Below, one piece after another: positions 1-64,000 of a stretch of DNA of 64,000 nucleotides. This DNA is from a phage, in sequence record OZ346158.1. One strand, written 5' to 3'. The translations under genes were made by a program, and so were the position numbers. The notes under the pieces are model-generated. The model was given only the letters and a program-made list of their open reading frames with translations, ran no database searches and was not told the origin of the DNA. Numbering within the stretch: the first letter of the stretch is position 1; each line of letters begins with the position of its first letter.

Positions 1-32
1 AGGCTGGTGAGCTGTCAAGAGAGGCAGAAACC

Positions 33-740
33 GTGACAACAATGTCACCTACTCCTAGTGGATTTATCAAGCTTACCAACAGAGAAAGATTCAATGAGGG
101 CAGGGATGTTGAGAAAGACTCAGAGTATCGCTTAAGAGCTTCCAGCACAAAACAGTTAACATCTAAGGCTACCCGTCCTGCAATCCTTAGCGCTGTAAGC
201 GAGGTGAAAGGTGTTGAGAAAGTGAGAGTGTTCTCCAACAACACCGATAAAACTGATGCTAAAGGTATACCTCCTTACAAGTTCCAAGTGGTTGTGTTTG
301 GTGGTGCAACGGAGGACATTTGCCAGGCACTTTACCAAACTATAGCTTGTACGAACAGGACTTATGGTAATATTTTCTACGATGTCACTACATCTGACGG
401 TCAAACTGAAAGAATTTATTACTCCAAGGCAAATACCTACCGCCTAGATGTAAGAATTACCTACTCCGGTGCTGCGCTTTCTACAACCGAAAAAGATGCC
501 ATTGTAGAGGCTCTTTTGCAGGTTGTTAACGGACTGGATGTTGCAGATACGTTGTATAATATCCAATTGGTAGGTGCTGCATCTGCTGCTGTGTCAATAG
601 GTAGATTTAATAGACTGGTAATTCAAGTTAAACCAGTAGGGGCTTCTGATGAAGCTTACACTACAAACGATATTGTTGCGAACATGACCGAGGTGTTTGA
701 CCTCGACGAAAGTAATATAACTTTCCAACAAACTATTTAA
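33..740 (+). CDS. hypothetical virion structural protein (tail/baseplate module)
   Basis: 235-aa ORF, GTG start 8 nt after AGAGAGG RBS; first gene of co-oriented structural block; no recognisable motif. Confidence 0.6.
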   Translation: MTTMSPTPSGFIKLTNRERFNEGRDVEKDSEYRLRASSTKQLTSKATRPAILSAVSEVKGVEKVRVFSNNTDKTDAKGIPPYKFQVVVFGGATEDICQALYQTIACTNRTYGNIFYDVTTSDGQTERIYYSKANTYRLDVRITYSGAALSTTEKDAIVEALLQVVNGLDVADTLYNIQLVGAASAAVSIGRFNRLVIQVKPVGASDEAYTTNDIVANMTEVFDLDESNITFQQTI

Positions 741-751
741 GGCGGCGAGAT

Positions 752-1438
752 ATGGCAGAGATTAAGTCGGATGTTAACCACATCCACACTCTGCCAGATT
801 TTGTTCAGGGAGGTCTTGACTACCTACCTGGAGATTTTCTGGCTGAGAAGGTTAATTTAGTCACATTCTTAACCGTATACCTTAAAAGGTTGGAGGATGT
901 TGATAAGATGCTGGTAGGTTTGGCTGAAGGAAGATTGCTTAACAATGCCAGCGGAAGATACCTTGACGAAGTTGGTAATCAGCTTGGTATTCTTAGGAAT
1001 GGACTTTCAGATGCTGATTTTCGTGCCACACTAATTATTCAGCAGGCTGCAGCATCAAGGGGCGGGACTCGCGAAGATGTCATCTCCACCTTGCGACAAT
1101 TGTTCGGAAGAGACAATTTCGATACGTGGAAAGGAGACAACTTCAGGTTTGACATAAATATTAGAAAAACTTGCTTTGACATATTGCAGTCTATCGATCA
1201 GATCTTAGATATGCTACCATTACCTTGTCATTTGCGTCTTACAGAATCGCAAGGGCAAGCTTTTGGTTTTGAAGGGGACTCTACAGCTCTTGGCTTCGGA
1301 TCAGTGTGGGAAGAAAGCCAATTCGGAGTTGGTGGGCTGGCTACTTTGCTATATGTTCCTGACGTAAGACCTGATTGGGACACCACAACCATTTATTGTG
1401 AAAGTATTACAGTAAACGCAACTAGACAGGAGGGTTAA
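752..1438 (+). CDS. hypothetical structural-module protein
   Basis: 228-aa ORF, tightly packed after previous gene, GGCGGCGAGA RBS-like upstream; stop overlaps next start (ATGA-type coupling). Confidence 0.6.
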   Translation: MAEIKSDVNHIHTLPDFVQGGLDYLPGDFLAEKVNLVTFLTVYLKRLEDVDKMLVGLAEGRLLNNASGRYLDEVGNQLGILRNGLSDADFRATLIIQQAAASRGGTREDVISTLRQLFGRDNFDTWKGDNFRFDINIRKTCFDILQSIDQILDMLPLPCHLRLTESQGQAFGFEGDSTALGFGSVWEESQFGVGGLATLLYVPDVRPDWDTTTIYCESITVNATRQEG

Positions 1439-3510
1439 TGGCAACAGCTGTTTTTAAACCTTACCGTGATTACTCTACAATGGCTGCACAGTTTCATTAC
1501 CGCACAGTTCAGGATACTGCCGTTCCTGGTAGAGATTATGATCATGTTGAGGGCGATGTAACTATCCCAGTTGGGGCAACCAGTATTGAGATCCCAGTGG
1601 AAATTGTTGACAAATTACCCAACAGGTTGCCAAGAAGCTTCTTTATGGAGTTTTCATCAAAATCTCAAGGAGTGATGATTGGAACACAAAGGGCGAAATG
1701 TACAATAGTTTCAGATGAGAATCTTGACAGGATATCTTGGGATACTGTTGAGGAGAGAATGTTTCACCCAAGATATTGGGTTACAACCACTCAGCAGACT
1801 GAAAGTACCTGTATTGTTGCAGATAACAACTGTTGTATTAACCGTTTAGTGTCAAGAACATATGGAGGTATGGCTGGGTGCATTTGGGAAACAGTTGACA
1901 AGTATGACCATTTCGGTATTGGGTTTGATGATCACTATGAGATGAGAAACACCAAGCTTTGGTTCAGAATGTCAATAACCAACGCCAGCAACTTCTCCAC
2001 TCCTGAAAAGATGATTATGACTGTAGACCTTGTTGATGGCACAATCATCTATGTTCCTTTAGCTCAATATGCTGTCAGCATCTCAGAGGATAAAAATGTT
2101 GCAGAAATTCATATTGATTTTGAGGACTGCGTCGGGATGGACCAGAACAACAACATGATGGGTGTTGATCCTCGGCAGGTGAGAAGGATTTTAATACCAC
2201 TTATGCCTAAAGACTGGGTAAGTAATAGCACAGATCCAAGAACGGAAAATGTAGAGTGTGAGTTGCGCCTAGATCTGCTTCAGCCAGACACAGGCTGGAA
2301 AATGATGCAACTTAATAATATCCAGGTGAGAGAGCACGACGTTGGGATCTGCACCGCATATGACGATATGTGGAACGTGTCCCCTTTAAGGGTGTTGAAC
2401 AATATCAAGCGTCTGGGCTATACCGGAACCATAAACCATTATGTTGGTATGAGTCATTATTATGACTACACATGGTCAGGAACCCAATGGTCTATAAACA
2501 GAACAGGAGCGCTAAACGCTGCAGCTTATAAATGGCATGATGATTTTATGTACAATGCCAAACGACATAACTTCGACGTTATGCAATCTGTAAGTTTTGA
2601 GCTTTTCAGCGATGCCTGCCCGTTGGAATGGACCCAAAGAGACTGGAACGATAACTACGCTAAAACAGGGTATACACCTTGTAGCTACCTCCTGTCTCCA
2701 ACCATTGAAGAGGGTATGAATTTCCTTACTGCAGTATTTAAGAATTTTGCATCAGCCGCTATGAGAAACAACCTGCCAGTGATTATGCAGGTTGGTGAAC
2801 CGTGGTGGTGGTACAATACCGATACTCGTAGACCTTGTATTTATGATTACCCTACAAAGCAGGCGTTTTATGATGAGACAGGTGAGTATGCATTAGATAT
2901 TGGGACTATTGACGATCCTAAAACTGGCGGTGTTTACGACAAGTATGTAGCATTTTGTCGTGGTAAGCTTGGCGCTCGTATTGCTGCTATTTCAAAGGCA
3001 ATAAAGGCACACGCTGCATCAGCTCAGATGACAGCTCTGCTGTTTTTCCCAACCATTATGGAAACCGAGCTTACGCAAAAGCTTAACCTTGCTGACCAAT
3101 ATAAAAAGGAAGCAGGTGCTCTTGATTTCTTCTGCACCGAGTGCTACGATTGGGTGATGCAGGGAGGTATTGAAAAGGCAAAAGAGTCTGTAAACATACC
3201 TATCGTTAAGTTAGGTTGGCAACCGTCTGAAATACAATACCTTGCAGGGTTCGTTCCTAGTAAAGAGCTTGCTCCGGTATATGGTTACGACCCAACTAGG
3301 AATTACCAAGAATTTTTATGGAGATGTATTTGCGGAAACATGGCAACTATAGAGTATAGATACCCTGAGGTAAAACAGTATGTGTGGGCATACCCGCAAG
3401 TAATGTCTGACAGCATCACTGTTACCGCTAGAGATTCTACCGTGCTTCATATGGGGCAGGTTGCTCTGAAAGGGTATGTAGAAGATGTTGTCCCGCCAGA
3501 CTTCTCATAA
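1438..3510 (+). CDS. hypothetical large virion protein (690 aa)
   Basis: Long uninterrupted ORF, GGAGGG RBS, translationally coupled to upstream gene; function not recognisable. Confidence 0.65.
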   Translation: MATAVFKPYRDYSTMAAQFHYRTVQDTAVPGRDYDHVEGDVTIPVGATSIEIPVEIVDKLPNRLPRSFFMEFSSKSQGVMIGTQRAKCTIVSDENLDRISWDTVEERMFHPRYWVTTTQQTESTCIVADNNCCINRLVSRTYGGMAGCIWETVDKYDHFGIGFDDHYEMRNTKLWFRMSITNASNFSTPEKMIMTVDLVDGTIIYVPLAQYAVSISEDKNVAEIHIDFEDCVGMDQNNNMMGVDPRQVRRILIPLMPKDWVSNSTDPRTENVECELRLDLLQPDTGWKMMQLNNIQVREHDVGICTAYDDMWNVSPLRVLNNIKRLGYTGTINHYVGMSHYYDYTWSGTQWSINRTGALNAAAYKWHDDFMYNAKRHNFDVMQSVSFELFSDACPLEWTQRDWNDNYAKTGYTPCSYLLSPTIEEGMNFLTAVFKNFASAAMRNNLPVIMQVGEPWWWYNTDTRRPCIYDYPTKQAFYDETGEYALDIGTIDDPKTGGVYDKYVAFCRGKLGARIAAISKAIKAHAASAQMTALLFFPTIMETELTQKLNLADQYKKEAGALDFFCTECYDWVMQGGIEKAKESVNIPIVKLGWQPSEIQYLAGFVPSKELAPVYGYDPTRNYQEFLWRCICGNMATIEYRYPEVKQYVWAYPQVMSDSITVTARDSTVLHMGQVALKGYVEDVVPPDFS

Positions 3511-3522
3511 TCAGGAGATAAA

Positions 3523-4563
3523 ATGTCAAAACCTAGTTTTCCATTAGAGATTTGGGCAGAGGAGGATCAGGTTCTGCCTAACACCCACAGACAGAACAGG
3601 CTACGCCCGATTGATGATTTGTGGAGAAAAGGTTGGGATCTTGGTCAAAAGCCCTCATGTGAAGAACTTAACTATATTTTCAATATGCTCGGAACTTGGG
3701 CAAAATACATTGCTGACGAGCAGATCCCCGCTCAAGAAGGCCGTTATCTGGTACGTGATAATAACTTGAGTGATCTTTTGAACATTCCTGTTGCCCGTAG
3801 AAACCTTGGGATTATTACTAAGGAAGAGGCAGACGCCAGGTATGTAAAAGTTACAGGTGATACAATGACAGGCCCATTGGGTTTGCAACGTATCAACTTT
3901 AAAGCTGCAGAGACAGATAAGGCTTGGATAGAGACAACTATTGGCCCAGATAAGACAACTCTCGACTTTGGGTTAAGTGATAATACTGGTTCGTTTGATG
4001 ATGGTGGTACATCTACGGTAGATGCGTTTCGTTGGAGATTCCAGCCAACTCAGCCGGATATTAATCCAGAGTTCACTTTGATGTACCTTAACGCGATCAC
4101 GGCTAACCGTGCGCTGTTGAAAGTGGTAGGCAATGTTGAAGTTGTCGATAACATGAGGTGCAATAACCTTACTATCAGCAATACAGCAACATTCACCAAC
4201 TGTAATGTGGCTAGTCAGTTGACGGCTGGGTCAGTATATGTTAATGGTGGTGCAAGTTGTGACAGTATGGTTGTAAGAAGCCAGCACTGTGTTGTAGGTA
4301 ACAGAAATGTGGTTCGCTCTGTGAACGGAGTGACGGCTAACGGTAACGGTGATGTAACGATCACTATCCCGCAGACAGGTGTGCAAGACATCAGAATCGG
4401 TGCAAGACTTGTGGACGGCGTTTCTGAATCTCCAATCCGCAACGGCTACGTTGTCACAGGCTGGCATTTCGGTGACAAAAAAGAGATGCGTGGTTCAACC
4501 TACTGGGCAGGACCTTTACAAAAACTTGTAAATGGTCAATGGATCACTGTTAATTATGCATAG
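3523..4563 (+). CDS. tail fibre protein, paralogue A
   Basis: 346 aa; GDTMTGPLGL motif typical of phage tail fibres; homologous along its length to 5575..6621 with near-identical C-terminus YW.G..QKLVNGQWIT(V/I).YA; AGGAGA RBS. Confidence 0.7.
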   Translation: MSKPSFPLEIWAEEDQVLPNTHRQNRLRPIDDLWRKGWDLGQKPSCEELNYIFNMLGTWAKYIADEQIPAQEGRYLVRDNNLSDLLNIPVARRNLGIITKEEADARYVKVTGDTMTGPLGLQRINFKAAETDKAWIETTIGPDKTTLDFGLSDNTGSFDDGGTSTVDAFRWRFQPTQPDINPEFTLMYLNAITANRALLKVVGNVEVVDNMRCNNLTISNTATFTNCNVASQLTAGSVYVNGGASCDSMVVRSQHCVVGNRNVVRSVNGVTANGNGDVTITIPQTGVQDIRIGARLVDGVSESPIRNGYVVTGWHFGDKKEMRGSTYWAGPLQKLVNGQWITVNYA

Positions 4564-4577
4564 ATCGGAGGACTAGC

Positions 4578-5162
4578 ATGAAAATACTTCAAGAGTTTAA
4601 ACTTTACCAACCGGGATCTGGCGAATACCACGCCAACAAGGAAACCAAAGAGCTGACCCCTCAAGAGGTTGAGGACTACACCGCATACACTGGGTATTTT
4701 TTACGTAATGATGATGGCGATTGGTATGTGCAGTCAAGAACATTACGACAAGAAAATCCGGGTTGTATCTTCCTACTTGTTGACGAAAAGGGAATTCTTA
4801 AGACATCTACAGAAGAACCTGATGCCTTATGGCCTGCTCCAGGTCTTCGTGTGGTTATCGCCAAAAAAGAAGAGGTACCAGAAAACATTATGCTTCACCA
4901 CGACGCTTTGCGTTTAGTTGGTGATGAATTTGTCACAGACAATGAATTCTTTGTTCAACAGGCAGAGGGTGTCATAGAGACAGAACTTGCTTGGGCTACT
5001 GCTAGAATTGGTGCCTATCAAGACATGATTGACCTTGAATATGATCTTACTGATGACCAGAAACGTAACATCAGAGATTTGAAAATGTACAGGGTAAAAC
5101 TTCTTGAAATAGATACATCTAAAGCCCCTGACATTTTCTTCCCGGAGCGACCTACCCTCTAA
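4578..5162 (+). CDS. hypothetical protein, possible tail-fibre assembly/chaperone (by position only)
   Basis: 194-aa ORF immediately downstream of tail-fibre gene, GGAGGA RBS; function inferred only from position. Confidence 0.45.
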   Translation: MKILQEFKLYQPGSGEYHANKETKELTPQEVEDYTAYTGYFLRNDDGDWYVQSRTLRQENPGCIFLLVDEKGILKTSTEEPDALWPAPGLRVVIAKKEEVPENIMLHHDALRLVGDEFVTDNEFFVQQAEGVIETELAWATARIGAYQDMIDLEYDLTDDQKRNIRDLKMYRVKLLEIDTSKAPDIFFPERPTL

Positions 5163-5173
5163 GAGGAGGTGTT

Positions 5174-5488
5174 GTGGAGTTGGATTTGGCGGCATTGTAC
5201 GGTATCTGCATGGGTACCGTTGTCCCGATCTGTGTATGGGCTTTCAACCAGTGGCACACCAAATGGAAAGGCATTTCCAAGAGGTTGGATGAACTGGAGA
5301 AAGACCTCATCTTAGTGAAAAACAGTATGGTTACAAAAGATAAACTTGATTCCGTTATCGAGACCCGGTTAAGTAAGCTAGAGGCCGATATTAACGACCT
5401 TAAGCAGGATGTCAGGACAGATGTCTCCGGTATCCGAGCTGATGTACAAAAGATTTTGCACATGCTCGTAGAGCATAGTAAAAGGTAA
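5174..5488 (+). CDS. membrane-anchored coiled-coil protein
   Basis: 104 aa, GTG start after GAGGAGG RBS; N-terminal hydrophobic helix (ALYGICMGTVVPICVWAF) then heptad-like charged region; followed by terminator. Confidence 0.5.
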   Translation: MELDLAALYGICMGTVVPICVWAFNQWHTKWKGISKRLDELEKDLILVKNSMVTKDKLDSVIETRLSKLEADINDLKQDVRTDVSGIRADVQKILHMLVEHSKR

Positions 5489-5497
5489 ACAAAGGTT

Positions 5498-5530
5498 AGA
5501 ACGGAAAGGACTCCGTTCTTGCATTTTGTT
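5498..5530 (+). terminator. rho-independent terminator
   Basis: 8-bp stem AGAACGGA/TCCGTTCT with 6-nt loop followed by TGCATTTTGTT. Confidence 0.6.
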
Positions 5531-5574
5531 CCCTAAAGTGTTAAAATAGTCCTAAGGAATTTTCTCAGGAGAAC

Positions 5575-6621
5575 GTGATGACTAAACCAGTTATCCCTCT
5601 TGATATTTGGGCCAATCAGGATGTTGTGCTTGAAAATACGGGAGAGTTGAATAAGTCTCAACCAAAAAAAGAAGAGAGATTGAAAGGTTGGGATATGACA
5701 CAAAGAGTGGCATGTGAAGTTGTTAACTTTGAACTTCACATGCTTTCTGCGTGGTTAAAGCATTTAACAGAAGATGTTGTCCCGGGATGGGATAATAGAT
5801 TCTTAAGGGTCACTAATAATCTAGCAGACGTTCCAGACAAAGCTGCTGCACGTCAAGTTCTCAATGTATACTCGCCTGAAGAAATGGACGATCTATATAT
5901 TGACAGGTCTGGAGACATAATGACTCAGACTCAAACTTTAGGTCTTCAAAGAATCGAGTTTGCATCTGCGTCAACAGACAATGCGGCAATATATACCACC
6001 ATAACTCCAGACAAGACGACGATGGATTTCTGGATTATGGACAACATCGGTGGTGCTGACGGCACAGACCTTGATGATCCTTCTCACCAAATAGACGGGT
6101 TCCGTTGGAGATTTCAACCTTCTGGTGGGCAGCCTGTGTTTTCGGCTATGAAGCTCAATGCTATAACTGCCAACCGTGCAAGACTGGCTATCCAAGGGAA
6201 TCTTGAATGCAACGATGCAAAAAGTTCCTCTGCAAATGCCAATGCGGTCACGATACCAAGAGCCACTATTAATGGACAACAATCCTGCGGAAGCGCTCAA
6301 ATAGGTGGAAGAGTTGATTGTAACGATGAAACCGTCAGGGGCCAATACGCAACAGTTGGTGGAAGAAACGTGGTCCGCAGGGTAAATGGTAACGGCGCAG
6401 ACAGTAGTGGTAACCTTACTATTCCTATGCCTAGCAGAGGGGTTGATGATGTAAGGATAGCAAACCGTTTCAAAACCACCTACAGAGAGTCAAGAGTCTA
6501 CCCTGGGCATGTGATGTGCTCTGGTAACTACGCTTATAAACACCCTTATCAAGGTGACTACTGGACAGGTGCTATCCAAAAACTTGTAAATGGTCAATGG
6601 ATCACTATATCTTATGCTTAA
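5575..6621 (+). CDS. tail fibre protein, paralogue B
   Basis: 348 aa; SGDIMTQTQTLGL motif; homologous to 3523..4563, C-terminal ~25 aa nearly identical; AGGAGAA RBS. Confidence 0.7.
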   Translation: MMTKPVIPLDIWANQDVVLENTGELNKSQPKKEERLKGWDMTQRVACEVVNFELHMLSAWLKHLTEDVVPGWDNRFLRVTNNLADVPDKAAARQVLNVYSPEEMDDLYIDRSGDIMTQTQTLGLQRIEFASASTDNAAIYTTITPDKTTMDFWIMDNIGGADGTDLDDPSHQIDGFRWRFQPSGGQPVFSAMKLNAITANRARLAIQGNLECNDAKSSSANANAVTIPRATINGQQSCGSAQIGGRVDCNDETVRGQYATVGGRNVVRRVNGNGADSSGNLTIPMPSRGVDDVRIANRFKTTYRESRVYPGHVMCSGNYAYKHPYQGDYWTGAIQKLVNGQWITISYA

Positions 6622-6632
6622 AAAGAGGGTAA

Positions 6633-6899
6633 ATGAAACTAACTCAGTTTTTATGGGGACTGGTTGCGGCATCTGATGACCCTACGAAAGTGTCCCAAAC
6701 TAAGCTATGGTCGAACATAGGCATGGCGGTGATGACTGGGGTGTTTATTCATATGGGGTATAATGATACGCTTCCTGAATGGTATGCGTGGATATACGCG
6801 CCTTCAGTAGCTTGCCCCCAGCTTATTAGCAAATTCATCTCGCTCCGGTGGGGTTGCCAGCACCCTGACCACGTTAAAAACGAAGAGCAAAAAGCTTAA
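6633..6899 (+). CDS. hypothetical small protein
   Basis: 88-aa ORF with GAGGG RBS-like sequence directly after fibre paralogue B. Confidence 0.45.
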   Translation: MKLTQFLWGLVAASDDPTKVSQTKLWSNIGMAVMTGVFIHMGYNDTLPEWYAWIYAPSVACPQLISKFISLRWGCQHPDHVKNEEQKA

Positions 6900-6908
6900 G
6901 GAGAAATC

Positions 6909-8654
6909 ATGGCGCAAGACATGACAAGCTTTGAGCAGGCGGTAGATCAAGTAATTGTTGATTCTGAACGTTTGCACTTGGTTGTCAACGGTAACGCTGT
7001 GGATGAAGTTGTCGTAGAGGATGGGACCACCATCCCTACGGTACGAAAAGCCATGCTTGACAACCTTTATTTTAAAACGCCACCGATCCCTTGGGCGTAT
7101 GGTGCATCCACAACAGTTTTTAACCAGCTGTACGAGTTTAAAGGGGACACAGGCCCTCAGTGGTGGTACGCTCCCGCAGCATCAAAATCTAACCCGGTTA
7201 GAATGCCAGCAGATCCTTCACAATCTCCAAACTGGAGATTATATACCGACTCTGCAGTAATGGCAAAATACTACGCAAAACTTAACAGCCCGAGGTTCGA
7301 AGGTGACCCACGAGTACCTACACCTCCAATGGACGATAAGTCAGAGTCCATAGCAAACACAGAGTTTGTTGTTGACTATGTTGATAGCATATTTAAAGCC
7401 ATGGAGGGGATGAAAGTTACTGTAGGGTCTTTGGTGGTAAAAGGTCTTACAGAACTCGCTAACACTATAGTTGGTGGCACCCTTACCTTACATGGACCTG
7501 TTAATGGGGCAGATTCTACTGCACGCTTTAGGAATCTAATCCTCACGGCAAATACTTCTACACTTACTTTTGCGTGGAGCGATCCTAAGCATGCAGACTG
7601 GAGAAGTACAGAGCTGCAACCTCATGAAGTGTCCACCCACAGGGTTGTAGCTGACACTATAACTTCTGGGAAACCAGTGGCTAATAATAACGATGTGCAT
7701 TTTGATGGTCTGGGTAATAACTTTTTTGACTACGTGTACATTCGTGGTAATGCCATGAAGGCAGCAACCGAACCGACATTGCAGGTCGATGGGACCACCA
7801 GGGTTAAGAACCTTGAGGTGACAGGTACCGTTACAGGGATAACATACTCTGTCGATGGCACCATGATCTACCCTAGCTATATTGAAAGCACGGGTGATGC
7901 ATTGATAAATGGCGATTTGGAGGTTGGCGGGTCTGTAGTTATTCGAGGTACAGCCTCTATCCAAAATATAGCTCTGAATACTCTAAGAGTCAATGAGCGT
8001 GCAACTTTTGAAGGAGAAGGGCTTACAGCCAATAAAGGTACAATTACCGAGCTAACCACCACCACTTTAACTGCAACAACTGCAAACTCTGAAAACTGCA
8101 ACATTACCAGAAACTTGCAGGTAAATGGAGATGTTAGTTTAAACGCCGCAGGGACTGGCACCACCCACCTTCACAACCTTGAAATATCCGGCACAGTGAC
8201 CGGGTGGCTGCCAGACTTCTCTAATGTCAACTTTGTCTGTAATGGCATTAACTCCAGTGGTAAGATAACCACCTCTCAAGAAATTGAGGCGGGTAAAACC
8301 ATTACTGCCCCTACTTTCCACGCAGGAAAGGTAGATTTTGACTTAGAGGAGGTTGACGCGTCCAGTGGGACATGGACACCTAACGGGCAGGCCAGTATGT
8401 ATGTTGTCCACGCTAAAGGGGATTTTACAATAGGTCAGTGGCCTGGGACATCAGCGGAAGATAAACCTTATCCATTCACTGCAGTTATCTATGTCATTCA
8501 GGATGCTGTAGGTCACAACGTGACTTTGCACGATAAGTATGCTATCCTGTCGGCAACACCTGTTATTAACAACAGGGCTAACAGTGTTACCTTGCTGCAA
8601 TTAACGTATTGTGGTGTTGGTGATATTGTAGACGTAGTAATTGCACAACGTTAA
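6909..8654 (+). CDS. tail fibre / tail spike-like protein
   Basis: 581 aa, AAGGAGAAA RBS; Thr/Gly/Asn-rich repetitive beta-type composition typical of fibres; in fibre cluster. Confidence 0.6.
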   Translation: MAQDMTSFEQAVDQVIVDSERLHLVVNGNAVDEVVVEDGTTIPTVRKAMLDNLYFKTPPIPWAYGASTTVFNQLYEFKGDTGPQWWYAPAASKSNPVRMPADPSQSPNWRLYTDSAVMAKYYAKLNSPRFEGDPRVPTPPMDDKSESIANTEFVVDYVDSIFKAMEGMKVTVGSLVVKGLTELANTIVGGTLTLHGPVNGADSTARFRNLILTANTSTLTFAWSDPKHADWRSTELQPHEVSTHRVVADTITSGKPVANNNDVHFDGLGNNFFDYVYIRGNAMKAATEPTLQVDGTTRVKNLEVTGTVTGITYSVDGTMIYPSYIESTGDALINGDLEVGGSVVIRGTASIQNIALNTLRVNERATFEGEGLTANKGTITELTTTTLTATTANSENCNITRNLQVNGDVSLNAAGTGTTHLHNLEISGTVTGWLPDFSNVNFVCNGINSSGKITTSQEIEAGKTITAPTFHAGKVDFDLEEVDASSGTWTPNGQASMYVVHAKGDFTIGQWPGTSAEDKPYPFTAVIYVIQDAVGHNVTLHDKYAILSATPVINNRANSVTLLQLTYCGVGDIVDVVIAQR

Positions 8655-8661
8655 TATATCT

Positions 8662-8690
8662 AACCGCTCCTGACGGGGCGGTTTTCTTAT
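8662..8690 (+). terminator. rho-independent terminator
   Basis: Stem AACCGCTCC/GGGGCGGTT (one G-U pair) with TGAC loop followed by TTCTTAT. Confidence 0.55.
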
Positions 8691-8702
8691 CTGGAGAACA
8701 CA

Positions 8703-11700
8703 ATGCTTCCAATCCCTTTGCTAAAACTTGGTCGTCATTTCCTCGATAAGAGGGGTGGAATTAAGGAACTTGCTGTTCTGTCATACCCAATAGACAACAG
8801 TGATGGTACAAGCAACACAGTATCCTATGTAAATAGCTTGGCTATACTTTTTGATGATGGTCAGCTTAATATTACGGGCTATAACAAGTTCGGGGAGTGT
8901 CGCACTGGGGATCGTAACCCTATAAACTACCCAAGCGAAACAGCCTGGAATGTTGATCATGTGTGGAGAGCAGACCGTGCGTTTGTGATCCGGACTTTTG
9001 ATAACCAGTTTTTCTACATCGGCTGCACTGCAGGTCTTATCGGATCCACTGCGGCAGGCGGTAATGATGTTTGCGTAAACGAGTGGACACCTCTTCCGGA
9101 ACAGATTGTTAAAGGGTTGCACCTTGACACCCACCCAGAGCGCCTTATTGAGGTGATGGGTGGTATTAACAACACTGTCTGGGTTATTGCAGAGGCAGAA
9201 GGCACTGGCATACTTAAACTATATGGATCTGGTAACAACACCTACGGATCTTTGCATGTAGATAAAAATCAGCATGCAACCCCTGTAAAGATTGGTGAGA
9301 CATCGGAAAATCCGGAAACAGGTCCTTGGAAAAACCCAAGCATCAACTGCGAGGTGCATGACAACTCTGTTATTTTCGGTGGTCCTAGAGGCTTCTGGAT
9401 TGCTGGATACGACTTTCTAAGAAATAACAGTAGAAACGACCTTGTTTGGCCTCCTGTGCAGATTACTCGTAACGATTTGAGGGGCATTCCTGCAGATGAA
9501 GAGTGGAAAGGGTTTATGTGCGGTCCTAACGGGGCAATAATTGCCACACAGAGGATGCACAAACCAAATGACCAGCAGCTTGTTAACGTATTCTACGGGC
9601 AAGACGTTTGGGGAGATGACACGTGGCGTTCCTTAAATATCACCTACACCCATGAGGTGATAATGGCTCGTGGATACGGCACAAGTGGCATTTTCTTCAA
9701 TAATGGCACTAAACAGTATCGTGGATTCTCTCGCAACTTGTGTAATGATATTGGTGCACAATCTGCAAACAATAGCCCTAGGGCTAATTTTATCCACTAT
9801 CAGGCTCTTGCTACAGCTAAATATGTTGAGCAACGCCTGCCAGTTAGCTGGACAGAGAGTGTTTATTTCCAAGGCATCCACAGGGAAGGTTTCTTAGGAA
9901 CCTTTACTGTTGTTAATGGCAAACTTTGGTGGTCAGGCATCCCAAGGGGGAGTTTTGCAGGATCTAACAACCTCTTTGGCGGCAGACTTAACAGCCAAGG
10001 GTTCACAGAGATTCCGGAGAATTGGTATAAAAATGTCCCGGTAGATAGCTGGGGTATCGAAGACATCTTTGATGTCAATGGTGTGAGCAATGTTAGCAAC
10101 ATTTACATCGGAGATACTGTCAAGATGAAATTGAAACCTCAGCCGGAGGGTGCTACGTTCATTATTGACAAGATTGAGTTGGTAAATGCTGCAGGCACTG
10201 TTGTTACAGATGCAAACTATCAGTTCTCCACTAACTGGAACCATGGTGGTGCTAACGAAGTTGTGGTCACCCAGTATAACCGTAACATCAACAGACGTGG
10301 TTTGTATTCTATCAAGATCACCTACCATGACAAGCATGGCACTGGAAGAACCTATACGACAAGAACTTTGAACTGGAACACTATAGTTCCTGCGTATCCG
10401 TCCAACGGCAAGTGGCATACCGTTGGTAGAAACAAGCAGTTCCATGTTAACGATACTGTATACTTTGGGCTGAATGGGACCCAGCCTGCAGTAGAAGGGG
10501 ATACATCGTATATGGTCAGACTCCACAGAATGGATGCTGGATCAGTCACTTATGATGTGACCCAAGAGATCTACGATCAAAGACGTGCCACGTATGACAA
10601 TATTGTAAAAACACAAGCCTTGTGGGAGTTCAATCCTAATGGCAAGGGTGGTAAAATGTTGCAGGTTAATGAGCAGAACGGAACGTCGTTGACTGTTCAC
10701 GAACACCCAGACCCTTGGCCTGATCCTGGAAAACCTCACCCGGGAGCTCGTACACTGAAAATTGTCAGCCATGATGCAGGATATTTCGGAATACGCTGGG
10801 AAGCTACAGTAAGATATGTCGACGGGACAACAAACAACATAGGGATTACACTTGGCGGCACTAGTGAAGATAACTCGCTGAAAATTGCCTACACGCCCAG
10901 AGGTATCTCTATTGATAGTATGGATGTTGTTCGCAATGGCTACGGCGATGTGAATGTCAAAGTTACTCTTGGCGAACATCTTGGTGGGGAAAGGATCATC
11001 ATGTATGCCTTTGATCATGATCCACGCACCAATGGAACTTATGCAAATCAGGCATGGAGTTACCTGATAAATGCACCTGAGCCGAATACTAAAGAGTTCT
11101 ACTATGGTATGAAGCGAGATGTGTGCAAGAAAACAGGAACACATGACTGGATTGCTATCTGCGTTAAAGATGAGCGCACAGCTTGGGATGAGCCTGTTAA
11201 CAGATGGTTCATAGGTATTCCTACCAGAAGTGATAAGTATGTCGCAGAATATATTGTATGCATGGGCGGTACCAACCTAAACATGTGTTGGAACGAAGAT
11301 GTAAACAAATACTCTGATTATGACTATATGAGGGATTACTCTTGTAATTTGTGGTTTAACCAAACTACAGGTTACCCTCCAAGACAGGCGAGAGTAAACC
11401 CTGCAATCTTCACAGACACGCAGGTTTTCTTGACAAAACAGGCCAACGAGGTTCAGACCTTCAAGAATAAATACGATCCTAACAAGTGGTTCTACAACTG
11501 TTACGGCGCATTTTTCTGGGGACCTGGTGAGTTACCTGGTGGGGGATCTTGCTTGAATGAGGCAACTTACGCAAGTGACTACATCATGGGGCAGGTCAAG
11601 AAGTATAAGATAATCCCCGGTCCTGAGACTTTGGGCAATGCCGTTGACCCTTATATCATCATGACTGCACTGAGATCAAACATGGATGGGACATCCATGT

Positions 11701-14339
11701 CCATGCAAATTCCGGTAACAAACGGATACAAACGTGTTGTGATGATCATTAAGTGCGACCTGATAGGTAAACAAGTTCTTGCAGAAAACGGGACATCCAC
11801 ACATCCTTTTGAGATCGCTCTGCACTATCAGTTTGCTGACTCACCTTTTGCAGGGGATAAGAGAATATCTGATACAGACGCACAGCGTTGTAAGAAAGTA
11901 TTGTTGGGTGCAGGTTGGTGGTGGTATGAGTTTGATTTAACAGACAAATTCACCGACACGTCTAAAGTTGTAACAGGACTTCGTCTAGACCTTGGCGAGA
12001 ACATGCACAAAGCTGTTTGTGATGGCACCTATGGTGACCCTACAATATACCTAAAATATGTTTCTTTTGAGCATCCGGAAGATGTTGTCTACGGTCCAAA
12101 ACTGAGATTGTTTGGCAGCTGGATTGCAAAAGATAGGGTAGGCATGGGTAAGAAGGTAAGAGGGCTCTTGGTTGATGCAGGAACAGAAGACATGCTGGTT
12201 AATGCAGTGTGGCCTGAATTACCTGGGACTCAGTGGGACAACTCAGCCAAATCTATAAACTGGTTTAACATTCATAGGGCCATGTGGACCACTAACTGCT
12301 ACTTGTGGAGAGAGCTTAACGATCAGGCCTTTGGATTCAGCGATGGTAGAAGGATGGCGATCATTTGCTGGACAACACTGCAAAGATGTTATGACCATGA
12401 CTATGAGATTGGGGGCAGGGCATGGAAAAATATCAGGGATAGAATCATAACCAATTTTGCAGACGACAACGGTGGTGGAGCACATAACTTTGGCACAAGC
12501 CGACTCATCCATTTGAACGGATCCTCAGCCTACAAGAAAGAAGGTTACTCTGGGTCTATGATCGAGTGGGGTCTGGTGAAAGATGCTCGCGTATTGATGG
12601 GCCAGCAACTTGCTGCCGCAATAGGTCCCAGCGCAGTGCAGTCGGTTAAACCAGCGTGGTTCGATATTCCATTGTGGTCACCCGGAACACCGGGAACTGC
12701 TGCAATCAACCCTACCACTGGGGATCTAGAAATCTCCTGGGAGGACTTGAAGCAGGTCGGTGGTTGGGACAAAACAGGGTACCAGGTTCAGTGGTGGAGA
12801 GCTGATGGATCTTTAGCTGCTGATGAGTTTGTTAAGGACAATTTCTACACTATGTCCTCTGCAAAAGCACAGCAATTATTTGGTCAGGCAACTCCGTCAA
12901 CGATCACCATGTCTATGTGCTGTAAAGACAACAGGACTGGAGCTTTGGGGCCAAGGGTTGCTAAAGTTTTCTCAGGTATTAAATGGAATCTACCTGTCCA
13001 AAGTATTTCATGGAAGCAAATAGGTGATAACAAGCTGCTGGTTACCCCTGCCTGTCAGTTCAACGCAACTCTTAACGTTGATCCTGCTGTTGCGGCAAAC
13101 TCAGCTAAAGCTTCTGACTTCTCTGTGTCTAACACTGCTATGGCAGATGTGAGGAAGATTGACACGCTGAACGCCAGAATTACCTGTAAAAACACTTATG
13201 GCACATTCCAGATCATCAACAACTTCACAGATGCTGATTCTAAGGTAGTGAGGACAGCAAGCCAGACTTTGAGTTTAGGAACTCTGGCCTATGCGGCCCT
13301 GATCACTGAACAGTCGGCAACACTCCAAGGAGGTGGTGTAGGCAAGTCCATTACAACACCTGTGTGGAAGCCAAATGAGTGGGTTGTGTTTGATTTGACT
13401 GTGGACTTCTCCAGCGATAATAACTGGACATGGGTAAGGAATTGTTTGTCACAGTTGATGGGCGGTCCAAGCTCCGTTAGTGATAGTCACGACTCTACTG
13501 ACCCGAGTGTGTTCCAGGTAGGTAAAACTCACCCAGAGACTGGAGAAACGTTGCCTGACAGGAAGTATGCTTTGGTTTGCATCTCTTACGGGAAGGCAGA
13601 TGTCACCTTCTCAGGGACACACACTTATAACGGAACCTACAACTTCTCAAGGAAGTATAGTCTCAAAGCAGGGAACATTATAGACGAGGTTGGTGTGCTG
13701 TATAATCCGGGCAACGGCATAGGGATTGTTGGTGGTAAACTGCAGATGCAGGAACCTTCTATTACCCCTTCCAACGTATCCGGGATTAGAAAGACTTGGG
13801 AAAGTAGTAATACCAACATTGCAACAGTGGATGCCACCACAGGACTGGTAACATTTAAAGCTACTGGGAATGTCACCATAAAGTTTGTAGTTACAGATGA
13901 TGCAGGGCGCAAAACGTCTTCAACATCTTTTACTGTCAAACAGATGGCACCACAGTGGAGAATGTGGATAGGTACAGCAACAAACGGGGCATACCCTAAT
14001 CCGGCAGGTACTTCTGGTATGAAGACTTTCTCTACAAGCAAACCGATGGAGTACGGCAGCGGTCCTAAGGTAGGGCAGATGGTGTACTTTGGTGCGTATA
14101 TTCCTGAAATTATAGGGCTTCCGAGAAGTCAGCTTCAGTTGCTGTTTGGGGCTGGTGTTGACGATCTTGCCACTTTCGGGTATAGCGACAACATCGAGGC
14201 TGCAAGGAGTTCAGGATGGGTAGGGTTCAGAATGGAGTCTGGAAAGGAAGGCAGGATTCTAGGGACAGCCTCTATAGGTGTTATGTTCCCTGGTGACCAG
14301 CAGTATCGTCTAGAAGCCTACGCAACCTTTTCTCGTTAA
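8703..14339 (+). CDS. giant virion protein (1878 aa) with C-terminal bacterial Ig-like (Big_2-type) domain; probable host-recognition/tail protein
   Basis: 5.6-kb uninterrupted ORF; Ig-like segment ...VSGIRKTWESSNTNIATVDATTGLVTFKATGNVTIKFVVTDDAGRKTSSTSFTVKQ near C-terminus; last gene of structural block. Confidence 0.7.
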   Translation: MLPIPLLKLGRHFLDKRGGIKELAVLSYPIDNSDGTSNTVSYVNSLAILFDDGQLNITGYNKFGECRTGDRNPINYPSETAWNVDHVWRADRAFVIRTFDNQFFYIGCTAGLIGSTAAGGNDVCVNEWTPLPEQIVKGLHLDTHPERLIEVMGGINNTVWVIAEAEGTGILKLYGSGNNTYGSLHVDKNQHATPVKIGETSENPETGPWKNPSINCEVHDNSVIFGGPRGFWIAGYDFLRNNSRNDLVWPPVQITRNDLRGIPADEEWKGFMCGPNGAIIATQRMHKPNDQQLVNVFYGQDVWGDDTWRSLNITYTHEVIMARGYGTSGIFFNNGTKQYRGFSRNLCNDIGAQSANNSPRANFIHYQALATAKYVEQRLPVSWTESVYFQGIHREGFLGTFTVVNGKLWWSGIPRGSFAGSNNLFGGRLNSQGFTEIPENWYKNVPVDSWGIEDIFDVNGVSNVSNIYIGDTVKMKLKPQPEGATFIIDKIELVNAAGTVVTDANYQFSTNWNHGGANEVVVTQYNRNINRRGLYSIKITYHDKHGTGRTYTTRTLNWNTIVPAYPSNGKWHTVGRNKQFHVNDTVYFGLNGTQPAVEGDTSYMVRLHRMDAGSVTYDVTQEIYDQRRATYDNIVKTQALWEFNPNGKGGKMLQVNEQNGTSLTVHEHPDPWPDPGKPHPGARTLKIVSHDAGYFGIRWEATVRYVDGTTNNIGITLGGTSEDNSLKIAYTPRGISIDSMDVVRNGYGDVNVKVTLGEHLGGERIIMYAFDHDPRTNGTYANQAWSYLINAPEPNTKEFYYGMKRDVCKKTGTHDWIAICVKDERTAWDEPVNRWFIGIPTRSDKYVAEYIVCMGGTNLNMCWNEDVNKYSDYDYMRDYSCNLWFNQTTGYPPRQARVNPAIFTDTQVFLTKQANEVQTFKNKYDPNKWFYNCYGAFFWGPGELPGGGSCLNEATYASDYIMGQVKKYKIIPGPETLGNAVDPYIIMTALRSNMDGTSMSMQIPVTNGYKRVVMIIKCDLIGKQVLAENGTSTHPFEIALHYQFADSPFAGDKRISDTDAQRCKKVLLGAGWWWYEFDLTDKFTDTSKVVTGLRLDLGENMHKAVCDGTYGDPTIYLKYVSFEHPEDVVYGPKLRLFGSWIAKDRVGMGKKVRGLLVDAGTEDMLVNAVWPELPGTQWDNSAKSINWFNIHRAMWTTNCYLWRELNDQAFGFSDGRRMAIICWTTLQRCYDHDYEIGGRAWKNIRDRIITNFADDNGGGAHNFGTSRLIHLNGSSAYKKEGYSGSMIEWGLVKDARVLMGQQLAAAIGPSAVQSVKPAWFDIPLWSPGTPGTAAINPTTGDLEISWEDLKQVGGWDKTGYQVQWWRADGSLAADEFVKDNFYTMSSAKAQQLFGQATPSTITMSMCCKDNRTGALGPRVAKVFSGIKWNLPVQSISWKQIGDNKLLVTPACQFNATLNVDPAVAANSAKASDFSVSNTAMADVRKIDTLNARITCKNTYGTFQIINNFTDADSKVVRTASQTLSLGTLAYAALITEQSATLQGGGVGKSITTPVWKPNEWVVFDLTVDFSSDNNWTWVRNCLSQLMGGPSSVSDSHDSTDPSVFQVGKTHPETGETLPDRKYALVCISYGKADVTFSGTHTYNGTYNFSRKYSLKAGNIIDEVGVLYNPGNGIGIVGGKLQMQEPSITPSNVSGIRKTWESSNTNIATVDATTGLVTFKATGNVTIKFVVTDDAGRKTSSTSFTVKQMAPQWRMWIGTATNGAYPNPAGTSGMKTFSTSKPMEYGSGPKVGQMVYFGAYIPEIIGLPRSQLQLLFGAGVDDLATFGYSDNIEAARSSGWVGFRMESGKEGRILGTASIGVMFPGDQQYRLEAYATFSR

Positions 14340-14351
14340 CAAGGGGGTAAA

Positions 14352-14384
14352 TAAAAAGGGGCCAAACGGCCCCTTTCTTTTTAT
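14352..14384. terminator. bidirectional rho-independent terminator between convergent blocks
   Basis: AGGGGCC-AAAC-GGCCCCT hairpin flanked by A-run upstream and T-run downstream; sits between + gene ending 14339 and - gene ending 14387. Confidence 0.75.
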
Positions 14385-14386
14385 AG

Positions 14387-14587
14387 TTAGTAATACTCCC
14401 AACATGCCCCATCTTCAGACGGCTTGACGCGCTTACCTTTATGGTCAACATAGGTATAGCCACAACCTTCACAAATAACAGGTGCTGCATAGCCTTCCTT
14501 CCACTGATCCTCAGTGATCAATCCTTTCAGATCTCCGCAGTCACGACCAAACAACTCTTCAGAACAGTCTTTACAAAAATCAGCCAT
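14387..14587 (-). CDS. small zinc-ribbon-like protein
   Basis: 66 aa with two CxxC pairs (CKDC ... CEGC). Confidence 0.5.
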   Translation of the reverse strand: MADFCKDCSEELFGRDCGDLKGLITEDQWKEGYAAPVICEGCGYTYVDHKGKRVKPSEDGACWEYY

Positions 14588-14656
14588 CTCTATCAGTCTC
14601 CATATTTAACCAATCTATATTACATATTGCCGAAGAAACAGTATTTCATTTCATCA

Positions 14657-14875
14657 TCACAGATCTCCAACAACTTCCCAAATACCCCAGTGAGCATCTA
14701 TATCCTTGATAAAGTATCTTTCTCCACGGTTTGTCCACACACCTATCCCAACTTTACCATCTATCCCATTGTATACATCTGCCTCATACTCTTTGCCCGG
14801 TGTAAAGTGTACACCCATCATAAGGGCTGTTATTCCATTAGGATTTTTAAATTTAACAAATTTTACTTTGCTCAT
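14657..14875 (-). CDS. hypothetical protein
   Basis: 72-aa ORF co-oriented in - strand block. Confidence 0.45.
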   Translation of the reverse strand: MSKVKFVKFKNPNGITALMMGVHFTPGKEYEADVYNGIDGKVGIGVWTNRGERYFIKDIDAHWGIWEVVGDL

Positions 14876-14876
14876 A

Positions 14877-15206
14877 TTACTTAATCCTTGCAGTTACAGT
14901 AGCGCTATACCCCATGTAGTTATGAGACATAAAGAATGTAAGCCCTTTAAGTTCAGGATTCTTTCTAAGAAATCGTTTCAATTTTCGAATGCAATTAACA
15001 CCATGATCATAGTTTGAGAAATTAAATTTAATACCCTGCTCCATCATAGTGCACACTTCTTCATGGGTATGCCATTGTCTATCGTGGTCACAAAACCAGT
15101 AACCACTACCTTCTTTTTCTTGGATATGCAATCCCCAAAATACTTTATGCATTGGATATTTTGGTTTTCTACCATGATAATGTAGTTTAATATTCACATG
15201 TGCCAT
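14877..15206 (-). CDS. hypothetical protein (His/Cys-rich)
   Basis: Start moved to ATG at 15206 (MAHVNIKL...) because the longer ORF start at 15254 lies inside the -10 box of the upstream promoter. Confidence 0.45.
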   Translation of the reverse strand: MAHVNIKLHYHGRKPKYPMHKVFWGLHIQEKEGSGYWFCDHDRQWHTHEEVCTMMEQGIKFNFSNYDHGVNCIRKLKRFLRKNPELKGLTFFMSHNYMGYSATVTARIK

Positions 15207-15244
15207 TTTTTTTTTTGTTACTCCGTTCTGTATCTGTGATAATG

Positions 15245-15274
15245 AGAATAGCAAACTGGGGTGTGTGCTGTCAA
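15245..15274 (-). promoter_or_regulatory. sigma70-like promoter (TTGACA-18-TATTCT) on - strand
   Basis: Reverse complement reads TTGACAgcacacaccccagtttgcTATTCT just upstream of gene 14877..15206. Confidence 0.4.
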
Positions 15275-15379
15275 CAACATTTTTAAGCGTTTTGGGGAAG
15301 TTTTTTGAAAGGTGGGTGTAATCACAAGAGAGGGTGGAGTTATTGAAGGCACAGGCCTCTTTTGAGGCCTTAAAATCGA

Positions 15380-15760
15380 TTATGACACTTTGACGTAGCG
15401 CTCTGACAGAGCTGGAAAGCCAAAAGCAGTACCTATACTACCGTATGCTACCCACCATTGAAGTTCATCGTGACACCATTTTCCGATCAGGAAGGTGCTG
15501 GGGTAGCGGGTCAGTATTTTGGCATAAGCTTTAGGGTCTGCATCTTCTGGGATAATGATACTTGGAACATCTTTGTTATGGCCACAGCAGCAGTTTAGAG
15601 TTTTCAATCCTGCCGCCCATAGACTCATGATAGGCTTAGCCATGCACTTATCAAGGCACACACGTTTTTTGCCGTCACGGAGCTTTTTAGGCACATCAAC
15701 GATAACATTTTGATGCTTGGCACCTTTCACTTTCCAATTATAGGATCTACACTTGCACAT
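15380..15760 (-). CDS. hypothetical Cys-rich protein
   Basis: 126-aa ORF; several Cys clusters (CKC, CLDKC, CCCGHN) suggest metal binding. Confidence 0.5.
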   Translation of the reverse strand: MCKCRSYNWKVKGAKHQNVIVDVPKKLRDGKKRVCLDKCMAKPIMSLWAAGLKTLNCCCGHNKDVPSIIIPEDADPKAYAKILTRYPSTFLIGKWCHDELQWWVAYGSIGTAFGFPALSERYVKVS

Positions 15761-15790
15761 TTAATCAGTCTCCATCTAGAAAGCAATACT

Positions 15791-15961
15791 TTACTTAAAA
15801 TCTTTGTCACCTATTACGATTGCACGAATCCACTCATTGTGATGTTCAATGGCGGTAAGGTGTAACATAATGCAGTGATTGTCATTACCAAACACGGTGC
15901 GGTAAGCTTTAGCAGCACCATGATATAACTTCCACATCAGGTAATGATATCTTCGCCTCAT
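15791..15961 (-). CDS. hypothetical small protein (56 aa)
   Basis: ORF below the track cutoff; ATGA overlap with stop of upstream gene and GGAGAAAGAG RBS. Confidence 0.35.
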   Translation of the reverse strand: MRRRYHYLMWKLYHGAAKAYRTVFGNDNHCIMLHLTAIEHHNEWIRAIVIGDKDFK

Positions 15962-16437
15962 GGCTCTTTCTCCGGTTCAGGATCTGGGTAATCTTCAATA
16001 ATAAAGGGCCATCCGTTCCGCTTAGCCTCAGACTTGTACTCAATCTCCTTCATTGCAAACTCTAACTGATTTTTAGCCGGAATACATGCCGGAGAATCAT
16101 CAACCCAGATATCTGGGTAGATATCAAACTGCGCCAGGTAGGCTGCCTTCTGAACACCGCCAGTATAAAACACACCAACATCGAGCTCCTTGCGCCAATA
16201 CTCAATGTCCACATTGTCTTGAGTAATGAATCGGAAAGTCACAAGGTATACTGTCCACCCCTCCTTCTTCAGGTCCCTGATCAGGCGGGAGAAGATGAAA
16301 GGGCTCGCATTAAACGTTCCATCAAAGTCAATGGCAATGATGTGCGTGCCGTGGCGAGTCTCATATGGATTGCTTGTGGTAAGATTGCTGTAGTTAAAAG
16401 GGACCTCTTCCCCGCAGTAGCTGTAGTCCATATTCAC
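15958..16437 (-). CDS. HAD-superfamily phosphatase-like protein (nucleotidase/phosphatase)
   Basis: 159 aa; HAD motif I IAIDFDGTF near N-terminus and acidic motif IWVDDSP later. Confidence 0.65.
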   Translation of the reverse strand: MNMDYSYCGEEVPFNYSNLTTSNPYETRHGTHIIAIDFDGTFNASPFIFSRLIRDLKKEGWTVYLVTFRFITQDNVDIEYWRKELDVGVFYTGGVQKAAYLAQFDIYPDIWVDDSPACIPAKNQLEFAMKEIEYKSEAKRNGWPFIIEDYPDPEPEKEP

Positions 16438-16709
16438 ACCTTCTCGTTGATAAATTTACGGGCGGTTTGGTGAGTTGTTTCTGCTGTCTTCAGAATAATA
16501 TTAATTTTATCGTCAAGATCATTCATCTCAGCAGTTAATTCAGGAATCTCTCCGGCATGCATAGTGAAATCATACATAGACATGCCAAGAATCTCATTGA
16601 TTCGGCGGTTGCATTCTGCAGCACGCTGGTTCATTTTCCAAGCTAACACCAGAGCCTCTTGCGTAGCCTCCAGTGCAAAGTCTAATACGTCAGCTTCTTC
16701 TTTCGTCAT
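16434..16709 (-). CDS. hypothetical protein
   Basis: 91-aa ORF, start overlaps upstream stop. Confidence 0.45.
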   Translation of the reverse strand: MTKEEADVLDFALEATQEALVLAWKMNQRAAECNRRINEILGMSMYDFTMHAGEIPELTAEMNDLDDKINIILKTAETTHQTARKFINEKV

Positions 16710-16764
16710 CTCAGTCTCTCTTGTTGTATTGTTGGTAGGTGCATGAACACCTTATATCTCACTT

Positions 16765-17331
16765 TTATTCAAACTGCAATAGTAAGTCCACCACCGCGCT
16801 AGGTCTGTCAACAAATTCCCCAGGTCCACATGCCCACAGAGGGTATCCGTCTACATACCGCCAAATCCAACCTGCAGTGTGTAGCTCAAGCAGGGCAGTA
16901 CCGTCCTTACTGTCAACCACTCTTTCCCACAGTGTTGGGCAGCGAAGCTTGAGAATCGGATCACCTCCCTTATACCCGTCCATATAGATACCCATTGCAA
17001 AGTTCAGCATCATCTTTTTGTGCACTGATCTCTTACTGAGAGTGCTCATCACTTCCTCTTTGTGAATGTTTGTAAGCTTCTCTTTGGCTACCCGCAGATC
17101 GTTGCAACCATTGTTCAGCAGATCTTCCAGACACTTGATCCGAAGGTCGTGAATGTCTTTGTCGTGTACCGTTGGCACAGGGTCGTAGCGGTATAGCACT
17201 GTTGATACAAGGTTGCTCGGGTGTGGGTCTGACAGCAACCCATAACCCCAATACTCTTCTGTATCTGAAAGGACAAGACACCCAATGTCTCTGTCAAGCT
17301 TTCCTGTGTTGTAAGCCACATTGACCGCCAT
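16765..17331 (-). CDS. hypothetical protein
   Basis: 188-aa ORF in co-oriented block. Confidence 0.5.
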   Translation of the reverse strand: MAVNVAYNTGKLDRDIGCLVLSDTEEYWGYGLLSDPHPSNLVSTVLYRYDPVPTVHDKDIHDLRIKCLEDLLNNGCNDLRVAKEKLTNIHKEEVMSTLSKRSVHKKMMLNFAMGIYMDGYKGGDPILKLRCPTLWERVVDSKDGTALLELHTAGWIWRYVDGYPLWACGPGEFVDRPSAVVDLLLQFE

Positions 17332-17333
17332 GA

Positions 17334-17579
17334 CTATAGCTCCACTAACAAAGTGCTTTCAAAGTGCCGTTCATGCAGACCGTTGTAAGGGACCACTTCT
17401 ACAACGCCATCACGGACATATGGGGCCATCATGGTGGTATAATCTCCAAACGGGTTGGTATTGTCACTAACCACAACCACCTTCTGCCCTTCCTTGGCAG
17501 AGTGCCAAATAGATCTGCACTTCATCAGGTGTTCGAGAGCTCCAGGTAAAATTTTGTTACGTTCTTTACGGGTCTTCAT
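17334..17579 (-). CDS. hypothetical protein
   Basis: 81-aa ORF, 4-nt overlap with upstream gene. Confidence 0.45.
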   Translation of the reverse strand: MKTRKERNKILPGALEHLMKCRSIWHSAKEGQKVVVVSDNTNPFGDYTTMMAPYVRDGVVEVVPYNGLHERHFESTLLVEL

Positions 17580-18025
17580 AATAGGTATAGCTCCTTATGA
17601 AAGTAGTCTTTTAATTTCTCACTGAGAAACCTCTTGATACCTTCCTCTAAAGTGTTTTCGATGTAGTCCAGCTTAACTGCTTCGATGGACATATCATAGA
17701 TCGCCAGCTCTAAGCTGTCAAGTCCCATCATAGCATGAACCATAAGATTTTCATCTTCAGATACATTCAGGGGACTTCCTATAACATCTGTAGGGAGGAT
17801 AGTTTCCCAATTATTCTGGGTGGTAGTTCTCCCGCCATCCACTTTACGGCGTAGTTCGAAGGTGTTCTTAGTGTAGAACACTTCATAAGAAACGATACGG
17901 CTGTCGCTCTCATAATAAACGAAGTTCAGGTAGGAGCCTAGCCGCAGTCGGCAAACTTCTACCCCAAACCATTGTTTCTTATAAGAATTCAGGCTAATGC
18001 TGTCGCATTCACGTTTGCTCAACAC
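17576..18025 (-). CDS. hypothetical protein
   Basis: 149-aa ORF co-oriented. Confidence 0.5.
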   Translation of the reverse strand: MLSKRECDSISLNSYKKQWFGVEVCRLRLGSYLNFVYYESDSRIVSYEVFYTKNTFELRRKVDGGRTTTQNNWETILPTDVIGSPLNVSEDENLMVHAMMGLDSLELAIYDMSIEAVKLDYIENTLEEGIKRFLSEKLKDYFHKELYLL

Positions 18026-18041
18026 GGCTCTCTCCTTTTTG

Positions 18042-18275
18042 TTAATCTTCGTAAATCAGGATTTCTGCTTTAGGTTTTCGTGCTTTCAGGTCCAGCTCTA
18101 TCCAGTGCACCATAGCTGTTTCAAGAAAAACAGCTTGGATGCATCCGTCCTCAGCGTGCCCCACCAACATAACAAGATCTTCACCTTCGTCATCTGCATC
18201 ACGAACATACAGAATCTCTCCAGATTCAAAGTCTTTCACAACCTGATTGCTGGATAATTTACGAATTTTTGCCAT
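18042..18275 (-). CDS. hypothetical acidic protein
   Basis: 77-aa ORF. Confidence 0.45.
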   Translation of the reverse strand: MAKIRKLSSNQVVKDFESGEILYVRDADDEGEDLVMLVGHAEDGCIQAVFLETAMVHWIELDLKARKPKAEILIYED

Positions 18276-18276
18276 A

Positions 18277-18540
18277 TCAGAAACCCTCTAAAAAGCTCTT
18301 GTAGAAAATAATTTCAGTGTCCACACCTGTCACGATCTTATCGTTTCGGATCTCATCTGTGAGGTAGGTATCGAAACGTAGTACTTGTGTGGTATTGTCA
18401 CACATCCACTCAGCTGTGACCATTGCGAAAATCTTAGCATCTTCATTATCTGGTGTGAATGTTACCACCTCGCCGCACTTAAACTTTTCGATAGGTTGAG
18501 TGTTAGCTTTCGGTTCTGCGATAGTGATTTTCGTGGTCAT
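18277..18540 (-). CDS. hypothetical protein
   Basis: 87-aa ORF, tight spacing. Confidence 0.45.
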   Translation of the reverse strand: MTTKITIAEPKANTQPIEKFKCGEVVTFTPDNEDAKIFAMVTAEWMCDNTTQVLRFDTYLTDEIRNDKIVTGVDTEIIFYKSFLEGF

Positions 18541-18806
18541 TACTCTTCCTCCATAGTTTCACCAAATACTTCGATACGAGCATCGAGCTCGGTTGCTTTC
18601 AGCTCTCCAACAAAATATTTTAGTTCTTTCTCGTCCAGATCGTAAGCCCACACACAAGAAGAACATGCAGATTTCACAATCAGCAGCGTAGATACACGAC
18701 CTGACTCTGTGATCATGCTCACAATGGTTCCCACAGGGAACGTGTTGATAGCTTTTTTAACTGGGCGTTCAGCTTTAATTACTACCTCTGTTGCCATAAA
18801 TAACAT
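18540..18806 (-). CDS. hypothetical protein
   Basis: 88-aa ORF, overlaps downstream start by 1 nt. Confidence 0.45.
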   Translation of the reverse strand: MLFMATEVVIKAERPVKKAINTFPVGTIVSMITESGRVSTLLIVKSACSSCVWAYDLDEKELKYFVGELKATELDARIEVFGETMEEE

Positions 18807-18812
18807 CCTCTC

Positions 18813-20294
18813 TTACTTAGCGTACTCGATTAATTCCACAGTTTTACCAAAGCTAGGGATATAATTTTTATTATACCCTTCGGTTAGAACCCATAAAGTA
18901 TCGTACTTTTTCCACTTGTTGTCAACAGCCTTTTGTTCAAAGTTATGCTCAAAGTATAGGTCGGTCAGGACGATGACATCTTTTGCATTTGGTATGTTGG
19001 CATCCAGATACTCGAACACGCAAGCAGCTGTTGTTCCCCATGTTGAGTGGACCTCATAGTTGATCATTTCGTCTATGTTGCCGCGAGTGTATACTTTAAC
19101 CTCTCCAACCTCAGTTGACCAACAGAACATTGTAACCTTAAATTCTTTATACAGATTGCACAATCCGGTGATTTCATTGAACATTTTCTTTAAAGTTCTT
19201 TGAGAGATCGAGCCAGAAACGTCTAAAGCCACCACAATATCTATAGTGTTTTCCGGATTACGACCAGGAACAATAACGTGCTGGTTCTTGTTTATAGCTC
19301 CGACTTTTCGCATTGTGCTGGTCAAAGACCCAGATCGGCGACCAGGTTTTCTGTAGGTCAGTTCGGCCTTTCTTTTAGACAACATACGCTGCTTGATGAT
19401 GTCTATATAATTGATTACAGGCTTACCTCTATTCTTGACAAACTCACGAACCGCCTCAGGGCAACGACCTCCGGAAGCTTGCATTGCTGCCTCAAGCATG
19501 TCACCAGAGTCCTGCATGGCCTGATCTTTATCAGATTGGCTGATTACAGGTTGTGGCTGATCATACCCCATAGCCTTTCCAAGATCATCACTGGTGCCAC
19601 CGTTCCCACTCATGTGATCATCGGTTTGTCGCTTATCTCCTTGAGAGTTCTCACCTTTACCGCTCTTACTTTTACCGTTATTCTGATCTCTTTGCTTATC
19701 AAGAACTGCATAGACGTTCTCAGCAATCCATCCATGAAACTTCATGTCGCAGTAGCAGTTAGCTAAGAAGCCAAAAGGCTTGCCTTTCACGAACGTAGTG
19801 CTTTTCCCCTTCGGGAAGAAAACACAAGGAGGCTTGCTAAAGTCAACCACAAGACCTGTGTTGATAACGTGATCACAAGCAATATTGAACAGTTCCGGCT
19901 CAAAGCTTTTACCACGGACCAGGTGATCACAGATAATATGCCCCACCTCATGTGACAGAAGGAAGGCCACCTCTTTCACAGATTTTGGGGAATAGAAAAC
20001 TTCAGCCATCTCAAACTGCTCGTCAGTTAGAGAAGCCTTAAGAATAGCCTTGCGTTCATCAGCCAATCCCATAATGAACTCAGGGCTGTAATAAATGCGT
20101 TTATGGTCGGTTGCCATGGTGGAGCACCATGTGTGGTTTTCTACGAACTGCAACCCTGACAGCAGTGTGCCATAAAACGGCAGCTTTTCAAGGAGATACA
20201 TACGTGCAGCCTGCAACATTCTCAGGGCATCATCTTTCTGTGAGGCAATGATTTCTGAACTTCTGCTATCCATTAAAACTCCAGAAGGGGCCAT
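18813..20294 (-). CDS. VWA-domain protein with N-terminal putative zinc metallopeptidase motif
   Basis: 493 aa; HExxH motif LSHEVGHIICDH in N-terminal half; VWA MIDAS-like motif VVALDVSGSIS in C-terminal half. Confidence 0.75.
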   Translation of the reverse strand: MAPSGVLMDSRSSEIIASQKDDALRMLQAARMYLLEKLPFYGTLLSGLQFVENHTWCSTMATDHKRIYYSPEFIMGLADERKAILKASLTDEQFEMAEVFYSPKSVKEVAFLLSHEVGHIICDHLVRGKSFEPELFNIACDHVINTGLVVDFSKPPCVFFPKGKSTTFVKGKPFGFLANCYCDMKFHGWIAENVYAVLDKQRDQNNGKSKSGKGENSQGDKRQTDDHMSGNGGTSDDLGKAMGYDQPQPVISQSDKDQAMQDSGDMLEAAMQASGGRCPEAVREFVKNRGKPVINYIDIIKQRMLSKRKAELTYRKPGRRSGSLTSTMRKVGAINKNQHVIVPGRNPENTIDIVVALDVSGSISQRTLKKMFNEITGLCNLYKEFKVTMFCWSTEVGEVKVYTRGNIDEMINYEVHSTWGTTAACVFEYLDANIPNAKDVIVLTDLYFEHNFEQKAVDNKWKKYDTLWVLTEGYNKNYIPSFGKTVELIEYAK

Positions 20295-20306
20295 TGGCCC
20301 CTGTCA

Positions 20307-21350
20307 TTATTTAACGTGTTTGAAAATACCTGCCAACTCGGTCATTGTCATGCGGGTGGTCTTCATAAGATCTGTCATAGCTTTCTCCATAATTGGAGAT
20401 ACTACCATAAAGTTTCCTTTAGTGAAACCTTTATTCCAGTCGGTCACCAACAGTGGTTTAAGTCCAGCTCCGAGACGTTCACCAGTTAAAGCACAGCATT
20501 TGCGAATATACGAACTCTTAAATTGGCTGAACGACAGATCAACTTTCATACCTGCATCGTAGAACGTTTGACAATAGAAAGTGTAAGCCTTAGCAATCTC
20601 AACATCATCAGGCAGTGCAGGAACTTCTTCTGCAATCTCCTCTTCGACCTCCTGAGGATCTTTTTCCTCTTCAGAGTTCTGTTCTTCAATTTCTTCTGCC
20701 ACAGTCTCGTTTACGATGTCTGAAATGTGTTTGTTGGCTGCACGATCAGCCATGAAATTTTTAAAGTCCTGCATTGGTGACATATCTTCCTCCTCTTCGT
20801 CAAATAGTGCTAGTTTATCTTCTTCTGTCCCGTATTGCAAGATGAAATCTTCAAAAGTATAATCACCTTTCAATTTCTCCATACGCTCTTCGCTCAGGTG
20901 GAGCATCATCTGCTGGACAATTTTTCGATCAGTTTTGTCTTTAATCAGGATTGCAGTCTTTTTATCTACCAGACAGTCTTTCAGAGCATTGCACCTCAAC
21001 CCTACCACACAACAATTATCAATTGCGTAAGGACCTTCATCATCTATCCGCTCCAGAGATGGGTAGAAAGGATTTCCCAGTCCGTTTTCATCTGTGTGCA
21101 TGTCGAAAGGTATAAGGGTGTAGTCGCATACCCCCTCCCCTAAAAGTTTTTTACCAAATAGGAGGTATTCTTCCCATGACAGGTCGAACTCTATATCTCG
21201 TTTCCGTGCGTTATTCTGTTTGCGTCTATATTTTTTGAGCAAGCGCTCTAACTCTTCTGGTGTATAATATTTTTCAAGATTCATGAGTCGTCTCTCGTGC
21301 TCTGTAAGTGAAGAAATCGTATCAATTGTCTCAACAGATGTCAACATCAA
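20307..21350 (-). CDS. hypothetical protein with acidic central region; weak HNH/His-Me-finger-like N-terminal pattern
   Basis: 347 aa; N-terminal pattern H.D...G...PSLERID...Y..NC.VV...CN..K; long Glu-rich stretch. Confidence 0.5.
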   Translation of the reverse strand: MMLTSVETIDTISSLTEHERRLMNLEKYYTPEELERLLKKYRRKQNNARKRDIEFDLSWEEYLLFGKKLLGEGVCDYTLIPFDMHTDENGLGNPFYPSLERIDDEGPYAIDNCCVVGLRCNALKDCLVDKKTAILIKDKTDRKIVQQMMLHLSEERMEKLKGDYTFEDFILQYGTEEDKLALFDEEEEDMSPMQDFKNFMADRAANKHISDIVNETVAEEIEEQNSEEEKDPQEVEEEIAEEVPALPDDVEIAKAYTFYCQTFYDAGMKVDLSFSQFKSSYIRKCCALTGERLGAGLKPLLVTDWNKGFTKGNFMVVSPIMEKAMTDLMKTTRMTMTELAGIFKHVK

Positions 21351-21356
21351 AAACGT

Positions 21357-21391
21357 GTTGACTTTACTCTAACTCCACAATATAGTGCACC
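21357..21391 (+). promoter_or_regulatory. sigma70-like promoter (TTGACT-17-TATAGT) in divergent intergenic region
   Basis: gTTGACTttactctaactccacaaTATAGTg about 40 nt upstream of gene 21427. Confidence 0.5.
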
Positions 21392-21426
21392 CATTCGAAA
21401 GAAAACTAACATAGGAGCACTTACTT

Positions 21427-22326
21427 ATGGCAAATCTTAACAGTTTTAGTACGCGGTGGAAACAGGACATAACAACCAATCTTTCAGCTGGGGACATCCT
21501 TTCTGCAATTTACGAGGCTTTAGATGATAAAGCTACTTCAAAAGCGGTTTGTACCAACCCACTAATTCCTGTAGTGATGAAGGTTATTGAGCGTAGATTG
21601 GTATCTGGGTCTGATAAGTGGACATATTTAGATAATGAAGGACACACCTATTCCAATGGGTACGTCGATATAAAAGTAGAATACGCGGTATCATACCGCC
21701 GGAGCGGTTCTGTAACTTTCAACTTCTCTGGAGGTTTTCGATCTCTGGCTACCTCACCTTTTGTTTCCTCAGAGGAGAAGTATGAGCTGCCATTTCTTTG
21801 GATGATGGCTAACGCGACAGGAAAAACCCCCGTTAGCATCCGAGTAAAATACAACTACAACGGATCTAGTAAGATCTATGCCGAAAGTGCCTCAGCAAGT
21901 TTTTATTTTGTGATGGGGGATGGAATCCTCAAACATATAAAGATGTGCGATATGCATGATGTTATAAATGAAGTGACTGATAAGAATGTTCTAGTGAAAG
22001 ACCTCAATAATTTTTATACACCTGGAGACTATTACGTCAACCGCCCACTGTGCATCTTTAATGCCGCACACCCTTTAGGTGAGTATTTGATCGCCAATAG
22101 CGATATTGCCAATAACCGCTTCGAGGTAGCAAGAGTACAGAATGAGGTATTGACATCTTGCAAGAGCGGTGATAAGTTTACCGAAGAAGAGATGGGTGTT
22201 TTAGAAATGATGGGATATAAGTGTAGCCTTTGGGTAGATGAGGTGTTTAATGACTGCATCTATGGACAGGATATTTACCCATTAAAGAAGTATACTGATA
22301 CAAGTTTAATTTATGCGGGGATTTGA
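21427..22326 (+). CDS. hypothetical protein
   Basis: 299-aa ORF, AGGAG RBS. Confidence 0.6.
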   Translation: MANLNSFSTRWKQDITTNLSAGDILSAIYEALDDKATSKAVCTNPLIPVVMKVIERRLVSGSDKWTYLDNEGHTYSNGYVDIKVEYAVSYRRSGSVTFNFSGGFRSLATSPFVSSEEKYELPFLWMMANATGKTPVSIRVKYNYNGSSKIYAESASASFYFVMGDGILKHIKMCDMHDVINEVTDKNVLVKDLNNFYTPGDYYVNRPLCIFNAAHPLGEYLIANSDIANNRFEVARVQNEVLTSCKSGDKFTEEEMGVLEMMGYKCSLWVDEVFNDCIYGQDIYPLKKYTDTSLIYAGI

Positions 22327-22328
22327 CT

Positions 22329-22601
22329 ATGATGAAGGCATGTGGTAATGTATATTACGTCGGTGAACATGTTCAGGCAGACAGTGTGTGGAAATCTATT
22401 AAGTCCACCACTGACGATGCCTTTCTGAGTGGACTATGTTTCCCCAACCCTGGAGACATCCTCCCTCACCCTGGAGATTTTGTTGTTAACAAGATGGACG
22501 GTTATACCGTGTGCCTGATGGTTGAAAAAATCTTTTTAGACACTAGACACAATCACCGTCTTGTGTTAAAATTTCAAGAATGTAAAATGACAATTGCCTA
22601 A
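22329..22601 (+). CDS. hypothetical protein
   Basis: ATG at 22329 (MMKACGNVYY...) after GGGGA; start uncertain. Confidence 0.45.
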   Translation: MMKACGNVYYVGEHVQADSVWKSIKSTTDDAFLSGLCFPNPGDILPHPGDFVVNKMDGYTVCLMVEKIFLDTRHNHRLVLKFQECKMTIA

Positions 22602-22614
22602 GGAGGCCTTACCG

Positions 22615-22971
22615 ATGTCTAAAGTTACTTATCGTGCAGCTATTTACTGCAATGAACACCCAATCAATAATGATGGTCACTGTCTTTTTAAAGAAAATCA
22701 GTTGGGCTGTATTGTCCTCCCTGATGAAGGGAAAGGTTATCTGATTGCATTGACAGGGTTTGAGCCTGAAGCTTTGGAAGCCAATCTGGACTACCTGGTA
22801 GAAGAGGGTGCTGCAGACCTGGTTGCCAATGGCCTCCCCATAAACCTTGACGAAGTGGAGCGCTTCATGGGCAATTACCGTGTAGTGCGTGAGTTTACTA
22901 TCGAGGTTGAAACTCCAGAGTGGGGTAGCTCTGAAACTAATGTCGAAGAAAAAGAAGAGGAGGTAGAATAA
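22615..22971 (+). CDS. hypothetical acidic protein
   Basis: ATG preceded by AAGGAGG RBS. Confidence 0.55.
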   Translation: MSKVTYRAAIYCNEHPINNDGHCLFKENQLGCIVLPDEGKGYLIALTGFEPEALEANLDYLVEEGAADLVANGLPINLDEVERFMGNYRVVREFTIEVETPEWGSSETNVEEKEEEVE

Positions 22972-23228
22972 TGAAAGTTCAGATCTTGACTAATGCCGAG
23001 AAGATGTTTATTGAAGATACACCTTTTGAAGCTGGTGAGCTACAGTTCGTTTATTTTGTTGACTTAGATAAGGTGTTCCCTGCACTGAATCTGGGTCTGG
23101 ATGAAGTTCCTCATAAGGTTTTGTGCCAAGTTGTTCGTGCCTTAGCGGCAGATGGGGAGTTCCACACTTTTGAAGATATCCAGACCTACGGGTATCTTGA
23201 ACTACAACGAGAAGAAGAGGTGGACTGA
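22971..23228 (+). CDS. hypothetical acidic protein
   Basis: 85 aa, GAGGAGG RBS, ATGA overlap. Confidence 0.5.
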   Translation: MKVQILTNAEKMFIEDTPFEAGELQFVYFVDLDKVFPALNLGLDEVPHKVLCQVVRALAADGEFHTFEDIQTYGYLELQREEEVD

Positions 23229-23230
23229 TA

Positions 23231-23611
23231 ATGACCCGGTGGAAGACAACGGTTGACCTGCATGATCAGTGGTTAGGACGCATCACTGAAGACGGGAAAC
23301 TAGTAGAGTGGGACAATAAGCATGTTAGCGAGTTGGCAAGTATTGTGGCTGGCAAGTTACGCTCCAAGTTCCCTGAACAACTGGATCCTGATAATTCAAA
23401 GTTCGATCCTGAGTTGGAGGATGTTGTATACTACTTCGATACCGTGGATGACTACGATGCGTGGTTTGCAGCACGGGAGCTTTACCCCCAAGGCTCTGCT
23501 ATGCGCCAGATGGAAGAAGATTATCCTCCGTGCGAGCAATTTAATAGCGCAATGACTTGCCTCTATGATTGGGCAGATAAGAACCTTGTCTGGATTCGGA
23601 CTGCATTCTAG
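23231..23611 (+). CDS. hypothetical protein
   Basis: 126-aa ORF, GAGGTGG RBS-like. Confidence 0.5.
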   Translation: MTRWKTTVDLHDQWLGRITEDGKLVEWDNKHVSELASIVAGKLRSKFPEQLDPDNSKFDPELEDVVYYFDTVDDYDAWFAARELYPQGSAMRQMEEDYPPCEQFNSAMTCLYDWADKNLVWIRTAF

Positions 23612-23614
23612 CGG

Positions 23615-23920
23615 GTGGTGGCAAGGATGCCACTTAAAAGAGTAATAAACATGTTATACCAGAAACACGAACTTTGTGCAGAAAAAGAGTTAAATTTTGA
23701 CAAAGTTATCCACAGATATTGTTATGGGAAAACCGGAAGACAACTAAGAAGGTGCACTCCAGCATTCTTTCACCCCAGCAGGCGGCTAAGTCCTGAAGAA
23801 GCAACAGCAGAAAGGGTTGCATACAACTGGGAAGTTGTGTACGATATTGACAGATCCGATGTGACATCTGTTTTGGAAAACTTTGAAAACACTTACACAC
23901 AAGTAGAGGATTTTTACTAA
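23615..23920 (+). CDS. hypothetical protein
   Basis: 101-aa ORF; GTG start at 23615 or ATG at 23627 (start uncertain). Confidence 0.4.
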   Translation: MVARMPLKRVINMLYQKHELCAEKELNFDKVIHRYCYGKTGRQLRRCTPAFFHPSRRLSPEEATAERVAYNWEVVYDIDRSDVTSVLENFENTYTQVEDFY

Positions 23921-25104
23921 TGTCAAGAAACGTATTTGAAAGTGGTCAAATCACTGTCCGTGAGTTGCCAGCTATCATTCAGTTTGCCCAGCGTCATAAC
24001 CGATCTGTCCTGATTTTAGGACCAATGGGTGTGGGAAAGAGTCAGGTGATGAAGCAGATCGCTGATAATATGTTCGGTGAGCGAGATGACAACCTGGTTG
24101 ACGTGCGGCTGTCAGATAAAGATCCTGCCGACTTATCTGGGCTACCTATCCCTGTAGAAGCTGATGGAACTACACGTACAGTGTTTGCAATTCCAGAATT
24201 TTGGCCTGCAGATCCGAACTGGAGCGGAATTATCTTTCTGGATGAGCTTACTCATGCAGATAACTATCTGCAAAAGGTTGCAATGCAGATTATGCTCGAC
24301 CACAAGTGCGGCACCTATGCATTCCCTAAAGGCTCTGTTTTTGTGGCTGCGGGTAACCGTTCTACAGATGGTGCTGTTCTTTCGGCGCTCGAAGCTCCTC
24401 TGGCTAACCGCTTTATCATTGTAGAGGTTACAAGCAATGCAGAGGTGTTTATTGAGGACTACGCATTCCTCAACGGGGTTCACTCCTCTGTGATTGGGTA
24501 TCTGAAAAGAGTTCCATCAGCTATTGATAATTATGAGGCTATGGCTGAGATTAATTGTCCATCTTTTGCCACACCACGATCTTGGGTTGCTGCATCTGAC
24601 ATCTTGCACGATTTTGACAGCGGTATTATTTCTGACGCTATGGCCCGTGTTCTTCTGCAAGGTGCTATTGGTCACACTGCAGCGGTAGAGATCTGGACCT
24701 ACCACACCAAGAAACGCAACTTACCGGAAATCGGTCGGATTATGGCAGGGGGTTGCAAAGAATACGTAGGTCCTAAACAGCCGGACATCTTGTGGATTCT
24801 TGGATCTGAAGGTTGTATCGCTATTCGTAATATGATGGAAAATGCAAGTATCTCTGACGAAGATCTTGTTAGCTGTGTGGCAAACTTCCTCGATTTCCTT
24901 TGGGAAAATTTCAAGGACGAGAACCGAGATTTTGTATTCTCAGTCTTTATGGCGATGATGAAACCTAATGCCTTAGGAAATGCCTTGCTTATCGGTAAAG
25001 GGCGTGACAAGATTGTTGCTCAGCTGATTAAAGCATACCCAAACCTGATGAAGATTGTAAAAGAGTTTGGTGAAGAGTTTAGCGCCATTTTGGCTAAAGC
25101 TTGA
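23920..25104 (+). CDS. MoxR-like AAA+ ATPase
   Basis: 394 aa; Walker A LILGPMGVGKSQ, Walker B IIFLDELTHAD, sensor region AAGNRST and RF arginine typical of MoxR/CbbQ-type ATPases. Confidence 0.8.
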   Translation: MSRNVFESGQITVRELPAIIQFAQRHNRSVLILGPMGVGKSQVMKQIADNMFGERDDNLVDVRLSDKDPADLSGLPIPVEADGTTRTVFAIPEFWPADPNWSGIIFLDELTHADNYLQKVAMQIMLDHKCGTYAFPKGSVFVAAGNRSTDGAVLSALEAPLANRFIIVEVTSNAEVFIEDYAFLNGVHSSVIGYLKRVPSAIDNYEAMAEINCPSFATPRSWVAASDILHDFDSGIISDAMARVLLQGAIGHTAAVEIWTYHTKKRNLPEIGRIMAGGCKEYVGPKQPDILWILGSEGCIAIRNMMENASISDEDLVSCVANFLDFLWENFKDENRDFVFSVFMAMMKPNALGNALLIGKGRDKIVAQLIKAYPNLMKIVKEFGEEFSAILAKA

Positions 25105-25113
25105 GGAGGTTGT

Positions 25114-25494
25114 ATGGCTAAAGTAGGTAAGCGGGGAAACTACATGGTAGTATTGACCGAAGAGCCGGAGAAGGAGTACGAATGCAGCTCCACTTGCGTG
25201 ATCGATATCCGAGAAAAAGATGTAGATGAAATCTGGTTTGAAATACTAGACGCTTGCGACAGTAGTGATTATTTCTTCATCTATGTCAACGATAAGGCTG
25301 GGTTCTTCCATGACGACGGAGAGTTGCCGTATGAAATCTATGAACTTGTAGAGGCTTGCCATCGTGGAGATGCGGAGTTGTTTGGCCTACGGCTGAAAAG
25401 CGGTAAATTCTTCTATCAAGATGAGTGCATGAATCTTCATAACTTTGTAGAGGGAACTTGCAACGATGGAGAGATTTTGGCACACTACGATTAA
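25114..25494 (+). CDS. hypothetical acidic protein
   Basis: 126 aa, GAGGAGG RBS; followed by terminator. Confidence 0.5.
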   Translation: MAKVGKRGNYMVVLTEEPEKEYECSSTCVIDIREKDVDEIWFEILDACDSSDYFFIYVNDKAGFFHDDGELPYEIYELVEACHRGDAELFGLRLKSGKFFYQDECMNLHNFVEGTCNDGEILAHYD

Positions 25495-25503
25495 TTTCTA
25501 AGA

Positions 25504-25534
25504 CACCCCCGCTTCGGCGGGGATTTTCTATTTG
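25504..25534 (+). terminator. rho-independent terminator
   Basis: CCCCGC-TTCG-GCGGGG hairpin followed by ATTTTCTATTT. Confidence 0.7.
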
Positions 25535-25542
25535 GAGTTATT

Positions 25543-26043
25543 GTGAAAATTAAGATCTTTGCTATTATTTTGAGCGCATTTTTATCGCTGCCTGTTGTTG
25601 CAGCACCAAAACAAAAAGTATATCATACTTGCAAGCCCTCAGATACTAAGGAAAACATTCTGGCATGCAATATCTACAGGGAGGCTAGAGGGGATGGCAC
25701 GATGGGTATGCTGGCATCAGGGTTTGCCACACTAAACAGGAAATCTCACCCCAAATACCCAGACACTATAAGAAAGATTGTCTACCAACCTAACCAGTTT
25801 TCGTGGACAAACCACGGCAAAACTTTTAAGGTGACAGAAAAAGATTCATGGGATCACGCTAAAAGTCTTGCAAAGATGCTTCTAAAGGTCTATAATAACA
25901 ACCATGTTGCATACATGGCTATGGACATAACAGGTGGAGCAACACACTACCATACAACCAAAGTACGACCGAAATGGGCAAAAAAGATGCAGAGGACAGC
26001 TCAATTCGGGAGTCATATCTACTACAAGGAGCGCAATAAATGA
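25543..26043 (+). CDS. secreted cell-wall hydrolase, SleB-like; candidate endolysin
   Basis: 166 aa; N-terminal signal peptide MKIKIFAIILSAFLSLPVVAAP; CNIYREARGDG and HYHTT resemble the SleB/Hydrolase_2 family; GTG start after GGAG. Confidence 0.7.
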   Translation: MKIKIFAIILSAFLSLPVVAAPKQKVYHTCKPSDTKENILACNIYREARGDGTMGMLASGFATLNRKSHPKYPDTIRKIVYQPNQFSWTNHGKTFKVTEKDSWDHAKSLAKMLLKVYNNNHVAYMAMDITGGATHYHTTKVRPKWAKKMQRTAQFGSHIYYKERNK

Positions 26044-28022
26044 TTGTAAACAGTAATGAAACTAAAGCAGTACTAACCGGAAATATGGAGGTCACCAGGG
26101 GCTCAATTTCTCTGAACAAAGAGACTTTTGGGCTAATCATTAAAGGGATTTACGAAGATAAGGTGCTGGCAAGCTGCCGTGAACCAATCTTCAATGCTGT
26201 GGACTCCCATGTTGAGTCTGGACGGGGTGATGTACCGATCATCATTCACTCCCCTACAGACCTTGAACCATACTTCTTTGTGCAGGACGTTGGATTGGGT
26301 ATGTCAGAAGAGATGGTCCGCAACACTTTCATGAACCTCGGGGAGTCAACCAAGCGCAACAGCAACGCCCTGGTAGGTAATAAAGGTGTAGGTTCAAAGG
26401 CCCCGTTCAGCATGGTGGACACTTTCGATGTGATCAGTGTGCACAACGGTGTTGAAAGCACATATCTATTGTTCTTGGATCAGGGTATCCCAAACGTTAC
26501 CAAGATCCGCGAGCGGAAGACTGAAGAGCACAACGGGGTAAAAGTTCAGTTCCATGTTAAGAAAGAGCATGTTCTGAAATATCGCACTGCTATTGCGTCA
26601 TGCCTCCGCTATGCAAAGTTTCCGTTTACCGTTACCGACCCTATGACCAGTAAGATGCTGGAAGGTGACAAGGTTGAGGCGCAGTATCGCTACGAGAAAG
26701 ATGGTTGGAAAATGACTATCCTGAAAGGTTATACCAGCTCTGATGAGAGCCGTGTTGTGATGGGTCACCAACCTTACCGCTCCAAGTTCCTGGAGACATT
26801 GACCGATTACCCTGCAATCTGCGTGGAAATTCCTATTGGGGATTGCAATATTAACCCTGGGCGTGAATGGACCATAGAGGGACATGACGACGGTGGATTC
26901 CAGGATCGCCTGGAGGCCTTTGTCAAAGAAGGTATACGTCTTCGCGGGGCAGAAGTTGTTGCAGAACTGGAGACGGCAAAAACCTCCGCAGAAGCACGTG
27001 AAATGATGAAGAATAGTGGAGTGTTCGGACACATCTTCGGCAAAAACTTTATGTGGAACCGTTGGGAAGAAACAGGGCTTGGCGACTTAGGCGATTGTGA
27101 AATTTTCGCTGGCGGCTTAAATAAAGGCCGCATAGGCTATGCTCGTTACGGAAAGTCGGAGTTCTTACGAGGTGTATACCTTGTATTTAACGACGGAGAC
27201 GGCAAATATAACCGGAATAAGTGTAACTACTTAAGCGAGATCACCGGACGCAACGTTTTCTATTGCCGGAACACGGATCTGGTGAAAGAGTTTAAAGAGG
27301 CGGCACACCATCCGTTCTTTGCAGATACGGTCAAATTGTTATCGGAGCTTCCACGCCGACCTGCGAAGAAAGGTGAAACCAAAACTCGTTACGAGCCAGG
27401 CTACTGGGTTAAGAAGCTTAGAGAGGATGGCTACTTCCATCGTGAGCGCCTCACGAAGGCAGAGTTCAAGAAGATTAAGCATTGCATCCCTTATGAGGGG
27501 GATATCCAACGGGGAAGCTGCTGGCTGGGCCAGATGAGTAACATCTACCAGCAAAATTATGACCGTGTGCGTGCTGCACTCCAGATTCCTGAAGGTGAAG
27601 ATCTGTACCTGGTATCAGAATCTCGTCTGCTTTGGACTGATCCTGATTGCCAGTATGTTACAGAGAAGAATGTGGAACATTTGTTGAAAGAGGATGCTTG
27701 GAAATTCTTACTGACTCGCGCAGCAAATGAAACTTCATATGACAGCCTGTATAGACAATTAGGGAAAATTATCCCCATGCAGGATTTTGGAAATTATCGG
27801 CCACATTTCCACAAGTGGGAAGGTAACACCGCGTGGAAGCACAGTGAGCTAAATCATCGTGCCAAAATCTTAATCGCCAACCGAGTTAAATGCGGGAAGG
27901 CCTATATTGCAAGATTGGAAAAGAAATACCCACTTTTGAAGCATGTAGGCTTGAAATATTGGGACACCCCTGCTATGATTGAATACCGTGAGCTGATTGA
28001 TACAAAGAATAACACCAAATAA
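26040..28022 (+). CDS. GHKL-type (Bergerat-fold) ATPase domain protein, 660 aa
   Basis: N-terminal motifs in order: N-box REPIFNAVDSH, G1 FVQDVGLGMS, G2 GNKGVGSKAPF; no TOPRIM or His-kinase domain apparent. Confidence 0.6.
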   Translation: MIVNSNETKAVLTGNMEVTRGSISLNKETFGLIIKGIYEDKVLASCREPIFNAVDSHVESGRGDVPIIIHSPTDLEPYFFVQDVGLGMSEEMVRNTFMNLGESTKRNSNALVGNKGVGSKAPFSMVDTFDVISVHNGVESTYLLFLDQGIPNVTKIRERKTEEHNGVKVQFHVKKEHVLKYRTAIASCLRYAKFPFTVTDPMTSKMLEGDKVEAQYRYEKDGWKMTILKGYTSSDESRVVMGHQPYRSKFLETLTDYPAICVEIPIGDCNINPGREWTIEGHDDGGFQDRLEAFVKEGIRLRGAEVVAELETAKTSAEAREMMKNSGVFGHIFGKNFMWNRWEETGLGDLGDCEIFAGGLNKGRIGYARYGKSEFLRGVYLVFNDGDGKYNRNKCNYLSEITGRNVFYCRNTDLVKEFKEAAHHPFFADTVKLLSELPRRPAKKGETKTRYEPGYWVKKLREDGYFHRERLTKAEFKKIKHCIPYEGDIQRGSCWLGQMSNIYQQNYDRVRAALQIPEGEDLYLVSESRLLWTDPDCQYVTEKNVEHLLKEDAWKFLLTRAANETSYDSLYRQLGKIIPMQDFGNYRPHFHKWEGNTAWKHSELNHRAKILIANRVKCGKAYIARLEKKYPLLKHVGLKYWDTPAMIEYRELIDTKNNTK

Positions 28023-28032
28023 GGAGACAGTT

Positions 28033-29238
28033 ATGATTTTCATCTACGAACACTTCAAAACTCGTAAAGAAGCACGCGACCGCCGTGCAGAACTTGAGAA
28101 GAAGGGTTTCACATGTGCCATTGAGAAAGGCGACACAACCTGGACACTGGCAGTTGGTGCCCCAGAGTTGTTCGATCCTGACCGTGACAGCGTCTGCTAC
28201 ACCCGTGAGGATTTTGAAACCCGTGAAGAGGCCCGTCTATTTCGATATGGGCTGGAAGATAATGGTAAGTACGCCATGATCTTAGACTTAGGCGAAGGTT
28301 CCGTTAAACGTTGGGGCGTGGTATACCCACTGTGTGTTGTTCACGGTGTGGGGTTCACTGGGGTGGCAATCAAGTCAGAAGAACCTTTAGTAGAAGTCAA
28401 AGACCCGGTGCTGGAGGTGGTGAGCAGTGTGTCTCAGCAACAGACTCGAAGCATCGAGCCTTTAGTAGTTATTTGTGGGGAACTCCTCCAGATCACCTGC
28501 AACGAAGGCATTTTTGAAATTCGCCGCAGCGAAAGTGAGGAAGTTTACCAGAAAGTCTTCGACCATATCTCTGTTCAGGAATATGATGAGGCAATTGGTG
28601 AAATCCTTGTCTGGCTGGAACGCAAGAATGAGTTCACCACACTTGCAGACAACCTGATCATGAAAGATGGTAAGCTCTACTACTACGGTGTAGAGATGCG
28701 ATCCACCATTGCAAAGAAAATTGAGAAAGACTATGCAGACGGAACACTGGATGACCGCTATGTGAAATTCCTCGTTCGCCTGCTACGCAATCCTTCTGCA
28801 AAATCTGTAAACATGCTCTACGATTTTATGCAGGCCAACGATATCCAGATTGCAGAAGATGGTCGAATCATTTGCTACAAAGGGGTTCAGTTTAACGGCA
28901 GCAAGTGGGTGGATTGGCACAGTGGTAAAGTTCCACAATACCAGGGTGCTTTTGTATCCATGCCTCGTAACTTTGTAGAGGATGATCCTGAAGCTGCGTG
29001 CTCCTATGGCTTACACTGCGCCAGCAAGGAGTATGCAAAGAGCTACGGCACTGTAATGACTGTCATGGTTGACCCTGCAGATGTGGTTAGTGTGCCATAC
29101 CAACACAATAGCGCTAAGTGCCGTGCATGCCGCTATGAGATTGTGGTAGCTCCGGAAGCACGCAAGGACGGAGACCCGATTGAATACGTGGTTGACCGAG
29201 ACGGTAACACTATCGACATTCTTTACGAGGAGGCGTAA
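28033..29238 (+). CDS. hypothetical protein
   Basis: ATG at 28033 preceded by AAGGAGA RBS (longer ORF start at 27997 overlaps upstream gene). Confidence 0.55.
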   Translation: MIFIYEHFKTRKEARDRRAELEKKGFTCAIEKGDTTWTLAVGAPELFDPDRDSVCYTREDFETREEARLFRYGLEDNGKYAMILDLGEGSVKRWGVVYPLCVVHGVGFTGVAIKSEEPLVEVKDPVLEVVSSVSQQQTRSIEPLVVICGELLQITCNEGIFEIRRSESEEVYQKVFDHISVQEYDEAIGEILVWLERKNEFTTLADNLIMKDGKLYYYGVEMRSTIAKKIEKDYADGTLDDRYVKFLVRLLRNPSAKSVNMLYDFMQANDIQIAEDGRIICYKGVQFNGSKWVDWHSGKVPQYQGAFVSMPRNFVEDDPEAACSYGLHCASKEYAKSYGTVMTVMVDPADVVSVPYQHNSAKCRACRYEIVVAPEARKDGDPIEYVVDRDGNTIDILYEEA

Positions 29239-30608
29239 TGGAAAAAGGGCAGTATGATGTAGGCACAGATGCTGCCCTTGTTGCAATCATGAGTGGGGAG
29301 AATGTCTTCGTTTCAGGACCCGCAGGTTGTGGGAAGACGTACCTCATCAACATGATCCAGTCAATGTATGGAGACTCTTGCATAACGGTTGCCCCGACAG
29401 GGGTAGCCGCTTTAAACGTTAATGGAGCAACAGCACACCGAACCTTCGATCTTGCAGCAGGTGTGAGCATGGAGTCTGACTGGACTGCAATAAGGGCAAA
29501 AACAGCAAAGCCTTTGAAAAGCAAGGCATTTACCATCCTAATTATCGATGAAATCTCTATGATCCGTGCTGATAAGTTTATAGAGATGGATAGGAAACTC
29601 CGCTTCCTTCGAAAAAATGACAAACCTTTCGGAGGCATACAGGTCATATTGTTTGGCGATTTTTACCAGGCACCTCCTGTTGTCTCTTCTATGGAGAAGG
29701 AGGCCTACTTCAACTTCTACCACACAGACCTATGTTGCTATACCGAATCTTGGAAAGAGCTGGACCTTCACAACATAGCCCTAATAGACCAGTTCCGACA
29801 GGAGTCTATTCGATTTGCCACAATGCTCAACTGTGTTCGTGAGGGTCGTCGCATAAAAGAGGTTGTAGCAGAACTTAATGCTCGCTGTTACAAAGGCGGT
29901 GTACCAACAGACGCTCTCACAATTTGCGCCACCAACAAACAAGCAGAGGAAGTGAACAGAAGGTTCTATGATGCCATCAACGCCCCAGAGAAGGTATACA
30001 CTGGTGAAATGAAGGGTAAGTTTCCCTCCACCCTGCCAGTTGAGCAGGAGATGAAGTTGAAAATTGGCATGAAAGTTATGATAACCGCCAACGATGTTGA
30101 CCCGACGCACAAAGTACCTTATTATGTTAACGGAACACGTGCCACAATTGTTAAATTTAAGAACAAGGCGGTGGTGGTAGAGCTTGAAGATGGAACACAG
30201 GTTGACATAGAGCAGAGGTTGTGGGAAAATAACGAGTATAAGCCATCTCAGAGATACAACATTGCAGAAAGGAAGATGGAGAAGTTTATAGAGAGGGTAG
30301 TGATTGGGTCATACAGGCAACTTCCTCTGAAATCTGGGTATGCCGTAACATCTCATAAAAGTCAAGGACTTACGCTAGATTGTTACAACCTGGACCTTGG
30401 AAAGAACGGAGCTTTCTCTCCTGGGATGACGTATGTTGCTTTGAGTCGGGTTAAGACAATACAAGGAATAAACTTGTTGCGTCCACTAAGAGAAGTTGAC
30501 ATTATTGTTGACCCGCGAGTCGTAGAGTTTTACAATACAACATTCCCTGACTTAGACAAAATTGTCAGGAAAGATTTTGAAACCAGAGCCGAAGAGGGGG
30601 ACGTATGA
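29238..30608 (+). CDS. Dda/Pif1/RecD-like SF1 DNA helicase
   Basis: 456 aa; Walker A SGPAGCGKT; Walker B IIDEISM; C-terminal motif VTSHKSQGLTLD characteristic of RecD/Pif1/Dda helicases. Confidence 0.85.
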   Translation: MEKGQYDVGTDAALVAIMSGENVFVSGPAGCGKTYLINMIQSMYGDSCITVAPTGVAALNVNGATAHRTFDLAAGVSMESDWTAIRAKTAKPLKSKAFTILIIDEISMIRADKFIEMDRKLRFLRKNDKPFGGIQVILFGDFYQAPPVVSSMEKEAYFNFYHTDLCCYTESWKELDLHNIALIDQFRQESIRFATMLNCVREGRRIKEVVAELNARCYKGGVPTDALTICATNKQAEEVNRRFYDAINAPEKVYTGEMKGKFPSTLPVEQEMKLKIGMKVMITANDVDPTHKVPYYVNGTRATIVKFKNKAVVVELEDGTQVDIEQRLWENNEYKPSQRYNIAERKMEKFIERVVIGSYRQLPLKSGYAVTSHKSQGLTLDCYNLDLGKNGAFSPGMTYVALSRVKTIQGINLLRPLREVDIIVDPRVVEFYNTTFPDLDKIVRKDFETRAEEGDV

Positions 30609-30946
30609 GGTTGTGGAGAAATATAGTTAACTACGTGTGTGGCAATCCAACTCCTGAAGAGAAGGATGTTGTGATTCACGATTTTACTAAAAGATCCCGT
30701 GAAAAAGATCTACTGTTAACAAAGGTGACTGATAAAGACCCTGCAGTAGGGGACTGGGCAGGTTTTGCGTTTACATCGGACAAATACACCTTTAACAAAG
30801 GTGACTACCTTGTTGTGGATTTTAACGAAGACATTGAGGGTGCTGAACCTTACTATCAGACCCTTATTGTTGCAGGGTGTGTTGATCTCTCTGCAGGTAT
30901 GCACAGTTTGATTCTTTTTGAGCTTGACTCTGAAGACCTCCAGTAG
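30605..30946 (+). CDS. hypothetical protein
   Basis: 113 aa, 4-nt overlap coupling to helicase gene. Confidence 0.5.
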   Translation: MRLWRNIVNYVCGNPTPEEKDVVIHDFTKRSREKDLLLTKVTDKDPAVGDWAGFAFTSDKYTFNKGDYLVVDFNEDIEGAEPYYQTLIVAGCVDLSAGMHSLILFELDSEDLQ

Positions 30947-31007
30947 TAAGATGTAAGTATAAAGGGGAGGCACTCCTCCCCACAAAAACTAAGGAGAGCA
31001 CCAAACG

Positions 31008-32333
31008 ATGAGTAAAACCAAATTAGAACTTACCTGGATAGGTAAAAACGAGCGCAAAAAGTTAGAGCCGCACATTTTGTTAGAAGATTCTAGCAAGTCT
31101 TACCACAGCCAGAAAGTGACCGAAAACGATATTTTTGATAATAAACTGATTTTTGGAGATAACTTATTAGCATTGAAGGCGCTAGAGCAAGAGTACGCAG
31201 GCAAAGTGAAGTGTGTTTACATAGACCCACCATTCAATACCGGGAGGGCTTTTGAGCACTACGATGATAGCCTGGAGCATTCCATTTGGCTGGGCTTAAT
31301 GAGGGATAGGTTAGAAATAATTCGTAATCTTCTAAGTGATGATGGGGTAATATTCGTTCACTTAGATGATTGCGAAATGGCGTATTTAAAAGTTTTGATG
31401 GACGAGATTTTTGGTCGTGCAAATCAGTTAAATACCATATCGATGACCACAAATTCCCCTTCGGGATTTAAGGCAACGGGAGCCACAGTTTTCTCCACAG
31501 CAAACTTTTTGCTTGTATATGCAAAAGATCGCACCCAGAAACCGCTTAACAAAATCTATATACCTAAAGGGTATGATACCGGATATAACAAATACCTATT
31601 AAACCCGGATGATCATTATAAAAATTGGACGTGGTGCGGTATTGCCGATGCGTTTGCAAAGGCCAATGGCTATAAAGATGCAAAAGAAGCCAAGAAAAAA
31701 CTGCCTGACACATTCGATGATGAATTAGCACAATTTGCAATTGATAATGCAGAACGTGTATTTCAATCTGTTGCAATTGGTGGTGGTGCTAAAATAAAGA
31801 GAAAAGAAACTATAGAGAAGTCAAAGAAAGATAGGGATAAGGTTTATGTACATCCAAATGAGGATGTTGAAGGATTTTATATCGCAAATGGTAGGCAAAT
31901 GGTCTTTTACTCCAACAGGCTTTTGGAAATTGACGGTGATATGCAACCTGCGGAACTAATAACTGATGTTTGGACAGACATTAGTTGGAATGGAATAGCA
32001 AATGAAGGCGGCGTTAGTTTCAAAAATGGGAAAAAACCAGAAGCGCTTTTGAAGCGGATTTTCGAAATGTGTACGCGAGAAGGTGATTTGGTATTGGATT
32101 CATTCGGTGGTTCGGGAACTACTGCCGCTGTAGCTCACAAGATGAAAAGACGTTGGATCTCCATCGAGATTGGTGATCATTGCCATACCCATATTATTCC
32201 GCGCTTGGAAAAAGTGATCGATGGGGAAGATCAAGGTGGTATTTCTAAGTCTGTAAACTGGCAAGGTGGTGGTGGCTTCCGTTATTACAAACTTGCCCCG
32301 ACCTTAATTGCGAAAGATAAGTCTGATCAATAA
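31008..32333 (+). CDS. DNA N6-adenine methyltransferase (beta class)
   Basis: 441 aa; catalytic DPPF motif (CVYIDPPFNTG) upstream of SAM-binding motif DSFGGSGTT, the beta-class order; AAGGAGAG RBS. Confidence 0.8.
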   Translation: MSKTKLELTWIGKNERKKLEPHILLEDSSKSYHSQKVTENDIFDNKLIFGDNLLALKALEQEYAGKVKCVYIDPPFNTGRAFEHYDDSLEHSIWLGLMRDRLEIIRNLLSDDGVIFVHLDDCEMAYLKVLMDEIFGRANQLNTISMTTNSPSGFKATGATVFSTANFLLVYAKDRTQKPLNKIYIPKGYDTGYNKYLLNPDDHYKNWTWCGIADAFAKANGYKDAKEAKKKLPDTFDDELAQFAIDNAERVFQSVAIGGGAKIKRKETIEKSKKDRDKVYVHPNEDVEGFYIANGRQMVFYSNRLLEIDGDMQPAELITDVWTDISWNGIANEGGVSFKNGKKPEALLKRIFEMCTREGDLVLDSFGGSGTTAAVAHKMKRRWISIEIGDHCHTHIIPRLEKVIDGEDQGGISKSVNWQGGGGFRYYKLAPTLIAKDKSDQ

Positions 32334-32346
32334 AGAGTACAATCAA

Positions 32347-32652
32347 ATGATGAAACGTTATAAACCATACACTTTTGAAATCGATTTCGAACTTGACGAT
32401 ATGTTCACTGTAGAAGCTCAGGCAGTTGTCCAGTTGCCAGACCCGGAGTGCCGTGATTCTGATGTTGACTATTACGGATTTAGACAGATCACTGATGTGC
32501 ATGTTTACCACAACGGTGAAGAGGTGGACTTCCACCAACTGCCAAACGATATTCGCCACTCAATTTACAAACGTGCAGCCCGTGAACTAGAGTCCTATCT
32601 GGATGCAGCGACGACAGCAGCTGCATTTGCCGAAGAAGTGGGAGGTTTCTGA
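32347..32652 (+). CDS. hypothetical protein
   Basis: ATG at 32347 (MMKRYKPYTF...) after AAAGAG; start uncertain. Confidence 0.45.
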   Translation: MMKRYKPYTFEIDFELDDMFTVEAQAVVQLPDPECRDSDVDYYGFRQITDVHVYHNGEEVDFHQLPNDIRHSIYKRAARELESYLDAATTAAAFAEEVGGF

Positions 32653-33050
32653 TGATTACAGGTGTGAAGATTCTCCAATACCACTTAACCAAATTGGAAG
32701 ATGCTGAAAAAGAGCTTGCAGAAGTTCTGAATAGTGGATATACTTTGCTATCATGCGCCTGCTCAGACACCTACGTTGTGTGGACACTTATCCGGAAGGA
32801 AGAGCCTGCAGGGATCTTGGTGCCAAACCCTAAGATTATTAGTGAGGTGGATGACTATTCCCAGGACGGCCTGCCAGAAGGCTGGGAAGTATGGGAAGGT
32901 GGTGAAAACCCTGCACCAGGTAAGTGGGTAAAATATAAACTACGTAGTGGTGCACAGTACGCTGACTACTCTGATGACCTAGACTGGAGTCATTCTTCAC
33001 CAGGATCGTCTGCAAGTTCATATGATATCGTTGCTTTTCAGGAAGAATAA
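32652..33050 (+). CDS. hypothetical protein
   Basis: 132 aa, ATGA coupling, GGGAGG RBS. Confidence 0.5.
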   Translation: MITGVKILQYHLTKLEDAEKELAEVLNSGYTLLSCACSDTYVVWTLIRKEEPAGILVPNPKIISEVDDYSQDGLPEGWEVWEGGENPAPGKWVKYKLRSGAQYADYSDDLDWSHSSPGSSASSYDIVAFQEE

Positions 33051-33062
33051 GGAGATAGTGTT

Positions 33063-33545
33063 ATGTCAGATTTTATGTGGAAAGTAGGTTACGCAGCTCC
33101 TGAAATGTGTGAGGCTTGCTTTGTGAAAATAGGCCGCGAGGATATCGACAAAGTGATCCTTAAGTTTCGTGATGTGGCTGTGATCGGCAACCGAGTGCTT
33201 AAGCACTTAAAGAATCTGAAGCTCACCAAAAAGAAATTCTTCGGGCTTTTCGAAGAGAAAGTTGATGCTTGGACCCATTGCATTCAGGAAGCTAAATCTC
33301 ACTACAGTGCTATCGTTACCCCAGAACGGGTAGCCAAGATGGAAGGACTCATCAACAGCACAGAGTTTGAGTGTCTGAAAGCTGCACTCGATAGTTATCC
33401 GAAATGCCTCAAGCACTTGGACAAGTATGTAGAAAAGGATGGGGAAATGTATCTCACCCTGGACGCATATTATGAGATGCAAGAAATTTTAAATTTAGAT
33501 TTGACATTGGTATCCACCGAGTATACAATAGGTATCCGGGTTTAA
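33063..33545 (+). CDS. hypothetical protein
   Basis: 160 aa, AAGGAGA RBS; followed by terminator. Confidence 0.55.
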   Translation: MSDFMWKVGYAAPEMCEACFVKIGREDIDKVILKFRDVAVIGNRVLKHLKNLKLTKKKFFGLFEEKVDAWTHCIQEAKSHYSAIVTPERVAKMEGLINSTEFECLKAALDSYPKCLKHLDKYVEKDGEMYLTLDAYYEMQEILNLDLTLVSTEYTIGIRV

Positions 33546-33551
33546 CACTAG

Positions 33552-33580
33552 GCCCTGCCCGAAAGGGTGGGGCTTTTTGC
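33552..33580 (+). terminator. rho-independent terminator (sequence repeated at 45180)
   Basis: GCCCTGCCC-GAAA-GGGTGGGGC hairpin followed by TTTTTGC; same 22-nt hairpin recurs at 45180. Confidence 0.7.
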
Positions 33581-33596
33581 ATTAGGAGACAGCAAA

Positions 33597-34361
33597 TTGA
33601 AATTTATCTACAAAGAACACTACCACAAAGGTGTTGTGTGGAGCCTATTTGACGGATCTGGTGGTGCAGTCATTGACTGGGCAAAAGCTGGATATCTGTG
33701 CCTGTGCTTTAACGCAGAAGGTGCTGACCACGGCAGTTATGCAGAGGTGATCACCGATCATCCAAATATTCACTATGTAGATTATTGGATTGATCCATGG
33801 TTCCCTCAGGAAACTTTCTGCATGTACCCAGCTCCGGACTTTGTTCTTGCATTTCCTCCGTGCACCCACTTAGCGGTGTCAGGTGCTGCACACTTTAAGA
33901 AGAAGCTGGCTAAGGACCCGTTGATCCAGATTAATGCTGTAAAGGATGCTCGGGTTGCAGAAGAGTTGGGAGAGATTTACGATTGCCCGTGGCATGTAGA
34001 GAATCCTGTGGGTGTTATGTCCACACTGTGGCGCAAACCTGATTACCGTTTTCACCCTTCTGACTATGGCGGGTATTTACCGGAGGATGATGTAAACCCC
34101 TGGTTTCCTGAATTTATAGCTCCACGTGATGCCTATCCAAAAATAACTTGCGGCTGGATAGGTAATGGATTTATAATCCCGGCCACAAAACCTGTCCCGC
34201 AAATAGTTGACGCGGTTAGCGGGTATTCCATGCAACACGCCAAGCTGGGTGGAAAGAGTGCAAGAACGAAGATGATCCGAAGCCTCACACCACGTGGCTG
34301 GGCAAAAGCCGTATTCTTAGCAAACGAGCCTGTAGTAAGGAGCAGAATTAATGGGAAGTAA
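33597..34361 (+). CDS. C5-cytosine methyltransferase-like protein (short; PCT in place of PCQ)
   Basis: TTG start 6 nt after AGGAGA; motif I-like VWSLFDGSGGA, motif IV-like AFPPCTHLAVSGA, motif VI-like WHVENPVG. Confidence 0.5.
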   Translation: MKFIYKEHYHKGVVWSLFDGSGGAVIDWAKAGYLCLCFNAEGADHGSYAEVITDHPNIHYVDYWIDPWFPQETFCMYPAPDFVLAFPPCTHLAVSGAAHFKKKLAKDPLIQINAVKDARVAEELGEIYDCPWHVENPVGVMSTLWRKPDYRFHPSDYGGYLPEDDVNPWFPEFIAPRDAYPKITCGWIGNGFIIPATKPVPQIVDAVSGYSMQHAKLGGKSARTKMIRSLTPRGWAKAVFLANEPVVRSRINGK

Positions 34362-36429
34362 ATTTATGGCATCTGCATACAACCGTTTCGGTGAGCCAAA
34401 CCCGAAAGCAACTAAGTATAAAAGTGGGGGAAGTGTGAAACGAGACTATCGTGATGAAAAAGAGGTTGAAACTGTAGAGACTGTTTTAGAAAATACTAAA
34501 ATTGTCCCTGTTCCACAACAAAATATCGGTCTGATGGCTGCACAATATTTTGGTGTGCGATCAGCATTGTCTCAAGAAGACGGTGTGACAGTTACTGCAA
34601 CATATTTCCCATATTACGACCGCTACGGAAATCTGTCAGGTTTCAAAAAGCGTGACTGGACGATTCCTAAAGAGCAAAGGGGCCATTTCTCAGTTGTTGG
34701 CATAGTAAAGGCTAACTCTCAGATGTTTGGGCAAAAGCTGTGTGCATCTTCCAACAACCGTAAGCAAATTAACGTTTGTGAGGGGGAAGGTGATGTTATT
34801 GCAGCATGGCAGGCTGCATATCAGATACAAGTAAAAGGGATTCTCACCAACGCTAAAGCCCCGGCAAAGGTGAAGCAGTGGGCTAAAGAGGTCCAGGACG
34901 GGATCGATGCAGTTATCAACGGTGGTGATCTGGCAGGAAAACCCTGCCTACCTTTTGTTGGAATTAACTGTGGATGTGCAAACGCAGTAGATACTTTTGC
35001 AAACAATGAGAAGTTTATCCGTAGCTATGGAACAGTTGTGCTGGCAATGGATAACGATGCAGCTAACGAGGTAGAGAAGCAAAAACACGTCATTAAAGGT
35101 GTCGAGGCCACGCACAATATCGCAGCATTTTTGATGGCTGATAACGTTTACCACGTAGAATACCCTGGTGAAGTAAACGACCCTGACGGTGTAAAAGATA
35201 TCCGAGACATGCTGAAGGCTAAAAAGCTGGAAGATATTGTCAACATGTTCCGGCATCCTGTTAAATATGTGCCTGATGCTGTGTCGGATTTAGAAGACTT
35301 CTCTATCGAGTCTTTGCGGAAAAAGACTTCCAACGGGGTAGATATCAGCGCAGAGTTCCCAAAACTGCAAAAAATGCTAAAAGGCTTGCACAAAGGTACA
35401 CTCGTAATGCTTACAGGCCCATCAGGTGGCGGTAAAACAACCGTAGCTAAAAAACTGGAACACTGTATTGCAAGATACCTAATGGACCCGACATGCCCGA
35501 AGGCTGATGACTATGAAGAGGATGATCGTCTATGTATGATCCATCTTGAGGAGGACCCAGAGGAAGCAATTAACTCCTTGTATGCAAACCAGTTAGGGTT
35601 TGATGTTAAAGAGTTTGTTGAAGATCCTAGCCAGTTTTTAACTGATCAAGAACACGCAGAGATTCATCAGTCATGGGCAAAAGCTGGAAAAATCAAAGTG
35701 TTCAAACATTTCGGGTCTATTCCGGTGGATGAGTTGATTACCAAGCTTAAGCAAATGGTTTGCCTGTACCATTGCCGTTATATTGTGCTGGATCACCTGT
35801 CCATGGTAATTTCAGGGCTTAATGTTAAGGATGAGCGAAAAGAACTGGACATGGCTATGACCCAACTGGCTGCGTTTTGTAAGCAGTTTAATGTGTTTAT
35901 CTTGGTGATCGCTCACCTCAAACGTACAGAGATTGTGCCTCCTAAGGACAAGGATGGTAACCCGTTACCTTTCTGGTATCCTGTGCGAAAAGAGAATTTG
36001 CGAGGATCGGCGGGGCTTGAACAGTTGAGTTGGGTAGTCATAGGTGTCGAGGCCGAAGAAATGGTGGATCGTTCTCGTGGACGTGTCCGTCTGGTAGGTC
36101 TTAAAAACCGTCCAGCAAAAACTCTAGGTATTGCTGACACTTTGGTTATGGACCCGCACACAGGTAAGTTCCATGATGCCAGTAATTGGTACTGGGACAA
36201 AGAAATGCAAATGTTTACAGACGGAGAAGGTGGGGAGGTTGTTTGGAGACCTCAGGCTATGTTTGAGGATCAGGAGCATGCAGTTGTAGAAACACCTATG
36301 GGCAAGGTTGTGGCTGATAAGGTTGTAACACCCACTGTCAAGCCTATTGACACGCAGGAAGACCTCCAATACGATGATCCATCCTCTGATCCGGTCCCTG
36401 GTTTTGAGGATGATGAAACACCTTTTTAA
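34351..36429 (+). CDS. primase-helicase (T7 gp4-like)
   Basis: 692 aa; TOPRIM-like CEGEGDVIAAWQA; helicase Walker A LTGPSGGGKTT and Walker B YIVLDHLSMV, with IAHLKR downstream. Confidence 0.8.
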   Translation: MGSKFMASAYNRFGEPNPKATKYKSGGSVKRDYRDEKEVETVETVLENTKIVPVPQQNIGLMAAQYFGVRSALSQEDGVTVTATYFPYYDRYGNLSGFKKRDWTIPKEQRGHFSVVGIVKANSQMFGQKLCASSNNRKQINVCEGEGDVIAAWQAAYQIQVKGILTNAKAPAKVKQWAKEVQDGIDAVINGGDLAGKPCLPFVGINCGCANAVDTFANNEKFIRSYGTVVLAMDNDAANEVEKQKHVIKGVEATHNIAAFLMADNVYHVEYPGEVNDPDGVKDIRDMLKAKKLEDIVNMFRHPVKYVPDAVSDLEDFSIESLRKKTSNGVDISAEFPKLQKMLKGLHKGTLVMLTGPSGGGKTTVAKKLEHCIARYLMDPTCPKADDYEEDDRLCMIHLEEDPEEAINSLYANQLGFDVKEFVEDPSQFLTDQEHAEIHQSWAKAGKIKVFKHFGSIPVDELITKLKQMVCLYHCRYIVLDHLSMVISGLNVKDERKELDMAMTQLAAFCKQFNVFILVIAHLKRTEIVPPKDKDGNPLPFWYPVRKENLRGSAGLEQLSWVVIGVEAEEMVDRSRGRVRLVGLKNRPAKTLGIADTLVMDPHTGKFHDASNWYWDKEMQMFTDGEGGEVVWRPQAMFEDQEHAVVETPMGKVVADKVVTPTVKPIDTQEDLQYDDPSSDPVPGFEDDETPF

Positions 36430-36443
36430 TGTTTAACAAAGAG

Positions 36444-36475
36444 TGGGAGGGGTAGTACAACCGCCTCCCCTTTAA
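36444..36475 (+). terminator. possible rho-independent terminator
   Basis: GGGAGGGG ... CCTCCCC hairpin followed by short TTT; weak. Confidence 0.35.
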
Positions 36476-36487
36476 GGAGAACTGTAT

Positions 36488-38911
36488 ATGAGCATGTGGT
36501 CGTTCGACTTTGAGTCATCCGGTTTGCTGGAAGATCCAGATCTTTATTATCACTGCGGCCTGTTTAAAGAGCTGAATAAGAACCGTTTTATGCTGTTCCT
36601 TCCTCTAAATGACCGCACACACTACTCCGAAGAGGATATAGAGAAGGCTAAGAACTTTATTCTGGCAAAGAAAACTCTTCATAAAGATTTTGAAGTTCGC
36701 ATAGCAGATTTTTCGGAGTTGGAAGGTTGGCTTACAGGCAATTCCGACTGGTCACCAACAGCTTTGAACTGCCATAACTGCTACAGTTATGACTTTATGC
36801 TGATGGAAAGATTATCCGGTATTCATTTTGATATGTTCCGTGATCCTAAATGCATGGGGACTATCAACGACCACCAGGTTAACCTGTTTGATACGTTGGC
36901 TATGAGCCGAATCTTGTGGCCTGATCGCCCTTTACCAAAAGGTTGTCCGGACGCTGTATTCAACCCGGTTACTAAGAAAATGCAACCTGTTGGTCCTCAC
37001 GGCCTTATGGCATGGGGCTACGCCCTTGGTAACCAGAAAGTTCAAATTGATGACTGGCGCGATCTTCCGCTGTGGAAATATGTGGATCGTGTGTTCGAGG
37101 ACGTTATCATCCAGGAGTTGCTCTGGAAAGAGTTGGTAGCGGAATCAAAAGGTGTATTCTACGGCAAATCTGACATGCAGAACTTTATGTATGACCCTGC
37201 CAAAGAGAAGCCTAAAGGATTCAAGAAGATTACCTGGAAGAATGCATTACGCCGAGGCATGCTGCAGCATTTCCTGATGGAGCTGCAGGCTCGACAGGGT
37301 GTGTATTTCGACATAGATGGGGCTATTGCTTTACGTGACCGCTGCGATGCGTGGATGAAAGAGATCGCTGATCGTGTTGAACCACAACTTCCTTTAAAAG
37401 AGTTATCAATGTCTCAGCGGCCTAAGTTCCCTGAAAAGCCGTTTAACCAGGATGGGACAATCTCCAATAATGGTTGGAAATGGTTAAAAGATAAGCTTGG
37501 CTATCCTGTAGACATGAGCGCTTTAGAATTCAAAGCCCCGCCTAAGCGAGCATTTACCTCCACAGGAGATGTCAGCAAGATGGGGATAAAATGGTGCGAA
37601 GAGATGGGCTGCAAAGACCCCGACAAGATGGCTGATTTCTTGAGAGGTTATATTAAGGGCACCTCCACACCACAACCTTTACCTAAAGAGCTGATGGATC
37701 AGGCAATAAGTGATCTGCAGCAGAAGCGAATGCCTGACTGCAAGATACCTATGAAAATCAGCAATCAGGACGACATTAAGCGATACCTGATCAGTGCTGG
37801 TTGGCTTCCGACAATGTGGAGAACTAAGGATGTAACTAAGGACAGCAAGAAGAAAGCTCTACCTGATGCAGATGTTGATGCACGAGTATATGCATACATG
37901 GACGAGCTTTTAGAGTCAGAGTATTGTGACCTAATTATCAACTTCTGGAACAAAACTGATGCTAAGTTTCAGACAACAGTGCACAAGTTCCGAAGCTTTC
38001 CTAACTCCGAAAGGATTAAAAAGGAAGTGTTCGGGAAAATACGCAGAAAAGCCAGGGCACTTATTACTTCTCCGCAACTGAAAGATACGTTTGGACACCT
38101 ATGTCCGAATCTTGAAAAATTGAACGGAGAGATGGCTAAAGATATCGTCTTGTGGTTATCATTGCGAAACCGCAGATCGGTCCTTGATCCAATCAAGGAG
38201 GATAAGGTTGATACTGGTCTTCTTAATCACCCACGTTTGAAGATTGACCATAAGCTTCCTGCTAAAAGCTCTGGATTAACAAACACTTCCCGACAGAAAC
38301 ACAGTATTTGTGCAAACATGCCTAAACCATCTCCTAAAGTGGTTATGGGTAAAGAGATGCGTAGCTTGTGGGGTGTTCCTCCTGGATACTTTGAGATCGG
38401 TATTGACGGGTCCAACTTAGAGCAGCTTATCGGGGCTTGGGGTGCCTTTGAGTTCGACAACGGCTTGTACTATGATGTTGTAAGTAACGGGGACGCACAC
38501 CAAAACAATGCTGAGGCATATACAAAAGTAGCAGGCAGAGAGGTGTCTCGTAACGACGGTAAACCTATCACGTATGGGGTTATGTACGGGGCACAAAAAG
38601 ATAAAGTTGCAGATATGCTGGATATCTCCCCAGAGTTGGGGCAAAGGGTGATCGATGCACTTTGGGATGCCAACCCCGGTCTTAAGGGGCGCAAAGAGGA
38701 TCTGGAGAAATTCTGGGAAGCAACGGGTAAGAAGTTTATCTACTCTTTTGATGGTCATGCCATCTGGACCCGATCTAAACACTCTTTACTTAATGCATAC
38801 CAACAGAATGGTGGTGCATCGCTGTGTGACTTGGTTGGGATACTTATGCACCACCAAATGGTGAAGCGTGGGTGGTACGATGAAGGTGTTCGTCGTATTA
38901 TTTATTACCAT
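36488..38911 (+). CDS. DNA polymerase family A, exon 1 (3'-5' exo and most of pol domain)
   Basis: Exo I-like FDFESSG; motif A-like YFEIGIDGSNLEQLIGA; motif B-like RNDGKPITYGVMYGAQKDKVAD; reading frame ends ...IIYYH, then K and stop, i.e. just before the expected motif C HDE. Confidence 0.8.
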
Positions 38912-39753
38912 AAATAACATTGTGGCTTCGTGCAGTGATGCACGTCGAAAACCTCTTTAATTGACGGGAAGGCTAAGTTGACTTTTACACCTAAACATGG
39001 TAAAAGCTCAATATGCTAATCCGCAGCGAAGACTAAAGGGGTGTAGTTAAAATGGCTAGATCAGTTGATTATCACGGATATACCGTGTTTGATGATGGAA
39101 CAATACCTTTATCGAAACGTGATCATACAACAATGTTCTGTTTTGATAATGGTCGAGGTTACCTTTGCGTAACCATGTTCATCGAGGGGAAGCAGTGCAC
39201 AAAAGGTGTCCACCACTTGGTTGCTGAATGCTTTGTATCAAACCCTGATCCTGAAAGGCTCACATGGGTGAACCATAAGGACGGAAACAAATACAACAAT
39301 GCATACTGGAACCTTGAATGGACCACCCCTGGTGGAAATATCAAACACGCTTATGATAATGACCTCAGAGTAAGGCCAGTCGGTGAGTATAATGCCAACG
39401 CTGTACTGACCGAGGATGAGGTAACGGAGATTTGCGAACTGTTACAAAGTGGTTTACGACAATGCGAGATTAGGGATCTTGGGTATCCTTATGAGACGGT
39501 CAGAGCCATAAAGCAAAGAAGACAGTGGAAACATATCTCTAAAAACTACACCTGGTAGTAACGTTCAGAGACTATCGAAAGCATAGCGCCAACATAAATT
39601 GGTGCGAAGAAGCGAGTAGAGTAGGCCAGCAAGTGCGGTCGAAATGGGAGGTGCCTTGGTAACAAGGTAGTGAGATAGTCCGATCCATACAGGAAACTGT
39701 ATGGCTGTGCACGTAATGGTGCGGGGTAGCTTAACGACCTACCTGAACTATTG
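38912..39753 (+). ncRNA. putative group I self-splicing intron interrupting the DNA polymerase gene
   Basis: 5' exon ends in U, intron ends in G; P1 possible between exon CCAU+AA and UUGUGG at 38920..38925 (U-G wobble at splice site); P2-like hairpin CGTGCA-GTGA-TGCACG; P7-like AGACUA (39568) / UAGUC (39676); P9-like hairpin CCATACAG-GAAA-CTGTATGG; contains HNH ORF. Confidence 0.7.
39052..39558 (+). CDS. HNH homing endonuclease (intron-encoded)
   Basis: 168 aa; HNH motif HHLVAECF...VNHKDGNKYNNAYWNLEW; lies inside the putative intron. Confidence 0.8.
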   Translation: MARSVDYHGYTVFDDGTIPLSKRDHTTMFCFDNGRGYLCVTMFIEGKQCTKGVHHLVAECFVSNPDPERLTWVNHKDGNKYNNAYWNLEWTTPGGNIKHAYDNDLRVRPVGEYNANAVLTEDEVTEICELLQSGLRQCEIRDLGYPYETVRAIKQRRQWKHISKNYTW

Positions 39754-40107
39754 GATGAGTACCAACTTCAGGTCCCTGACACACCTAAGTATAAGACTGT
39801 GTACACCTTCGACACAATTGAAGAATTGGAAGCATTTAAGGCAGAGCAGGAGGCCAAACTTCATGTGTTCGACGGTCATAAGTACAAAAAGGCACGCAAG
39901 GATGAAAACGGAAACGAAGTGGTTGACAGAGACGGAAACACGGTGTACGATCCTATCCTGAACGATGACGGAAAGCTTGAACTTATCTGGAGCCCTGTGG
40001 GTGAAATGGTGGTGCATTGCTTCTGGCAAGCTTCTAAAATGATGGGCGTTCCATTCCAGATCACAGGTGAATACTTGTGCGGTCGTAACTGGGGTGATTG
40101 TCACTAA
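39754..40107 (+). CDS. DNA polymerase family A, exon 2 (motif C and C-terminus)
   Basis: Begins DEYQLQVPD, so the spliced junction reads YYH|DEYQLQV (motif C HDE); ends ...GRNWGDCH resembling Pol I-family C-termini; no convincing independent start/RBS. Confidence 0.7.
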   Translation, partial: DEYQLQVPDTPKYKTVYTFDTIEELEAFKAEQEAKLHVFDGHKYKKARKDENGNEVVDRDGNTVYDPILNDDGKLELIWSPVGEMVVHCFWQASKMMGVPFQITGEYLCGRNWGDCH

Positions 40108-40156
40108 TGTAAACTATCAGCACAGGGAGGTGCTGTTGAGCAAAGAGGAGACTTTT

Positions 40157-40441
40157 ATGGTAGTAGAGCCAACAAAAACATTTACATCCATGACCATTCC
40201 TGTTATTATGCAGGTGGAGTGTGTTCAGGTATCTCAAGTGTGGCCTGGCACCAAAATCCCAACAGGGCCTGATTTCTTTCAGGTTGGGAAAGTGTACAAT
40301 GTCTGGAAGGCACCAGATTGTTACCCTTTCATTAAAGATGACCGTGGGATGCTGTGGTATCTTGGAAATGACTTGACACTGCACCTTGGGAATGCTATTA
40401 TTGCAGTATTCAGACTTAACAAGAAGGAGACCGATCAATGA
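40157..40441 (+). CDS. hypothetical protein
   Basis: ATG 6 nt after AAGAGGAG RBS. Confidence 0.5.
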   Translation: MVVEPTKTFTSMTIPVIMQVECVQVSQVWPGTKIPTGPDFFQVGKVYNVWKAPDCYPFIKDDRGMLWYLGNDLTLHLGNAIIAVFRLNKKETDQ

Positions 40442-40665
40442 CGACTTTGGTTAAAGCTACCTTTGTAGAAGAAAAGATGACAGACCTGTCATTCTTTAAA
40501 GAAGGAAAGACCTACGAGGTTTATTACGATAAAGCTCGTGCAAACAAAATGATTAAAGACGAGGAAGGGGTTGCCTGGTATATCTCTCACCTGGCAAACG
40601 GTGAGTATCATATCTACGGAACCACTTTGCTTGCCAAGTTTGTAGTTGTTGAAGAGGACCTATGA
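40438..40665 (+). CDS. hypothetical protein
   Basis: 75 aa, ATGA coupling. Confidence 0.5.
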   Translation: MTTLVKATFVEEKMTDLSFFKEGKTYEVYYDKARANKMIKDEEGVAWYISHLANGEYHIYGTTLLAKFVVVEEDL

Positions 40666-40856
40666 AAGTAAAGTATCTTGCTGAAGGTATGAATAGGTAT
40701 TTTACCCTTGGTGAAGAATATTGGCCCTTTACAAACAACGGTGATGTCTACGTGAAAGATAATTTCGGCACGCCGTGGTTTCTGCACTCTAATGGGCTGG
40801 GATACTCCATTTACTGCGGTGCAGTGAACAACACAACTCTTGCAGAGTTCGTTTAG
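40662..40856 (+). CDS. hypothetical protein
   Basis: 64 aa, coupled; shares an aromatic/Gly pattern with neighbouring small proteins. Confidence 0.45.
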   Translation: MKVKYLAEGMNRYFTLGEEYWPFTNNGDVYVKDNFGTPWFLHSNGLGYSIYCGAVNNTTLAEFV

Positions 40857-40866
40857 AGGAGGTAGG

Positions 40867-41238
40867 ATGTTAGTAAAAGGTACCCATACAGTCAAACAAC
40901 GTATTGAAGTTGAGATTGATGATTGTGAGCTGAAGCATATTTTACGGTCATGCTCCAACGTTTTGCTCCTTAGTATTCTCCAGGAGCGAGCGGAGAACGA
41001 GTTCTTAAATGCACTGGCAGGCCGCCCTGGTGATTTCTGTGTGCGTAAGCGTGGTGACAACAAGTCATGGCTGTGGGAGATAGACGCAGAATGGGATTAC
41101 CATAAAAATGAGGGTATAGATGAACCTATTCGTGAATTGACGGACAACGAGGTTCAGATGTACAATGAAGTTTGTCAGTGGGCAAAAAGTCAACAAACTT
41201 ATCTTGATCCTTGGTGGATGATCGAAAATAGTCGTTGA
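40867..41238 (+). CDS. hypothetical protein
   Basis: ATG after GAGGAGG RBS. Confidence 0.5.
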   Translation: MLVKGTHTVKQRIEVEIDDCELKHILRSCSNVLLLSILQERAENEFLNALAGRPGDFCVRKRGDNKSWLWEIDAEWDYHKNEGIDEPIRELTDNEVQMYNEVCQWAKSQQTYLDPWWMIENSR

Positions 41239-41314
41239 CAGGAAGTAAGATTAGATATAAGATGCTTCACACAAACAGAGCGTTGATTGTTTAACACTTA
41301 AGGAGACCGCTAAG

Positions 41315-41569
41315 ATGAAAATTACTCTGAAGCCAGAATGCGTTGAAAATGACCGAGCTTTTAAAGATTGCACAATCGGTGCAATTTATGAAGCAGAGTT
41401 TTGTGAGAACCCTTTGGTAAAAGCCCTTCTGGAAGAAGGGGCCCCTTTATCACAAGAAGAGATCGATGAGCTGGAAAACTCAGCACAGTGCCTTACCTTT
41501 AAAGATGATGAAGGAGACTCTGTCTGGTGCACTGTTAATGAAGTCGTTTTTGTAAAACCTGAACATTAA
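41315..41569 (+). CDS. hypothetical acidic protein
   Basis: 84 aa, AAGGAGA RBS. Confidence 0.5.
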   Translation: MKITLKPECVENDRAFKDCTIGAIYEAEFCENPLVKALLEEGAPLSQEEIDELENSAQCLTFKDDEGDSVWCTVNEVVFVKPEH

Positions 41570-41632
41570 TACTTGACAACAGCGATAGGACCTAATACAA
41601 TGGTCCTATCAAAACGAAAGGGGACCACAACA

Positions 41633-41905
41633 ATGACCAAACAATACCAACGAATTAAAGCCAAGGTTAAGCCAGACTATCTGGAGAAGGACTCTGCTTT
41701 TCGGGACTGCACAGCTGACAAAGTTTACACAGGGGCCGTCCTGCTGAACGATGAACTTGAAGTAGATATTCTTGGTAAAGAGGCCACTATTAAGGACGAC
41801 CAAGGCGATTATGTTTGCTGCACCACACGTGAGCTAGAAATCTTAGAATACTTCGGTGAAATCTTCACCTCTCTTGATGATTACTTAGATGATGAGGAAG
41901 CGTGA
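41633..41905 (+). CDS. hypothetical protein (paralogue-like of 41315..41569)
   Basis: ATG after AAAGGGGA; shares motif K.D.AF(K/R)DCT with preceding gene; TTGACA-17-TACAAT promoter and leader hairpin upstream. Confidence 0.5.
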   Translation: MTKQYQRIKAKVKPDYLEKDSAFRDCTADKVYTGAVLLNDELEVDILGKEATIKDDQGDYVCCTTRELEILEYFGEIFTSLDDYLDDEEA

Positions 41906-42294
41906 TGAAAAATATTTGGGATATCGATATCTTTGAAGCCTCTAAGCTTGATGGTGCTGATGGAGTGATTATGGTGTCTGATGGCAAGGCAACACTAACT
42001 TCTGGGGATATCATCTATGCCTTGGACGAGCTGGCGCTTCTGAAATCTACCGGTAACACTTTAGAGGAGCGTCTTCAAGGCTTCGCCTTCAAAGAAGGCA
42101 CAAATACCGCCATGATGTGCACCACACGGACAGTTCAAGTTGGTAACGGTGTCTATATGATCATTGCTGTGTGTCCTAAATTCAGCAACGTCAACAAAGA
42201 TGATGCTGACGCTGTCAACGATGTGGTTGTTCTCTTCGTGGGTGACGCTATGGCAGATCTGATGAATGCAGGAGAAGCAGCAAATGAAGACTGA
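41902..42294 (+). CDS. hypothetical protein
   Basis: 130 aa, coupled start. Confidence 0.5.
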   Translation: MMKNIWDIDIFEASKLDGADGVIMVSDGKATLTSGDIIYALDELALLKSTGNTLEERLQGFAFKEGTNTAMMCTTRTVQVGNGVYMIIAVCPKFSNVNKDDADAVNDVVVLFVGDAMADLMNAGEAANED

Positions 42295-42586
42295 AAACAT
42301 CACCCCCGCAGGGTTCTTAAAAGTATACCGTGAACTGCTATATACTACAGAGGACAGTGTTCTAGAGTATCCAGAATATCTTTTGCTGTATAAGTATCTG
42401 CAGGAGGCTGGTGAAAATCTGCCAGTTAGTGCAGAAGGTGGTCCGAACTGGATATACAGCGCATGGAGAAAGGTTGACATTCTCCCCGACCCAGGTAAAG
42501 ATATGGTAGTTTGGCAGCTTATTAACAACATCGGGATTCCAATCTTTGATGAAGCTGTTAAAATCTATTTTGAACTTGACGATTAA
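42284..42586 (+). CDS. hypothetical protein
   Basis: ATG 6 nt after AGGAGAAG. Confidence 0.45.
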   Translation: MKTENITPAGFLKVYRELLYTTEDSVLEYPEYLLLYKYLQEAGENLPVSAEGGPNWIYSAWRKVDILPDPGKDMVVWQLINNIGIPIFDEAVKIYFELDD

Positions 42587-42603
42587 TATCAGGAGACCTT
42601 AAG

Positions 42604-42849
42604 ATGACTGAAGTAGTTGCTCGCGCAGGACAGAAAGTACGTTGTGTTGAAGTAGGTTTTGGTGGCAAAGGGTGTCAAAACTTGACTCAAGGTAAGGAAT
42701 ACGCTGTTATTTCTGGTGGTGGCGACGAAAGTATTGTGTTCGAGGGCCACATCCTGGATGCTGAAAACTTTGAAATCTTTGACGACGATGGGGATCCGAT
42801 CACCTGCCTGCTGGACGGGAATTGGGGAACTTTCGAAGTGATTGGCTAA
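42604..42849 (+). CDS. hypothetical protein
   Basis: 81 aa, AGGAGA RBS. Confidence 0.5.
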   Translation: MTEVVARAGQKVRCVEVGFGGKGCQNLTQGKEYAVISGGGDESIVFEGHILDAENFEIFDDDGDPITCLLDGNWGTFEVIG

Positions 42850-42932
42850 CAAATACCTATTGTAATTTACAGAAGGGGATGCTAAAATAGTGTCTCCTTC
42901 TATGTTGTTCAAATAAAATCGGAGATTCCATA

Positions 42933-43298
42933 ATGGAACAAATGAACGATCAAGCGTCGGTTGCGATGAACGAGCAAGAACAACCTCAAGAATTTTTCTT
43001 AGGGTTAAGTAAAGATCAAGTGTCTCTTTTGCTAGTGCTTTCTTCTTTCATGGGAAGACTTCAGGAGCTCACACAACAACCGGAGGCTGAACAATTATTT
43101 CAGGCTCTGCGTGAAGAAGAAAAATATCGTCGTTTGGACTATGCCTTAGGTTGGGTAGCTCAACAACGAGATATGCTGATGGCCCTCTCTGGGACCACAA
43201 GTTTTGCAATGGGCCTGTTGGCTCAAGTTCAGGACAAATTAATTCAAGCAGGGTTTGCACACACGGCAAACACTAACGAAGAACAAGGAGACAAATAA
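42933..43298 (+). CDS. hypothetical protein
   Basis: 121 aa, GGAGA RBS. Confidence 0.5.
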   Translation: MEQMNDQASVAMNEQEQPQEFFLGLSKDQVSLLLVLSSFMGRLQELTQQPEAEQLFQALREEEKYRRLDYALGWVAQQRDMLMALSGTTSFAMGLLAQVQDKLIQAGFAHTANTNEEQGDK

Positions 43299-44569
43299 TG
43301 AGCGTTATTCAACAATTCGCTAACCCGATGAATCCGCGTGAAACTGTTTTACTGGCTCACGGCATGATTAAACGCGTCAGCATCAAGCCTATCAAAGGTG
43401 CTGATCCTACAACAGGTATTAAAACCACTGTGTGGCAAGGTAAGAAAATTGAGTCCAGCCACACCATCTCTTTACTGATTTCTGAACTGGATTCCTCTGA
43501 TAACCTGCTTCAAGGTGGTGAAGAAGTCTGGATCAGCATGGGTGATAAACTGCTTAAACCGGGTCATCAAGACTCTGTCTCTGTTAAGATTGATGACAAG
43601 TGGGAAACCGTAACGCCAGGATGGATCGTAAATATCCCTTTGAAGGCAAACGAGCATAACGGTAAGACCTACTACAAGGGCTCACTGGCTAAGATGGTTA
43701 AGCTGGGTGCAGGGGAGGCTCCAGCAGCGACTCAGCAGCAAAAACAGCAACAAGGTGCACAATCACAAGGCCAGAAGCAGAAACCTCAGCAGAATGCCAA
43801 TCAGGACGTTTTACGCATCTATGGCGATGTGACTCAGATTGTTGGCAACGTGGTTACTGTTAATGACCACAAGATTGGCGAAGGTGCTATGGTTGTCACT
43901 GATGAGCAGCTTAAAGACCTGGTGGTAGGTGGTCGTGTTGCAGCCATTGTTGACAAAGACACCGGAAACATTATCAGTGGTTTCAAAGCCTACCCACCTA
44001 AGGCAGAGAACGGCACTCAAGGCTCTGGTGGCAAGCGTAAATCCTCTTACGACCCTATTGGTGTGGAGACGGGACATAGCATCAATGCGTTGCAAATCAT
44101 CCTGGATCGCGGGTTTAAGGTAGACGACCCACTAGGTGTGGCTAAAACACTGCACGTAGTCACCATTGAGCTTAAGAAAGAGTATGCTCAAGCCACCAAC
44201 CGAACTGAAGATGAAGTAGGTGCCAGTGTCGGTAATGCGGTGTTGAACGCTTGTCGCCGTATTGACAAGAAAACGAAAGTTGATGATTTTGCAGCGGCAA
44301 TTACTGCAGAAGCAAAAGATGTCTTGACTAATCTGGCTGAGCCGTTGTACGATTGGATCAAGAACGGTGCTGGGTCCACTGACCATCAAGAACCTCAAGC
44401 TGCCAAACAGGAAGCTGCTTCACAGCAAAATACTGTAGACGCTCCTCCTGTAAATGACGAGGAAGATGACCCAATGGATCAGAATCCAGCACAGTATGAC
44501 TTCTGTGATGACATACCTTTCGCTCCGGTGGGTTTGCAATATGGCAAAAGTAGAATCCACGCATTGTAA
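43298..44569 (+). CDS. putative ssDNA-binding protein with SSB-like acidic tail
   Basis: 423 aa; Gln-rich linker; ...YDFCDDIPF near C-terminus matches the E. coli SSB tail DFDDDIPF, but is followed by 16 extra residues; in replication block. Confidence 0.5.
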
Positions 44570-45164
44570 GAGGTGCATCAAGTGTGGAGAGGTGAAAAAC
44601 CTCTCCGAGTTCTACAAACATCCAAAGATGTCTGACGGTCATCTTAATAAGTGCAAAGAGTGTTGCAAGAAGGCCAGCAGGGAGGCTGACCAATTTTCCC
44701 ACGACTCTTCAGAAAAAGGTGTGATCCGCGTGTTGTACAAGACTCAAAAGTGCAACAGTAAGAAGAGAGGTCACCCACCTCCGACTTACACCAAAAAAGA
44801 GTTTAAGGAGTGGCTATACCTAAACGGTTACAAAGAGTTGTATGATCAATGGGTAGCCAGCGGATACGACAAAAGGAAAAAGCCTTCTTGTGACAGGATA
44901 GATGATTTCAAAGGGTACTCTTTTGATAATATCCGTTTAACGACTTGGGGAGAAAATAAAGACAAGCAGACAGAGGATATTCTGTTACATAGAAGCACCA
45001 GCGGTAGACGGTGCAAAAATGTAAGGAGGTTGGACATGAATGGTAACGTTCTTAAAGAATGGGTATCCCACAATTCTTGCCGAAGAGAAACAGGGATATG
45101 TGTTGATTACTACATTCATGAAAAAATTCCAGCTCCCGATGGATACCTCTATGAATACTTCTAA
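44541..45164 (+). CDS. zinc-finger protein, possible free-standing homing endonuclease-like
   Basis: Start at ATG 44541 overlapping end of SSB-like gene; N-terminal CKRC...[13 protein letters not shown]...CKEC zinc-finger pattern seen in phage endonuclease-type proteins. Confidence 0.45.
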
Positions 45165-45179
45165 CATCTAGTTAACATA

Positions 45180-45209
45180 GCCCTGCCCGAAAGGGTGGGG
45201 CATTTTTGT
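45180..45209 (+). terminator. rho-independent terminator (copy of 33552 hairpin)
   Basis: GCCCTGCCC-GAAA-GGGTGGGGC followed by ATTTTTG. Confidence 0.7.
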
Positions 45210-45226
45210 ATAAGGAGATCTGAAAA

Positions 45227-45643
45227 ATGACATTAGAAGATATCATTGTTAAGCCTGAGAACTATGACCAATACAACCTGTCAACTCAATCTGTAGACCT
45301 TGGATGCGCCACGGTCAGTGCGTGGCTGGTTAACGGAAAAGAGCTGGATAAATGCTTAGAAGCTCACATGTCTATTAACAAGTTTCTGGATGAAAATACT
45401 CACTGGCTTGAGGGTGCAGGCGTATATGCTTCATGGTTGGAGAGTATGGGATTCGACTACCAATCTGAAGAGGGGTGGTGGAGCTATTTAGCTATCTGCC
45501 CAGAGACGCTGCAATGCTTCATGAAATATTCTGAAGATTTAGAGTATCGCGCTGTGGTTGACAGTGCTATTGCCCGTTATAGCCGTAAACCTTTTTCCCA
45601 CGACATTAAAACTGTGGAAGAGTTTGTTGAAGTTTTCTGTTGA
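45227..45643 (+). CDS. hypothetical protein
   Basis: 138 aa, AAGGAGA RBS. Confidence 0.55.
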   Translation: MTLEDIIVKPENYDQYNLSTQSVDLGCATVSAWLVNGKELDKCLEAHMSINKFLDENTHWLEGAGVYASWLESMGFDYQSEEGWWSYLAICPETLQCFMKYSEDLEYRAVVDSAIARYSRKPFSHDIKTVEEFVEVFC

Positions 45644-45738
45644 CACAGGTTGAAAGGTGTGCAATTATAACTTCATAGACGGGAGGACGTGATGAACGAA
45701 GAAAACTGGGATGTATAACTAACAGGAGGCCACTGCCC

Positions 45739-45936
45739 ATGATTTATCGAATCCGTGTAAGAGAAGATGCACCAGGCTGTTACTTTGACTGGCGTGGGTG
45801 GTGGTTTCTCCACCCGATGGATGGACTCACAGATAGAATGCTGGATGCTGCCCTTTATACAGATACCGACATAGAATATAATCTCTATCTGAAGGACGGT
45901 ATAGATAACGGTCTATTTGAAGCAATTCCTGTGTAA
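45739..45936 (+). CDS. hypothetical protein
   Basis: 65 aa, AGGAGG RBS. Confidence 0.5.
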   Translation: MIYRIRVREDAPGCYFDWRGWWFLHPMDGLTDRMLDAALYTDTDIEYNLYLKDGIDNGLFEAIPV

Positions 45937-46004
45937 GAGACTGTGATAGCCATGTTTTATGATCTTCCTGTAGCACCACCACCTGTTGAACCCGGAGAAC
46001 TAAG

Positions 46005-46430
46005 ATGATCTATGAAATGCCAAAACTGATTCGTGATGATGCCCAAAACGCTCACACCATTATTATGGGCAAACGTATGGATATTATTTGTCATAAAGAT
46101 TTCTGGGAAGGAAGTTACTTCACAGAGTATTTTGGTAAACTGGACAATGGTCTGCTGATCCAGTTCTACACCGATGCGGAAAACAACATTCACTGGGAGT
46201 TCGAAACTGAAGATATCCATAAACTTTTCACCTTCCTCGGTATTAAGGTCGAGGCCAAGTTTGAAGAAGGTGAGTGCGACGATTGTGGATTCTATGAGGT
46301 AACAGATTTCTACCTTCCAAGTGGTAAAAATCTCTACTACGAAAGCCACTTCGGCAACTCAAATATGCCACAGGGTTGGGATGAGTTTTTGGAAATTGCA
46401 GAAGAGGAGCTGGAATACCGTGATTATTGA
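46005..46430 (+). CDS. hypothetical protein
   Basis: 141 aa, GGAGAA RBS-like. Confidence 0.5.
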   Translation: MIYEMPKLIRDDAQNAHTIIMGKRMDIICHKDFWEGSYFTEYFGKLDNGLLIQFYTDAENNIHWEFETEDIHKLFTFLGIKVEAKFEEGECDDCGFYEVTDFYLPSGKNLYYESHFGNSNMPQGWDEFLEIAEEELEYRDY

Positions 46431-46878
46431 TACTGTAAAGGGAGATCTAATCTCCATTTTCAAGAAAGGGTCAGGCCACATGATCCACGGTTGTAACTGC
46501 TTTCACACAATGGGTGCAGGTATAGCGAAAGATATTGCCCGTGAGTTCCCTCAAGCACTGGCAGCCGACAAAGAGACTGCTTATGGTAATCTAGACAAGC
46601 TGGGTATGTTTTCTTGTTGGGAGCATTTTGCCAAGGCCAGGGTCGTATATGGAATCAACCTGTATACCCAGTTCTACCCAGGGCCCAATGCTGAATACTT
46701 CTCAATCATGAAAGGTTTTGAGCGAGTCAACGAGGTATTCAAAGGTATGTCATTGCCGTTCTACATTCCTAAAATCGGATGCGGTATTGGAGGTCTAAAG
46801 TGGAAACATGTAGAAGATGTAATTAATCTTGCAACCACAGATATTGATGTGGTTGTAGTAGAGTACAAAAAGTGTTGA
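46420..46878 (+). CDS. macro-domain protein (Poa1p-like ADP-ribose-processing)
   Basis: GTG start after GAGGAG; motifs VKGDLISIF, IHGCNCFHTMGAGIAKDIAREFP and PKIGCGIGGLKW match the Macro_2/Poa1p pattern. Confidence 0.7.
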   Translation: MIIDTVKGDLISIFKKGSGHMIHGCNCFHTMGAGIAKDIAREFPQALAADKETAYGNLDKLGMFSCWEHFAKARVVYGINLYTQFYPGPNAEYFSIMKGFERVNEVFKGMSLPFYIPKIGCGIGGLKWKHVEDVINLATTDIDVVVVEYKKC

Positions 46879-47129
46879 CGACCATCTTCTGAGGTGATAT
46901 AGTTTCCACAACAACTAAGAGAGGAGAGCACTGTGGAGACTAAAATCTTAATTCTTGCTGTGGTAGATACAACCGAAGGAGCTATATTCGAATCTGCAGG
47001 AGGGTATTTCTACCTACCATACGGAAAAAGAACTTCCGAGCCAAGTAAAGATTCAATCCTCAAAGTGTTCCCGTGTGCTTTCTGGCTGGAGATTTTGGTA
47101 TAAGATTGCAGATGATTTGGGAGAGAATT

Positions 47130-47324
47130 ATGAGAAACAAGAAAGAACTTTACTCTGGTGAGTGGATCAACGATCAACAGGTGGGAGAGGTAACCTGCTT
47201 CCGATGTTTTACCAGGTACAATCTTAAAACTGCACCAAAAAGTGTTCCAAAGACTGATGGTTATTATATAAAAGAACCTCATTGCCCAAAATGTAAATGC
47301 CGATTGTACTGGAGCAATCTGTAA
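47130..47324 (+). CDS. small zinc-ribbon protein
   Basis: ATG after GGGAGAG; CFRCF ... CPKCKC cysteine pairs. Confidence 0.45.
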   Translation: MRNKKELYSGEWINDQQVGEVTCFRCFTRYNLKTAPKSVPKTDGYYIKEPHCPKCKCRLYWSNL

Positions 47325-47387
47325 GAGGTTGACATCTGAAAACTGCAGTGTATAATATACGCATAAACTAACAGAGAGCGATGTATT

Positions 47388-47579
47388 ATGGTAATTTTTA
47401 ACCGAGATGGTATCATAGTTAGACAGCACCCGTTCCTTGAATACTATCAAATTGAGCAATGGTGCTACGGGGATTGCAGTCACTCCTATGGGCAAAGTTG
47501 GGGATACCGTACAGTTTTTGAATCCACAGACCTTGACAAAGTAAGACAGAAAGTTTTAGAACTTATTAACAACAAGTGA
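47388..47579 (+). CDS. hypothetical protein
   Basis: 63-aa ORF. Confidence 0.4.
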   Translation: MVIFNRDGIIVRQHPFLEYYQIEQWCYGDCSHSYGQSWGYRTVFESTDLDKVRQKVLELINNK

Positions 47580-47586
47580 GTATGAT

Positions 47587-47919
47587 ATGGTAACATTAGA
47601 AAGACGTAAAGCTATTGCCGCCACACTGGCAGACATCTTTTGGGATTGTAATTTAAAATCTACCCGAAATTGTGGCGCATCTGTAGATGTATTATTCCCA
47701 CGGCCTACTATTGTTGCAATGGGCAACCTTCTTGATGTGGTATATGGAGCATGGGACAAGGAAGGTGGATTCTATATCTGGCAACCTGACTACGGGACTT
47801 GGAAAGAGGTTAGTGGTTCTACGGACTTCACTCCTGCAGTGGCTAAAATGGATGGCTGGAAAATCTATGTCGGTAACGACATGGAACTGAAAGGCGAAAT
47901 TGTTTACTGGTTACCTTAA
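47587..47919 (+). CDS. hypothetical protein
   Basis: 110-aa ORF. Confidence 0.45.
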   Translation: MVTLERRKAIAATLADIFWDCNLKSTRNCGASVDVLFPRPTIVAMGNLLDVVYGAWDKEGGFYIWQPDYGTWKEVSGSTDFTPAVAKMDGWKIYVGNDMELKGEIVYWLP

Positions 47920-47939
47920 GAAAGTGCAGGAGATAAAGT

Positions 47940-48185
47940 ATGAACAAAGGGTGGACATTTGTAGACGGCGTTGAAAACATGCCTCTAGGAAAGTATATTG
48001 TAGCCATGGCAGATGAGAATGGCAAGGTTGATTTCGGAGCTTGCGAGATTGTTCTTGCAGGATCTGGTGACCATGTGCACAAAACTGGGATAATTAACGG
48101 TCATTTCTACTTTGATTACAACCCTGTTGTGGCGTATATGGCTATGCCAGAGTTAGAGCTCCCAAAGGAGGGTGCAGATGTTTAA
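47940..48185 (+). CDS. hypothetical protein
   Basis: 81 aa, GGAGA RBS. Confidence 0.5.
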   Translation: MNKGWTFVDGVENMPLGKYIVAMADENGKVDFGACEIVLAGSGDHVHKTGIINGHFYFDYNPVVAYMAMPELELPKEGADV

Positions 48186-48375
48186 GCTTAAATCTGCATG
48201 GAACATCGCTGTGGGGGATGAGATCCGCATCCCAGGTGGAAAGACCATTATGAAGATATCACGTATCGAGTATGAAGGTGATCGTGTATTTCATATCTTT
48301 GCAGAAGATGGTCGAGAAATTTATATACAGGCAGGCTCTCACATCTATATCAGTAAGAAAGGGGACGACAAATGA
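48172..48375 (+). CDS. hypothetical protein
   Basis: 67 aa, AGGAGGG RBS, overlaps upstream end. Confidence 0.45.
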   Translation: MQMFKLKSAWNIAVGDEIRIPGGKTIMKISRIEYEGDRVFHIFAEDGREIYIQAGSHIYISKKGDDK

Positions 48376-48704
48376 CAGAGATCATCGTTTCAACTGCAGG
48401 GTATGTATTCCTGACAATCATTGCGTTGGCTATTCTGGTGGCGGTGTATGGATTTGTTATCCTGCCTATTCTTGAGACATTTAGCTTGTGTCGGTGTTGG
48501 AGAAAAGCTTACGGACCACAACCGTGGAAAGACTGGTTTCATTTGGTGCGTATAGCGTTCTCTTATGCCTATGATCACTCCAGCAGTGCATGCGTAACCG
48601 GGTACCATGCCTACAACTGGAACTGGGAAGGGCTTGGGAGATGGACTGTTACAAAAACTATACCCTTACGGTTGTATAAAGGAAAGAACACACTGGGAGC
48701 CTGA
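48372..48704 (+). CDS. hypothetical membrane protein
   Basis: 110 aa, N-terminal hydrophobic helix; last gene before repeat-rich non-coding region. Confidence 0.5.
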   Translation: MTEIIVSTAGYVFLTIIALAILVAVYGFVILPILETFSLCRCWRKAYGPQPWKDWFHLVRIAFSYAYDHSSSACVTGYHAYNWNWEGLGRWTVTKTIPLRLYKGKNTLGA

Positions 48705-48739
48705 TATTTTAAGTTATCAGATTGCCAGAGATCAGGAGG

Positions 48740-49200
48740 ATTTCTAAAATGGATTTCCTCCTTTTGATATTTTACCTACCAGGATATTTTAAAATCCTTA
48801 GAAAATCAGAAAATGGATCGAAAACTAAAATGGATTTTTCAGAGCAGGCACGACGAGATGAACCACTCATCCTATCGTCTGCACCATATTCCAGACCACC
48901 ATTACAGATTTCCCGCACATGCTCACATCCTTCTACTAGAACTTCCCCCACTTACCCTTGACCTTTTATAGTAATAATCCAACCACTACCTTGAAGTTGT
49001 GGCGCAGCTTTCCAAGTACTCGATCTGTTTTTCGTTTCAAAGATTTAATTTTCTGAAAATTTTTCTCGATAAATTTCTCAGTACTCGATCTGTTTTTCGT
49101 TTTCTGAATCGGATTTTCTGGAAATCGTTCCGGCTCTCGACCTGAAATTTTTGGGGACGAAATCGATTTTTCGTTTTCAGAAATGGATTTTTAAAATTTC
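48740..49200. repeat. iteron-like direct repeats in non-coding region
   Basis: AGTACTCGATCTGTTTTTCGTTT at 49015 and 49080 (65-bp spacing), related CGATTTTTCGTTTTCAG at 49163; several AAAATGGAT copies between 48745 and 49190. Confidence 0.6.
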
Positions 49201-49310
49201 TATATGGGAATATTTTAGTGGATACTATTTTATAGGAAATTGTTACGGAGGGTAATTAGCGTGCTAATTAAATTTATTAAATGCGAGGAGTTCTCATTTA
49301 GAATTTTGAA

Positions 49311-49515
49311 TGATAATCATTCTCGTTTGCAGAATAACGGGCAGGCCCGGTGATTGTCTCCCGGCCCCTACTGCCCCGGCTTGTTATTATAGTAACACAC
49401 AGGACAAAGAAAGCAAGAAGTTTTTGCATAAATTTTTAGACGATAATGATAATCGTTCTCATTTCATGCAGCGCCCATCCCCGGTGGTTGTCTCCCCCGT
49501 CACCGGTGCCTGCCG
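49311..49515. repeat. imperfect direct repeat pair (about 55 bp) containing CCGGTG(A/G)TTGTCTCCC
   Basis: ATAATCATTCTCGTTTGCAG...CCCGGTGATTGTCTCCC at 49311 and ATAATGATAATCGTTCTCATTTCATGCAG...CCGGTGGTTGTCTCCCCC at 49444. Confidence 0.6.
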
Positions 49516-49706
49516 TCCTTTCAATAGGTATATTTTGCCACCTGGCGGGGCCGCTGTCAACACTTTTCAAAAAAAAAATTCTAACCTGATGCGCTGACCG
49601 CTGCAACCTGGCAGGGCCTAACTGACCAGGTAGGAGAGAATGAAGGCTTGCAAACCTGGTGGGCCTATGCTATAGGATAGGTAACAATTGAAGAGGAGGT
49701 ACAAAA

Positions 49707-49883
49707 ATGGAAGGTAATATGATCCCCCTGGAAAATGTAGCTATTAATGACGCTGAGGCTATCGCCCTGGTTGAAAAGGCTATGGCGGGAGCGTTGGAAC
49801 ATAAAGAAGAGTACGAAAAAATGGTGGTTAACCTGGCAGGGGCGGCGGCTGGAGAATTCTACCCAAAAAATAATTTTAACTAA
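49707..49883 (+). CDS. hypothetical small protein (58 aa)
   Basis: Below track cutoff; strong RBS AAGAGGAGG 7 nt upstream of ATG. Confidence 0.5.
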   Translation: MEGNMIPLENVAINDAEAIALVEKAMAGALEHKEEYEKMVVNLAGAAAGEFYPKNNFN

Positions 49884-49968
49884 TGGTTGACAGCTCGGAC
49901 AGTTCTTGTTATTCTTATCCTCGCAAGGTGAACAACACCACACCAATTAACAGAGAGGATAAAAAATC

Positions 49969-50166
49969 ATGAACGCCTACGGAATTAAAGTACGTCGCAA
50001 CACTCGCCAGGTGGTCACCAATCAAGTGATTTGCCGGGTGGATGTAACCATCAACAACGGGCAAGGCCTTTATAAATTTCGTCGCGGTCATAGCTATACC
50101 CTGCAACAGCTTAACCGTTGCGCCCTGACAAAAGGTCAGATCAACCACTGGTTTAATAAAAAATAA
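49969..50166 (+). CDS. hypothetical basic protein
   Basis: 65 aa, RBS GAGAGGATAAAAAATCATG. Confidence 0.55.
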   Translation: MNAYGIKVRRNTRQVVTNQVICRVDVTINNGQGLYKFRRGHSYTLQQLNRCALTKGQINHWFNKK

Positions 50167-50229
50167 TGTTGACATAGGGTCTGACACAAAATACACTGAA
50201 ATCACAAAAGACACTAAGAGGATAAAATC

Positions 50230-50628
50230 ATGAAAACCACTACCTTTAATTTTGATAATGCGGACTTTTCTTTTTCTGATGTCAAGAACTGCCGCCGTGA
50301 TCGTGGATTTTACAAGGCTTATAATCTGGTGGGCCTGGACGATGACAATAATTTGCACGAAGTAGCTGAGATCCGGTATTATGCCGCCGCCAGTGGTAAC
50401 ACTCACTACTGCGTGTTTTGGATTCACGACAACAAGAACAATAAGTACGGTTATACTGGCGGCAAGGCGAGCGGTCACGGTTACGATAAAGCTAACGCAG
50501 CACTTGAGAGCGCATTAAATGCTATGGGGATCACTGCCGACGGCTGGATCTACGAAGAAGAGTTTTTGTCGGCACTTGCTGACCACCTGGGCTATAAAAA
50601 GCACATTGTGACATGCGCCCACGAATAA
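50230..50628 (+). CDS. hypothetical protein
   Basis: 132 aa, RBS AAGAGGATAAAATCATG; promoter-like TTGACA-17-TACACT at 50169. Confidence 0.55.
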   Translation: MKTTTFNFDNADFSFSDVKNCRRDRGFYKAYNLVGLDDDNNLHEVAEIRYYAAASGNTHYCVFWIHDNKNNKYGYTGGKASGHGYDKANAALESALNAMGITADGWIYEEEFLSALADHLGYKKHIVTCAHE

Positions 50629-50711
50629 AAATCATTGACACGCTGCAAAATTTAAGTAAACTAGACACAAAAGGCGGGAATGTTTCCCGCCAGCACAAAG
50701 GAAAAAAGATC

Positions 50712-51107
50712 ATGAATAAGAACGTACGCCGCATCATGAACGAACTGGCAAACGATGAAAAAATTATTGACATGCATTTAGTCAACATTTGCCGCCGTTG
50801 TGTAACATATAACAACCGCGCCGCAAAAGCGCGTGAGATGAACGCAAAAGGCACCTTAAAGCCCTTTCAGGTGGTTGTAAAATCTATAACCAGTGCAGCA
50901 GGCCAGGCGCATGACCACAACAACGGGAGCACTAATATTGATCCGTCTTACGTAATGAAACGGATCCGGACTTGCAAGAATAAAGAGCAGGTGTATAATG
51001 TCATAGACTGGTTGGATTCTATGGGCGATGTGGTTTACAATAGGTTTTCTGCAGCTATCGAGATCCAGCTTGACAGGTTGGACGGTAAAGTACTGAAAAC
51101 TTACTAA
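50712..51107 (+). CDS. hypothetical protein
   Basis: ATG after AAAGGAAAAAAG; upstream TTGACA-16-TAAACT and leader hairpin GGCGGGAA-TGTT-TCCCGCC. Confidence 0.5.
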   Translation: MNKNVRRIMNELANDEKIIDMHLVNICRRCVTYNNRAAKAREMNAKGTLKPFQVVVKSITSAAGQAHDHNNGSTNIDPSYVMKRIRTCKNKEQVYNVIDWLDSMGDVVYNRFSAAIEIQLDRLDGKVLKTY

Positions 51108-51155
51108 GATTATTTTTAGATGGCCTTGACTTCAGGGCCATCAATAAAGTAAACT
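51105..51155 (+). repeat. 51-bp intergenic element, copy 1 (hairpin ATGGCC-TTGACTTCAG-GGCCAT)
   Basis: TAAGATTATTTTTAGATGGCCTTGACTTCAGGGCCATCAATAAAGTAAACT starting at the stop codon; identical copy at 51736, diverged copy at 55475. Confidence 0.8.
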
Positions 51156-51187
51156 AATCCCAGTTAAGCGAAAAAGGAGGCTTGAAG

Positions 51188-51307
51188 ATGAGCACTACAC
51201 GCCAACACACAAAGGTAACGATTATCGTTTGCATCATTGGTTACATCCTGGCGCAAATGTTGATGGGTAGCGCCAATGATTTCGCAAAATTTTTCTTAGA
51301 CTTTTAA
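51188..51307 (+). CDS. small membrane peptide (39 aa)
   Basis: AAAAAGGAGG RBS; hydrophobic core VTIIVCIIGYILAQMLM. Confidence 0.4.
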   Translation: MSTTRQHTKVTIIVCIIGYILAQMLMGSANDFAKFFLDF

Positions 51308-51335
51308 TTGACAAGCTAACTTAAATCAGTATAAT
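51308..51335 (+). promoter_or_regulatory. sigma70-like promoter TTGACA-16-TATAAT
   Basis: Consensus -35 and -10 hexamers, then leader hairpin and RBS for gene 51388. Confidence 0.6.
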
Positions 51336-51387
51336 ACTAAGCACATAAACGGGAAAACTTCCCAGAACACCAAAAGGAGAAAACATT

Positions 51388-51738
51388 ATGAATACTTCCA
51401 TCACTATGACCGCCGAAGAAAAAGCCCTGCAGATCGCCGCTCTGAAAAAACAGATTGCAGAACTTGAAGACAAGATCGACAATTTTGAAATCGACGAAGA
51501 CAAGTACGACGATAAATATGATGAATGGTTAGACGAGATCTACGGCGAAATTATGATCGGAAACATTTCTTTTCTTCCGTCGCGTATCCTCAAGGAGCTA
51601 GATCCTATCGCTTACCGCTGCGGATTTAGCGACTACATCGACAGCCTGGATATTGAGGACGATGAAGAATACCAGGAATTACAGACAGAGTTAGAAGAAG
51701 CAAAAGAAGAGCTTGCAGAACTGGAAGAAAACGAGTAA
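51388..51738 (+). CDS. highly acidic coiled-coil protein (candidate DNA mimic)
   Basis: 116 aa dominated by D/E (e.g. DIEDDEEYQELQTELEEAKEELAELEENE); AAAAGGAGAAAA RBS; own promoter. Confidence 0.6.
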   Translation: MNTSITMTAEEKALQIAALKKQIAELEDKIDNFEIDEDKYDDKYDEWLDEIYGEIMIGNISFLPSRILKELDPIAYRCGFSDYIDSLDIEDDEEYQELQTELEEAKEELAELEENE

Positions 51739-51786
51739 GATTATTTTTAGATGGCCTTGACTTCAGGGCCATCAATAAAGTAAACT
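51736..51786 (+). repeat. 51-bp intergenic element, copy 2
   Basis: Identical to 51105..51155; begins at stop codon of 51388..51738. Confidence 0.8.
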
Positions 51787-51827
51787 TTATACTGTTAACA
51801 CTGAACTAATGCATAGGAGTTAAAACC

Positions 51828-52073
51828 ATGGCAGCACTAATCACCAAATATTATGCCCCTACCAACACCAAAAGCGCCCGTATCATGGTAAAAGGCTTCG
51901 GACGTAAAAAGGTGTACACCTGGGATTATGCCTTAGACACGGAAGACAACTACACCAACGCGATGACCGATTTTATTAATGATCTGAACACGCGGATCTT
52001 GACAAATTATAAAATTACCGATATTGCCTATATAGGGGAAGGCGGGATCTGTTTTGTCGGTATCGTCAAATAA
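51828..52073 (+). CDS. hypothetical protein
   Basis: 81 aa, RBS GGAGTTAAAACCATG. Confidence 0.5.
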   Translation: MAALITKYYAPTNTKSARIMVKGFGRKKVYTWDYALDTEDNYTNAMTDFINDLNTRILTNYKITDIAYIGEGGICFVGIVK

Positions 52074-52148
52074 GCTGTTTTTTCGGTGGTCCTGGTAGCA
52101 GGGCCATCTATAAAGATAGTTTATCAATACAATGAAAGGAGAAAGTAC

Positions 52149-52502
52149 ATGATCAGCGGGGCAAGTTTTATTATTGGCGCTATTGCTACGGCTTTAATTG
52201 TAAACAAGATCCAATCTAAAAACGAAAAAGATAGCAACGCCCTTACAGAATACCCGTTTTGGGTATTCAACGACAATGAAGACTATATTATCAAGTACAA
52301 GAATGAGAAGGGCGACCAGGTAACACCTCGACCGATCCCGGCTTACAAGATGCAAGAAACACTATACCGCCTAAAGGCTGGAGGCGCAAAAATCGTAGAC
52401 TTTTGGGGATACGATCACACAGATCAGGAAGTTATAAAGCGCCGTATCCGGGCTATTCAGGCCAATATTGAAGTTAGCAAGGGGGGAATATATGAAGATT
52501 AA
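52149..52502 (+). CDS. membrane-anchored hypothetical protein
   Basis: ATG after AAAGGAGAAAG; N-terminal hydrophobic helix. Confidence 0.5.
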   Translation: MISGASFIIGAIATALIVNKIQSKNEKDSNALTEYPFWVFNDNEDYIIKYKNEKGDQVTPRPIPAYKMQETLYRLKAGGAKIVDFWGYDHTDQEVIKRRIRAIQANIEVSKGGIYED

Positions 52503-52689
52503 TTTTGAGAAGATTGTAAAGCGATCTCATGCTTCCGAAGAGCTGCCGGAACGCCGCCAGCGCAACAATAAACTGAATAAGCCAAAAAGATTTGGGAAGA
52601 TCTGGCGGAATCATTATGATCGCAAATTACCGGGCCTGCTTTTGGAACGTGAACGACAGGCGGAACGATACCGCCACAAAGGCAAATAA
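52492..52689 (+). CDS. small basic protein
   Basis: ATG after GGGGGGAA; Arg/Lys-rich 65 aa. Confidence 0.4.
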   Translation: MKINFEKIVKRSHASEELPERRQRNNKLNKPKRFGKIWRNHYDRKLPGLLLERERQAERYRHKGK

Positions 52690-52697
52690 CAACCAAC

Positions 52698-52727
52698 GCC
52701 CCGCCATTGTGCGGGGCTTTTTATTTC
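52698..52727 (+). terminator. rho-independent terminator
   Basis: GCCCCGC-CATTGT-GCGGGGC followed by TTTTTATTT. Confidence 0.75.
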
Positions 52728-52871
52728 TATCCTACAAATAGCGCCCCTGGTTGGCCCTGTAAGCGCCAAAAAGGCCCCACCTATGCAATCGCCCCCCCTT
52801 TAACCTGAAAACATCGCTTAGGGCCGTTTTATGGCGTTAAAAATATCATTGACAGTGATTTTATTTAAAGC

Positions 52872-52899
52872 TTGACATCTTAAACAGGTTAGCTATACT
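52872..52899 (+). promoter_or_regulatory. sigma70-like promoter TTGACA-16-TATACT
   Basis: cTTGACAtcttaaacaggttagcTATACT upstream of gene 52932. Confidence 0.55.
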
Positions 52900-52931
52900 A
52901 ACCACATCAAAGAGAGAAAGGAGTAAACGCC

Positions 52932-53192
52932 ATGCGTAAATTAAAAAATTTTGATAAAGTTGATGTTGTCCTGAATAATTTTTACTACTGCAACAACAAG
53001 GCCATTTGGTGGCGTGATAGTTCCACCGATAAAGTCAAGGCGCGCTTTCTCCAGGGGCACTGGCAAGGCCGCCCAGTGATTAAAATCATGGGGCAATTGG
53101 TAGCGTTTAAAAATTGCCGCCGTGTTGATGACGTTGAAGAGATCTTGAATATTTTACGCCACAATAATTTAAAAAATAGTGTTGACAAGTAA
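52932..53192 (+). CDS. hypothetical protein
   Basis: 86 aa, AAAGGAG RBS. Confidence 0.5.
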   Translation: MRKLKNFDKVDVVLNNFYYCNNKAIWWRDSSTDKVKARFLQGHWQGRPVIKIMGQLVAFKNCRRVDDVEEILNILRHNNLKNSVDK

Positions 53193-53209
53193 ATCTCAAT
53201 AAGTATACT
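53182..53209 (+). promoter_or_regulatory. sigma70-like promoter TTGACA-16-TATACT
   Basis: gTTGACAagtaaatctcaataagTATACT, followed by leader hairpin GCGGGAA-GTTT-TCCCGC and RBS. Confidence 0.55.
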
Positions 53210-53266
53210 TAAGCACACAGGCGGGAAGTTTTCCCGCCACTAACAAAGAAAATAGGAGAAAATATC

Positions 53267-53890
53267 ATGACCACCGTTAACATTACCACAGGTTGCAATT
53301 TATCTTTCGACGTGCTGACCGACGAACAAAAAGAAAAAGCTATTGAAATGGTCCGCGAAAGAGAAGAACACAGCGGAGAGGATTTTTTCGCAGAAAGTGT
53401 AATTGAATATTATAAAGAACAAGTTTTTCCAGAGTACGGCCTTGAAGATACCGATGTACATTGGTCCGGCTTTTGGTGTCAAGGCGATGGCGCGTCAATT
53501 AATGCTGAAAATGTAGACTTAGAGAAATTCTTGCGTAAAGTCAAGGCCCTGACCAAGTTCCGATCAATTCGTCACTTGTTCGGCACAATGCACGATGGCG
53601 AACTATCAGCCAGTGTTGAACGCGACAAGTACAGCCATTACAGCCATGAAAACACTGTAAGCGGATATATTGATACTACCTGGCTAGATCTGACCGCAAA
53701 ACAAGAAAATAAAGTAGAAGATCTGGAAGAGCTGATCACCGAGACGGTACGGGAGCTATCCCGCAAGGTTTATGTAGACCTGGAGGAGGCCTATCTTGAA
53801 CAGTTTACTACCGAAAACCTGATCGGCCTTATTGAAGCCAATGATTGGCGGTTTGATGTGGATGAATATGGAGAAATGAGTTTTTCATAA
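53267..53890 (+). CDS. hypothetical acidic protein (207 aa)
   Basis: AATAGGAGAAAA RBS; acidic composition; own promoter. Confidence 0.55.
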   Translation: MTTVNITTGCNLSFDVLTDEQKEKAIEMVREREEHSGEDFFAESVIEYYKEQVFPEYGLEDTDVHWSGFWCQGDGASINAENVDLEKFLRKVKALTKFRSIRHLFGTMHDGELSASVERDKYSHYSHENTVSGYIDTTWLDLTAKQENKVEDLEELITETVRELSRKVYVDLEEAYLEQFTTENLIGLIEANDWRFDVDEYGEMSFS

Positions 53891-53898
53891 ATAAAGTG

Positions 53899-53926
53899 TT
53901 GCAATAATCTAAAAACCTGCTATATT
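53899..53926 (+). promoter_or_regulatory. sigma70-like promoter TTGCAA-16-TATATT
   Basis: gTTGCAAtaatctaaaaacctgcTATATT upstream of gene 53982. Confidence 0.5.
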
Positions 53927-53981
53927 AAAACTTAAGGGGGAGAGATGACTTGCCCCCACACAAAACAAAGAGGAAAACATC

Positions 53982-54362
53982 ATGAAAAACACTACTAAAG
54001 CTATTGACACCGTTATGTTTAACCTGGTTACATTCCGTGAAGATATGAAAGATCTTCCACGTGAAACAGTGTGCGACCATATCGAAAACTATCGCAAACT
54101 AATCAAAGAGTTGCCTTTAAAACGTGACCAGTACGCGGCTAACGCTATGCTTAACGCCATGATCAAGAAAATGATTCAGTGCGATTTGACTTTAGCTTAT
54201 GATTATGCAGGTGGTCGTTTTGCAGTATACAATCAGCCCGTGCCTGGTATGAGCACCACAGAAGAATTGCACGCGTTAAATCTAAAACAAGACGTATGGG
54301 ATAACATGCCCCGCGTGGTGGTGTGGGCAGAAAGCGGAAAGATTTACGGCGATAATTTTTAA
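53982..54362 (+). CDS. hypothetical protein
   Basis: 126 aa, AAAGAGGAAAACATCATG RBS. Confidence 0.55.
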   Translation: MKNTTKAIDTVMFNLVTFREDMKDLPRETVCDHIENYRKLIKELPLKRDQYAANAMLNAMIKKMIQCDLTLAYDYAGGRFAVYNQPVPGMSTTEELHALNLKQDVWDNMPRVVVWAESGKIYGDNF

Positions 54363-54372
54363 TCAGGTAACA

Positions 54373-54398
54373 GGCGGCATATTTGCCGCCTTATTGTT
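54373..54398 (+). terminator. rho-independent terminator
   Basis: GGCGGC-ATATTT-GCCGCC followed by TTATTGTT. Confidence 0.6.
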
Positions 54399-54426
54399 AA
54401 ACAGAACTGCAAAAGAGGTACATAGA

Positions 54427-54798
54427 ATGGAATTTATTATTTTGGCTGTAGTAGTTGCCTTGTTCAACGCCTGGATCGCTGGCAAGATAGGTAGATCCGC
54501 TTTTCTATGGTTTGTTATATCTATTTTCCTGGGAGTGGTTGCAACTATTGTATTGGTTATCCTTGCAATTGTTGACAAGGGGAATAATAGAAAGGGTAAA
54601 GTATTTTCAGACCTGTACGACGCTCAAACGTTTGTCAACGCCTATTATAGTGATCTTCCAGTCTCCCTACGTTGCAGCCTTGCACAACAGGTTTTCGATG
54701 AAGCTAAAACCAGAGATCACGCCCATGAGATTTGTTTAACTGAGGCGGATCGCCTATTTGAGAGGAATAGAAAATATGTGGACCAGCCGTTTAAATAA
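54427..54798 (+). CDS. inner-membrane protein (two predicted TM helices)
   Basis: ATG after AAAAGAGG; N-terminal hydrophobic segments IILAVVVALFNAWIAG and FLWFVISIFLGVVATIVLVILAIV. Confidence 0.55.
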   Translation: MEFIILAVVVALFNAWIAGKIGRSAFLWFVISIFLGVVATIVLVILAIVDKGNNRKGKVFSDLYDAQTFVNAYYSDLPVSLRCSLAQQVFDEAKTRDHAHEICLTEADRLFERNRKYVDQPFK

Positions 54799-54908
54799 TG
54801 CCACGTTAATTAACCCCTTTAGTGAAGATTTGAAGCCAGCCGCCTGGCGGGATGGATTCAATAACGAAAGCTTTATTTTCAGGCCTGATCTTAAGGAATT
54901 TTATAACA

Positions 54909-55136
54909 ATGGATCGAACAACGACAGAGATAATTTTTCTTGTAATGTGCGTGGTGATAATACTCCTGGGGGCCATTGCAAACCACGTCACTGCTAACAG
55001 GAGGAAAGGGGAGACGATGACACCCAAGGATAAGCCCCGTACCGATAAGGCGCGCCGTGTTATGGTATGGCTTGAGATCATCGCCCTTGAAATATTGTTA
55101 GGCGTAGGGATGTATTTTATCGCTGTAAGTAATTGA
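54909..55136 (+). CDS. possible small membrane protein (start and frame uncertain)
   Basis: ATG after AAGGA; two hydrophobic helices; competes with overlapping ORF 54776..54997. Confidence 0.3.
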   Translation: MDRTTTEIIFLVMCVVIILLGAIANHVTANRRKGETMTPKDKPRTDKARRVMVWLEIIALEILLGVGMYFIAVSN

Positions 55137-55276
55137 TAACGGCCCCGATCCCTGGGGCCTAACTTTTCAAATTTTTTTCTCCCTGAGTGTTGCAATCCGA
55201 TCCAGAATATGGATAATAACAATCAACGGGGAGACACTCCCCACCGCATAGACAAAGTTCCAAAAGGAGAAACAAA

Positions 55277-55477
55277 ATGAGCAACAATATCCGCGTTATT
55301 AACTTCAAAAAAGAAGAAAAAATTGCCGTGCTGATTGACGGTCAAGAAATCTTTAAAGGTGATTATGAAGATCATCAAACGGCGATTAGTATCACTCGCG
55401 TGATTGGTTACCATAATTTTTACCCTCAAGGCGCTGAGGCAGCAGTAAAACGAATTAAAGAGATTGTAGGCCTGTAA
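55277..55477 (+). CDS. hypothetical protein
   Basis: 66 aa, AAAAGGAGAAACAAAATG RBS. Confidence 0.5.
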   Translation: MSNNIRVINFKKEEKIAVLIDGQEIFKGDYEDHQTAISITRVIGYHNFYPQGAEAAVKRIKEIVGL

Positions 55478-55525
55478 AATTTATTTTTAGATGGCCTTGA
55501 CTCCAGGGCCATCAATAAAGTAAAT
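55475..55525 (+). repeat. 51-bp intergenic element, copy 3 (diverged)
   Basis: TAAAATTTATTTTTAGATGGCCTTGACTCCAGGGCCATCAATAAAGTAAATT. Confidence 0.75.
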
Positions 55526-55568
55526 TTAAACCCTGTTAAAATAATCAGTGCAAAAAGGAGTAATGATC

Positions 55569-55868
55569 ATGTTTATCCAGGCTAATAATCTTTATTTCTT
55601 TGATGGTCAGATCGTAGACGGCGTGGAGGTGGAAATCACCGGGTGCCCTGGCGGTCAGGTTATGACTTTTCGGAATAATGCCTTTGATGATTCTCATATC
55701 GTTATGAGAATGGAAGTTAGTAAGCTGGATGACAAGAAAACACTCATTGATTATTCCGTGAAAGATCATCCAGACTACCACATGATCTATGGTGATTTGT
55801 GCATTGTTGACCGTGACAAGGTGGGCGGCATTGTGATCGCTATTGTGAACGATGTTTTCTCAAACTAA
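55569..55868 (+). CDS. hypothetical protein
   Basis: ATG 8 nt after AAAAAGGAG. Confidence 0.5.
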   Translation: MFIQANNLYFFDGQIVDGVEVEITGCPGGQVMTFRNNAFDDSHIVMRMEVSKLDDKKTLIDYSVKDHPDYHMIYGDLCIVDRDKVGGIVIAIVNDVFSN

Positions 55869-55885
55869 TTTCAGCAGGTGATTTT

Positions 55886-56236
55886 ATGAAAGTAAAACTA
55901 TATTACCTTAATGAGCTTAACCCCCTTGCCCAGGTCCGCGCCATGGCTAATACCTTGATTTGTGAGAAATCTGTATATTGTGTTGAGCTTAACTCCATGC
56001 GTGAACGTCTCAAAGGTGGTTACTTTGACATCCATGCTGCAATCAACGGCCTGAATATGGAATTTATCCGCTTACGTAACAGCCGCCAGAATCTGGGAAG
56101 AATGGAACAAGATCCGGCCCACCTTCGTAAGCTGGTTATTGAAAATCATCTAATGTTTAATGCCGATGGTGATTATTACCATTTTCACCGTAAACGCTGG
56201 TACCGTAGCGGCAATATAGGAAAGAATGCAAAATAA
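55886..56236 (+). CDS. hypothetical protein
   Basis: 116-aa ORF, weak RBS. Confidence 0.45.
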   Translation: MKVKLYYLNELNPLAQVRAMANTLICEKSVYCVELNSMRERLKGGYFDIHAAINGLNMEFIRLRNSRQNLGRMEQDPAHLRKLVIENHLMFNADGDYYHFHRKRWYRSGNIGKNAK

Positions 56237-56270
56237 GGCCCCTGGCAGGGCCTGCAGCGATATAATCACA

Positions 56271-56305
56271 TAAAGGCTATGCGGTTGCATAGCCTTTATT
56301 ATTTT
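56271..56305 (+). terminator. rho-independent terminator
   Basis: AAAGGCTATGC-GGTT-GCATAGCCTTT followed by ATTATTTT. Confidence 0.7.
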
Positions 56306-56444
56306 GGCGTTACAGCGGCCCCCAAGGCGCTTAAAAAAATTTTTAAAGAAGTACTTGCATCAAGTCCTACAATATGGATAATAAAGGGTGTCGGGGGGGC
56401 GGTGAGGCCTCCAATCATTAACCGGATAGATAGGAGTTAAAACC

Positions 56445-56729
56445 ATGGCTATTGTTACCGTTGGCGATGTAGTAGAAATGGAAGCCAAATACTTAAAAGC
56501 TGGTATGCATATCATACGGAATGATCAAGAATTGTTATTAACCATGGTTGAATATAATCCCGGTCAGGATTATCCAAGCATTGACTACTTTTTCCAGTAT
56601 GTTGATGAAGAATTAAAAGAGGATGAGGCTTATCAGGGTGAATTTTGTAATTTCTTTTGCCCTGATGAGGTTGTAAAAGTTATCTATCAACCTGGCGTAC
56701 CTTTCCCGCTGCACGCTATCAACAAATAA
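56445..56729 (+). CDS. hypothetical protein
   Basis: 94 aa, TAGGAGTTAAAACCATG RBS. Confidence 0.5.
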   Translation: MAIVTVGDVVEMEAKYLKAGMHIIRNDQELLLTMVEYNPGQDYPSIDYFFQYVDEELKEDEAYQGEFCNFFCPDEVVKVIYQPGVPFPLHAINK

Positions 56730-56784
56730 ACCTGGCGGGGCCGAAAAGGCCCCCAATTATGAAAATAAAGAGAGGCAAATCATC

Positions 56785-57018
56785 ATGATGGAACAAATTA
56801 AACGCGCCGAGGCTATTAATGGCAACGTGATCTATTTTGTCAGCAAAAACGAAAAAGGCGTACCCTATGCGGCGGTAATAGTACAGCCTGACGGCGATTA
56901 TTGGTGTACTGTGTACGGCGCTTATTCTTTTGGGCGTCCAGTGCATGATAAAATTTTGAAAGTAGCGAACCCTACCGGGAAAAATATCACAGCAGAAAAA
57001 TTTTTTGAAAATAGTTGA
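56785..57018 (+). CDS. hypothetical protein
   Basis: 77 aa, AGAGAGG RBS. Confidence 0.5.
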   Translation: MMEQIKRAEAINGNVIYFVSKNEKGVPYAAVIVQPDGDYWCTVYGAYSFGRPVHDKILKVANPTGKNITAEKFFENS

Positions 57019-57089
57019 CATGACCATATAAGACTGTAGTATATAAATCAAAGGGGCAAGCCCCACCAACCACAAAGAGGATAAAAATC

Positions 57090-57269
57090 ATGGCTATTAT
57101 TGCAAAGACTGAGATCGTAGGCTTGGATTCTATTCTCCTCGCATATGAGGAAGCTATAGAAATGTATGTGGTTTCCTATGGTGAGTATATCCGTGAATAT
57201 AAATCTATTGATCTGGCTTTTGAATGTTATATTCGCCAGGTTAATAAAGCGTACGATGATTATCGTTAA
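57090..57269 (+). CDS. hypothetical small protein (59 aa)
   Basis: Below track cutoff; AAAGAGGATAAAAATCATG RBS; TTGACA promoter at 57015. Confidence 0.45.
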   Translation: MAIIAKTEIVGLDSILLAYEEAIEMYVVSYGEYIREYKSIDLAFECYIRQVNKAYDDYR

Positions 57270-57359
57270 AATAGTTTGAAAACAAACAACCATCTTACAA
57301 AGCATAATACATAAGGCGGTGGAATGGTCCGCCACCTGGAACAAGAAGAGGAAAACAAA

Positions 57360-57464
57360 ATGAAACAGAAATTAATTGATGCGGTGATCCTGGTTATTGC
57401 CCTGGGTATTGGCCTGATTGCAACCATGGCTAATGTGATCTTGTCTTCCAACGGTATCGGGTGA
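57360..57464 (+). CDS. possible small membrane peptide (34 aa)
   Basis: AGAAGAGGAAAACAAAATG RBS; hydrophobic core AVILVIALGIGLIATMA. Confidence 0.35.
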   Translation: MKQKLIDAVILVIALGIGLIATMANVILSSNGIG

Positions 57465-57779
57465 GGTTGGCAAATGATCACTAACAAAACAGGCAAGCGG
57501 AATTTTTACTCAACTTACAGATCGGCAAGCCTGAGATCTGGTATTGCACTAAAACACCACGTGACGAAATGAAAGACTTCACCGCCACGCTGCAACGGGT
57601 AAAGATATCCATCACGCAGAAAAAGGCCTTGATAGTGGTGGAAGGTGAGATCCCTCAAACCGTTGTTATAGTTGAGCGTACAGCATAGTTTAATTTATAC
57701 CGATACCCGAAAATTAACCAACAAAGCATAAACAGGCGGTTACCGCCGCCTTAAACGTAGCAGAAAGAGGATAGACACA

Positions 57780-58064
57780 ATGAAAAAGATGATCGCAGTG
57801 GTTGCCCTGGTTGTTGGACTTAATGCGCCTGTAATGGCTAAAGAGCTGGCAAAAGAGGTTAATCTAACGGATATTCATGCCGTCAATCGAATCGGGGTTA
57901 CTTATCGCTTATGCCTTGCCGCTAAAACTTTTAAGGACGGCACGACAGAGTACTACGGATTCGAAGGTGTCCGGTGCGGTGAACTTGCTCGCGACCTTAA
58001 GGAAGATCCAGACCTGGAGGATCTGCCCATCACCGTAAACGGGAAAACTTACGTAAACCGTTAA
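57780..58064 (+). CDS. secreted/periplasmic small protein
   Basis: 94 aa; signal peptide MKKMIAVVALVVGLNAPVMA; AGAAAGAGGATAG RBS. Confidence 0.55.
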   Translation: MKKMIAVVALVVGLNAPVMAKELAKEVNLTDIHAVNRIGVTYRLCLAAKTFKDGTTEYYGFEGVRCGELARDLKEDPDLEDLPITVNGKTYVNR

Positions 58065-58212
58065 CCATGATAAAGATAATCATCACCTTGGCATCGTGGC
58101 GGGATCGCTGGCGCTCTTTCTCCTTATGGTTAGGTATGTGCTGATCGGTATTGTCCTGGTAGTCAGTGATCTATTGGAAACGGTTGGCACCTTGTTTTAA
58201 AGAGCGGTAAAA

Positions 58213-58404
58213 ATGAATATCGAACAAGTTAGAAAGGTATTGGCGGTACTGCGTTATCATAATCATAGAAAGGTCATAGACGATCCTGATTATGTCGATT
58301 CAAGCCTGGAAGGGGATACACTACAAGCCATAAGTAACATGCAAGAATTGCTAAAGCGCATGACAGAGAAAAACCGACCGGACTACATAGGCGAAAAAAT
58401 ATAA
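58213..58404 (+). CDS. hypothetical protein
   Basis: 63-aa ORF, weak RBS. Confidence 0.4.
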   Translation: MNIEQVRKVLAVLRYHNHRKVIDDPDYVDSSLEGDTLQAISNMQELLKRMTEKNRPDYIGEKI

Positions 58405-58467
58405 TCCTTATAAACTACAAAACAGGGCTTGCAATGGTCCTGTTTTTTGTTATACTTGTTTCACGGC

Positions 58468-58505
58468 AGGCGCCTGGCGACGGGGGAGACAATCACCGGG
58501 TGTGC
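58468..58505 (-). repeat. inverted copy of the 49.35/49.48-kb CCGGTGATTGTCTCCC element
   Basis: GGGGGAGACAATCACCGGG on + strand is the reverse complement of the motif at 49346 and 49479; flanks GCCTGCCGT also shared. Confidence 0.6.
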
Positions 58506-58615
58506 CTGCTATATAAAAACTATAAAAACCGTTGACATCTGCCAGGTGGTGGGGTAGCATTTATCTCGAAGGGGGCAAAAGCGCCCACACAACAACCGGA
58601 AGAGAGGAAAACGCC

Positions 58616-58888
58616 ATGTTAAGCTGGATTAACCAAGAAGTTGAATCACGTTTCAATGCTATTTGGGATCTCATCGAAAAAGAGGACGGAACATCAAGCC
58701 CTTATCTCAATAATCTTGAATTCCATTTCGTGGAAGCGATGAACGCAGAACATGATCACGAAGGTGGTGCGGATGAATTCGCTAAAGGATATGGCTTCAA
58801 CAATGCCAACGAAATGATCGAGGCGGTTGTACTCCAGGCTGAGGAAGATTATCAATTAAAAACGCTTGAATTCTGCCGCCGTAAGTAA
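58616..58888 (+). CDS. hypothetical protein
   Basis: ATG after GAAGAGAGGAAAA; TTGACA promoter-like at 58531. Confidence 0.5.
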   Translation: MLSWINQEVESRFNAIWDLIEKEDGTSSPYLNNLEFHFVEAMNAEHDHEGGADEFAKGYGFNNANEMIEAVVLQAEEDYQLKTLEFCRRK

Positions 58889-58950
58889 TAAGATAATGAC
58901 ACGGGCCAAAAGGCCCACTAAACAAAAACCACATAAAGAGGAAAAACATC

Positions 58951-59214
58951 ATGAAACGTCTTGATCAGCTCAAATTAGTTCAATATATGGCTTATCGTGT
59001 TCTTGAAGTCCAGAAAGGTAGCAAAAAAGAGGTTTGCGAGAAAGCTTATAAGATCTTCACTCGCAAAAAAGATGATTGGATGTTACGCCAGACCAAAAAA
59101 GCCGATATCTTGGGGTACCTGGAAGAAGAGATCCGGCTTGAAGAGCAAGAAGAGATCCGCCGCAGTGAGGCAGATTATCAGGCAGCTTGGGAAAACTGGA
59201 TGAATAACAAATAA
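58951..59214 (+). CDS. hypothetical charged protein
   Basis: 87 aa, AAAGAGGAAAAACATCATG RBS. Confidence 0.5.
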   Translation: MKRLDQLKLVQYMAYRVLEVQKGSKKEVCEKAYKIFTRKKDDWMLRQTKKADILGYLEEEIRLEEQEEIRRSEADYQAAWENWMNNK

Positions 59215-59280
59215 TACAACAAGTTACATGGTCAGGGGCAATAAAGCCCCTTGATCACATAAAAATTATGCCATCCTTGG

Positions 59281-59309
59281 TTGACAGGGATCGGCAGTTT
59301 TGCTATATT
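59281..59309 (+). promoter_or_regulatory. sigma70-like promoter TTGACA-17-TATATT
   Basis: TTGACAgggatcggcagttttgcTATATT upstream of gene 59359. Confidence 0.55.
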
Positions 59310-59358
59310 CTTTTTTGAAGGGAAGTTGTAAGAAAATTAACTAAGAGGTAAAAACACC

Positions 59359-59778
59359 ATGAACATTAAATCTAATAATCCGGCATATAGCTTTGATAAC
59401 GCTTTTTGTCACGGTCCGGCGGCGAAAGGATTCGAAATCGATGGTAAACTAGTTATTGTCAATGTTGACGGGGAAGAGGTTGCAGTATATCCGGTGGCAG
59501 ACGTTAAAAGCCGTCTACAATGCCGCATCGATGTTACCGCCTACCAGCTTGATCCGGTCCGGGTAGTTGCCCTGGTCCTGGAAGAAGAAATTAAAGCAAT
59601 GCACCACAGCAACAAGTTTATTGGTGACGCTCAAGATAATATGAAGGTGTGCCGCCATAAAGTTAATGAAGTGCTTAAAGAATATGGCTTTAAAGATCTG
59701 ATGATCAAACGTGAGGAAAAATTCCGCTACCGTAACGACCTGGCAAATCGGATTTTTGAAATATACGAATCATTATAA
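59359..59778 (+). CDS. hypothetical protein
   Basis: 139 aa, CTAAGAGGTAAAAACACCATG RBS; followed by terminator. Confidence 0.55.
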   Translation: MNIKSNNPAYSFDNAFCHGPAAKGFEIDGKLVIVNVDGEEVAVYPVADVKSRLQCRIDVTAYQLDPVRVVALVLEEEIKAMHHSNKFIGDAQDNMKVCRHKVNEVLKEYGFKDLMIKREEKFRYRNDLANRIFEIYESL

Positions 59779-59796
59779 TTTCTTAACTGAATTATC

Positions 59797-59826
59797 AAGG
59801 GGCTTAAAGGCCCCTTTCTTTTTGTC
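59797..59826 (+). terminator. rho-independent terminator ending the + strand small-gene array
   Basis: AGGGGC-TTAAAG-GCCCCT followed by TTCTTTTTG. Confidence 0.75.
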
Positions 59827-60591
59827 TGCTCTTCTCCTACCATAAACGGCCCTACCTGGCAAGTGGAATAATTGACTAGCCATCAATCCCACATACTGTA
59901 CAAATATACATGGAAAATAACTATTGCATAATTTTTCATTGTGTGGTAGCAAGTCCATTTTTACCCGTTTTCTCTCCCAAAAGTGCACGTAATGCCGCTA
60001 TTGCACAAATTTTAACCTGATGCACATCTCCAATATCTTGTCAACAACTAAAAATCTTTATAAGTCATACACTTACACAGCATCGAAAGCGTGTTCTACG
60101 CGAAAAATCGAGTATAACTATAGCCGCCAGATCTCAGAATTCACGTACGCACGCCATTCTATAGCCTGCAAAGTATTTATTCCAACCACAGAATAACGGA
60201 ATAGTCAATACCTGCATAAAATAATTATTCGTGTAAACTGCATAACATAAATCAGCTCAGGTGTCAACATTTTTCGTAAACAGTCCGAAATTATCACGAT
60301 GAGTTATCATAAACAGAGAAATCTTTAGTCGTCTAATGTTTACTGTACATTACTATACTGACTGGAATCATTAGATGACTAATACAATAGAACAAATTAA
60401 TAATGTAATTATTTTACCTGTAACAATAAGGCAACTATGCAAACGAATGGCATGGCGCGACGGAGTCGCGACATAATATAAAAGCAGTAACCATCACCCC
60501 CGTGATAGTTTGTCTGCAAACTATTAATCAGATCATAGTTGCCTTGTATTTAGTTAATCATGACATAACAAGCAAGGCAACTATAGATATA
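59827..60591. other. AT-rich non-coding region with multiple hairpins/inverted repeats
   Basis: No credible ORF; hairpins ATAGTTTG-TCTG-CAAACTAT (60506), ATAGTTGCCTTG...CAAGGCAACTAT (60538/60580, third copy of AAGGCAACTAT at 60424), TAGTCGTCTAATG...CATTAGATGACTA (60326/60376). Confidence 0.5.
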
Positions 60592-60849
60592 CTAAACCAT
60601 AGCTTCAAAAGGAGTCATGAACGAATAAACGGCATCATCATCTGCTTCAGGGAATGCTCCCAAAGACTTCATATCTGAACCCTTGACAAATACAAGGTTT
60701 TGATCAAAGGCTTCTTGGGGGTCAATCCGATACATATTTCGTAGAATATCGCTTACCTCCTCATCAAGAGGTGAGTATGCTGTGCACGTTTTTCCGATCA
60801 AGCTTTGAGAATCAGGGTATCCACCTGAAGTTTTAAAATAAACAATCAT
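60592..60849 (-). CDS. hypothetical protein
   Basis: 85-aa ORF, last gene of - strand block. Confidence 0.45.
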   Translation of the reverse strand: MIVYFKTSGGYPDSQSLIGKTCTAYSPLDEEVSDILRNMYRIDPQEAFDQNLVFVKGSDMKSLGAFPEADDDAVYSFMTPFEAMV

Positions 60850-60940
60850 ATAGTATCACCTCTGGTAAGAGATTGGGATTCCTTTCCCACAAATAATTAC
60901 AAATCTTCCTTATCGAGGAAGTATGCTAATCCAAGCAGGA

Positions 60941-61210
60941 TTATTCCTCTACAATCTCATACACATCAGGAGTTACAATCAATTCTTCTCCGTTACCCGG
61001 TGCAACAAACACCACCAAACCTTCAGGTGTGTGCTTTTTAGCCATCTCGATAACATCTTCTCGCAGAGCTGGCTCCATCAGATCAAAACCTTCACCCAGG
61101 GCATCACGAACCACCTTCATATAGTCCACTGGTTGTGCTTCAACAATCATGCCTTCAACCAGTCCACAGTTTTTGTCTGCCAGCTCAGTTTTGAATAATT
61201 TAATTTTCAT
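60941..61210 (-). CDS. hypothetical acidic protein
   Basis: 89 aa, GAGGAGA RBS on - strand. Confidence 0.5.
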   Translation of the reverse strand: MKIKLFKTELADKNCGLVEGMIVEAQPVDYMKVVRDALGEGFDLMEPALREDVIEMAKKHTPEGLVVFVAPGNGEELIVTPDVYEIVEE

Positions 61211-61236
61211 TTAGAGGTCTCCTCAATTATTTGATA

Positions 61237-61338
61237 TTAATAGCCGTAACCTAACACATTAACTACAACTGCGATTGCAAACATAATTTCAAAGCATGCA
61301 ATCTCTACATTTGGGACTAATTTCTTAATCACACCCAT
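61237..61338 (-). CDS. possible small membrane peptide (33 aa)
   Basis: Below track cutoff; GAGGTG RBS-like; hydrophobic. Confidence 0.3.
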   Translation of the reverse strand: MGVIKKLVPNVEIACFEIMFAIAVVVNVLGYGY

Positions 61339-61347
61339 TGTAGCACC

Positions 61348-61665
61348 TCATTTTCCAAAGTCAATCTTTACTTTGCCTTTCCCCTTACCTTTCTTTCCAC
61401 CGCATTTAGCCAGCTGACGTGCTGCAACATCTACCATACGGTCAGTTGCCTCGTAAGCATCACTACCTTTAGCCTTGGCAATAACTTCTTTTCCAGAATT
61501 GTCAAAAATGAACGCCATAACTTCCTGGTGATCATTTTCAACTTTTACACTCACACGTGCATAGTTGGCAGAGGGGTGCAAACGCTCCAGTTTAGACATT
61601 TTGTTGGAAATGAAAGACACCATACCTTCAGTGATTTCTACGTTGCCAGTGATTTCAATTTGCAT
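61348..61665 (-). CDS. hpf: ribosome hibernation promoting factor / RaiA family (Ribosomal_S30AE) homologue
   Basis: 105 aa; N-terminus MQIEITGNVEITEGMVSFISNKMSKLERL...VKVEN aligns by eye with E. coli HPF MQLNITGNNVEITEALREFVTAKFAKLEQ...LKVEK; ARQLAK near C-terminus; own - strand promoter TTGACA-17-TATCAT (61713..61741) preceded by a terminator hairpin. Confidence 0.8.
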   Translation of the reverse strand: MQIEITGNVEITEGMVSFISNKMSKLERLHPSANYARVSVKVENDHQEVMAFIFDNSGKEVIAKAKGSDAYEATDRMVDVAARQLAKCGGKKGKGKGKVKIDFGK

Positions 61666-61712
61666 AACGTGTTCCTTTTAAAGAAGAGGGAACCAAACCC
61701 TCTTTGAAAACA

Positions 61713-61741
61713 ATGATACTAAATCTGAAGCGTTGTGTCAA
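61713..61741 (-). promoter_or_regulatory. sigma70-like promoter TTGACA-17-TATCAT driving the HPF homologue
   Basis: Reverse complement reads TTGACAcaacgcttcagatttagTATCAT about 45 nt upstream of HPF start; terminator-like hairpin AGAGGGAACCAAACCCTCT lies just upstream at 61684..61702. Confidence 0.55.
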
Positions 61742-61747
61742 CAGTTT

Positions 61748-62038
61748 TTACAGATTGTTGTCGATAGTTTTTAAAATATCCACAGCAAGATCTGCCATTT
61801 TTCGAACATACTCTGCAAACTCAACAGGATCCTTGATCAAAGAATTCACAGGGTCGTACCCTAGAGCGTTCAAAATGGCTGCAGCATCTACAACCTTCTC
61901 ATCATTTGCGAAGATCTCTCCATCAAACTTGTAGGTCCATTTTGAGTCAATCTTGGCAGGGAAGGATTGGTCAACGCTTGTTACACCATCCTTTTTAAAC
62001 GCTCCGGTGTTATCAGTGTCCAGAACTAAATCCATCAT
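61748..62038 (-). CDS. hypothetical protein
   Basis: 96-aa ORF. Confidence 0.5.
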   Translation of the reverse strand: MMDLVLDTDNTGAFKKDGVTSVDQSFPAKIDSKWTYKFDGEIFANDEKVVDAAAILNALGYDPVNSLIKDPVEFAEYVRKMADLAVDILKTIDNNL

Positions 62039-62055
62039 GTTAGTACCCCACTGTT

Positions 62056-62454
62056 TCAGTTTAGCTTTTCTTCAACAACCCCATAGCTCGGGACAGAGTC
62101 AAGAGCTTTCTGGTTTAAAAGTGGTGTAGCAGAATCTGCAAACGGTGTCCAAGTTTTTGTTCTGGCATTCCAGTAATGCTTCACTCTGGAATCTGGATGC
62201 ACTATAACAAAAACTTTTTCACTTGTCAACACATTAATTTCTTCTACACCCTTGCTGATAATTTCTCCGTCATAGCCCCCAGTCTGGTATCCTTCGTACC
62301 AGGTTCTTGCATAGGCATAGCCAGCTTGCCAGCATGCAGCCTCCTCCGAGGTGGAGACTACGTAGAAGTCTTTCTCAAATTCTGGAATACGCCCTTGCTT
62401 TATGCTCCAAGCTCCGCGAATTTTCATTGTAACTTTGAACAGTTTATTTTTCAC
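62056..62454 (-). CDS. hypothetical protein
   Basis: 132-aa ORF. Confidence 0.5.
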   Translation of the reverse strand: MKNKLFKVTMKIRGAWSIKQGRIPEFEKDFYVVSTSEEAACWQAGYAYARTWYEGYQTGGYDGEIISKGVEEINVLTSEKVFVIVHPDSRVKHYWNARTKTWTPFADSATPLLNQKALDSVPSYGVVEEKLN

Positions 62455-62466
62455 AACGGTTACCCA

Positions 62467-62721
62467 TCACAGCTCTACAATATTTGCATCTGACCCTACC
62501 CCAAAGGCATAATAGGACTCTTCCCCGAAATAATATTCAGGTGCACCAGCGGTGATCAGGTCTGCTCCTAAGATAAACACTACGTTGTGGCCTACATAAC
62601 TGTGATGTTGCCGAACAGGATCATCCCACGGCAACCCTTCAAAGTATACCGCAGGAACGACCTTTCCCTTCAGGAAGGATTGTCCCAAGTAGACGTTAGA
62701 ATCAAGAATTTTAACCTTCAT
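62467..62721 (-). CDS. hypothetical protein (tandem paralogue 1)
   Basis: 84 aa; MKVKILDSNVYLGQ...GADLITAGAPEYYFGEE similar to the adjacent gene. Confidence 0.5.
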   Translation of the reverse strand: MKVKILDSNVYLGQSFLKGKVVPAVYFEGLPWDDPVRQHHSYVGHNVVFILGADLITAGAPEYYFGEESYYAFGVGSDANIVEL

Positions 62722-62938
62722 GATTGTCCTCCACTATCTCTACATCCTCACCTAGGGCAAAGTTGTAGGTCCACTGACTGTCAAAGCATTCCTGAGATGC
62801 ACCAGCGGCAATAAGATCTGCCCCTTTTATTTTTAAAAGGTCGGGGTAATCTTCGTTAGGGACAGCAGTAAACACTTTCCCCACTAAGGGCTCCTGACCA
62901 ATATAGAAGCTCGAATCTAAAACTTTAACTTTCATCAA
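62711..62938 (-). CDS. hypothetical protein (tandem paralogue 2)
   Basis: 75 aa; MMKVKVLDSSFYIGQ...GADLIAAGASQECF similar to 62467..62721. Confidence 0.5.
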   Translation of the reverse strand: MMKVKVLDSSFYIGQEPLVGKVFTAVPNEDYPDLLKIKGADLIAAGASQECFDSQWTYNFALGEDVEIVEDNHEG

Positions 62939-63222
62939 CGGTCTCCATCAGGTGGTTGTGGGACGTAAACACTGTTACGAATATCGTCCGCAGTATAGTA
63001 ATAAGTGTCTCCAACCCTATCTCTGGCTGCAATGTACTCTGCTATACCAATAAGTGCCATTGATTTGGTGGCGTATCTTCCCCACTCGTTAGCTCCCCAG
63101 TAGAATTTAGACCAGTAAGGAATAAGACCGAACAAATATACCTTTTGACGAACTTCCCAGTAAGTGCCTTTTCCGACAAGTTTAAACTCGACTTCACTAC
63201 TGTTAATCTTTTTCATTATCAA
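62935..63222 (-). CDS. hypothetical protein
   Basis: 95-aa ORF, coupled. Confidence 0.5.
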   Translation of the reverse strand: MIMKKINSSEVEFKLVGKGTYWEVRQKVYLFGLIPYWSKFYWGANEWGRYATKSMALIGIAEYIAARDRVGDTYYYTADDIRNSVYVPQPPDGDR

Positions 63223-63515
63223 TCTCCCTCTACCGTGGTAGGATTGTCAGTAAGAAATTGAGCATTGGCTGGAGGCACGCCTGACATTTTCCACACAACC
63301 ATAAGTTTGTAACCAGGCACTCTATTAAGTGCAGATCGAGTAGAGTTTGTGCACGTATACTTTCGCTTTCCAAACCCGTTCTCCATCATAATCCAGTACC
63401 CAGTATCTTTGTCACCAGGTATCGGTAGACCACCTTCATCAACCCACTGAATGGACCACGGCACGATGGCTACAGCTTTATATTTAAACTTTTTAAACCA
63501 CTCAAAAAGTTTCAT
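63219..63515 (-). CDS. hypothetical protein
   Basis: 98-aa ORF, coupled. Confidence 0.5.
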   Translation of the reverse strand: MKLFEWFKKFKYKAVAIVPWSIQWVDEGGLPIPGDKDTGYWIMMENGFGKRKYTCTNSTRSALNRVPGYKLMVVWKMSGVPPANAQFLTDNPTTVEGD

Positions 63516-63610
63516 AATTCAGCCTCGCATAGACATAATCACTATAAACAGGCAAACAATGAATCCGAATGCCACGCCACCCATAAACGTTAATATTGAT
63601 GCAATCATAG

Positions 63611-63796
63611 TCAATCAGCCTCGCTTGGCAACTCTTCTACCTTAACATGCCGAAAAGTGTTACCGTAATGGTTGATCCATGACATCAGCTCGCTTTCTTG
63701 CTCTTCCTCTGGGATGAACTCTCGAATGCTGACAAGTTTTAAGAAAACCCAATCACAATCTGCACCCATTCTACCAGACAGGCAATAGTGCTTCAT
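63611..63796 (-). CDS. hypothetical protein
   Basis: 61-aa ORF. Confidence 0.4.
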   Translation of the reverse strand: MKHYCLSGRMGADCDWVFLKLVSIREFIPEEEQESELMSWINHYGNTFRHVKVEELPSEAD

Positions 63797-64000
63797 AAAA
63801 CCCTCCCGCCTGGTTTAGAATATTGCTTCTTCCATTGCGCCTGAGAGCAACAAAGAGGTGATCTGGCTAACATTCATCTCAGACTCTACTTCCTCCCCTT
63901 TGAAAGGTTCGCGGCAGAATAGGACTGTTTCAGGACTTTTACTTCGAACAATATAATACAAATCATTCAATGTGTTGTAGTAATAAGTGTTAAAACGTAA

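Follow-up and report, generated by a model that had tools for sequence, protein, structure and literature searches.

A short phage protein with a Pro-Cys-Thr motif is a predicted orphan cytosine-C5 DNA methyltransferase of the mini-Dcm family

The window analysed here is a stretch of 64,000 nucleotides of phage DNA (sequence record OZ346158.1), in which one short open reading frame carries motifs of cytosine-C5 methyltransferases but has a Pro-Cys-Thr where a Pro-Cys-Gln would be expected. A sequence-only reading of the window had taken this substitution as an oddity that might point to unusual chemistry. The question is thus whether the gene encodes an ordinary DNA methyltransferase (MTase), an enzyme with another product or another substrate, or no enzyme at all. 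We consider it likely, with a probability of roughly 0.8, that the gene encodes a SAM-dependent orphan enzyme which methylates cytosine in DNA at C5 and belongs to the phage "mini-Dcm" family (PHROG 757); the protein is little more than a catalytic Rossmann-type domain. The gene itself is already known: it is annotated publicly, and its family is large and partly characterised.

The window derives from a Vequintavirus, i.e. an rV5-like E. coli phage. At the nucleotide level, Escherichia phage MaxBurger (Bas54) is 99.5% identical to the region, and about 110 further rV5-like phages of the same genus reach 97-98%. The window protein shares 99.6% of its amino acids with MaxBurger bas54_0074, which has identical CDS limits and is labelled "Dcm-like C5 cytosine methyltransferase" in GenBank. 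Other rV5-like records call the gene "Dcm", "putative site specific DNA methylase", "DNA methyltransferase" or "hypothetical protein". In MaxBurger, a "putative N6 adenine methyltransferase" and three small hypothetical genes lie 5' of bas54_0074, and an overlapping primase/helicase gene and a DNA polymerase gene lie 3' of it. For other genera of the Vequintavirinae, the pairing of an N6-adenine methylase with a cytosine methylase detected by HHpred has already been described (PMC7344957, PMC11370258).

The DNA polymerase gene of the window (36488-39558, plus strand) is interrupted. An 809-aa ORF runs to position 38917, and the next one (39052-39558), with 168 aa, has the size of a homing endonuclease. 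MaxBurger has a single polymerase gene of 925 aa, so that the window represents a mosaic Vequintavirus other than MaxBurger. The phages HeinrichReichert, APECc02, ime and isim show the same arrangement of polymerase and homing endonuclease as the window. About 16 records named "Campylobacter phage" (host C. jejuni; MG065647, MG065690, MG065669 and others) are also about 98% identical to the region; these GenBank records are probably mislabelled or contaminant assemblies.

The features of the locus are collected in Table 1. In the family alignment, the N-terminus of homologue P0002 (MDFIYK) falls at the same position as the TTG start of the window gene. A longer reading frame from a GTG at 33567 was considered and rejected: this codon lies within the hairpin, has no ribosome-binding site, and conflicts both with the N-termini of the homologues and with the GenBank annotation of MaxBurger, the nearest relative. 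The sigma-70-like sequence lies inside the 3' end of the ORF at 33063-33545, the hairpin comes directly after this ORF, and the ribosome-binding site and the start of the methyltransferase gene follow. This order of promoter, hairpin and gene is odd. The hairpin could be a leader or attenuator, or the terminator of the upstream gene with read-through, and the putative promoter may possibly drive the methyltransferase and replication genes. Downstream, the methyltransferase gene is followed by the overlapping primase/helicase gene and then by the DNA polymerase gene, which together form a replication module. Methyltransferase and primase/helicase genes belong to one transcription unit and are likely to be translationally coupled. 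Since the gene sits in this module, it is presumably expressed during phage DNA replication.

Table 1. Coordinates of the methyltransferase gene, its motifs and the surrounding features. Positions are those of the window, except for the two-methylase module, which is given in the loci of three other phages.
Feature	Position	Strand	Remarks
Orphan N6-adenine DNA MTase, 441 aa, type III Mod-like	31008..32333	+	PF01555 E 1.5e-42; PADLOC MTase_III E 7e-205
Sigma-70-like promoter TTGACA-17-TACAAT, 11/12	33501..33529	+	Consensus match only
GC-rich hairpin with T-run, terminator-like	33550..33575	+	Between promoter and MTase start
Shine-Dalgarno AGGAGA	33584..33589	+	7 nt 5' of the TTG; read directly from the sequence
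Predicted mini C5-cytosine DNA methyltransferase CDS	33597..34361	+	254 codons, TTG start, TAA stop; ORF and translation
Motif I LFDGSGGA, aa 17-24	33645..33668	+	FxGxG cofactor-binding loop
Motif IV FPPCTHLAVSGA, aa 86-97	33852..33887	+	Catalytic Pro-Cys; Cys89 predicted nucleophile; Thr90 for the usual Gln
Motif VI HVENPVG, aa 133-139	33993..34013	+	ENV-type Glu135-Asn136
Conserved mostly-coil stretch GGYLPEDD..FP..I.PRDAYPKITCGWIGNGF, aa 158-192	34068..34172	+	Occupies the place of motif VIII and TRD
Motif X equivalent KMIRSLTPRGWAKAVF, aa 225-240	34269..34316	+	Invariant Arg228-Ser229 for canonical Gly-Asn
DnaB-type primase/helicase gene	34351..36429	+	ATG 34351 overlaps the last 11 nt of the MTase gene
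Two-methylase module	L008:1586-3636, L009:2342-3762, L010:1203-3711		Arthrobacter Coral, Klebsiella ST15-VIM1phi2.1, Escherichia Skarpretter

The three motifs on which the sequence-only reading was built (LFDGSGGA, FPPCTHLAVSGA and HVENPVG) were all found in the translation and in the canonical order of C5-methyltransferases. Motif I is aligned by HMMER to SLFSGAGG of M.HaeIII and to SLFDGIATG of DNMT3B, and by hhalign to FAGGGG of CmoX. Motif IV aligns to SPCNDLS of DNMT3B (HMMER, with PPCTDLA as the family sequence) and to SPPCSAFSVAG of CmoX (hhalign). Among close relatives, P87, P88 and C89 are invariant and T90 is at least 90% conserved, with Asp in a few sequences. E135, N136 and P137 are invariant in the family (compare AENVKG in CmoX, HaeIII and HhaI), and C89, E135 and N136 remain invariant down to 35% identity.

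The remaining motifs deviate, namely II (N-x-E/D...DHG), VIII (Y-x-K-x-T) and X (R-S). When hhalign was run against CmoX alone or against a canonical alignment of six sequences, motifs I to IV were aligned confidently, and forced longer or alternative registers of the C-terminal part were unreliable; the correspondences of motifs VIII and X therefore rest on gapless matches made by eye. For motif VIII (QxRxR), where hhalign is unreliable, the by-eye match is Y180-x-K182-x-T184 followed by a beta-strand. The GGYLPEDD..PRD part of the coil stretch around it is missing from the shortest family members (Arthrobacter and Klebsiella phage proteins). For motif X, the match is gapless to M.HaeIII YKMIGNAVPVNLAYEI and to CmoX ERVGRMVPPLMMKAIA, with the family sequence K-M-I-R-S-L-T-P-R-G-[FW]-A against Y-K-M-I-G-N-A-V-P-V-N-L-A of M.HaeIII, and a second, low-confidence hhalign alignment gave the same register. 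The Gly-Asn of canonical motif X, which contacts the cofactor, is absent: R228-S229 stands against G-N in HaeIII and G-R in CmoX. This Arg-Ser is a second deviation, which the sequence-only reading did not mention. DNMT3A, B and C have G-R-S-W-S-V-P at this place (DNMT3A GRSWSVP), so that motif X varies among true C5-methyltransferases.

Profile searches for the family gave a divided result. In the DNA_methylase search proposed with the sequence-only reading, the window protein itself had no PF00145 match in Pfam even at E ≤ 10; of its close relatives (51-80% identical), 15 of 22 matched PF00145 at E ≤ 1. Three of them (P0054, P0070 and P0072) exceed the gathering score of 22 bits, over profile positions 4-94 only, the N-terminal third with motifs I to IV. 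NCBIfam had no match to the window protein, and PADLOC reported nothing for the C5 enzyme. The match to PHROG 757 ("DNA methyltransferase"), by comparison, covers residues 2-251 with E 1.1e-86. A profile of the family found only DNMT3B and M.HaeIII among PDB sequences, at sub-threshold E values of 0.14-0.7 and with motifs I and IV aligned, and a search of the PDB with the single sequence gave noise and a marginal match to motif I of HaeIII. With a few aligned canonical and CmoX-type phage C5-methyltransferases as target, hhalign gave E 1.8e-5 with a probability of 78%.

The fold is in accordance with these matches. The AlphaFold2 model, for which the family alignment served as input, is confident (mean pLDDT 83.4, pTM 0.85), and all 50 of the 50 Foldseek matches listed from the PDB are catalytic domains of DNMT3A, B or C (best E 1e-6). 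In this model the catalytic-domain fold is present, with about 195 of the 254 residues superposing on a C5-methyltransferase catalytic domain; the least confident segment is the motif-X region, with pLDDT 55-62 for aa 211-230. A separate target-recognition domain (TRD) between motifs VIII and IX is absent; in its place, aa 161-213 contain a conserved stretch that is mostly coil. The earlier description as a short C5-methyltransferase of about 255 aa without a TRD was thus correct, the exact length being 254 aa. The family member of Arthrobacter phage Coral is shorter still (216 aa) and has lost most of the coil stretch. The family is large: 3,530 homologues were found in one search, 1,502 phage records matched in another, and a third gave 2,021 clusters at 50% identity, mostly 210-260 aa long. 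In distant phages, a mini C5-methyltransferase gene was seen directly beside, or two genes away from, that of a second DNA methyltransferase, and this two-methylase module recurs across hosts (Table 1).

To place the Pro-Cys-Thr, 1.84 billion cluster representatives were searched and the 150 best of them inspected. Motif IV was matched in 96 of them, as xxC-T in 85, PPC-D/E in 9 and xxC-Q in 1, and Arg-Ser was found in 89 of the 150. The threonine that had been singled out as an oddity is therefore the norm of the family, and the window protein carries all of its hallmarks (PPC-T, ENP and I-R-S-x-T-P). Nor is the Gln a defining residue of motif IV, because DNMT3B has Asn and CmoX has Ser at this place. 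In a small alignment (A3: L007, L011-L015), the residue that follows the Cys varies together with the one in motif X: PCQ occurs with GN and PC[S/P/A] with G[R/L/M]. Among the full-length phage C5-methyltransferases, the former combination is seen in Nostoc N1 and Fusobacterium Fnu1 and the latter in the CmoX clade, two members of which have Leu or Met at the "signature" Arg350. In Streptomyces phage TurkishDelight, the gene for such a methyltransferase stands in a row between those for ParB and for a protein with a glutamine-amidotransferase domain.

Functional evidence comes from an orthologue. Phage K42 is 95% identical to KarlJaspers/Bas06, and mutants of it that escape retron Ec86 have been isolated; four of four had mutations affecting a 711-bp gene for a "Dcm-like C5 cytosine methyltransferase", two with a disrupted dcm and two with a base change 9 bp 5' of the start codon (bioRxiv 10.1101/2023.08.16.553469). 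Expression of K42 Dcm was toxic only in the presence of Ec86, and 34 of 35 Ec86-sensitive phages encode Dcm (same preprint). By LC-MS with a 5-methylcytosine (5mC) standard, 5mC on Ec86 msDNA was high with wild-type Dcm and low with a C82A/E128A/K175A/K176A mutant or the empty vector; 5mC was the only modification targeted, and the strain was the dcm+ MG1655 (bioRxiv 10.1101/2023.08.16.553469). In that work CCWGG was taken over from E. coli Dcm as the presumed target, its sole support being the loss of defence upon mutation of CCTGG in the msDNA (bioRxiv 10.1101/2023.08.16.553469). The 711-bp gene is bas06_0055 of Bas06, whose product shares 53% identity with the window protein over 235 aa (BLASTP, E 4e-86). 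C82, E128 and K175 of K42 Dcm correspond to C89, E135 and K182 here, and K176 to Ile183. The K42/Bas06 enzyme has the same PPCT and IRSLTPRG, so that a protein with these motifs has been shown to form ordinary 5-methylcytosine. Unusual chemistry thus lacks support: an orthologue with identical PPCT yielded 5mC by LC-MS, and the DNMT3 enzymes with their PC-N are bona fide methyltransferases. In the literature we found no methylome or 5mC mapping of rV5-like phages and no biochemical specificity for the mini-Dcm family, and the Drexlerviridae reference PMC6563267 held no relevant data.

Other readings have to be weighed against this one. The family with PCT and Arg-Ser might use carboxy-SAM made by the host CmoA, with or without SAM, and thus produce 5-carboxymethylcytosine in the manner of the phage enzyme CmoX or of the engineered M.MpeI N374K. 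The window family does lack both the Gln and the Asn, the residues that co-vary in the comparison with CmoX, and in E. coli the host CmoA could substitute for a phage-encoded one. We nevertheless hold this reading to be highly improbable, since the orthologue with identical motifs made 5mC and lost this in the active-site mutant, and since DNMT3A, B and C, the best structural matches, combine PC-N with G-R-S and are plain SAM methyltransferases. The residues themselves also fit poorly, with F86 for the Ser of SPPC and with Ser229, not Arg, at the R350/N304 position, Arg228 lying one residue earlier. Membership in the CmoX family was accordingly rejected on the SPPC and R350 signature of PMC12783734, in a register set by eye and by a low-confidence hhalign alignment. 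In the part of MaxBurger that is collinear with the window, the annotation contains no cmoA- or cmoY-like gene. The Coral member has both PPCT and Arg-Ser, and no cmoA-like gene is present in the Coral genome; production of Cx-SAM is not expected in the Gram-positive host of this phage. A broader variant of the idea supposes that a remodelled cofactor pocket in the mini C5-methyltransferases with PC-T and R-S accepts carboxy-SAM besides SAM, giving some 5-carboxymethylcytosine in cmoA+ enterobacteria, or else that such an enzyme without a TRD reads a motif much shorter than CCWGG or different from it. It is based on the loss of both residues that co-vary in the CmoX clade and on the invariant Arg beside the cofactor-contacting position, and we regard it as very unlikely.

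The missing TRD would also be explained if the physiological substrate were something other than double-stranded phage DNA, for example RNA or tRNA, the DNMT2 case, or else DNA in single-stranded or hairpin form. This is highly unlikely as well, given that matches of the DNMT2 type score below those to DNA methyltransferases, that the gene is part of a module for DNA replication and, across phages, has DNA N6-methyltransferase genes as neighbours, and that the methylated stem of the msDNA is double-stranded DNA. The absence of a Pfam match, the degenerate motifs II, VIII and X and the low confidence of the modelled motif-X region (pLDDT 55-62, aa 211-230) could finally be taken as signs of an MTase-like protein that has no catalytic activity or acts as a regulator, in the way that DNMT3L serves DNMT3A, or of a DNA-binding factor. 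This appears extremely unlikely: thousands of sequences retain the catalytic Cys, the Glu of ENP and the glycine-rich cofactor loop, and the orthologue lost its activity when C82, E128 and K175, which are conserved here, were mutated together with K176 (Ile183 here).

An active C5-methyltransferase thus remains the preferred reading. By homology with other C5-methyltransferases, the target cytosine would be flipped out of the helix and Cys89 of the Pro-Cys would attack its C6, while Glu135 of the ENP motif would protonate N3. SAM, held by the FDGSGG loop, would then donate its methyl group to C5, and beta-elimination would release the 5-methylcytosine. The enzyme would in this way mark the phage DNA and, incidentally, also that of the host. 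For the window protein itself we infer activity, expression timing and biological role. The likely benefit would be protection against restriction enzymes with a methylated cytosine in their site; a potential cost is the one documented for the orthologue, where methylation of msDNA leads to abortive infection by retron Ec86 (Eco1).

Protection from restriction is a plausible role, yet an unproven one, because the BASEL study reported the Vequintavirinae as "exceptionally susceptible" to the restriction-modification (RM) systems it tested; in the Drexlerviridae, the same study saw no simple link between methyltransferase genes and resistance to restriction. Given this high sensitivity of the Vequintavirinae, any protective role would be narrow at best. 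None of these test systems is known to recognise CCWGG or GATC, so that protection against RM systems of this kind would barely have been probed there. In k-mer statistics, CCWGG shows neither avoidance nor enrichment in the window (about 67 sites, z -1.7), which is uninformative on the target. Strong under-representation over the whole window is seen for GTAC, with about 125 sites where about 203 are expected (z -7.7), and for CTAG (z -8.6); GATC (about 326 sites) is not avoided. None of these statistics reveals the target of the C5 enzyme.

The presence of an N6-adenine methyltransferase nearby, which the sequence-only reading had noted, was borne out by the Pfam and PADLOC matches (PF01555, MTase_III); it is an enzyme separate from the C5-methyltransferase. 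Three small ORFs of 114, 132 and 160 aa (32308-33545, plus strand) lie between the two genes; Pfam has no match for them, and MaxBurger lists them as "hypothetical protein". In Bas51, another member of the Vequintavirinae, an N6-adenine methyltransferase methylates GATC and triggers the retrons Asa1 and Squ1, and T83P was reported as a loss-of-function mutation (PMC12548924). The N6-methyltransferase of the window has no Thr at position 83, the nearest being T78 in DPPFNTG. Both kinds of phage methyltransferase are thus documented as retron triggers, mini-Dcm for Ec86 and the N6-methyltransferase of Bas51 for Asa1 and Squ1.

The value of this locus as a discovery is small, as the gene is annotated, belongs to one of the commonest families of phage methyltransferases and has a functionally studied orthologue. 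Since Pfam and NCBIfam miss the family, automated pipelines often call its members "hypothetical protein". As a known type of trigger for retron Ec86/Eco1, the gene matters for the range of hosts that rV5-like therapeutic phages can infect. How a C5-methyltransferase of 216-254 aa reads DNA without a TRD is a modest but testable question.

Among known systems, bas54_0074 of MaxBurger is essentially the same gene with the same neighbours, and there is no substantive difference in the gene. The Dcm of K42/Bas06 shares PPCT, ENP, Y-x-K, IRSLTPRG, the lack of a TRD and the approximate size (236 against 254 aa) with the window protein, which has extensions of 9 aa at the N-terminus and 11 aa at the C-terminus. 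K42/Bas06 is a siphovirus of the Drexlerviridae, whereas the window belongs to a Vequintavirus, i.e. a myovirus. SpCmoX (PDB 8YF3; PMC12783734) is more distant: it has 372 aa, a TRD, SPPC-S and G-R(350) and is encoded together with CmoA and CmoY, whereas the corresponding motifs of the window protein are FPPC-T and R-S(229), and cmoA or cmoY neighbours are missing from the annotation of the collinear MaxBurger region. The SpCmoX sequence taken from the S-B43 genome matches 8YF3 end to end (E 3e-252).

The E. coli Dcm/M.EcoRII type, after which the family is named, is no closer to the window protein than other C5-methyltransferases (13% identity to the structure of Shigella Dcm). Enzymes of this type have the canonical PCQ and GN motifs. 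The solved chains of Shigella Dcm comprise 410-482 residues with a full TRD; the 254 aa of the window protein include no TRD of the Dcm type for CCWGG specificity. The catalytic domains of eukaryotic DNMT3A, 3B and 3C are only 13-15% identical to the window protein, with a sub-threshold sequence match (E 0.14), and DNMT3 enzymes form dimers or tetramers, target CpG and carry regulatory domains. The phage family resembles DNMT3 in having no Gln in motif IV, an Arg-Ser in motif X and a minimal TRD, and DNMT3 is its best structural match.

Follow-up and report, generated by a model that had tools for sequence, protein, structure and literature searches.

How does a phage make a complete DNA polymerase from a gene whose reading frame halts immediately before the catalytic motif C? 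The locus lies in a 64,000-nucleotide stretch of DNA (OZ346158.1; the window hereafter) from a Vequintavirus, an rV5-like coliphage with 98–99% identity to the BASEL phages Bas51 and Bas58. Our analysis very strongly favours the answer that this essential family A polymerase gene carries a group I intron of subgroup IA2, mobile and self-splicing, which separates the motif C codons for His and Asp. The case was made in silico from the exon junction, an RNA core with covariation, the homology of an intron-encoded endonuclease and a presence/absence polymorphism at the insertion site, and we infer from sequence that splicing takes place in the window's own phage. The intron is real, belongs to an ordinary, textbook class of mobile element and was known before, and it leaves current understanding unchallenged.

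The polymerase exons and their junction

Exon 1 of the polymerase gene (36488..38911, plus strand) was defined from the ORF list, Pfam and alignment to T7 gp5 and comprises 808 codons, which include a 3'-5' exonuclease motif, motif A (EIGIDGSNLE) and motif B (RNDGKPITYGVMYGAQ). As originally described, the ORF halts before motif C and reads ...IIYYHK*; its last exon base is U38911 and its stop codon is the UAA at 38915-38917. On its own, exon 1 scores 27.9 bits (E 1.5e-6) against Pfam DNA_pol_A, below the cut-off of 34.3. Exon 2 (39754..40107, plus strand; 117 codons plus stop) reads DEYQLQVPD...GRNWGDCH*, with the GRNWGDCH ending at 40107 that had been pointed out, and is contiguous with exon 1 in intron-less phages. 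Its first two residues, Asp-Glu, are the catalytic pair of motif C, and it matches PHROG 8888 'DNA polymerase' (E 5.8e-58). Because this Asp-Glu is absent from exon 1, the polymerase is incomplete without exon 2, which settles in the negative a question raised with the original prediction.

Joining the two exons yields a 925-aa protein in which the junction ...IIYYH|DEYQLQV is motif C; the corresponding nucleotide reading of the predicted spliced junction is ...UAUUACCAU|GAUGAGUACC. The spliced protein aligns to T7 gp5 (E 8e-16, residues 633-813, motif C included) with rriiyyHDEyql opposite T7 yMAWVHDEIQV across the junction. Together with the PHROG 8888 match, this alignment provides the comparison of exon 2 with PolA C-termini that had been proposed as a check. 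Motifs A, B and C thus occur in order, with homology to T7 gp5, in a host gene of family A. The interruption falls between the motif C His and Asp codons and corresponds to T7 H653|D654, which we take to be H881|D882 of E. coli Pol I in motif C numbering.

The same junction is found uninterrupted in nature. In the intron-less sister phages JES2013, pangalan, C15 and ECP2309, 183 codons spanning the junction are unbroken at 97–100% identity, and at the amino-acid level intron-less sister phages match the joined exons at 100%. A Logan assembly contains, as one gene, precisely what splicing of the window would yield, and the spliced product computed for the HeinrichReichert locus is the NCBI DNA polymerase of phages DrSchubert and nomine. 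Removal of the interval therefore restores both frame and motif, and the predicted join of 38911 to 39754 is borne out by the alignment with T7 HDE and by intron-less alleles with exactly this junction. The same codon boundary, ...YH|DE..., hosts an intron in 12/12 phages examined. The exons differ from the intron-less allele at 34 positions, of which 7, all synonymous, cluster within the opening 33 nt of exon 2 (P ~1.5e-5). The synonymous nature of the differences near the junction shows the intact exons to be under purifying selection.

The position of the stop codons also bears on whether the insertion acts at the level of protein. In relatives, the polymerase gene does contain an intein-like insert that keeps the frame, at another position, and an intein or other protein-level element could be imagined here too. 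However, the interval contains an ORF of its own and matches an RNA model, and the polymerase frame meets stop codons from 4 nt into the interval onwards, so that this reading is already refuted and we give it practically no weight.

The intron RNA

The group I intron (38912..39753, plus strand) is IA2-like and 842 nt long, as anticipated, and was delimited by RF00028, the intron-less allele (which fixes the boundaries) and covariation. It begins AAAUAACAUUGUGG and ends ...CUAUUG; the U at the end of the 5' exon and the G closing the interval, both foreseen, are U38911 and the terminal omega-G, G39753. In unspliced RNA, translation is halted by the in-frame UAA. A default Rfam scan of the whole window at the gathering threshold gave no match, and a permissive RF00028 scan found 38902..39703 at 38.9 bits against a gathering score of 50. 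This match is full length (model positions 1-253), lies far beyond chance, with an E-value of 3.1e-8 for the region and of 2.1e-6 for the 64-kb window, and is the sole one in the window. The score lies below the cut-off because a 507-nt ORF (a 510-nt insertion) occupies the P6 loop. ORF-less orthologues at the same site pass the gathering score, with 91.2 bits for 18-1-2, 77.3 for K470, 72.5 for JLBYU08 and 64.7 for EPFV3. The group I covariance model suggested earlier as a check thus recovers a complete core. Several relatives show two core matches; the window-wide scan revealed no second intron core in the window, and no tRNAs were found in it.

The low score of the window's own copy is what would be expected of a decayed intron without ribozyme activity, in which case the polymerase would be a pseudogene and the phage would use another polymerase. 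We consider this highly improbable. The score is accounted for by the 507-nt ORF in P6, the core shares 90% identity with that of the ORF-less JLBYU08 intron, and all of the core helices in the window form standard pairs. Furthermore, neither exon is disrupted and each is held by purifying selection, and no second polymerase was noticed among the annotated features in 50 kb of the Bas51 genome.

The helices of the predicted functional intron, all on the plus strand, begin with P1 (38908..38925), in which CCAU|AA (38908-38913) pairs with the guide UUGUGG (38920-38925) and places the wobble U38911.G38922 at the splice site. This is the pairing that had been proposed. P1 is invariant in 11 homologues, and the U.G wobble at the 5' splice site and the 3'-terminal G are invariant in the 12 homologues examined. 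P10, read by eye, pairs CAUU 38918-38921 with GAUG 39754-39757 of exon 2 and is imperfect in K470 and SPA01. The P2 hairpin CGUGCA-GUGA-UGCACG (38929..38944) has compensatory changes at 6/6 pairs, with 100% of alignment cells paired. The same complete pairing is seen for P3, in which CCUCUU (38952..38957) pairs with GGGAGG (39646..39651, identified by covariation) and 3/6 pairs are compensatory. P4 (38962..39025) joins UGaCGGG (38962-38968) to UCCGCA (39020-39025) with 90.9% of cells paired, some being unpaired in the MAFFT alignment, and encloses P5/P5a/P5b (~38970-39019), modelled by single-sequence fold only. The 5' strand of P6 (ACUA...GGGGUGUAGU; 39032..39047) pairs in the MFE fold with 39545-39559 to give a duplex of -18.0 kcal/mol that 3/300 shuffles match; four further homologues with an HNH gene show this long-range pairing too.

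P7 is formed by GACUA (39570..39574) and UAGUC (39676..39680, supported by covariation) and makes a pseudoknot with P3; 100% of its cells are paired and a U-A pair becomes C-G in 3 homologues. The AGACUA/UAGUC pair of the original prediction therefore stands, except that AGACUA starts at 39569 and not at 39568. P7.1 (~39575-39620) varies in length and is followed by a GUA linker (39621-39623), invariant in 11/11 sequences of alignment A1, and by P7.2 (39624-39640; 4/6 pairs compensatory). The P8 hairpin UGCCUUG-GUAA-CAAGGUA (39652..39669) has 6/7 compensatory pairs. Beyond it lie P9 (39685-39704; 4/7), a hairpin whose coordinates had been given correctly, P9.1 (39708-39723; 2/5) and P9.2 (39725-39743; 3/5). 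Subgroup IA2 is recognised by two additional helices, P7.1 and P7.2, which lie between P7 and P3' and are linked by G-U-A (PMC3428280). Judged by sequence, the features of this intron are those of IA2, namely P7.1/P7.2 and the GUA linker, with P7.2 supported by covariation.

Covariation was assessed across 11 homologues from Escherichia, Salmonella, Pectobacterium, Aeromonas, Pseudomonas and Vibrio phages; phiTE, which is nearly identical to CB7, was left out of the final alignment. Overall 97.6% of cells are paired, and in 30/59 pairs both partners have changed. For covariation the structure scores 0.50, compared with 0.22 for shuffles (0/500 reach 0.50) and at most 0.11 for slid partners. 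The structure exceeds every slid control and beats 500/500 shuffles on 4/5 measures, the count of further pair types being reached by 43/500. P5, P6 and P7.1 lie outside this count because MAFFT could not align them across genera, and were assessed by single-sequence fold or duplex energy only.

These data also weigh on a quite different arrangement, in which the transcript is never spliced, polypeptides of 808+1 and 117 aa assemble into a split polymerase, and the interval is a free-standing endonuclease cassette. The division of Aeh1 NrdA by mobE is a comparable case, cited in the description of CB7 (PMC7344957). Both halves are indeed open reading frames, exon 2 could formally start at TTG 39751, several GenBank records list two separate 'DNA polymerase' CDSs, and one HNH-associated insertion in CB7 is unspliced (PMC7344957). 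Since the break falls between the motif C His and Asp-Glu, the active site would then have to be shared between two chains. Moreover, no Shine-Dalgarno sequence is present upstream of exon 2 or of 39751, the complete, covarying ribozyme core would be left without a reason for its conservation, and ORF-less versions retain a core of 254-329 nt. In addition, the homologous intron at the same site in CB7, which carries CB7_50, is spliced in vivo, as established by RT-PCR and Sanger sequencing (PMC7344957), which is indirect evidence for self-splicing here. We therefore regard the split enzyme as a very unlikely explanation, though less so than a decayed intron.

For the favoured self-splicing intron, the polymerase gene would be transcribed as a single pre-mRNA and the intron RNA would fold into P1-P10. 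Free guanosine would attack after U38911, within the U.G wobble of P1, and the released exon 1 would then attack after the terminal G39753, with exon 2 held in place by P10. The ligated message would encode the 925-aa polymerase with its YYHDEYQ motif intact.

The endonuclease gene in P6

The ORF looped out of P6 (39052..39558, plus strand) appears in the ORF list as predicted and encodes a 168-aa, I-HmuI-like HNH homing endonuclease. It matches I-HmuI (PDB 1U3E; E 4.5e-6, residues 12-100) and the PHROG 59 HNH endonuclease family (E 9.3e-38), and scores 17.7 bits against Pfam HNH_3, below the cut-off of 24.8. The H-N-N motif vnHkdgNkyNNaywNlew aligns with vdHkdgNkdNNlstNlrw of I-HmuI, the residue preceding the catalytic His being Asn in the window ORF and Asp in I-HmuI.

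The last codons of the gene (39545-39559) form the 3' strand of P6, and its Shine-Dalgarno-like GGGG lies within the 5' strand. In the folded intron, the endonuclease ribosome-binding site would thus be hidden in the P6 stem. The pairing over this site is retained in 5 HNH-bearing introns. We infer translational control of the endonuclease, its nicking activity and its nick site, which by analogy with I-HmuI would be on the template strand a few nt into exon 2. The most likely role of the enzyme is to nick the polymerase gene of co-infecting relatives that lack the intron, close to where the intron inserts, after which recombinational repair would copy the intron into the nicked allele (homing). 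Indirect evidence for nicking and homing comes from the presence/absence polymorphism among near-identical phages and from the synonymous cluster at the start of exon 2. As a mark of endonuclease immunity this cluster, though significant, is only suggestive: it does not cleanly track endonuclease presence, and EPFV3 has an ORF-less intron yet carries the 'HEG+' codons.

Relatives of the intron at and beyond motif C

Within Vequintavirus the site is empty, occupied by an ORF-less intron of 276 or 329 nt, or occupied by the 842-nt intron with its HNH gene. This genus-wide polymorphism offers a handy system for homing and marker-exclusion experiments, and the locus is a further case of a homing intron settled where an essential phage gene has its most conserved codons. 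The closest known counterparts, in the BASEL Vequintavirus phages Bas51 WalterGehring (MZ501111) and Bas58 HeinrichReichert (MZ501073) and in other rV5-like genomes, are 98–99% identical in DNA over the 3.6-kb gene and have the same 842-nt intron and HNH ORF, with point differences only. Bas51 has an extra free-standing endonuclease gene between primase/helicase and polymerase that is absent from the window. In the GenBank entries of these near-identical phages, the polymerase CDS is a two-piece join enclosing a 'putative homing endonuclease'; the boundaries of the BASEL introns were fixed by comparative genomics (PMC8594841). Many rV5-like records file the polymerase as two 'DNA polymerase' CDSs, or exon 2 as a 'hypothetical protein'. 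The correct annotation of the product is one 925-aa enzyme. Within the searchable literature, we found no dedicated description of, or splicing experiment on, the rV5-like polymerase intron; the discussion in the rV5 genome paper is confined to the terminase introns, and retron and defence papers that name Vequintavirinae and introns proved unrelated.

The intron of Pectobacterium phage CB7 (Certrevirus) has the same insertion point, RRIIYYH|DEYQLEV, and a core homologous to that of the window in P1-P4 and P7-P9.2, with compensatory changes. Its HNH ORF, CB7_50, is unrelated to the window's and starts in the P5 region, running through P4' and P6. In CB7 the polymerase gene is interrupted once more, by an intron in motif B that has no counterpart in the window. 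The introns of the T7-like phages phiI and W31 (I-TslI; Bonocora and Shub 2004) are reported to occupy polymerase site 881 in E. coli numbering, to belong to IA2 and to carry an HNH ORF in P6a with a ribosome-binding site placed to limit expression (PMC3428280). Site 881 is the motif C His, where the window intron sits. Both are podoviruses whose polymerase is far more distantly related, and the likeness is drawn from the reported site and class. SPO1, SP82 and Bastille (I-HmuI, I-HmuII and I-BasI) also have group I introns in family A polymerase genes that encode nicking endonucleases with an N-terminal HNH. The window ORF is homologous to I-HmuI, and here the likeness is one of gene and endonuclease; the hosts of these phages are Gram-positive and the insertion site is 674, in the fingers, rather than 881 (PMC3428280).

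The cargo at the motif C site is varied: an I-HmuI-like HNH gene in P6, a second HNH gene spanning P5 to P6 in phiTE and CB7, a LAGLIDADG gene in the P7.1 region of PVP-SE1, and none in four lineages. We judge the chances to be even that the motif C introns form a single RNA lineage which spread by horizontal transfer between phage groups unrelated to each other and, in doing so, swapped endonuclease genes in different loops on at least three occasions. Such a lineage may take in Vequintavirinae genera, Pakpunavirus, Plateaulakevirus, Vibrio phages and possibly the T7-like phiI and W31, and would, if real, constitute a natural series for endonuclease genes invading and abandoning a ribozyme.

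As a separate observation, the longest intron ORF overlaps P4' in A73, phiTE and CB7.

Reconstruction of the polymerase gene across the junction

The 3.6-kb polymerase region is 98–99% identical to that of rV5-like coliphages of the genus Vequintavirus (e.g. Bas51 WalterGehring and Bas58 HeinrichReichert), with matches in 125 phage records. Downstream of a primase/helicase gene (34351..36429; Pfam DnaB_C and AAA_25), the polymerase ORF runs from 36488 to 38917, its translation ending ...RRIIYYHK*, and the frame resumes at 39754 (DEYQLQVPD...GRNWGDCH*) after an 842-nt interval (38912..39753) that itself contains an ORF of 168 codons (39052..39558). Joining 38911 to 39754 yields a 925-aa protein, and the original prediction that this join rebuilds motif C is borne out both by alignment with T7 DNA polymerase and by intron-less sister alleles. 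The T7 alignment spans residues 633–813 (E 8e-16) and crosses the splice point (...rriiyyHDEyql versus ...yMAWVHDEIQV), where it covers motif C with the catalytic Asp-Glu. Exon 2 (39754..40107), which had been likened to polymerase C-termini, by itself matches PHROG 8888 'DNA polymerase' (5.8e-58). A tblastn search with 183 residues across the junction found the segment uninterrupted in the sister phages JES2013 (100% identity), pangalan, C15 and ECP2309; the JES2013 DNA reads TATTACCAT up to the junction and GACGAATATCAG beyond it, with an identical translation. A Logan assembly also contains, as a single gene, exactly the product that splicing of the window would give, and the HeinrichReichert product, spliced in silico, is recorded in NCBI, where DrSchubert and nomine are the phages whose DNA polymerase it is named as.

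A group I core at motif C

The default Rfam scan gave no match. A permissive scan recovered the predicted group I core as the sole match to the Rfam group I intron model RF00028 in the whole window (38902..39703, model positions 1–253), scoring 38.9 bits, below the 50-bit cut-off (E 3.1e-8 on the region, 2.1e-6 on the window), with a 510-nt insertion relative to the model located in P6; no second copy of the core was found in the window. The helices originally named lie where they were placed, save that the AGACUA strand begins at 39569 rather than 39568. Sister phages carry ORF-less introns at the same site (JLBYU08, 329 nt; EPFV3, 276 nt), and ORF-less introns exceed the gathering score (18-1-2, 91.2 bits; K470, 77.3; JLBYU08, 72.5; EPFV3, 64.7).

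With the ORF-deleted core as blastn query, 182 phage records proved to contain homologues. Every homologue examined has its intron after the His codon and before the Asp codon of motif C; the set comprises Vequintavirinae (Seunavirus SSE121 and PVP-SE1, Avunavirus 18-1-2, A73, Certrevirus phiTE and CB7) and phages of other groups (Aeromonas phiA019, Pseudomonas SPA01, Vibrio K470). A structure written from the window (P1, P2, P3, P4, the P7 pseudoknot, P7.2, P8, P9, P9.1 and P9.2) was scored on an alignment of 11 introns whose ORFs had first been trimmed. Standard pairs fill 97.6% of 631 cells, against 83% in shuffled and 35–43% in slid controls, and in 30 of the 59 pairs both positions change. 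Covariation on this structure scores 0.50, versus 0.22 for shuffles (none of 500 reaching 0.50) and no more than 0.11 when partners are slid. P1 is invariant, including its U.G wobble, and when the window's intron, trimmed of its ORF, is folded on its own, P1, P2, P5–P5b, P6, P7.2, P8 and P9 are recovered (z = -3.8). Because it has P7.1/P7.2 and an invariant GUA linker, the criterion quoted in PMC3428280, the intron belongs to subgroup IA2. A possible P10 can be read from the sequence between CAUU (38918–38921) and GAUG of exon 2. Exon 2 starts with GAU in intron-bearing alleles versus GAC in intron-less ones; of the 12 intron-bearing alleles, 11 have U at its position +3 and SPA01 has C, as does the intron-less allele, and this U would fit the P10 pairing.

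Both the observation and the interpretation originally put forward are correct: the element in polymerase motif C is very probably a true mobile group I intron of subgroup IA2 that encodes an I-HmuI-like HNH endonuclease, and we infer that it splices and homes in the window's own phage. It is a textbook kind of element, already recognised in this phage group. GenBank records MZ501073 and MZ501111 give the polymerase CDS as a two-piece join around a 'putative homing endonuclease', and comparative genomics was used to define intron boundaries in the BASEL paper (PMC8594841). In CB7, RT-PCR and Sanger sequencing established that the homologous intron, which interrupts the gene at the same codon, is spliced (PMC7344957). 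The T7-like phages phiI and W31 are reported (PMC3428280) to have IA2 introns at site 881 of the polymerase in E. coli numbering, the HNH ORF lying in P6a; by this description, position and architecture are the same as in the window.

The endonuclease ORF and its counterparts in related introns

The ORF at 39052..39558 had been read as an HNH endonuclease. This is confirmed by a match to PHROG 59 and by homology to I-HmuI (PDB 1U3E; E 4.5e-6, HNH motif aligned), the nicking HNH enzyme encoded in the polymerase intron of SPO1; Pfam HNH_3 fell below threshold on the ORF. The ORF is looped out of P6, whose strands are ACUA...GGGGUGUAGU (39032–39047), likely containing the Shine-Dalgarno sequence of the ORF, and the ORF's last codons (39545–39559). 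Long-range pairing covers the ribosome-binding site or start codon in all five introns with this HNH type, with P6 duplex energies of -13 to -30 kcal/mol that are better than those of shuffled partners (equalled by 0/300 shuffles in three introns, 3/300 in the window and 18/300 in SSE121). This suggests, without proving it, that translation of the endonuclease is limited by ribozyme folding.

In phiTE and CB7, this core carries a different HNH gene, starting in the P5 region. In place of the HNH gene in P6, the PVP-SE1 intron (2001..2919 of its locus, L014) has a LAGLIDADG gene after P7, in the P7.1 region, and its P6 is a short hairpin free of any ORF. Four lineages have no ORF in this core.

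Mobility and neighbouring elements

Phages of a single genus differ at this site: some have no insertion, others an ORF-less intron, and others again the intron together with the endonuclease gene. About 117 records share the polymerase C-terminus (identity at least 95%), and only about 31 of these have this endonuclease (identity at least 90%). Between the window and intron-less JES2013 there are 34 exon differences over 1354 nt; 7 of them, all synonymous, fall at the beginning of exon 2, in its first 33 nt (39754..39786; P about 1.5e-5). This cluster, which does not strictly follow endonuclease presence, would fit a recognition site or a co-conversion tract.

Other mobile elements occur in or near this gene. 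In VB-EcoM-WM (aa 672–994 of polymerase exon 1) and EPFV3, an insert of 323 aa that keeps the frame and bears intein hallmarks (starting CYSGDT, ending ...VAVCGN and followed by Cys) lies between polymerase GDAH and QNNAE; the same insert was judged present in Mangalyan solely from the extra span size in matches to the 3.6-kb region. The corresponding site, 38500/38501, has no insert in the window. Phages of other Vequintavirinae genera, namely SSE121 (2174..2815 of its locus, L006; RF00028, 63.8 bits), CB7, phiTE and 18-1-2, have a second group I intron in this gene, which separates KPITYG from VMYGAQ in motif B; the window is uninterrupted there (38578/38579). Including the intein, three mobile-element sites fall within about 140 codons of the polymerase. 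In some rV5-like genomes (e.g. MG065658, MW748998 and LC739541) the core query matches two places, the second being a related intron elsewhere in the genome, possibly the one known from the rV5 terminase; the introns mentioned in the rV5 genome paper are in the terminase only. A spacer of just 58 nt (36430..36487) separates the primase/helicase and polymerase genes of the window; in Bas51 WalterGehring a free-standing 735-nt 'putative homing endonuclease' gene (35734..36468 of its locus, L015) stands between the two.

What the first reader, a model, noticed from the sequence alone, without database searches (positions are those of the whole stretch)
46420..46878. Poa1p-like macro domain protein: candidate ADP-ribose-processing counter-defence enzyme
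Motifs VKGDL, GCNCFHTMGAGIA and PKIGCGIGGLKW match the Macro_2 (Poa1p-like) pattern. Macro domains remove or hydrolyse ADP-ribose modifications, so a phage copy could reverse ADP-ribosylation-based immunity or degrade ADP-ribose-derived signals. The probable start is a GTG coupled to the upstream gene.
Basis: partly seen in the sequence, partly recalled or inferred. Interest (0 to 1): 0.6.

Follow-up and report, generated by a model that had tools for sequence, protein, structure and literature searches.

The report
Phage macrodomain, likely anti-DarTG2 enzyme
This gene in an rV5-like E. coli phage encodes a small ADP-ribose-removing enzyme related to phage T4 Tk.4 (AdfM), which protects T4 from the bacterial DarTG2 defence, so it is a real but already-recognised kind of counter-defence gene.

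Summary
Window 46420-46878 (+) encodes a 152-aa single-domain macrodomain protein, and all three quoted motifs are present. The GTG start, overlapping the upstream gene, is the best-supported start.

The window comes from a Vequintavirus (rV5-like E. coli myovirus). Public records already annotate this gene as "Macro domain protein", "Poa1p-like family protein" or "phosphatase".

The subfamily label is imprecise. Pfam matches Macro (PF01661), not Macro_2. By fold, Poa1p is one of five about equally close relatives, along with BT1257/SCO6735, DarG and TARG1.

The decisive link is T4 Tk.4: 39% identity over the full length, E 1e-43. A 2025 preprint named Tk.4 AdfM because deleting it makes T4 sensitive to DarTG2. 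The near-identical Bas54 orthologue (bas54_0092) is non-essential on E. coli K-12 and has not been tested on DarTG2.

One refinement: the family has an invariant Gln (Q84) where DarG, TARG1 and PhiKZ AdfM have the catalytic Lys. That matches SCO6735, a lysine-independent hydrolase of thymidine-linked ADP-ribose on DNA.

Most likely role: removing DarT2-made ADP-ribose from phage DNA. Verdict: new member of a known kind, modest interest.

The parts
46420..46878 (+). CDS for a 152-aa stand-alone macrodomain protein, a Tk.4/AdfM-family ADP-ribosyl hydrolase. GTG start, TGA stop.
46404..46409 (+). Shine-Dalgarno sequence GAGGAG, 10 nt upstream of the GTG start.
   Evidence: Read from the sequence. 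Conserved in 4 Vequintaviruses.
46420..46430 (+). 11-nt overlap (GTGATTATTGA) between the macro gene's start and the end of the upstream 141-aa gene, implying translational coupling.
   Evidence: ORF list and sequence. The same arrangement is annotated in slur12 and Bas54/MaxBurger.
46489..46527 (+). Loop 1 and catalytic motif H23-G24-C25-N26-C27...G32-A33-G34-I35-A36. N26 (46495-46497) corresponds to DarG N22, SCO6735 N27 and PhiKZ AdfM N23.
   Evidence: G24, N26, C27, M31, G34 and A36 are invariant in 91 homologues. Profile alignments to 5e3b, 5m3i and 4j5r. Role of the Asn from PMC9411070 and PMC13309987.
46657..46671 (+). N80-L-Y82-T83-Q84 motif. Q84 (46669-46671) occupies the position of the catalytic Lys of TARG1 (K84) and DarG (K80), and matches SCO6735 Q85.
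   Evidence: N80, Y82, T83 and Q84 are invariant. 116 of 120 homologues have the ...TQ motif. Alignments: Q to Q in SCO6735/BT1257, Q to K in Mtb DarG, TARG1 and PhiKZ gp104.
46768..46803 (+). Loop 2 (diphosphate-binding) P117-K-I-G120-C-G122-I-G-G125-L-K-W128. There is no Asp at the TARG1 D125 position (G124 here).
   Evidence: P117, G120 and G122 are invariant; I119, G125 and W128 are >=90% conserved. Alignment to PRIGCGLAGG (SCO6735), PPLGVGNGGLDW (Mtb DarG) and PRIGCGLDRLQW (TARG1).
46005..46430 (+). Upstream co-oriented 141-aa gene of unknown function (phrog_8157), translationally coupled to the macro gene. Context only; no evidence of a shared function.
   Evidence: ORF list. No Pfam hit; PHROG 8157 E 2.3e-80. 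Non-essential in Bas54 as bas54_0091.

Best explanation
The gene encodes a stand-alone macrodomain ADP-ribosyl glycohydrolase of the ALC1/TARG1/DarG-like class. It is the Vequintavirus counterpart of phage T4 Tk.4 (AdfM).

Proposed mechanism:
1. The gene is expressed from the early/accessory gene block downstream of the DNA polymerase gene.
2. The protein binds the ADP-ribose that the host toxin DarT2 attaches to thymidines in single-stranded phage DNA.
3. It hydrolyses the ribose-thymine bond, restoring replicable DNA and so neutralising DarTG2 abortive defence.

Catalysis is predicted to be lysine-independent. N26 would position the invariant Q84, which orients the distal ribose, as described for Streptomyces SCO6735. 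This differs from the Lys-based chemistry of DarG, TARG1 and PhiKZ AdfM.

Shown here: macrodomain identity, fold, pocket conservation, homology to T4 Tk.4, and Gln at the catalytic position.
Taken from the literature: the tk.4 knockout phenotype on DarTG2, and the activities of SCO6735, DarG and PhiKZ AdfM.
Inferred: that this orthologue acts on DarT2-modified DNA, and that it uses the SCO6735-type mechanism.
For: - Macrodomain identity: Pfam Macro above cut-off. The best NCBIfam and PADLOC matches are DarG, over its macro part only.
- Homology to T4 Tk.4: 39% identity over 153 columns, E 1e-43, NLYTQF conserved. Tk.4's only significant hit in the window is this ORF.
- Genetics in T4: tk.4 was the single hit of a transposon screen on DarTG2, and a clean knockout sensitised T4. 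The authors named it AdfM.
- Precedents for the reaction: PhiKZ AdfM removes DarT2 ADP-ribose from DNA in vitro. SCO6735 cleaves thymidine-linked ADP-ribose on DNA and rescues cells from DarT; its Q85A/E and N27S mutants are inactive or nearly so.
- Active site: Q84 and N26 are invariant in 91 homologues and align with SCO6735 Q85 and N27.
- Accessory status: the Bas54 orthologue (151/152 identical) is non-essential on K-12, with 31 of 31 TA sites hit.
- Distribution: homologues occur in 2,729 of 50,697 phage records, mostly large virulent phages.
Against: - No experiment exists for any Vequintavirus orthologue. The Bas54 library was not run on DarTG2.
- The T4 evidence is genetic only and comes from a preprint. 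Enzymatic removal by Tk.4 is the authors' own inference.
- Identity to T4 Tk.4 is 39%, so substrate preference could differ.
- The DarG/TARG1 catalytic Lys is absent. Activity then depends on the SCO6735 precedent, but two SCO6735 DNA-binding features are missing: K34 is A33 here, and the extended mobile loop with K89 is absent.
- Macrodomains are promiscuous in vitro.
- Bacterial family members are not linked to DarT genes.
Confidence: 0.65

Rival explanations
1. It is a housekeeping hydrolase of small ADP-ribose metabolites, such as an ADP-ribose-1''-phosphate phosphatase (as Poa1p) or an O-acetyl-ADP-ribose deacetylase. It would clean up by-products of RNA repair or NAD metabolism during infection, not act in counter-defence.
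For: - Public annotations read 'phosphatase', 'A1pp phosphatase motif' and 'Poa1p-like'.
- Poa1p H23 is conserved here and S30 is replaced by Thr (alignment).
Against: - No Pfam Macro_2 hit.
- Poa1p is no closer than DarG, TARG1 or BT1257.
- Poa1p F152 aligns to G124 here.
- The only in vivo phenotype known for a family member is DarTG2 sensitivity.
- No Pfam family (so no KptA/Tpt1-like domain) was found in the ten ORFs flanking the gene.
Confidence: 0.1
2. It removes mono-ADP-ribose from proteins or RNA. It would counter a different ADP-ribosyltransferase-based defence, or tune phage-directed ADP-ribosylation of host proteins.
For: - TARG1 and SCO6735, both close structural relatives, also hydrolyse protein-linked ADP-ribose.
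- TARG1 is the top Foldseek hit.
- ART-based defences that act on RNA exist, e.g. CmdTAC (PMC11618068).
Against: - TARG1's protein-directed Lys/Asp dyad is absent here (Q84, G124).
- No family member has been shown to counter a protein- or RNA-directed ART.
- In the T4 screen, tk.4 was picked up specifically on DarTG2.
- This could also be an additional activity rather than a true alternative.
Confidence: 0.12
3. It degrades or sequesters ADP-ribose-derived immune signals, such as Thoeris gcADPR or His-ADPR, and so blocks signalling-based defence.
For:
- PMC9503650 proposes it generally for phage macro domains.
Against: - No family member has such a reported activity in the papers read.
Confidence: 0.05
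4. It neutralises DarT2 mainly by binding the toxin (stoichiometric inhibition), as AdfA and AdfB do, not by hydrolysis.
For: Catalytically dead SCO6735 Q85A, DarG K80A and TARG1 K84A still inhibit DarT in vitro (PMC9411070).
Against: - The protein lacks the C-terminal DarT-binding domain of DarG. Only profile positions 2-144 of 338 match.
- Strict invariance of pocket residues N26 and Q84 points to catalysis.
Confidence: 0.05

Closest known systems
Phage T4 Tk.4 = AdfM (anti-DarT factor macrodomain; bioRxiv 10.1101/2025.11.20.689424)
   Same: - Same family and architecture: a stand-alone macrodomain of about 152-155 aa.
- 39% identity over the full length, E 1e-43.
- Same HGCNCFHTMG, NLYTQ and P(K/R)IGxGIG motifs.
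- Non-essential accessory gene in both phages.
   Different: - Different phage lineage (Vequintavirus versus Tequatrovirus) and different gene neighbourhood: T4 has tk/vs, here small unknown genes.
- The DarTG2 phenotype is shown only for T4.
- The phage JSE tk.4 homologue is much closer (67.5% identity).
Streptomyces coelicolor SCO6735 (PDB 5e3b) and Bacteroides BT1257 (2fg1/2afc)
   Same: - Same His-x-x-Asn and Gln catalytic constellation (H23/N26/Q84 versus H24/N27/Q85).
- Stand-alone protein not encoded next to DarT.
- SCO6735 hydrolyses thymidine-linked ADP-ribose on DNA.
   Different: - Only about 22-24% identity.
- SCO6735 has a mobile loop 5-6 residues longer after the Gln, carrying K89/K94, and has K34. 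Neither is present here (A33, short loop).
- The motif is YTQ here versus IGQ.
DarG2 antitoxin macrodomain (T. aquaticus 5m31/5m3e, M. tuberculosis 5m3i; NCBIfam NF048014, PADLOC DarG)
   Same: - Best NCBIfam and PADLOC family hit.
- Conserved Asn (DarG N22).
- Same presumed substrate, DarT2-modified thymidine.
   Different: - Catalytic Lys80 is replaced by Gln.
- No C-terminal DarT-binding domain and no adjacent darT.
- Scores far below the family cut-off: 45.7 versus 250 bits.
PhiKZ gp104 = AdfM of chimalliviruses (Cell Rep 2026, PMC13309987)
   Same: A phage-encoded stand-alone macrodomain that counters DarTG2 by removing ADP-ribose from DNA. Same fold class.
   Different: - Only 21% identity to the window protein.
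- PhiKZ gp104 is a close DarG relative (PADLOC DarG 132.9 bits versus 46.3 here).
- It keeps the catalytic Lys (FPTK versus YTQ).
- It is imported into the phage nucleus. It probably represents an independent acquisition.
Yeast Poa1p (PDB 6lfq-6lfu; Pfam Macro_2)
   Same: - Shared N-terminal motif VKG(D/N)...IH(G/S)CNC...G(A/G)GIA.
- Source of the 'Poa1p-like' label in GenBank records.
   Different: - No Pfam Macro_2 match.
- Poa1p is longer (about 177-180 aa, with inserts).
- Poa1p F152 aligns to Gly here.
- Poa1p's known role, an Appr1p phosphatase in tRNA-splicing by-product metabolism, has no evident counterpart in this phage.
Human TARG1/OARD1 (PDB 4j5q-s)
   Same: Top Foldseek hit (E 2.3e-10, TM 0.75-0.81). 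Same class. TARG1 also cleaves thymidine-linked ADP-ribose on DNA.
   Different: The Lys84/Asp125 dyad is replaced by Gln84/Gly124. About 23% identity.

Membership tests
Macro domain superfamily (Pfam PF01661 Macro) | Profile match above the curated gathering score | tested here: met
   25.5 bits against a cut-off of 22, E 1.4e-5, covering residues 22-134 and profile positions 1-117 of 118.
Macro domain superfamily (Pfam PF01661 Macro) | Three-layer alpha/beta macro fold with two glycine-rich ADP-ribose-binding loops | tested here: met
   [not shown]
ALC1-like / TARG1-like macrodomain class (TARG1, DarG, SCO6735, BT1257, Poa1p) | Closer in structure and sequence to this class than to the MacroD, viral Mac1, PARG or macroH2A classes | tested here: met
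   [not shown]
Pfam Macro_2 (PF14519, Poa1p-like) | Match to the Macro_2 profile | tested here: not met
   Only PF01661 was reported at E <= 1.
Pfam Macro_2 (PF14519, Poa1p-like) | Poa1p residues probed by mutagenesis in the solved structures (H23, S30, F152) | tested here: inconclusive
   From the alignment: H23 is conserved, S30 is Thr30, F152 is Gly124. The importance of these residues is inferred only from the PDB entry titles; the paper was not available.
Pfam Macro_2 (PF14519, Poa1p-like) | ADP-ribose-1''-phosphate phosphatase activity | not testable with these tools
   Needs an enzyme assay.
DarG2 antitoxin (NCBIfam NF048014 equivalog) | Full-length match above the equivalog cut-off, including the C-terminal DarT-binding domain | tested here: not met
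   45.7 bits against a cut-off of 250. Only profile positions 2-144 of 338 match, and the protein is 152 aa. PADLOC DarG positions 3-143 of 329.
DarG2 antitoxin (NCBIfam NF048014 equivalog) | Catalytic Lys (T. aquaticus K80) and Asn (N22) | tested here: not met
   The Asn is present (N26), but the Lys position holds an invariant Gln84.
DarG2 antitoxin (NCBIfam NF048014 equivalog) | Encoded in an operon with a DarT toxin | tested here: not met
   The flanking genes are small phage proteins with no Pfam match. In 80 bacterial loci no neighbour family is shared by more than 7 loci. No DarT-specific profile was run on the bacterial loci.
AdfM, T4 Tk.4 type | Full-length homology to T4 Tk.4 with the same single-domain architecture | tested here: met
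   39% identity, 66% positives, E 1e-43 over 153 columns. Tk.4's only significant tblastn hit in the window is 46420-46869, E 5e-37. Both match PHROG 335-type 'phosphatase' annotations.
AdfM, T4 Tk.4 type | Required for phage growth on DarTG2-expressing hosts and dispensable otherwise | not testable with these tools
   Dispensability is supported: bas54_0092 (151/152 identical) has 31 of 31 TA sites disrupted and is classed non-essential. The DarTG2 requirement is untested for any Vequintavirus.
AdfM, PhiKZ gp104 type | Close DarG2-like macrodomain with active-site N23 and K78 | tested here: not met
   21% identity. hhalign probability 96.9%, but with Q84 aligned to K78. PADLOC DarG 46 bits versus 133 bits for gp104.
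SCO6735-type lysine-independent DNA ADP-ribosyl hydrolase | Gln at the DarG/TARG1 Lys position, held by a conserved Asn (SCO6735 Q85/N27), with the preceding His (H24) | tested here: met
   Profile alignment: NaYTQ aligns to NMIGQ, and hGcN to HVCN. H23 is >=90% conserved; N26 and Q84 are invariant. Functional importance from PMC9411070.
SCO6735-type lysine-independent DNA ADP-ribosyl hydrolase | Extended mobile loop with K89/K94, and K34, for DNA binding | tested here: not met
   SCO6735 and BT1257 carry a 5-6 residue insertion after the Gln relative to the family profile. K34 aligns to A33.

The most novel reading that the evidence does not exclude
The Tk.4-type AdfM proteins, including this one, may be a mechanistically and evolutionarily separate solution from DarG-derived antitoxin mimics such as PhiKZ AdfM.

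Under this reading they descend from stand-alone bacterial macrodomains that are not linked to DarT. They use a lysine-free Asn/Gln active site like SCO6735, and may therefore act on both DNA-linked and protein-linked ADP-ribose. That would give broad protection against several ADP-ribosyltransferase defences, not DarTG2 alone.
Probability: 0.35. Interest if true: 0.45.

Novelty: new member of a known kind. Interest (0 to 1): 0.3.

Why it matters
It extends a recently found counter-defence (AdfM against DarTG2) from T4-like phages to the rV5-like Vequintaviruses, a group used in phage-therapy cocktails. Family members occur in about 5% of sequenced phage genomes (2,729 of 50,697 records).

It also flags a point the papers read here did not raise. 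The Tk.4 family lacks the catalytic lysine of DarG and carries the Gln of SCO6735. This makes the enzyme's chemistry and substrate range directly testable with Q84 and N26 mutants.

It does not reveal a new kind of system.

Tried and rejected
- **Pfam Macro_2.** Its profile did not match, so 'Poa1p-like' is rejected as a specific assignment.
- **Alternative starts.**
  - ATG 46381, used in the PMBT16 annotation, is rejected. It is CTG in slur12, and homologues begin at the GTG-equivalent position.
  - GTG 46321 (the 185-aa ORF) is rejected because that stretch encodes the upstream gene in another frame.
  - The internal ATG (M31) used in the MiataMamis annotation would delete N26, although that phage's reading frame is intact.
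- **Functional partner among neighbours.** Ten flanking ORFs gave no Pfam hit and only unknown-function PHROGs, apart from an endonuclease VII/HNH homing endonuclease.
- **DarT linkage in bacteria.** 345 bacterial loci encode family members. In the 80 loci retrieved, neighbours are lineage-specific genes (recognised by eye as rpoC-, argC- and secA-like) and no neighbour family is shared by more than 7 loci. No DarT-specific profile was available, so a rare linkage is not excluded.
- **Second macrodomain in the window.** None was found.
- **RNA genes.** The tRNA and Rfam scans of the window were empty.
- **Selection among close relatives.** dN/dS is about 0.24-0.48, but from only 12-23 substitutions, so this is weak evidence.
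- **Poa1p structure paper.** It was not in the library.

Full report
**What is in the sequence.** Window 46420-46878 (+) translates to 152 residues plus a stop codon.

The mechanical ORF extends upstream to a GTG at 46321. That stretch, however, encodes the C-terminus of the preceding 141-aa gene (46005-46430) in another frame.

The GTG at 46420 is the best-supported start for four reasons:
- It lies 10 nt after GAGGAG (46404-46409) and overlaps the upstream stop codon by 11 nt (GTGATTATTGA).
- GTG and the Shine-Dalgarno sequence are identical in four Vequintaviruses.
- The only alternative in-frame ATG (46381) is CTG in phage slur12.
- All 91 aligned homologues begin at the equivalent MI(I/V)xxVKGD.

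Public annotations disagree on the start. slur12 and Bas54 use the GTG, PMBT16 uses ATG 46381, and MiataMamis uses internal Met31.

**Origin of the window.** The 3.5 kb around the gene is 99.4% identical to Escherichia phage PMBT16. It is 94-99% identical to many other rV5-like phages of the genus Vequintavirus. In those records the gene is already labelled "Poa1p-like family protein", "Macro domain protein", "phosphatase" or "hypothetical protein". It sits in a long run of small, co-oriented genes of unknown function downstream of the DNA polymerase gene. The ten neighbouring ORFs gave no Pfam match and only unknown-function PHROGs, apart from an endonuclease VII/HNH homing endonuclease.

**Identity of the protein.**
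- Pfam gives Macro (PF01661) at 25.5 bits against a cut-off of 22. There is no Macro_2 hit at E <= 1.
- PHROG 335 ("phosphatase") matches at E 2.5e-59.
- The best NCBIfam and PADLOC families are DarG. Only its macro part matches, and the score is far below the equivalog cut-off (45.7 versus 250 bits).
- An AlphaFold2 model built on 91 homologues is very confident (pLDDT 96.9, pTM 0.91).
- A family profile hits BT1257, SCO6735, DarG, TARG1 and Poa1p at E 6e-15 to 1e-12, with no clear preference.

The protein is therefore a member of the ALC1/TARG1/DarG-like class. "Poa1p-like" is one of several equally valid resemblances, not a specific assignment.

**Active site.** Across 91 homologues the invariant residues are G24, N26, C27, M31, G34, A36, D50, N80, Y82, T83, Q84, P117, G120 and G122.

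In the profile alignments N26 matches the catalytic-site Asn of DarG and SCO6735. Q84 occupies the position of the catalytic Lys of TARG1 (K84) and DarG (T. aquaticus K80). It aligns with Gln in SCO6735 and BT1257. TARG1's Asp125 position is Gly124.

The published work on SCO6735 (PMC9411070) shows that:
- this enzyme lacks the Lys and has Gln85;
- it is inactivated by Q85A/E and nearly so by N27S;
- it hydrolyses thymidine-linked ADP-ribose on DNA efficiently;
- it rescues cells from DarT;
- it also acts on protein-linked ADP-ribose.

116 of 120 retrieved homologues carry the ...TQ motif, and so does T4 Tk.4. Two SCO6735 DNA-binding features are absent here: K34, and the longer mobile loop carrying K89.

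**The decisive link.** A tblastn search found homologues in 2,729 of 50,697 phage records. Many are annotated tk.4 in T4-like phages.

T4 Tk.4 itself is 39% identical over the full length (E 1e-43). Its only significant match in the window is this ORF.

A 2025 preprint (bioRxiv 10.1101/2025.11.20.689424) reports three things:
- tk.4 was the single significant hit when a T4 transposon library was grown on DarTG2;
- a clean knockout sensitised T4 to DarTG2;
- the authors named the gene adfM and inferred enzymatic removal of ADP-ribose from DNA.

Earlier work had shown that T4 lacking AdfA and AdfN remains resistant to DarTG2 (PMC11825919).

Separately, a chimallivirus macrodomain (PhiKZ gp104) was also named AdfM. 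It was shown biochemically to remove DarT2 modifications (PMC13309987). That protein is only 21% identical to the window protein. It keeps the Lys (FPTK) and scores 133 bits on the PADLOC DarG model, against 46 bits here. The two "AdfM" proteins are therefore different branches of the same fold class.

**Direct data on the orthologue.** Phage MaxBurger is Bas54. Its gene bas54_0092 is 151/152 identical to the window protein. In the HIDEN-SEQ supplement all 31 TA sites were disrupted and the gene is classed non-essential on E. coli K-12. T4 tk.4 behaves the same way, with 45 of 46 sites disrupted. This fits an accessory, condition-specific gene. The Bas54 library was not challenged with DarTG2.

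**Bacterial relatives.** The family is large. There are 1,311 50%-identity clusters at E <= 1e-30 and 8,588 at E <= 1e-10.

345 bacterial genome loci encode members of about 40% identity. Judged from the 80 loci retrieved, they are nearly all stand-alone proteins of about 150 aa with the N(A/G)YTQ motif. Their neighbours are lineage-specific genes (recognised by eye as rpoC-, argC- and secA-like), and no neighbour family is shared by more than 7 of those 80 loci. The phage genes therefore look more like captured stand-alone macrodomains, as SCO6735 is, than like orphaned DarG antitoxins. No DarT-specific profile could be run, so this remains tentative.

**Mechanism and rivals.** The most likely function (about 0.65) is hydrolysis of DarT2-made ADP-ribosyl-thymidine on phage single-stranded DNA. 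It would use an Asn26/Gln84, lysine-independent active site.
- Shown here: the fold, the pocket conservation, the homology and the Gln substitution.
- Taken from the literature: the genetics in T4 and the biochemistry of SCO6735, DarG and PhiKZ AdfM.
- Inferred: transfer of both to this protein.

The rivals are:
- a small-metabolite hydrolase (Appr1p or O-acetyl-ADP-ribose), about 0.10;
- protein or RNA de-ADP-ribosylation, about 0.12, possibly an additional activity;
- degradation of immune signals, about 0.05;
- mainly stoichiometric inhibition of DarT, about 0.05.

**Verdict.** The gene is already annotated as a macrodomain, and its family's role has already been reported for T4. It is a new member of a known kind. 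The modest added value is the Gln-for-Lys active site shared with SCO6735, which distinguishes Tk.4-type from PhiKZ-type AdfM and is easy to test.

Noticed in passing
window 46381-46530; L005 (MiataMamis PP925834) 21421-21880; L001 (PMBT16) 7383-7880: Public annotations of this gene disagree on the start. PMBT16 starts at the upstream ATG (165 aa). MiataMamis starts at internal Met31 (122 aa), which would remove the catalytic Asn although that phage's GTG start and reading frame are intact. slur12 and Bas54 use the GTG.
   Followed up: yes
phage JSE NC_012740 51776-52228 (hit H24): The tk.4 homologue of the T4-like phage JSE is 67.5% identical to the Vequintavirus protein, whereas T4 Tk.4 is only 39% identical. 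This suggests gene exchange between unrelated myovirus lineages.
   Followed up: no
window 51105-51155, 51736-51786, 52071-52121: A 51-nt element containing the hairpin GATGGCCTTGACTTCAGGGCCATC occurs twice at 100% identity and a third time at 69%. It lies between small genes and may be a repeated terminator or regulatory element.
   Followed up: no
window 49006-49191: Three degenerate direct repeats of about 47-57 nt, spaced 65-74 nt apart. The stretch contains only tiny ORFs (annotated as 31-48 aa CDSs in relatives) and includes a long terminator-like hairpin at 49147-49184.
   Followed up: no
window 47329-47356, and 43000-50000 generally: A perfect sigma-70 consensus promoter (TTGACA-16-TATAAT) lies upstream of the 63-aa gene at 47388. 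The region has 22 promoter-like sites against 12.7 expected from shuffles, which fits a host-polymerase-transcribed early region.
   Followed up: no
window 44454-45164 and 45180-45201: An endonuclease VII/HNH-type homing endonuclease gene (PHROG 1035) sits here. Its longest ORF overlaps the end of the preceding 423-aa gene, and relatives annotate a later start. A strong intrinsic terminator follows it (9-bp stem, 7 GC pairs). The 423-aa gene's Bas54 orthologue, bas54_0087, is classed essential.
   Followed up: partly
BFVD hit A0A481YV05 (Marseillevirus LCMAC103): The closest predicted viral structure (TM 0.93, 40% identity) is the macro part of a 302-aa giant-virus protein labelled 'SNF2 subfamily protein'. 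Several phage relatives are 200-260 aa, meaning the same macrodomain is fused to extra domains. This recalls the ALC1 SNF2-plus-macro arrangement.
   Followed up: no
window residue 129 (nt 46804-46806): The window protein has Lys129 (LKWKHV), whereas all four compared Vequintavirus orthologues have Glu (LKWEHV). This is a surface change of unknown significance.
   Followed up: no
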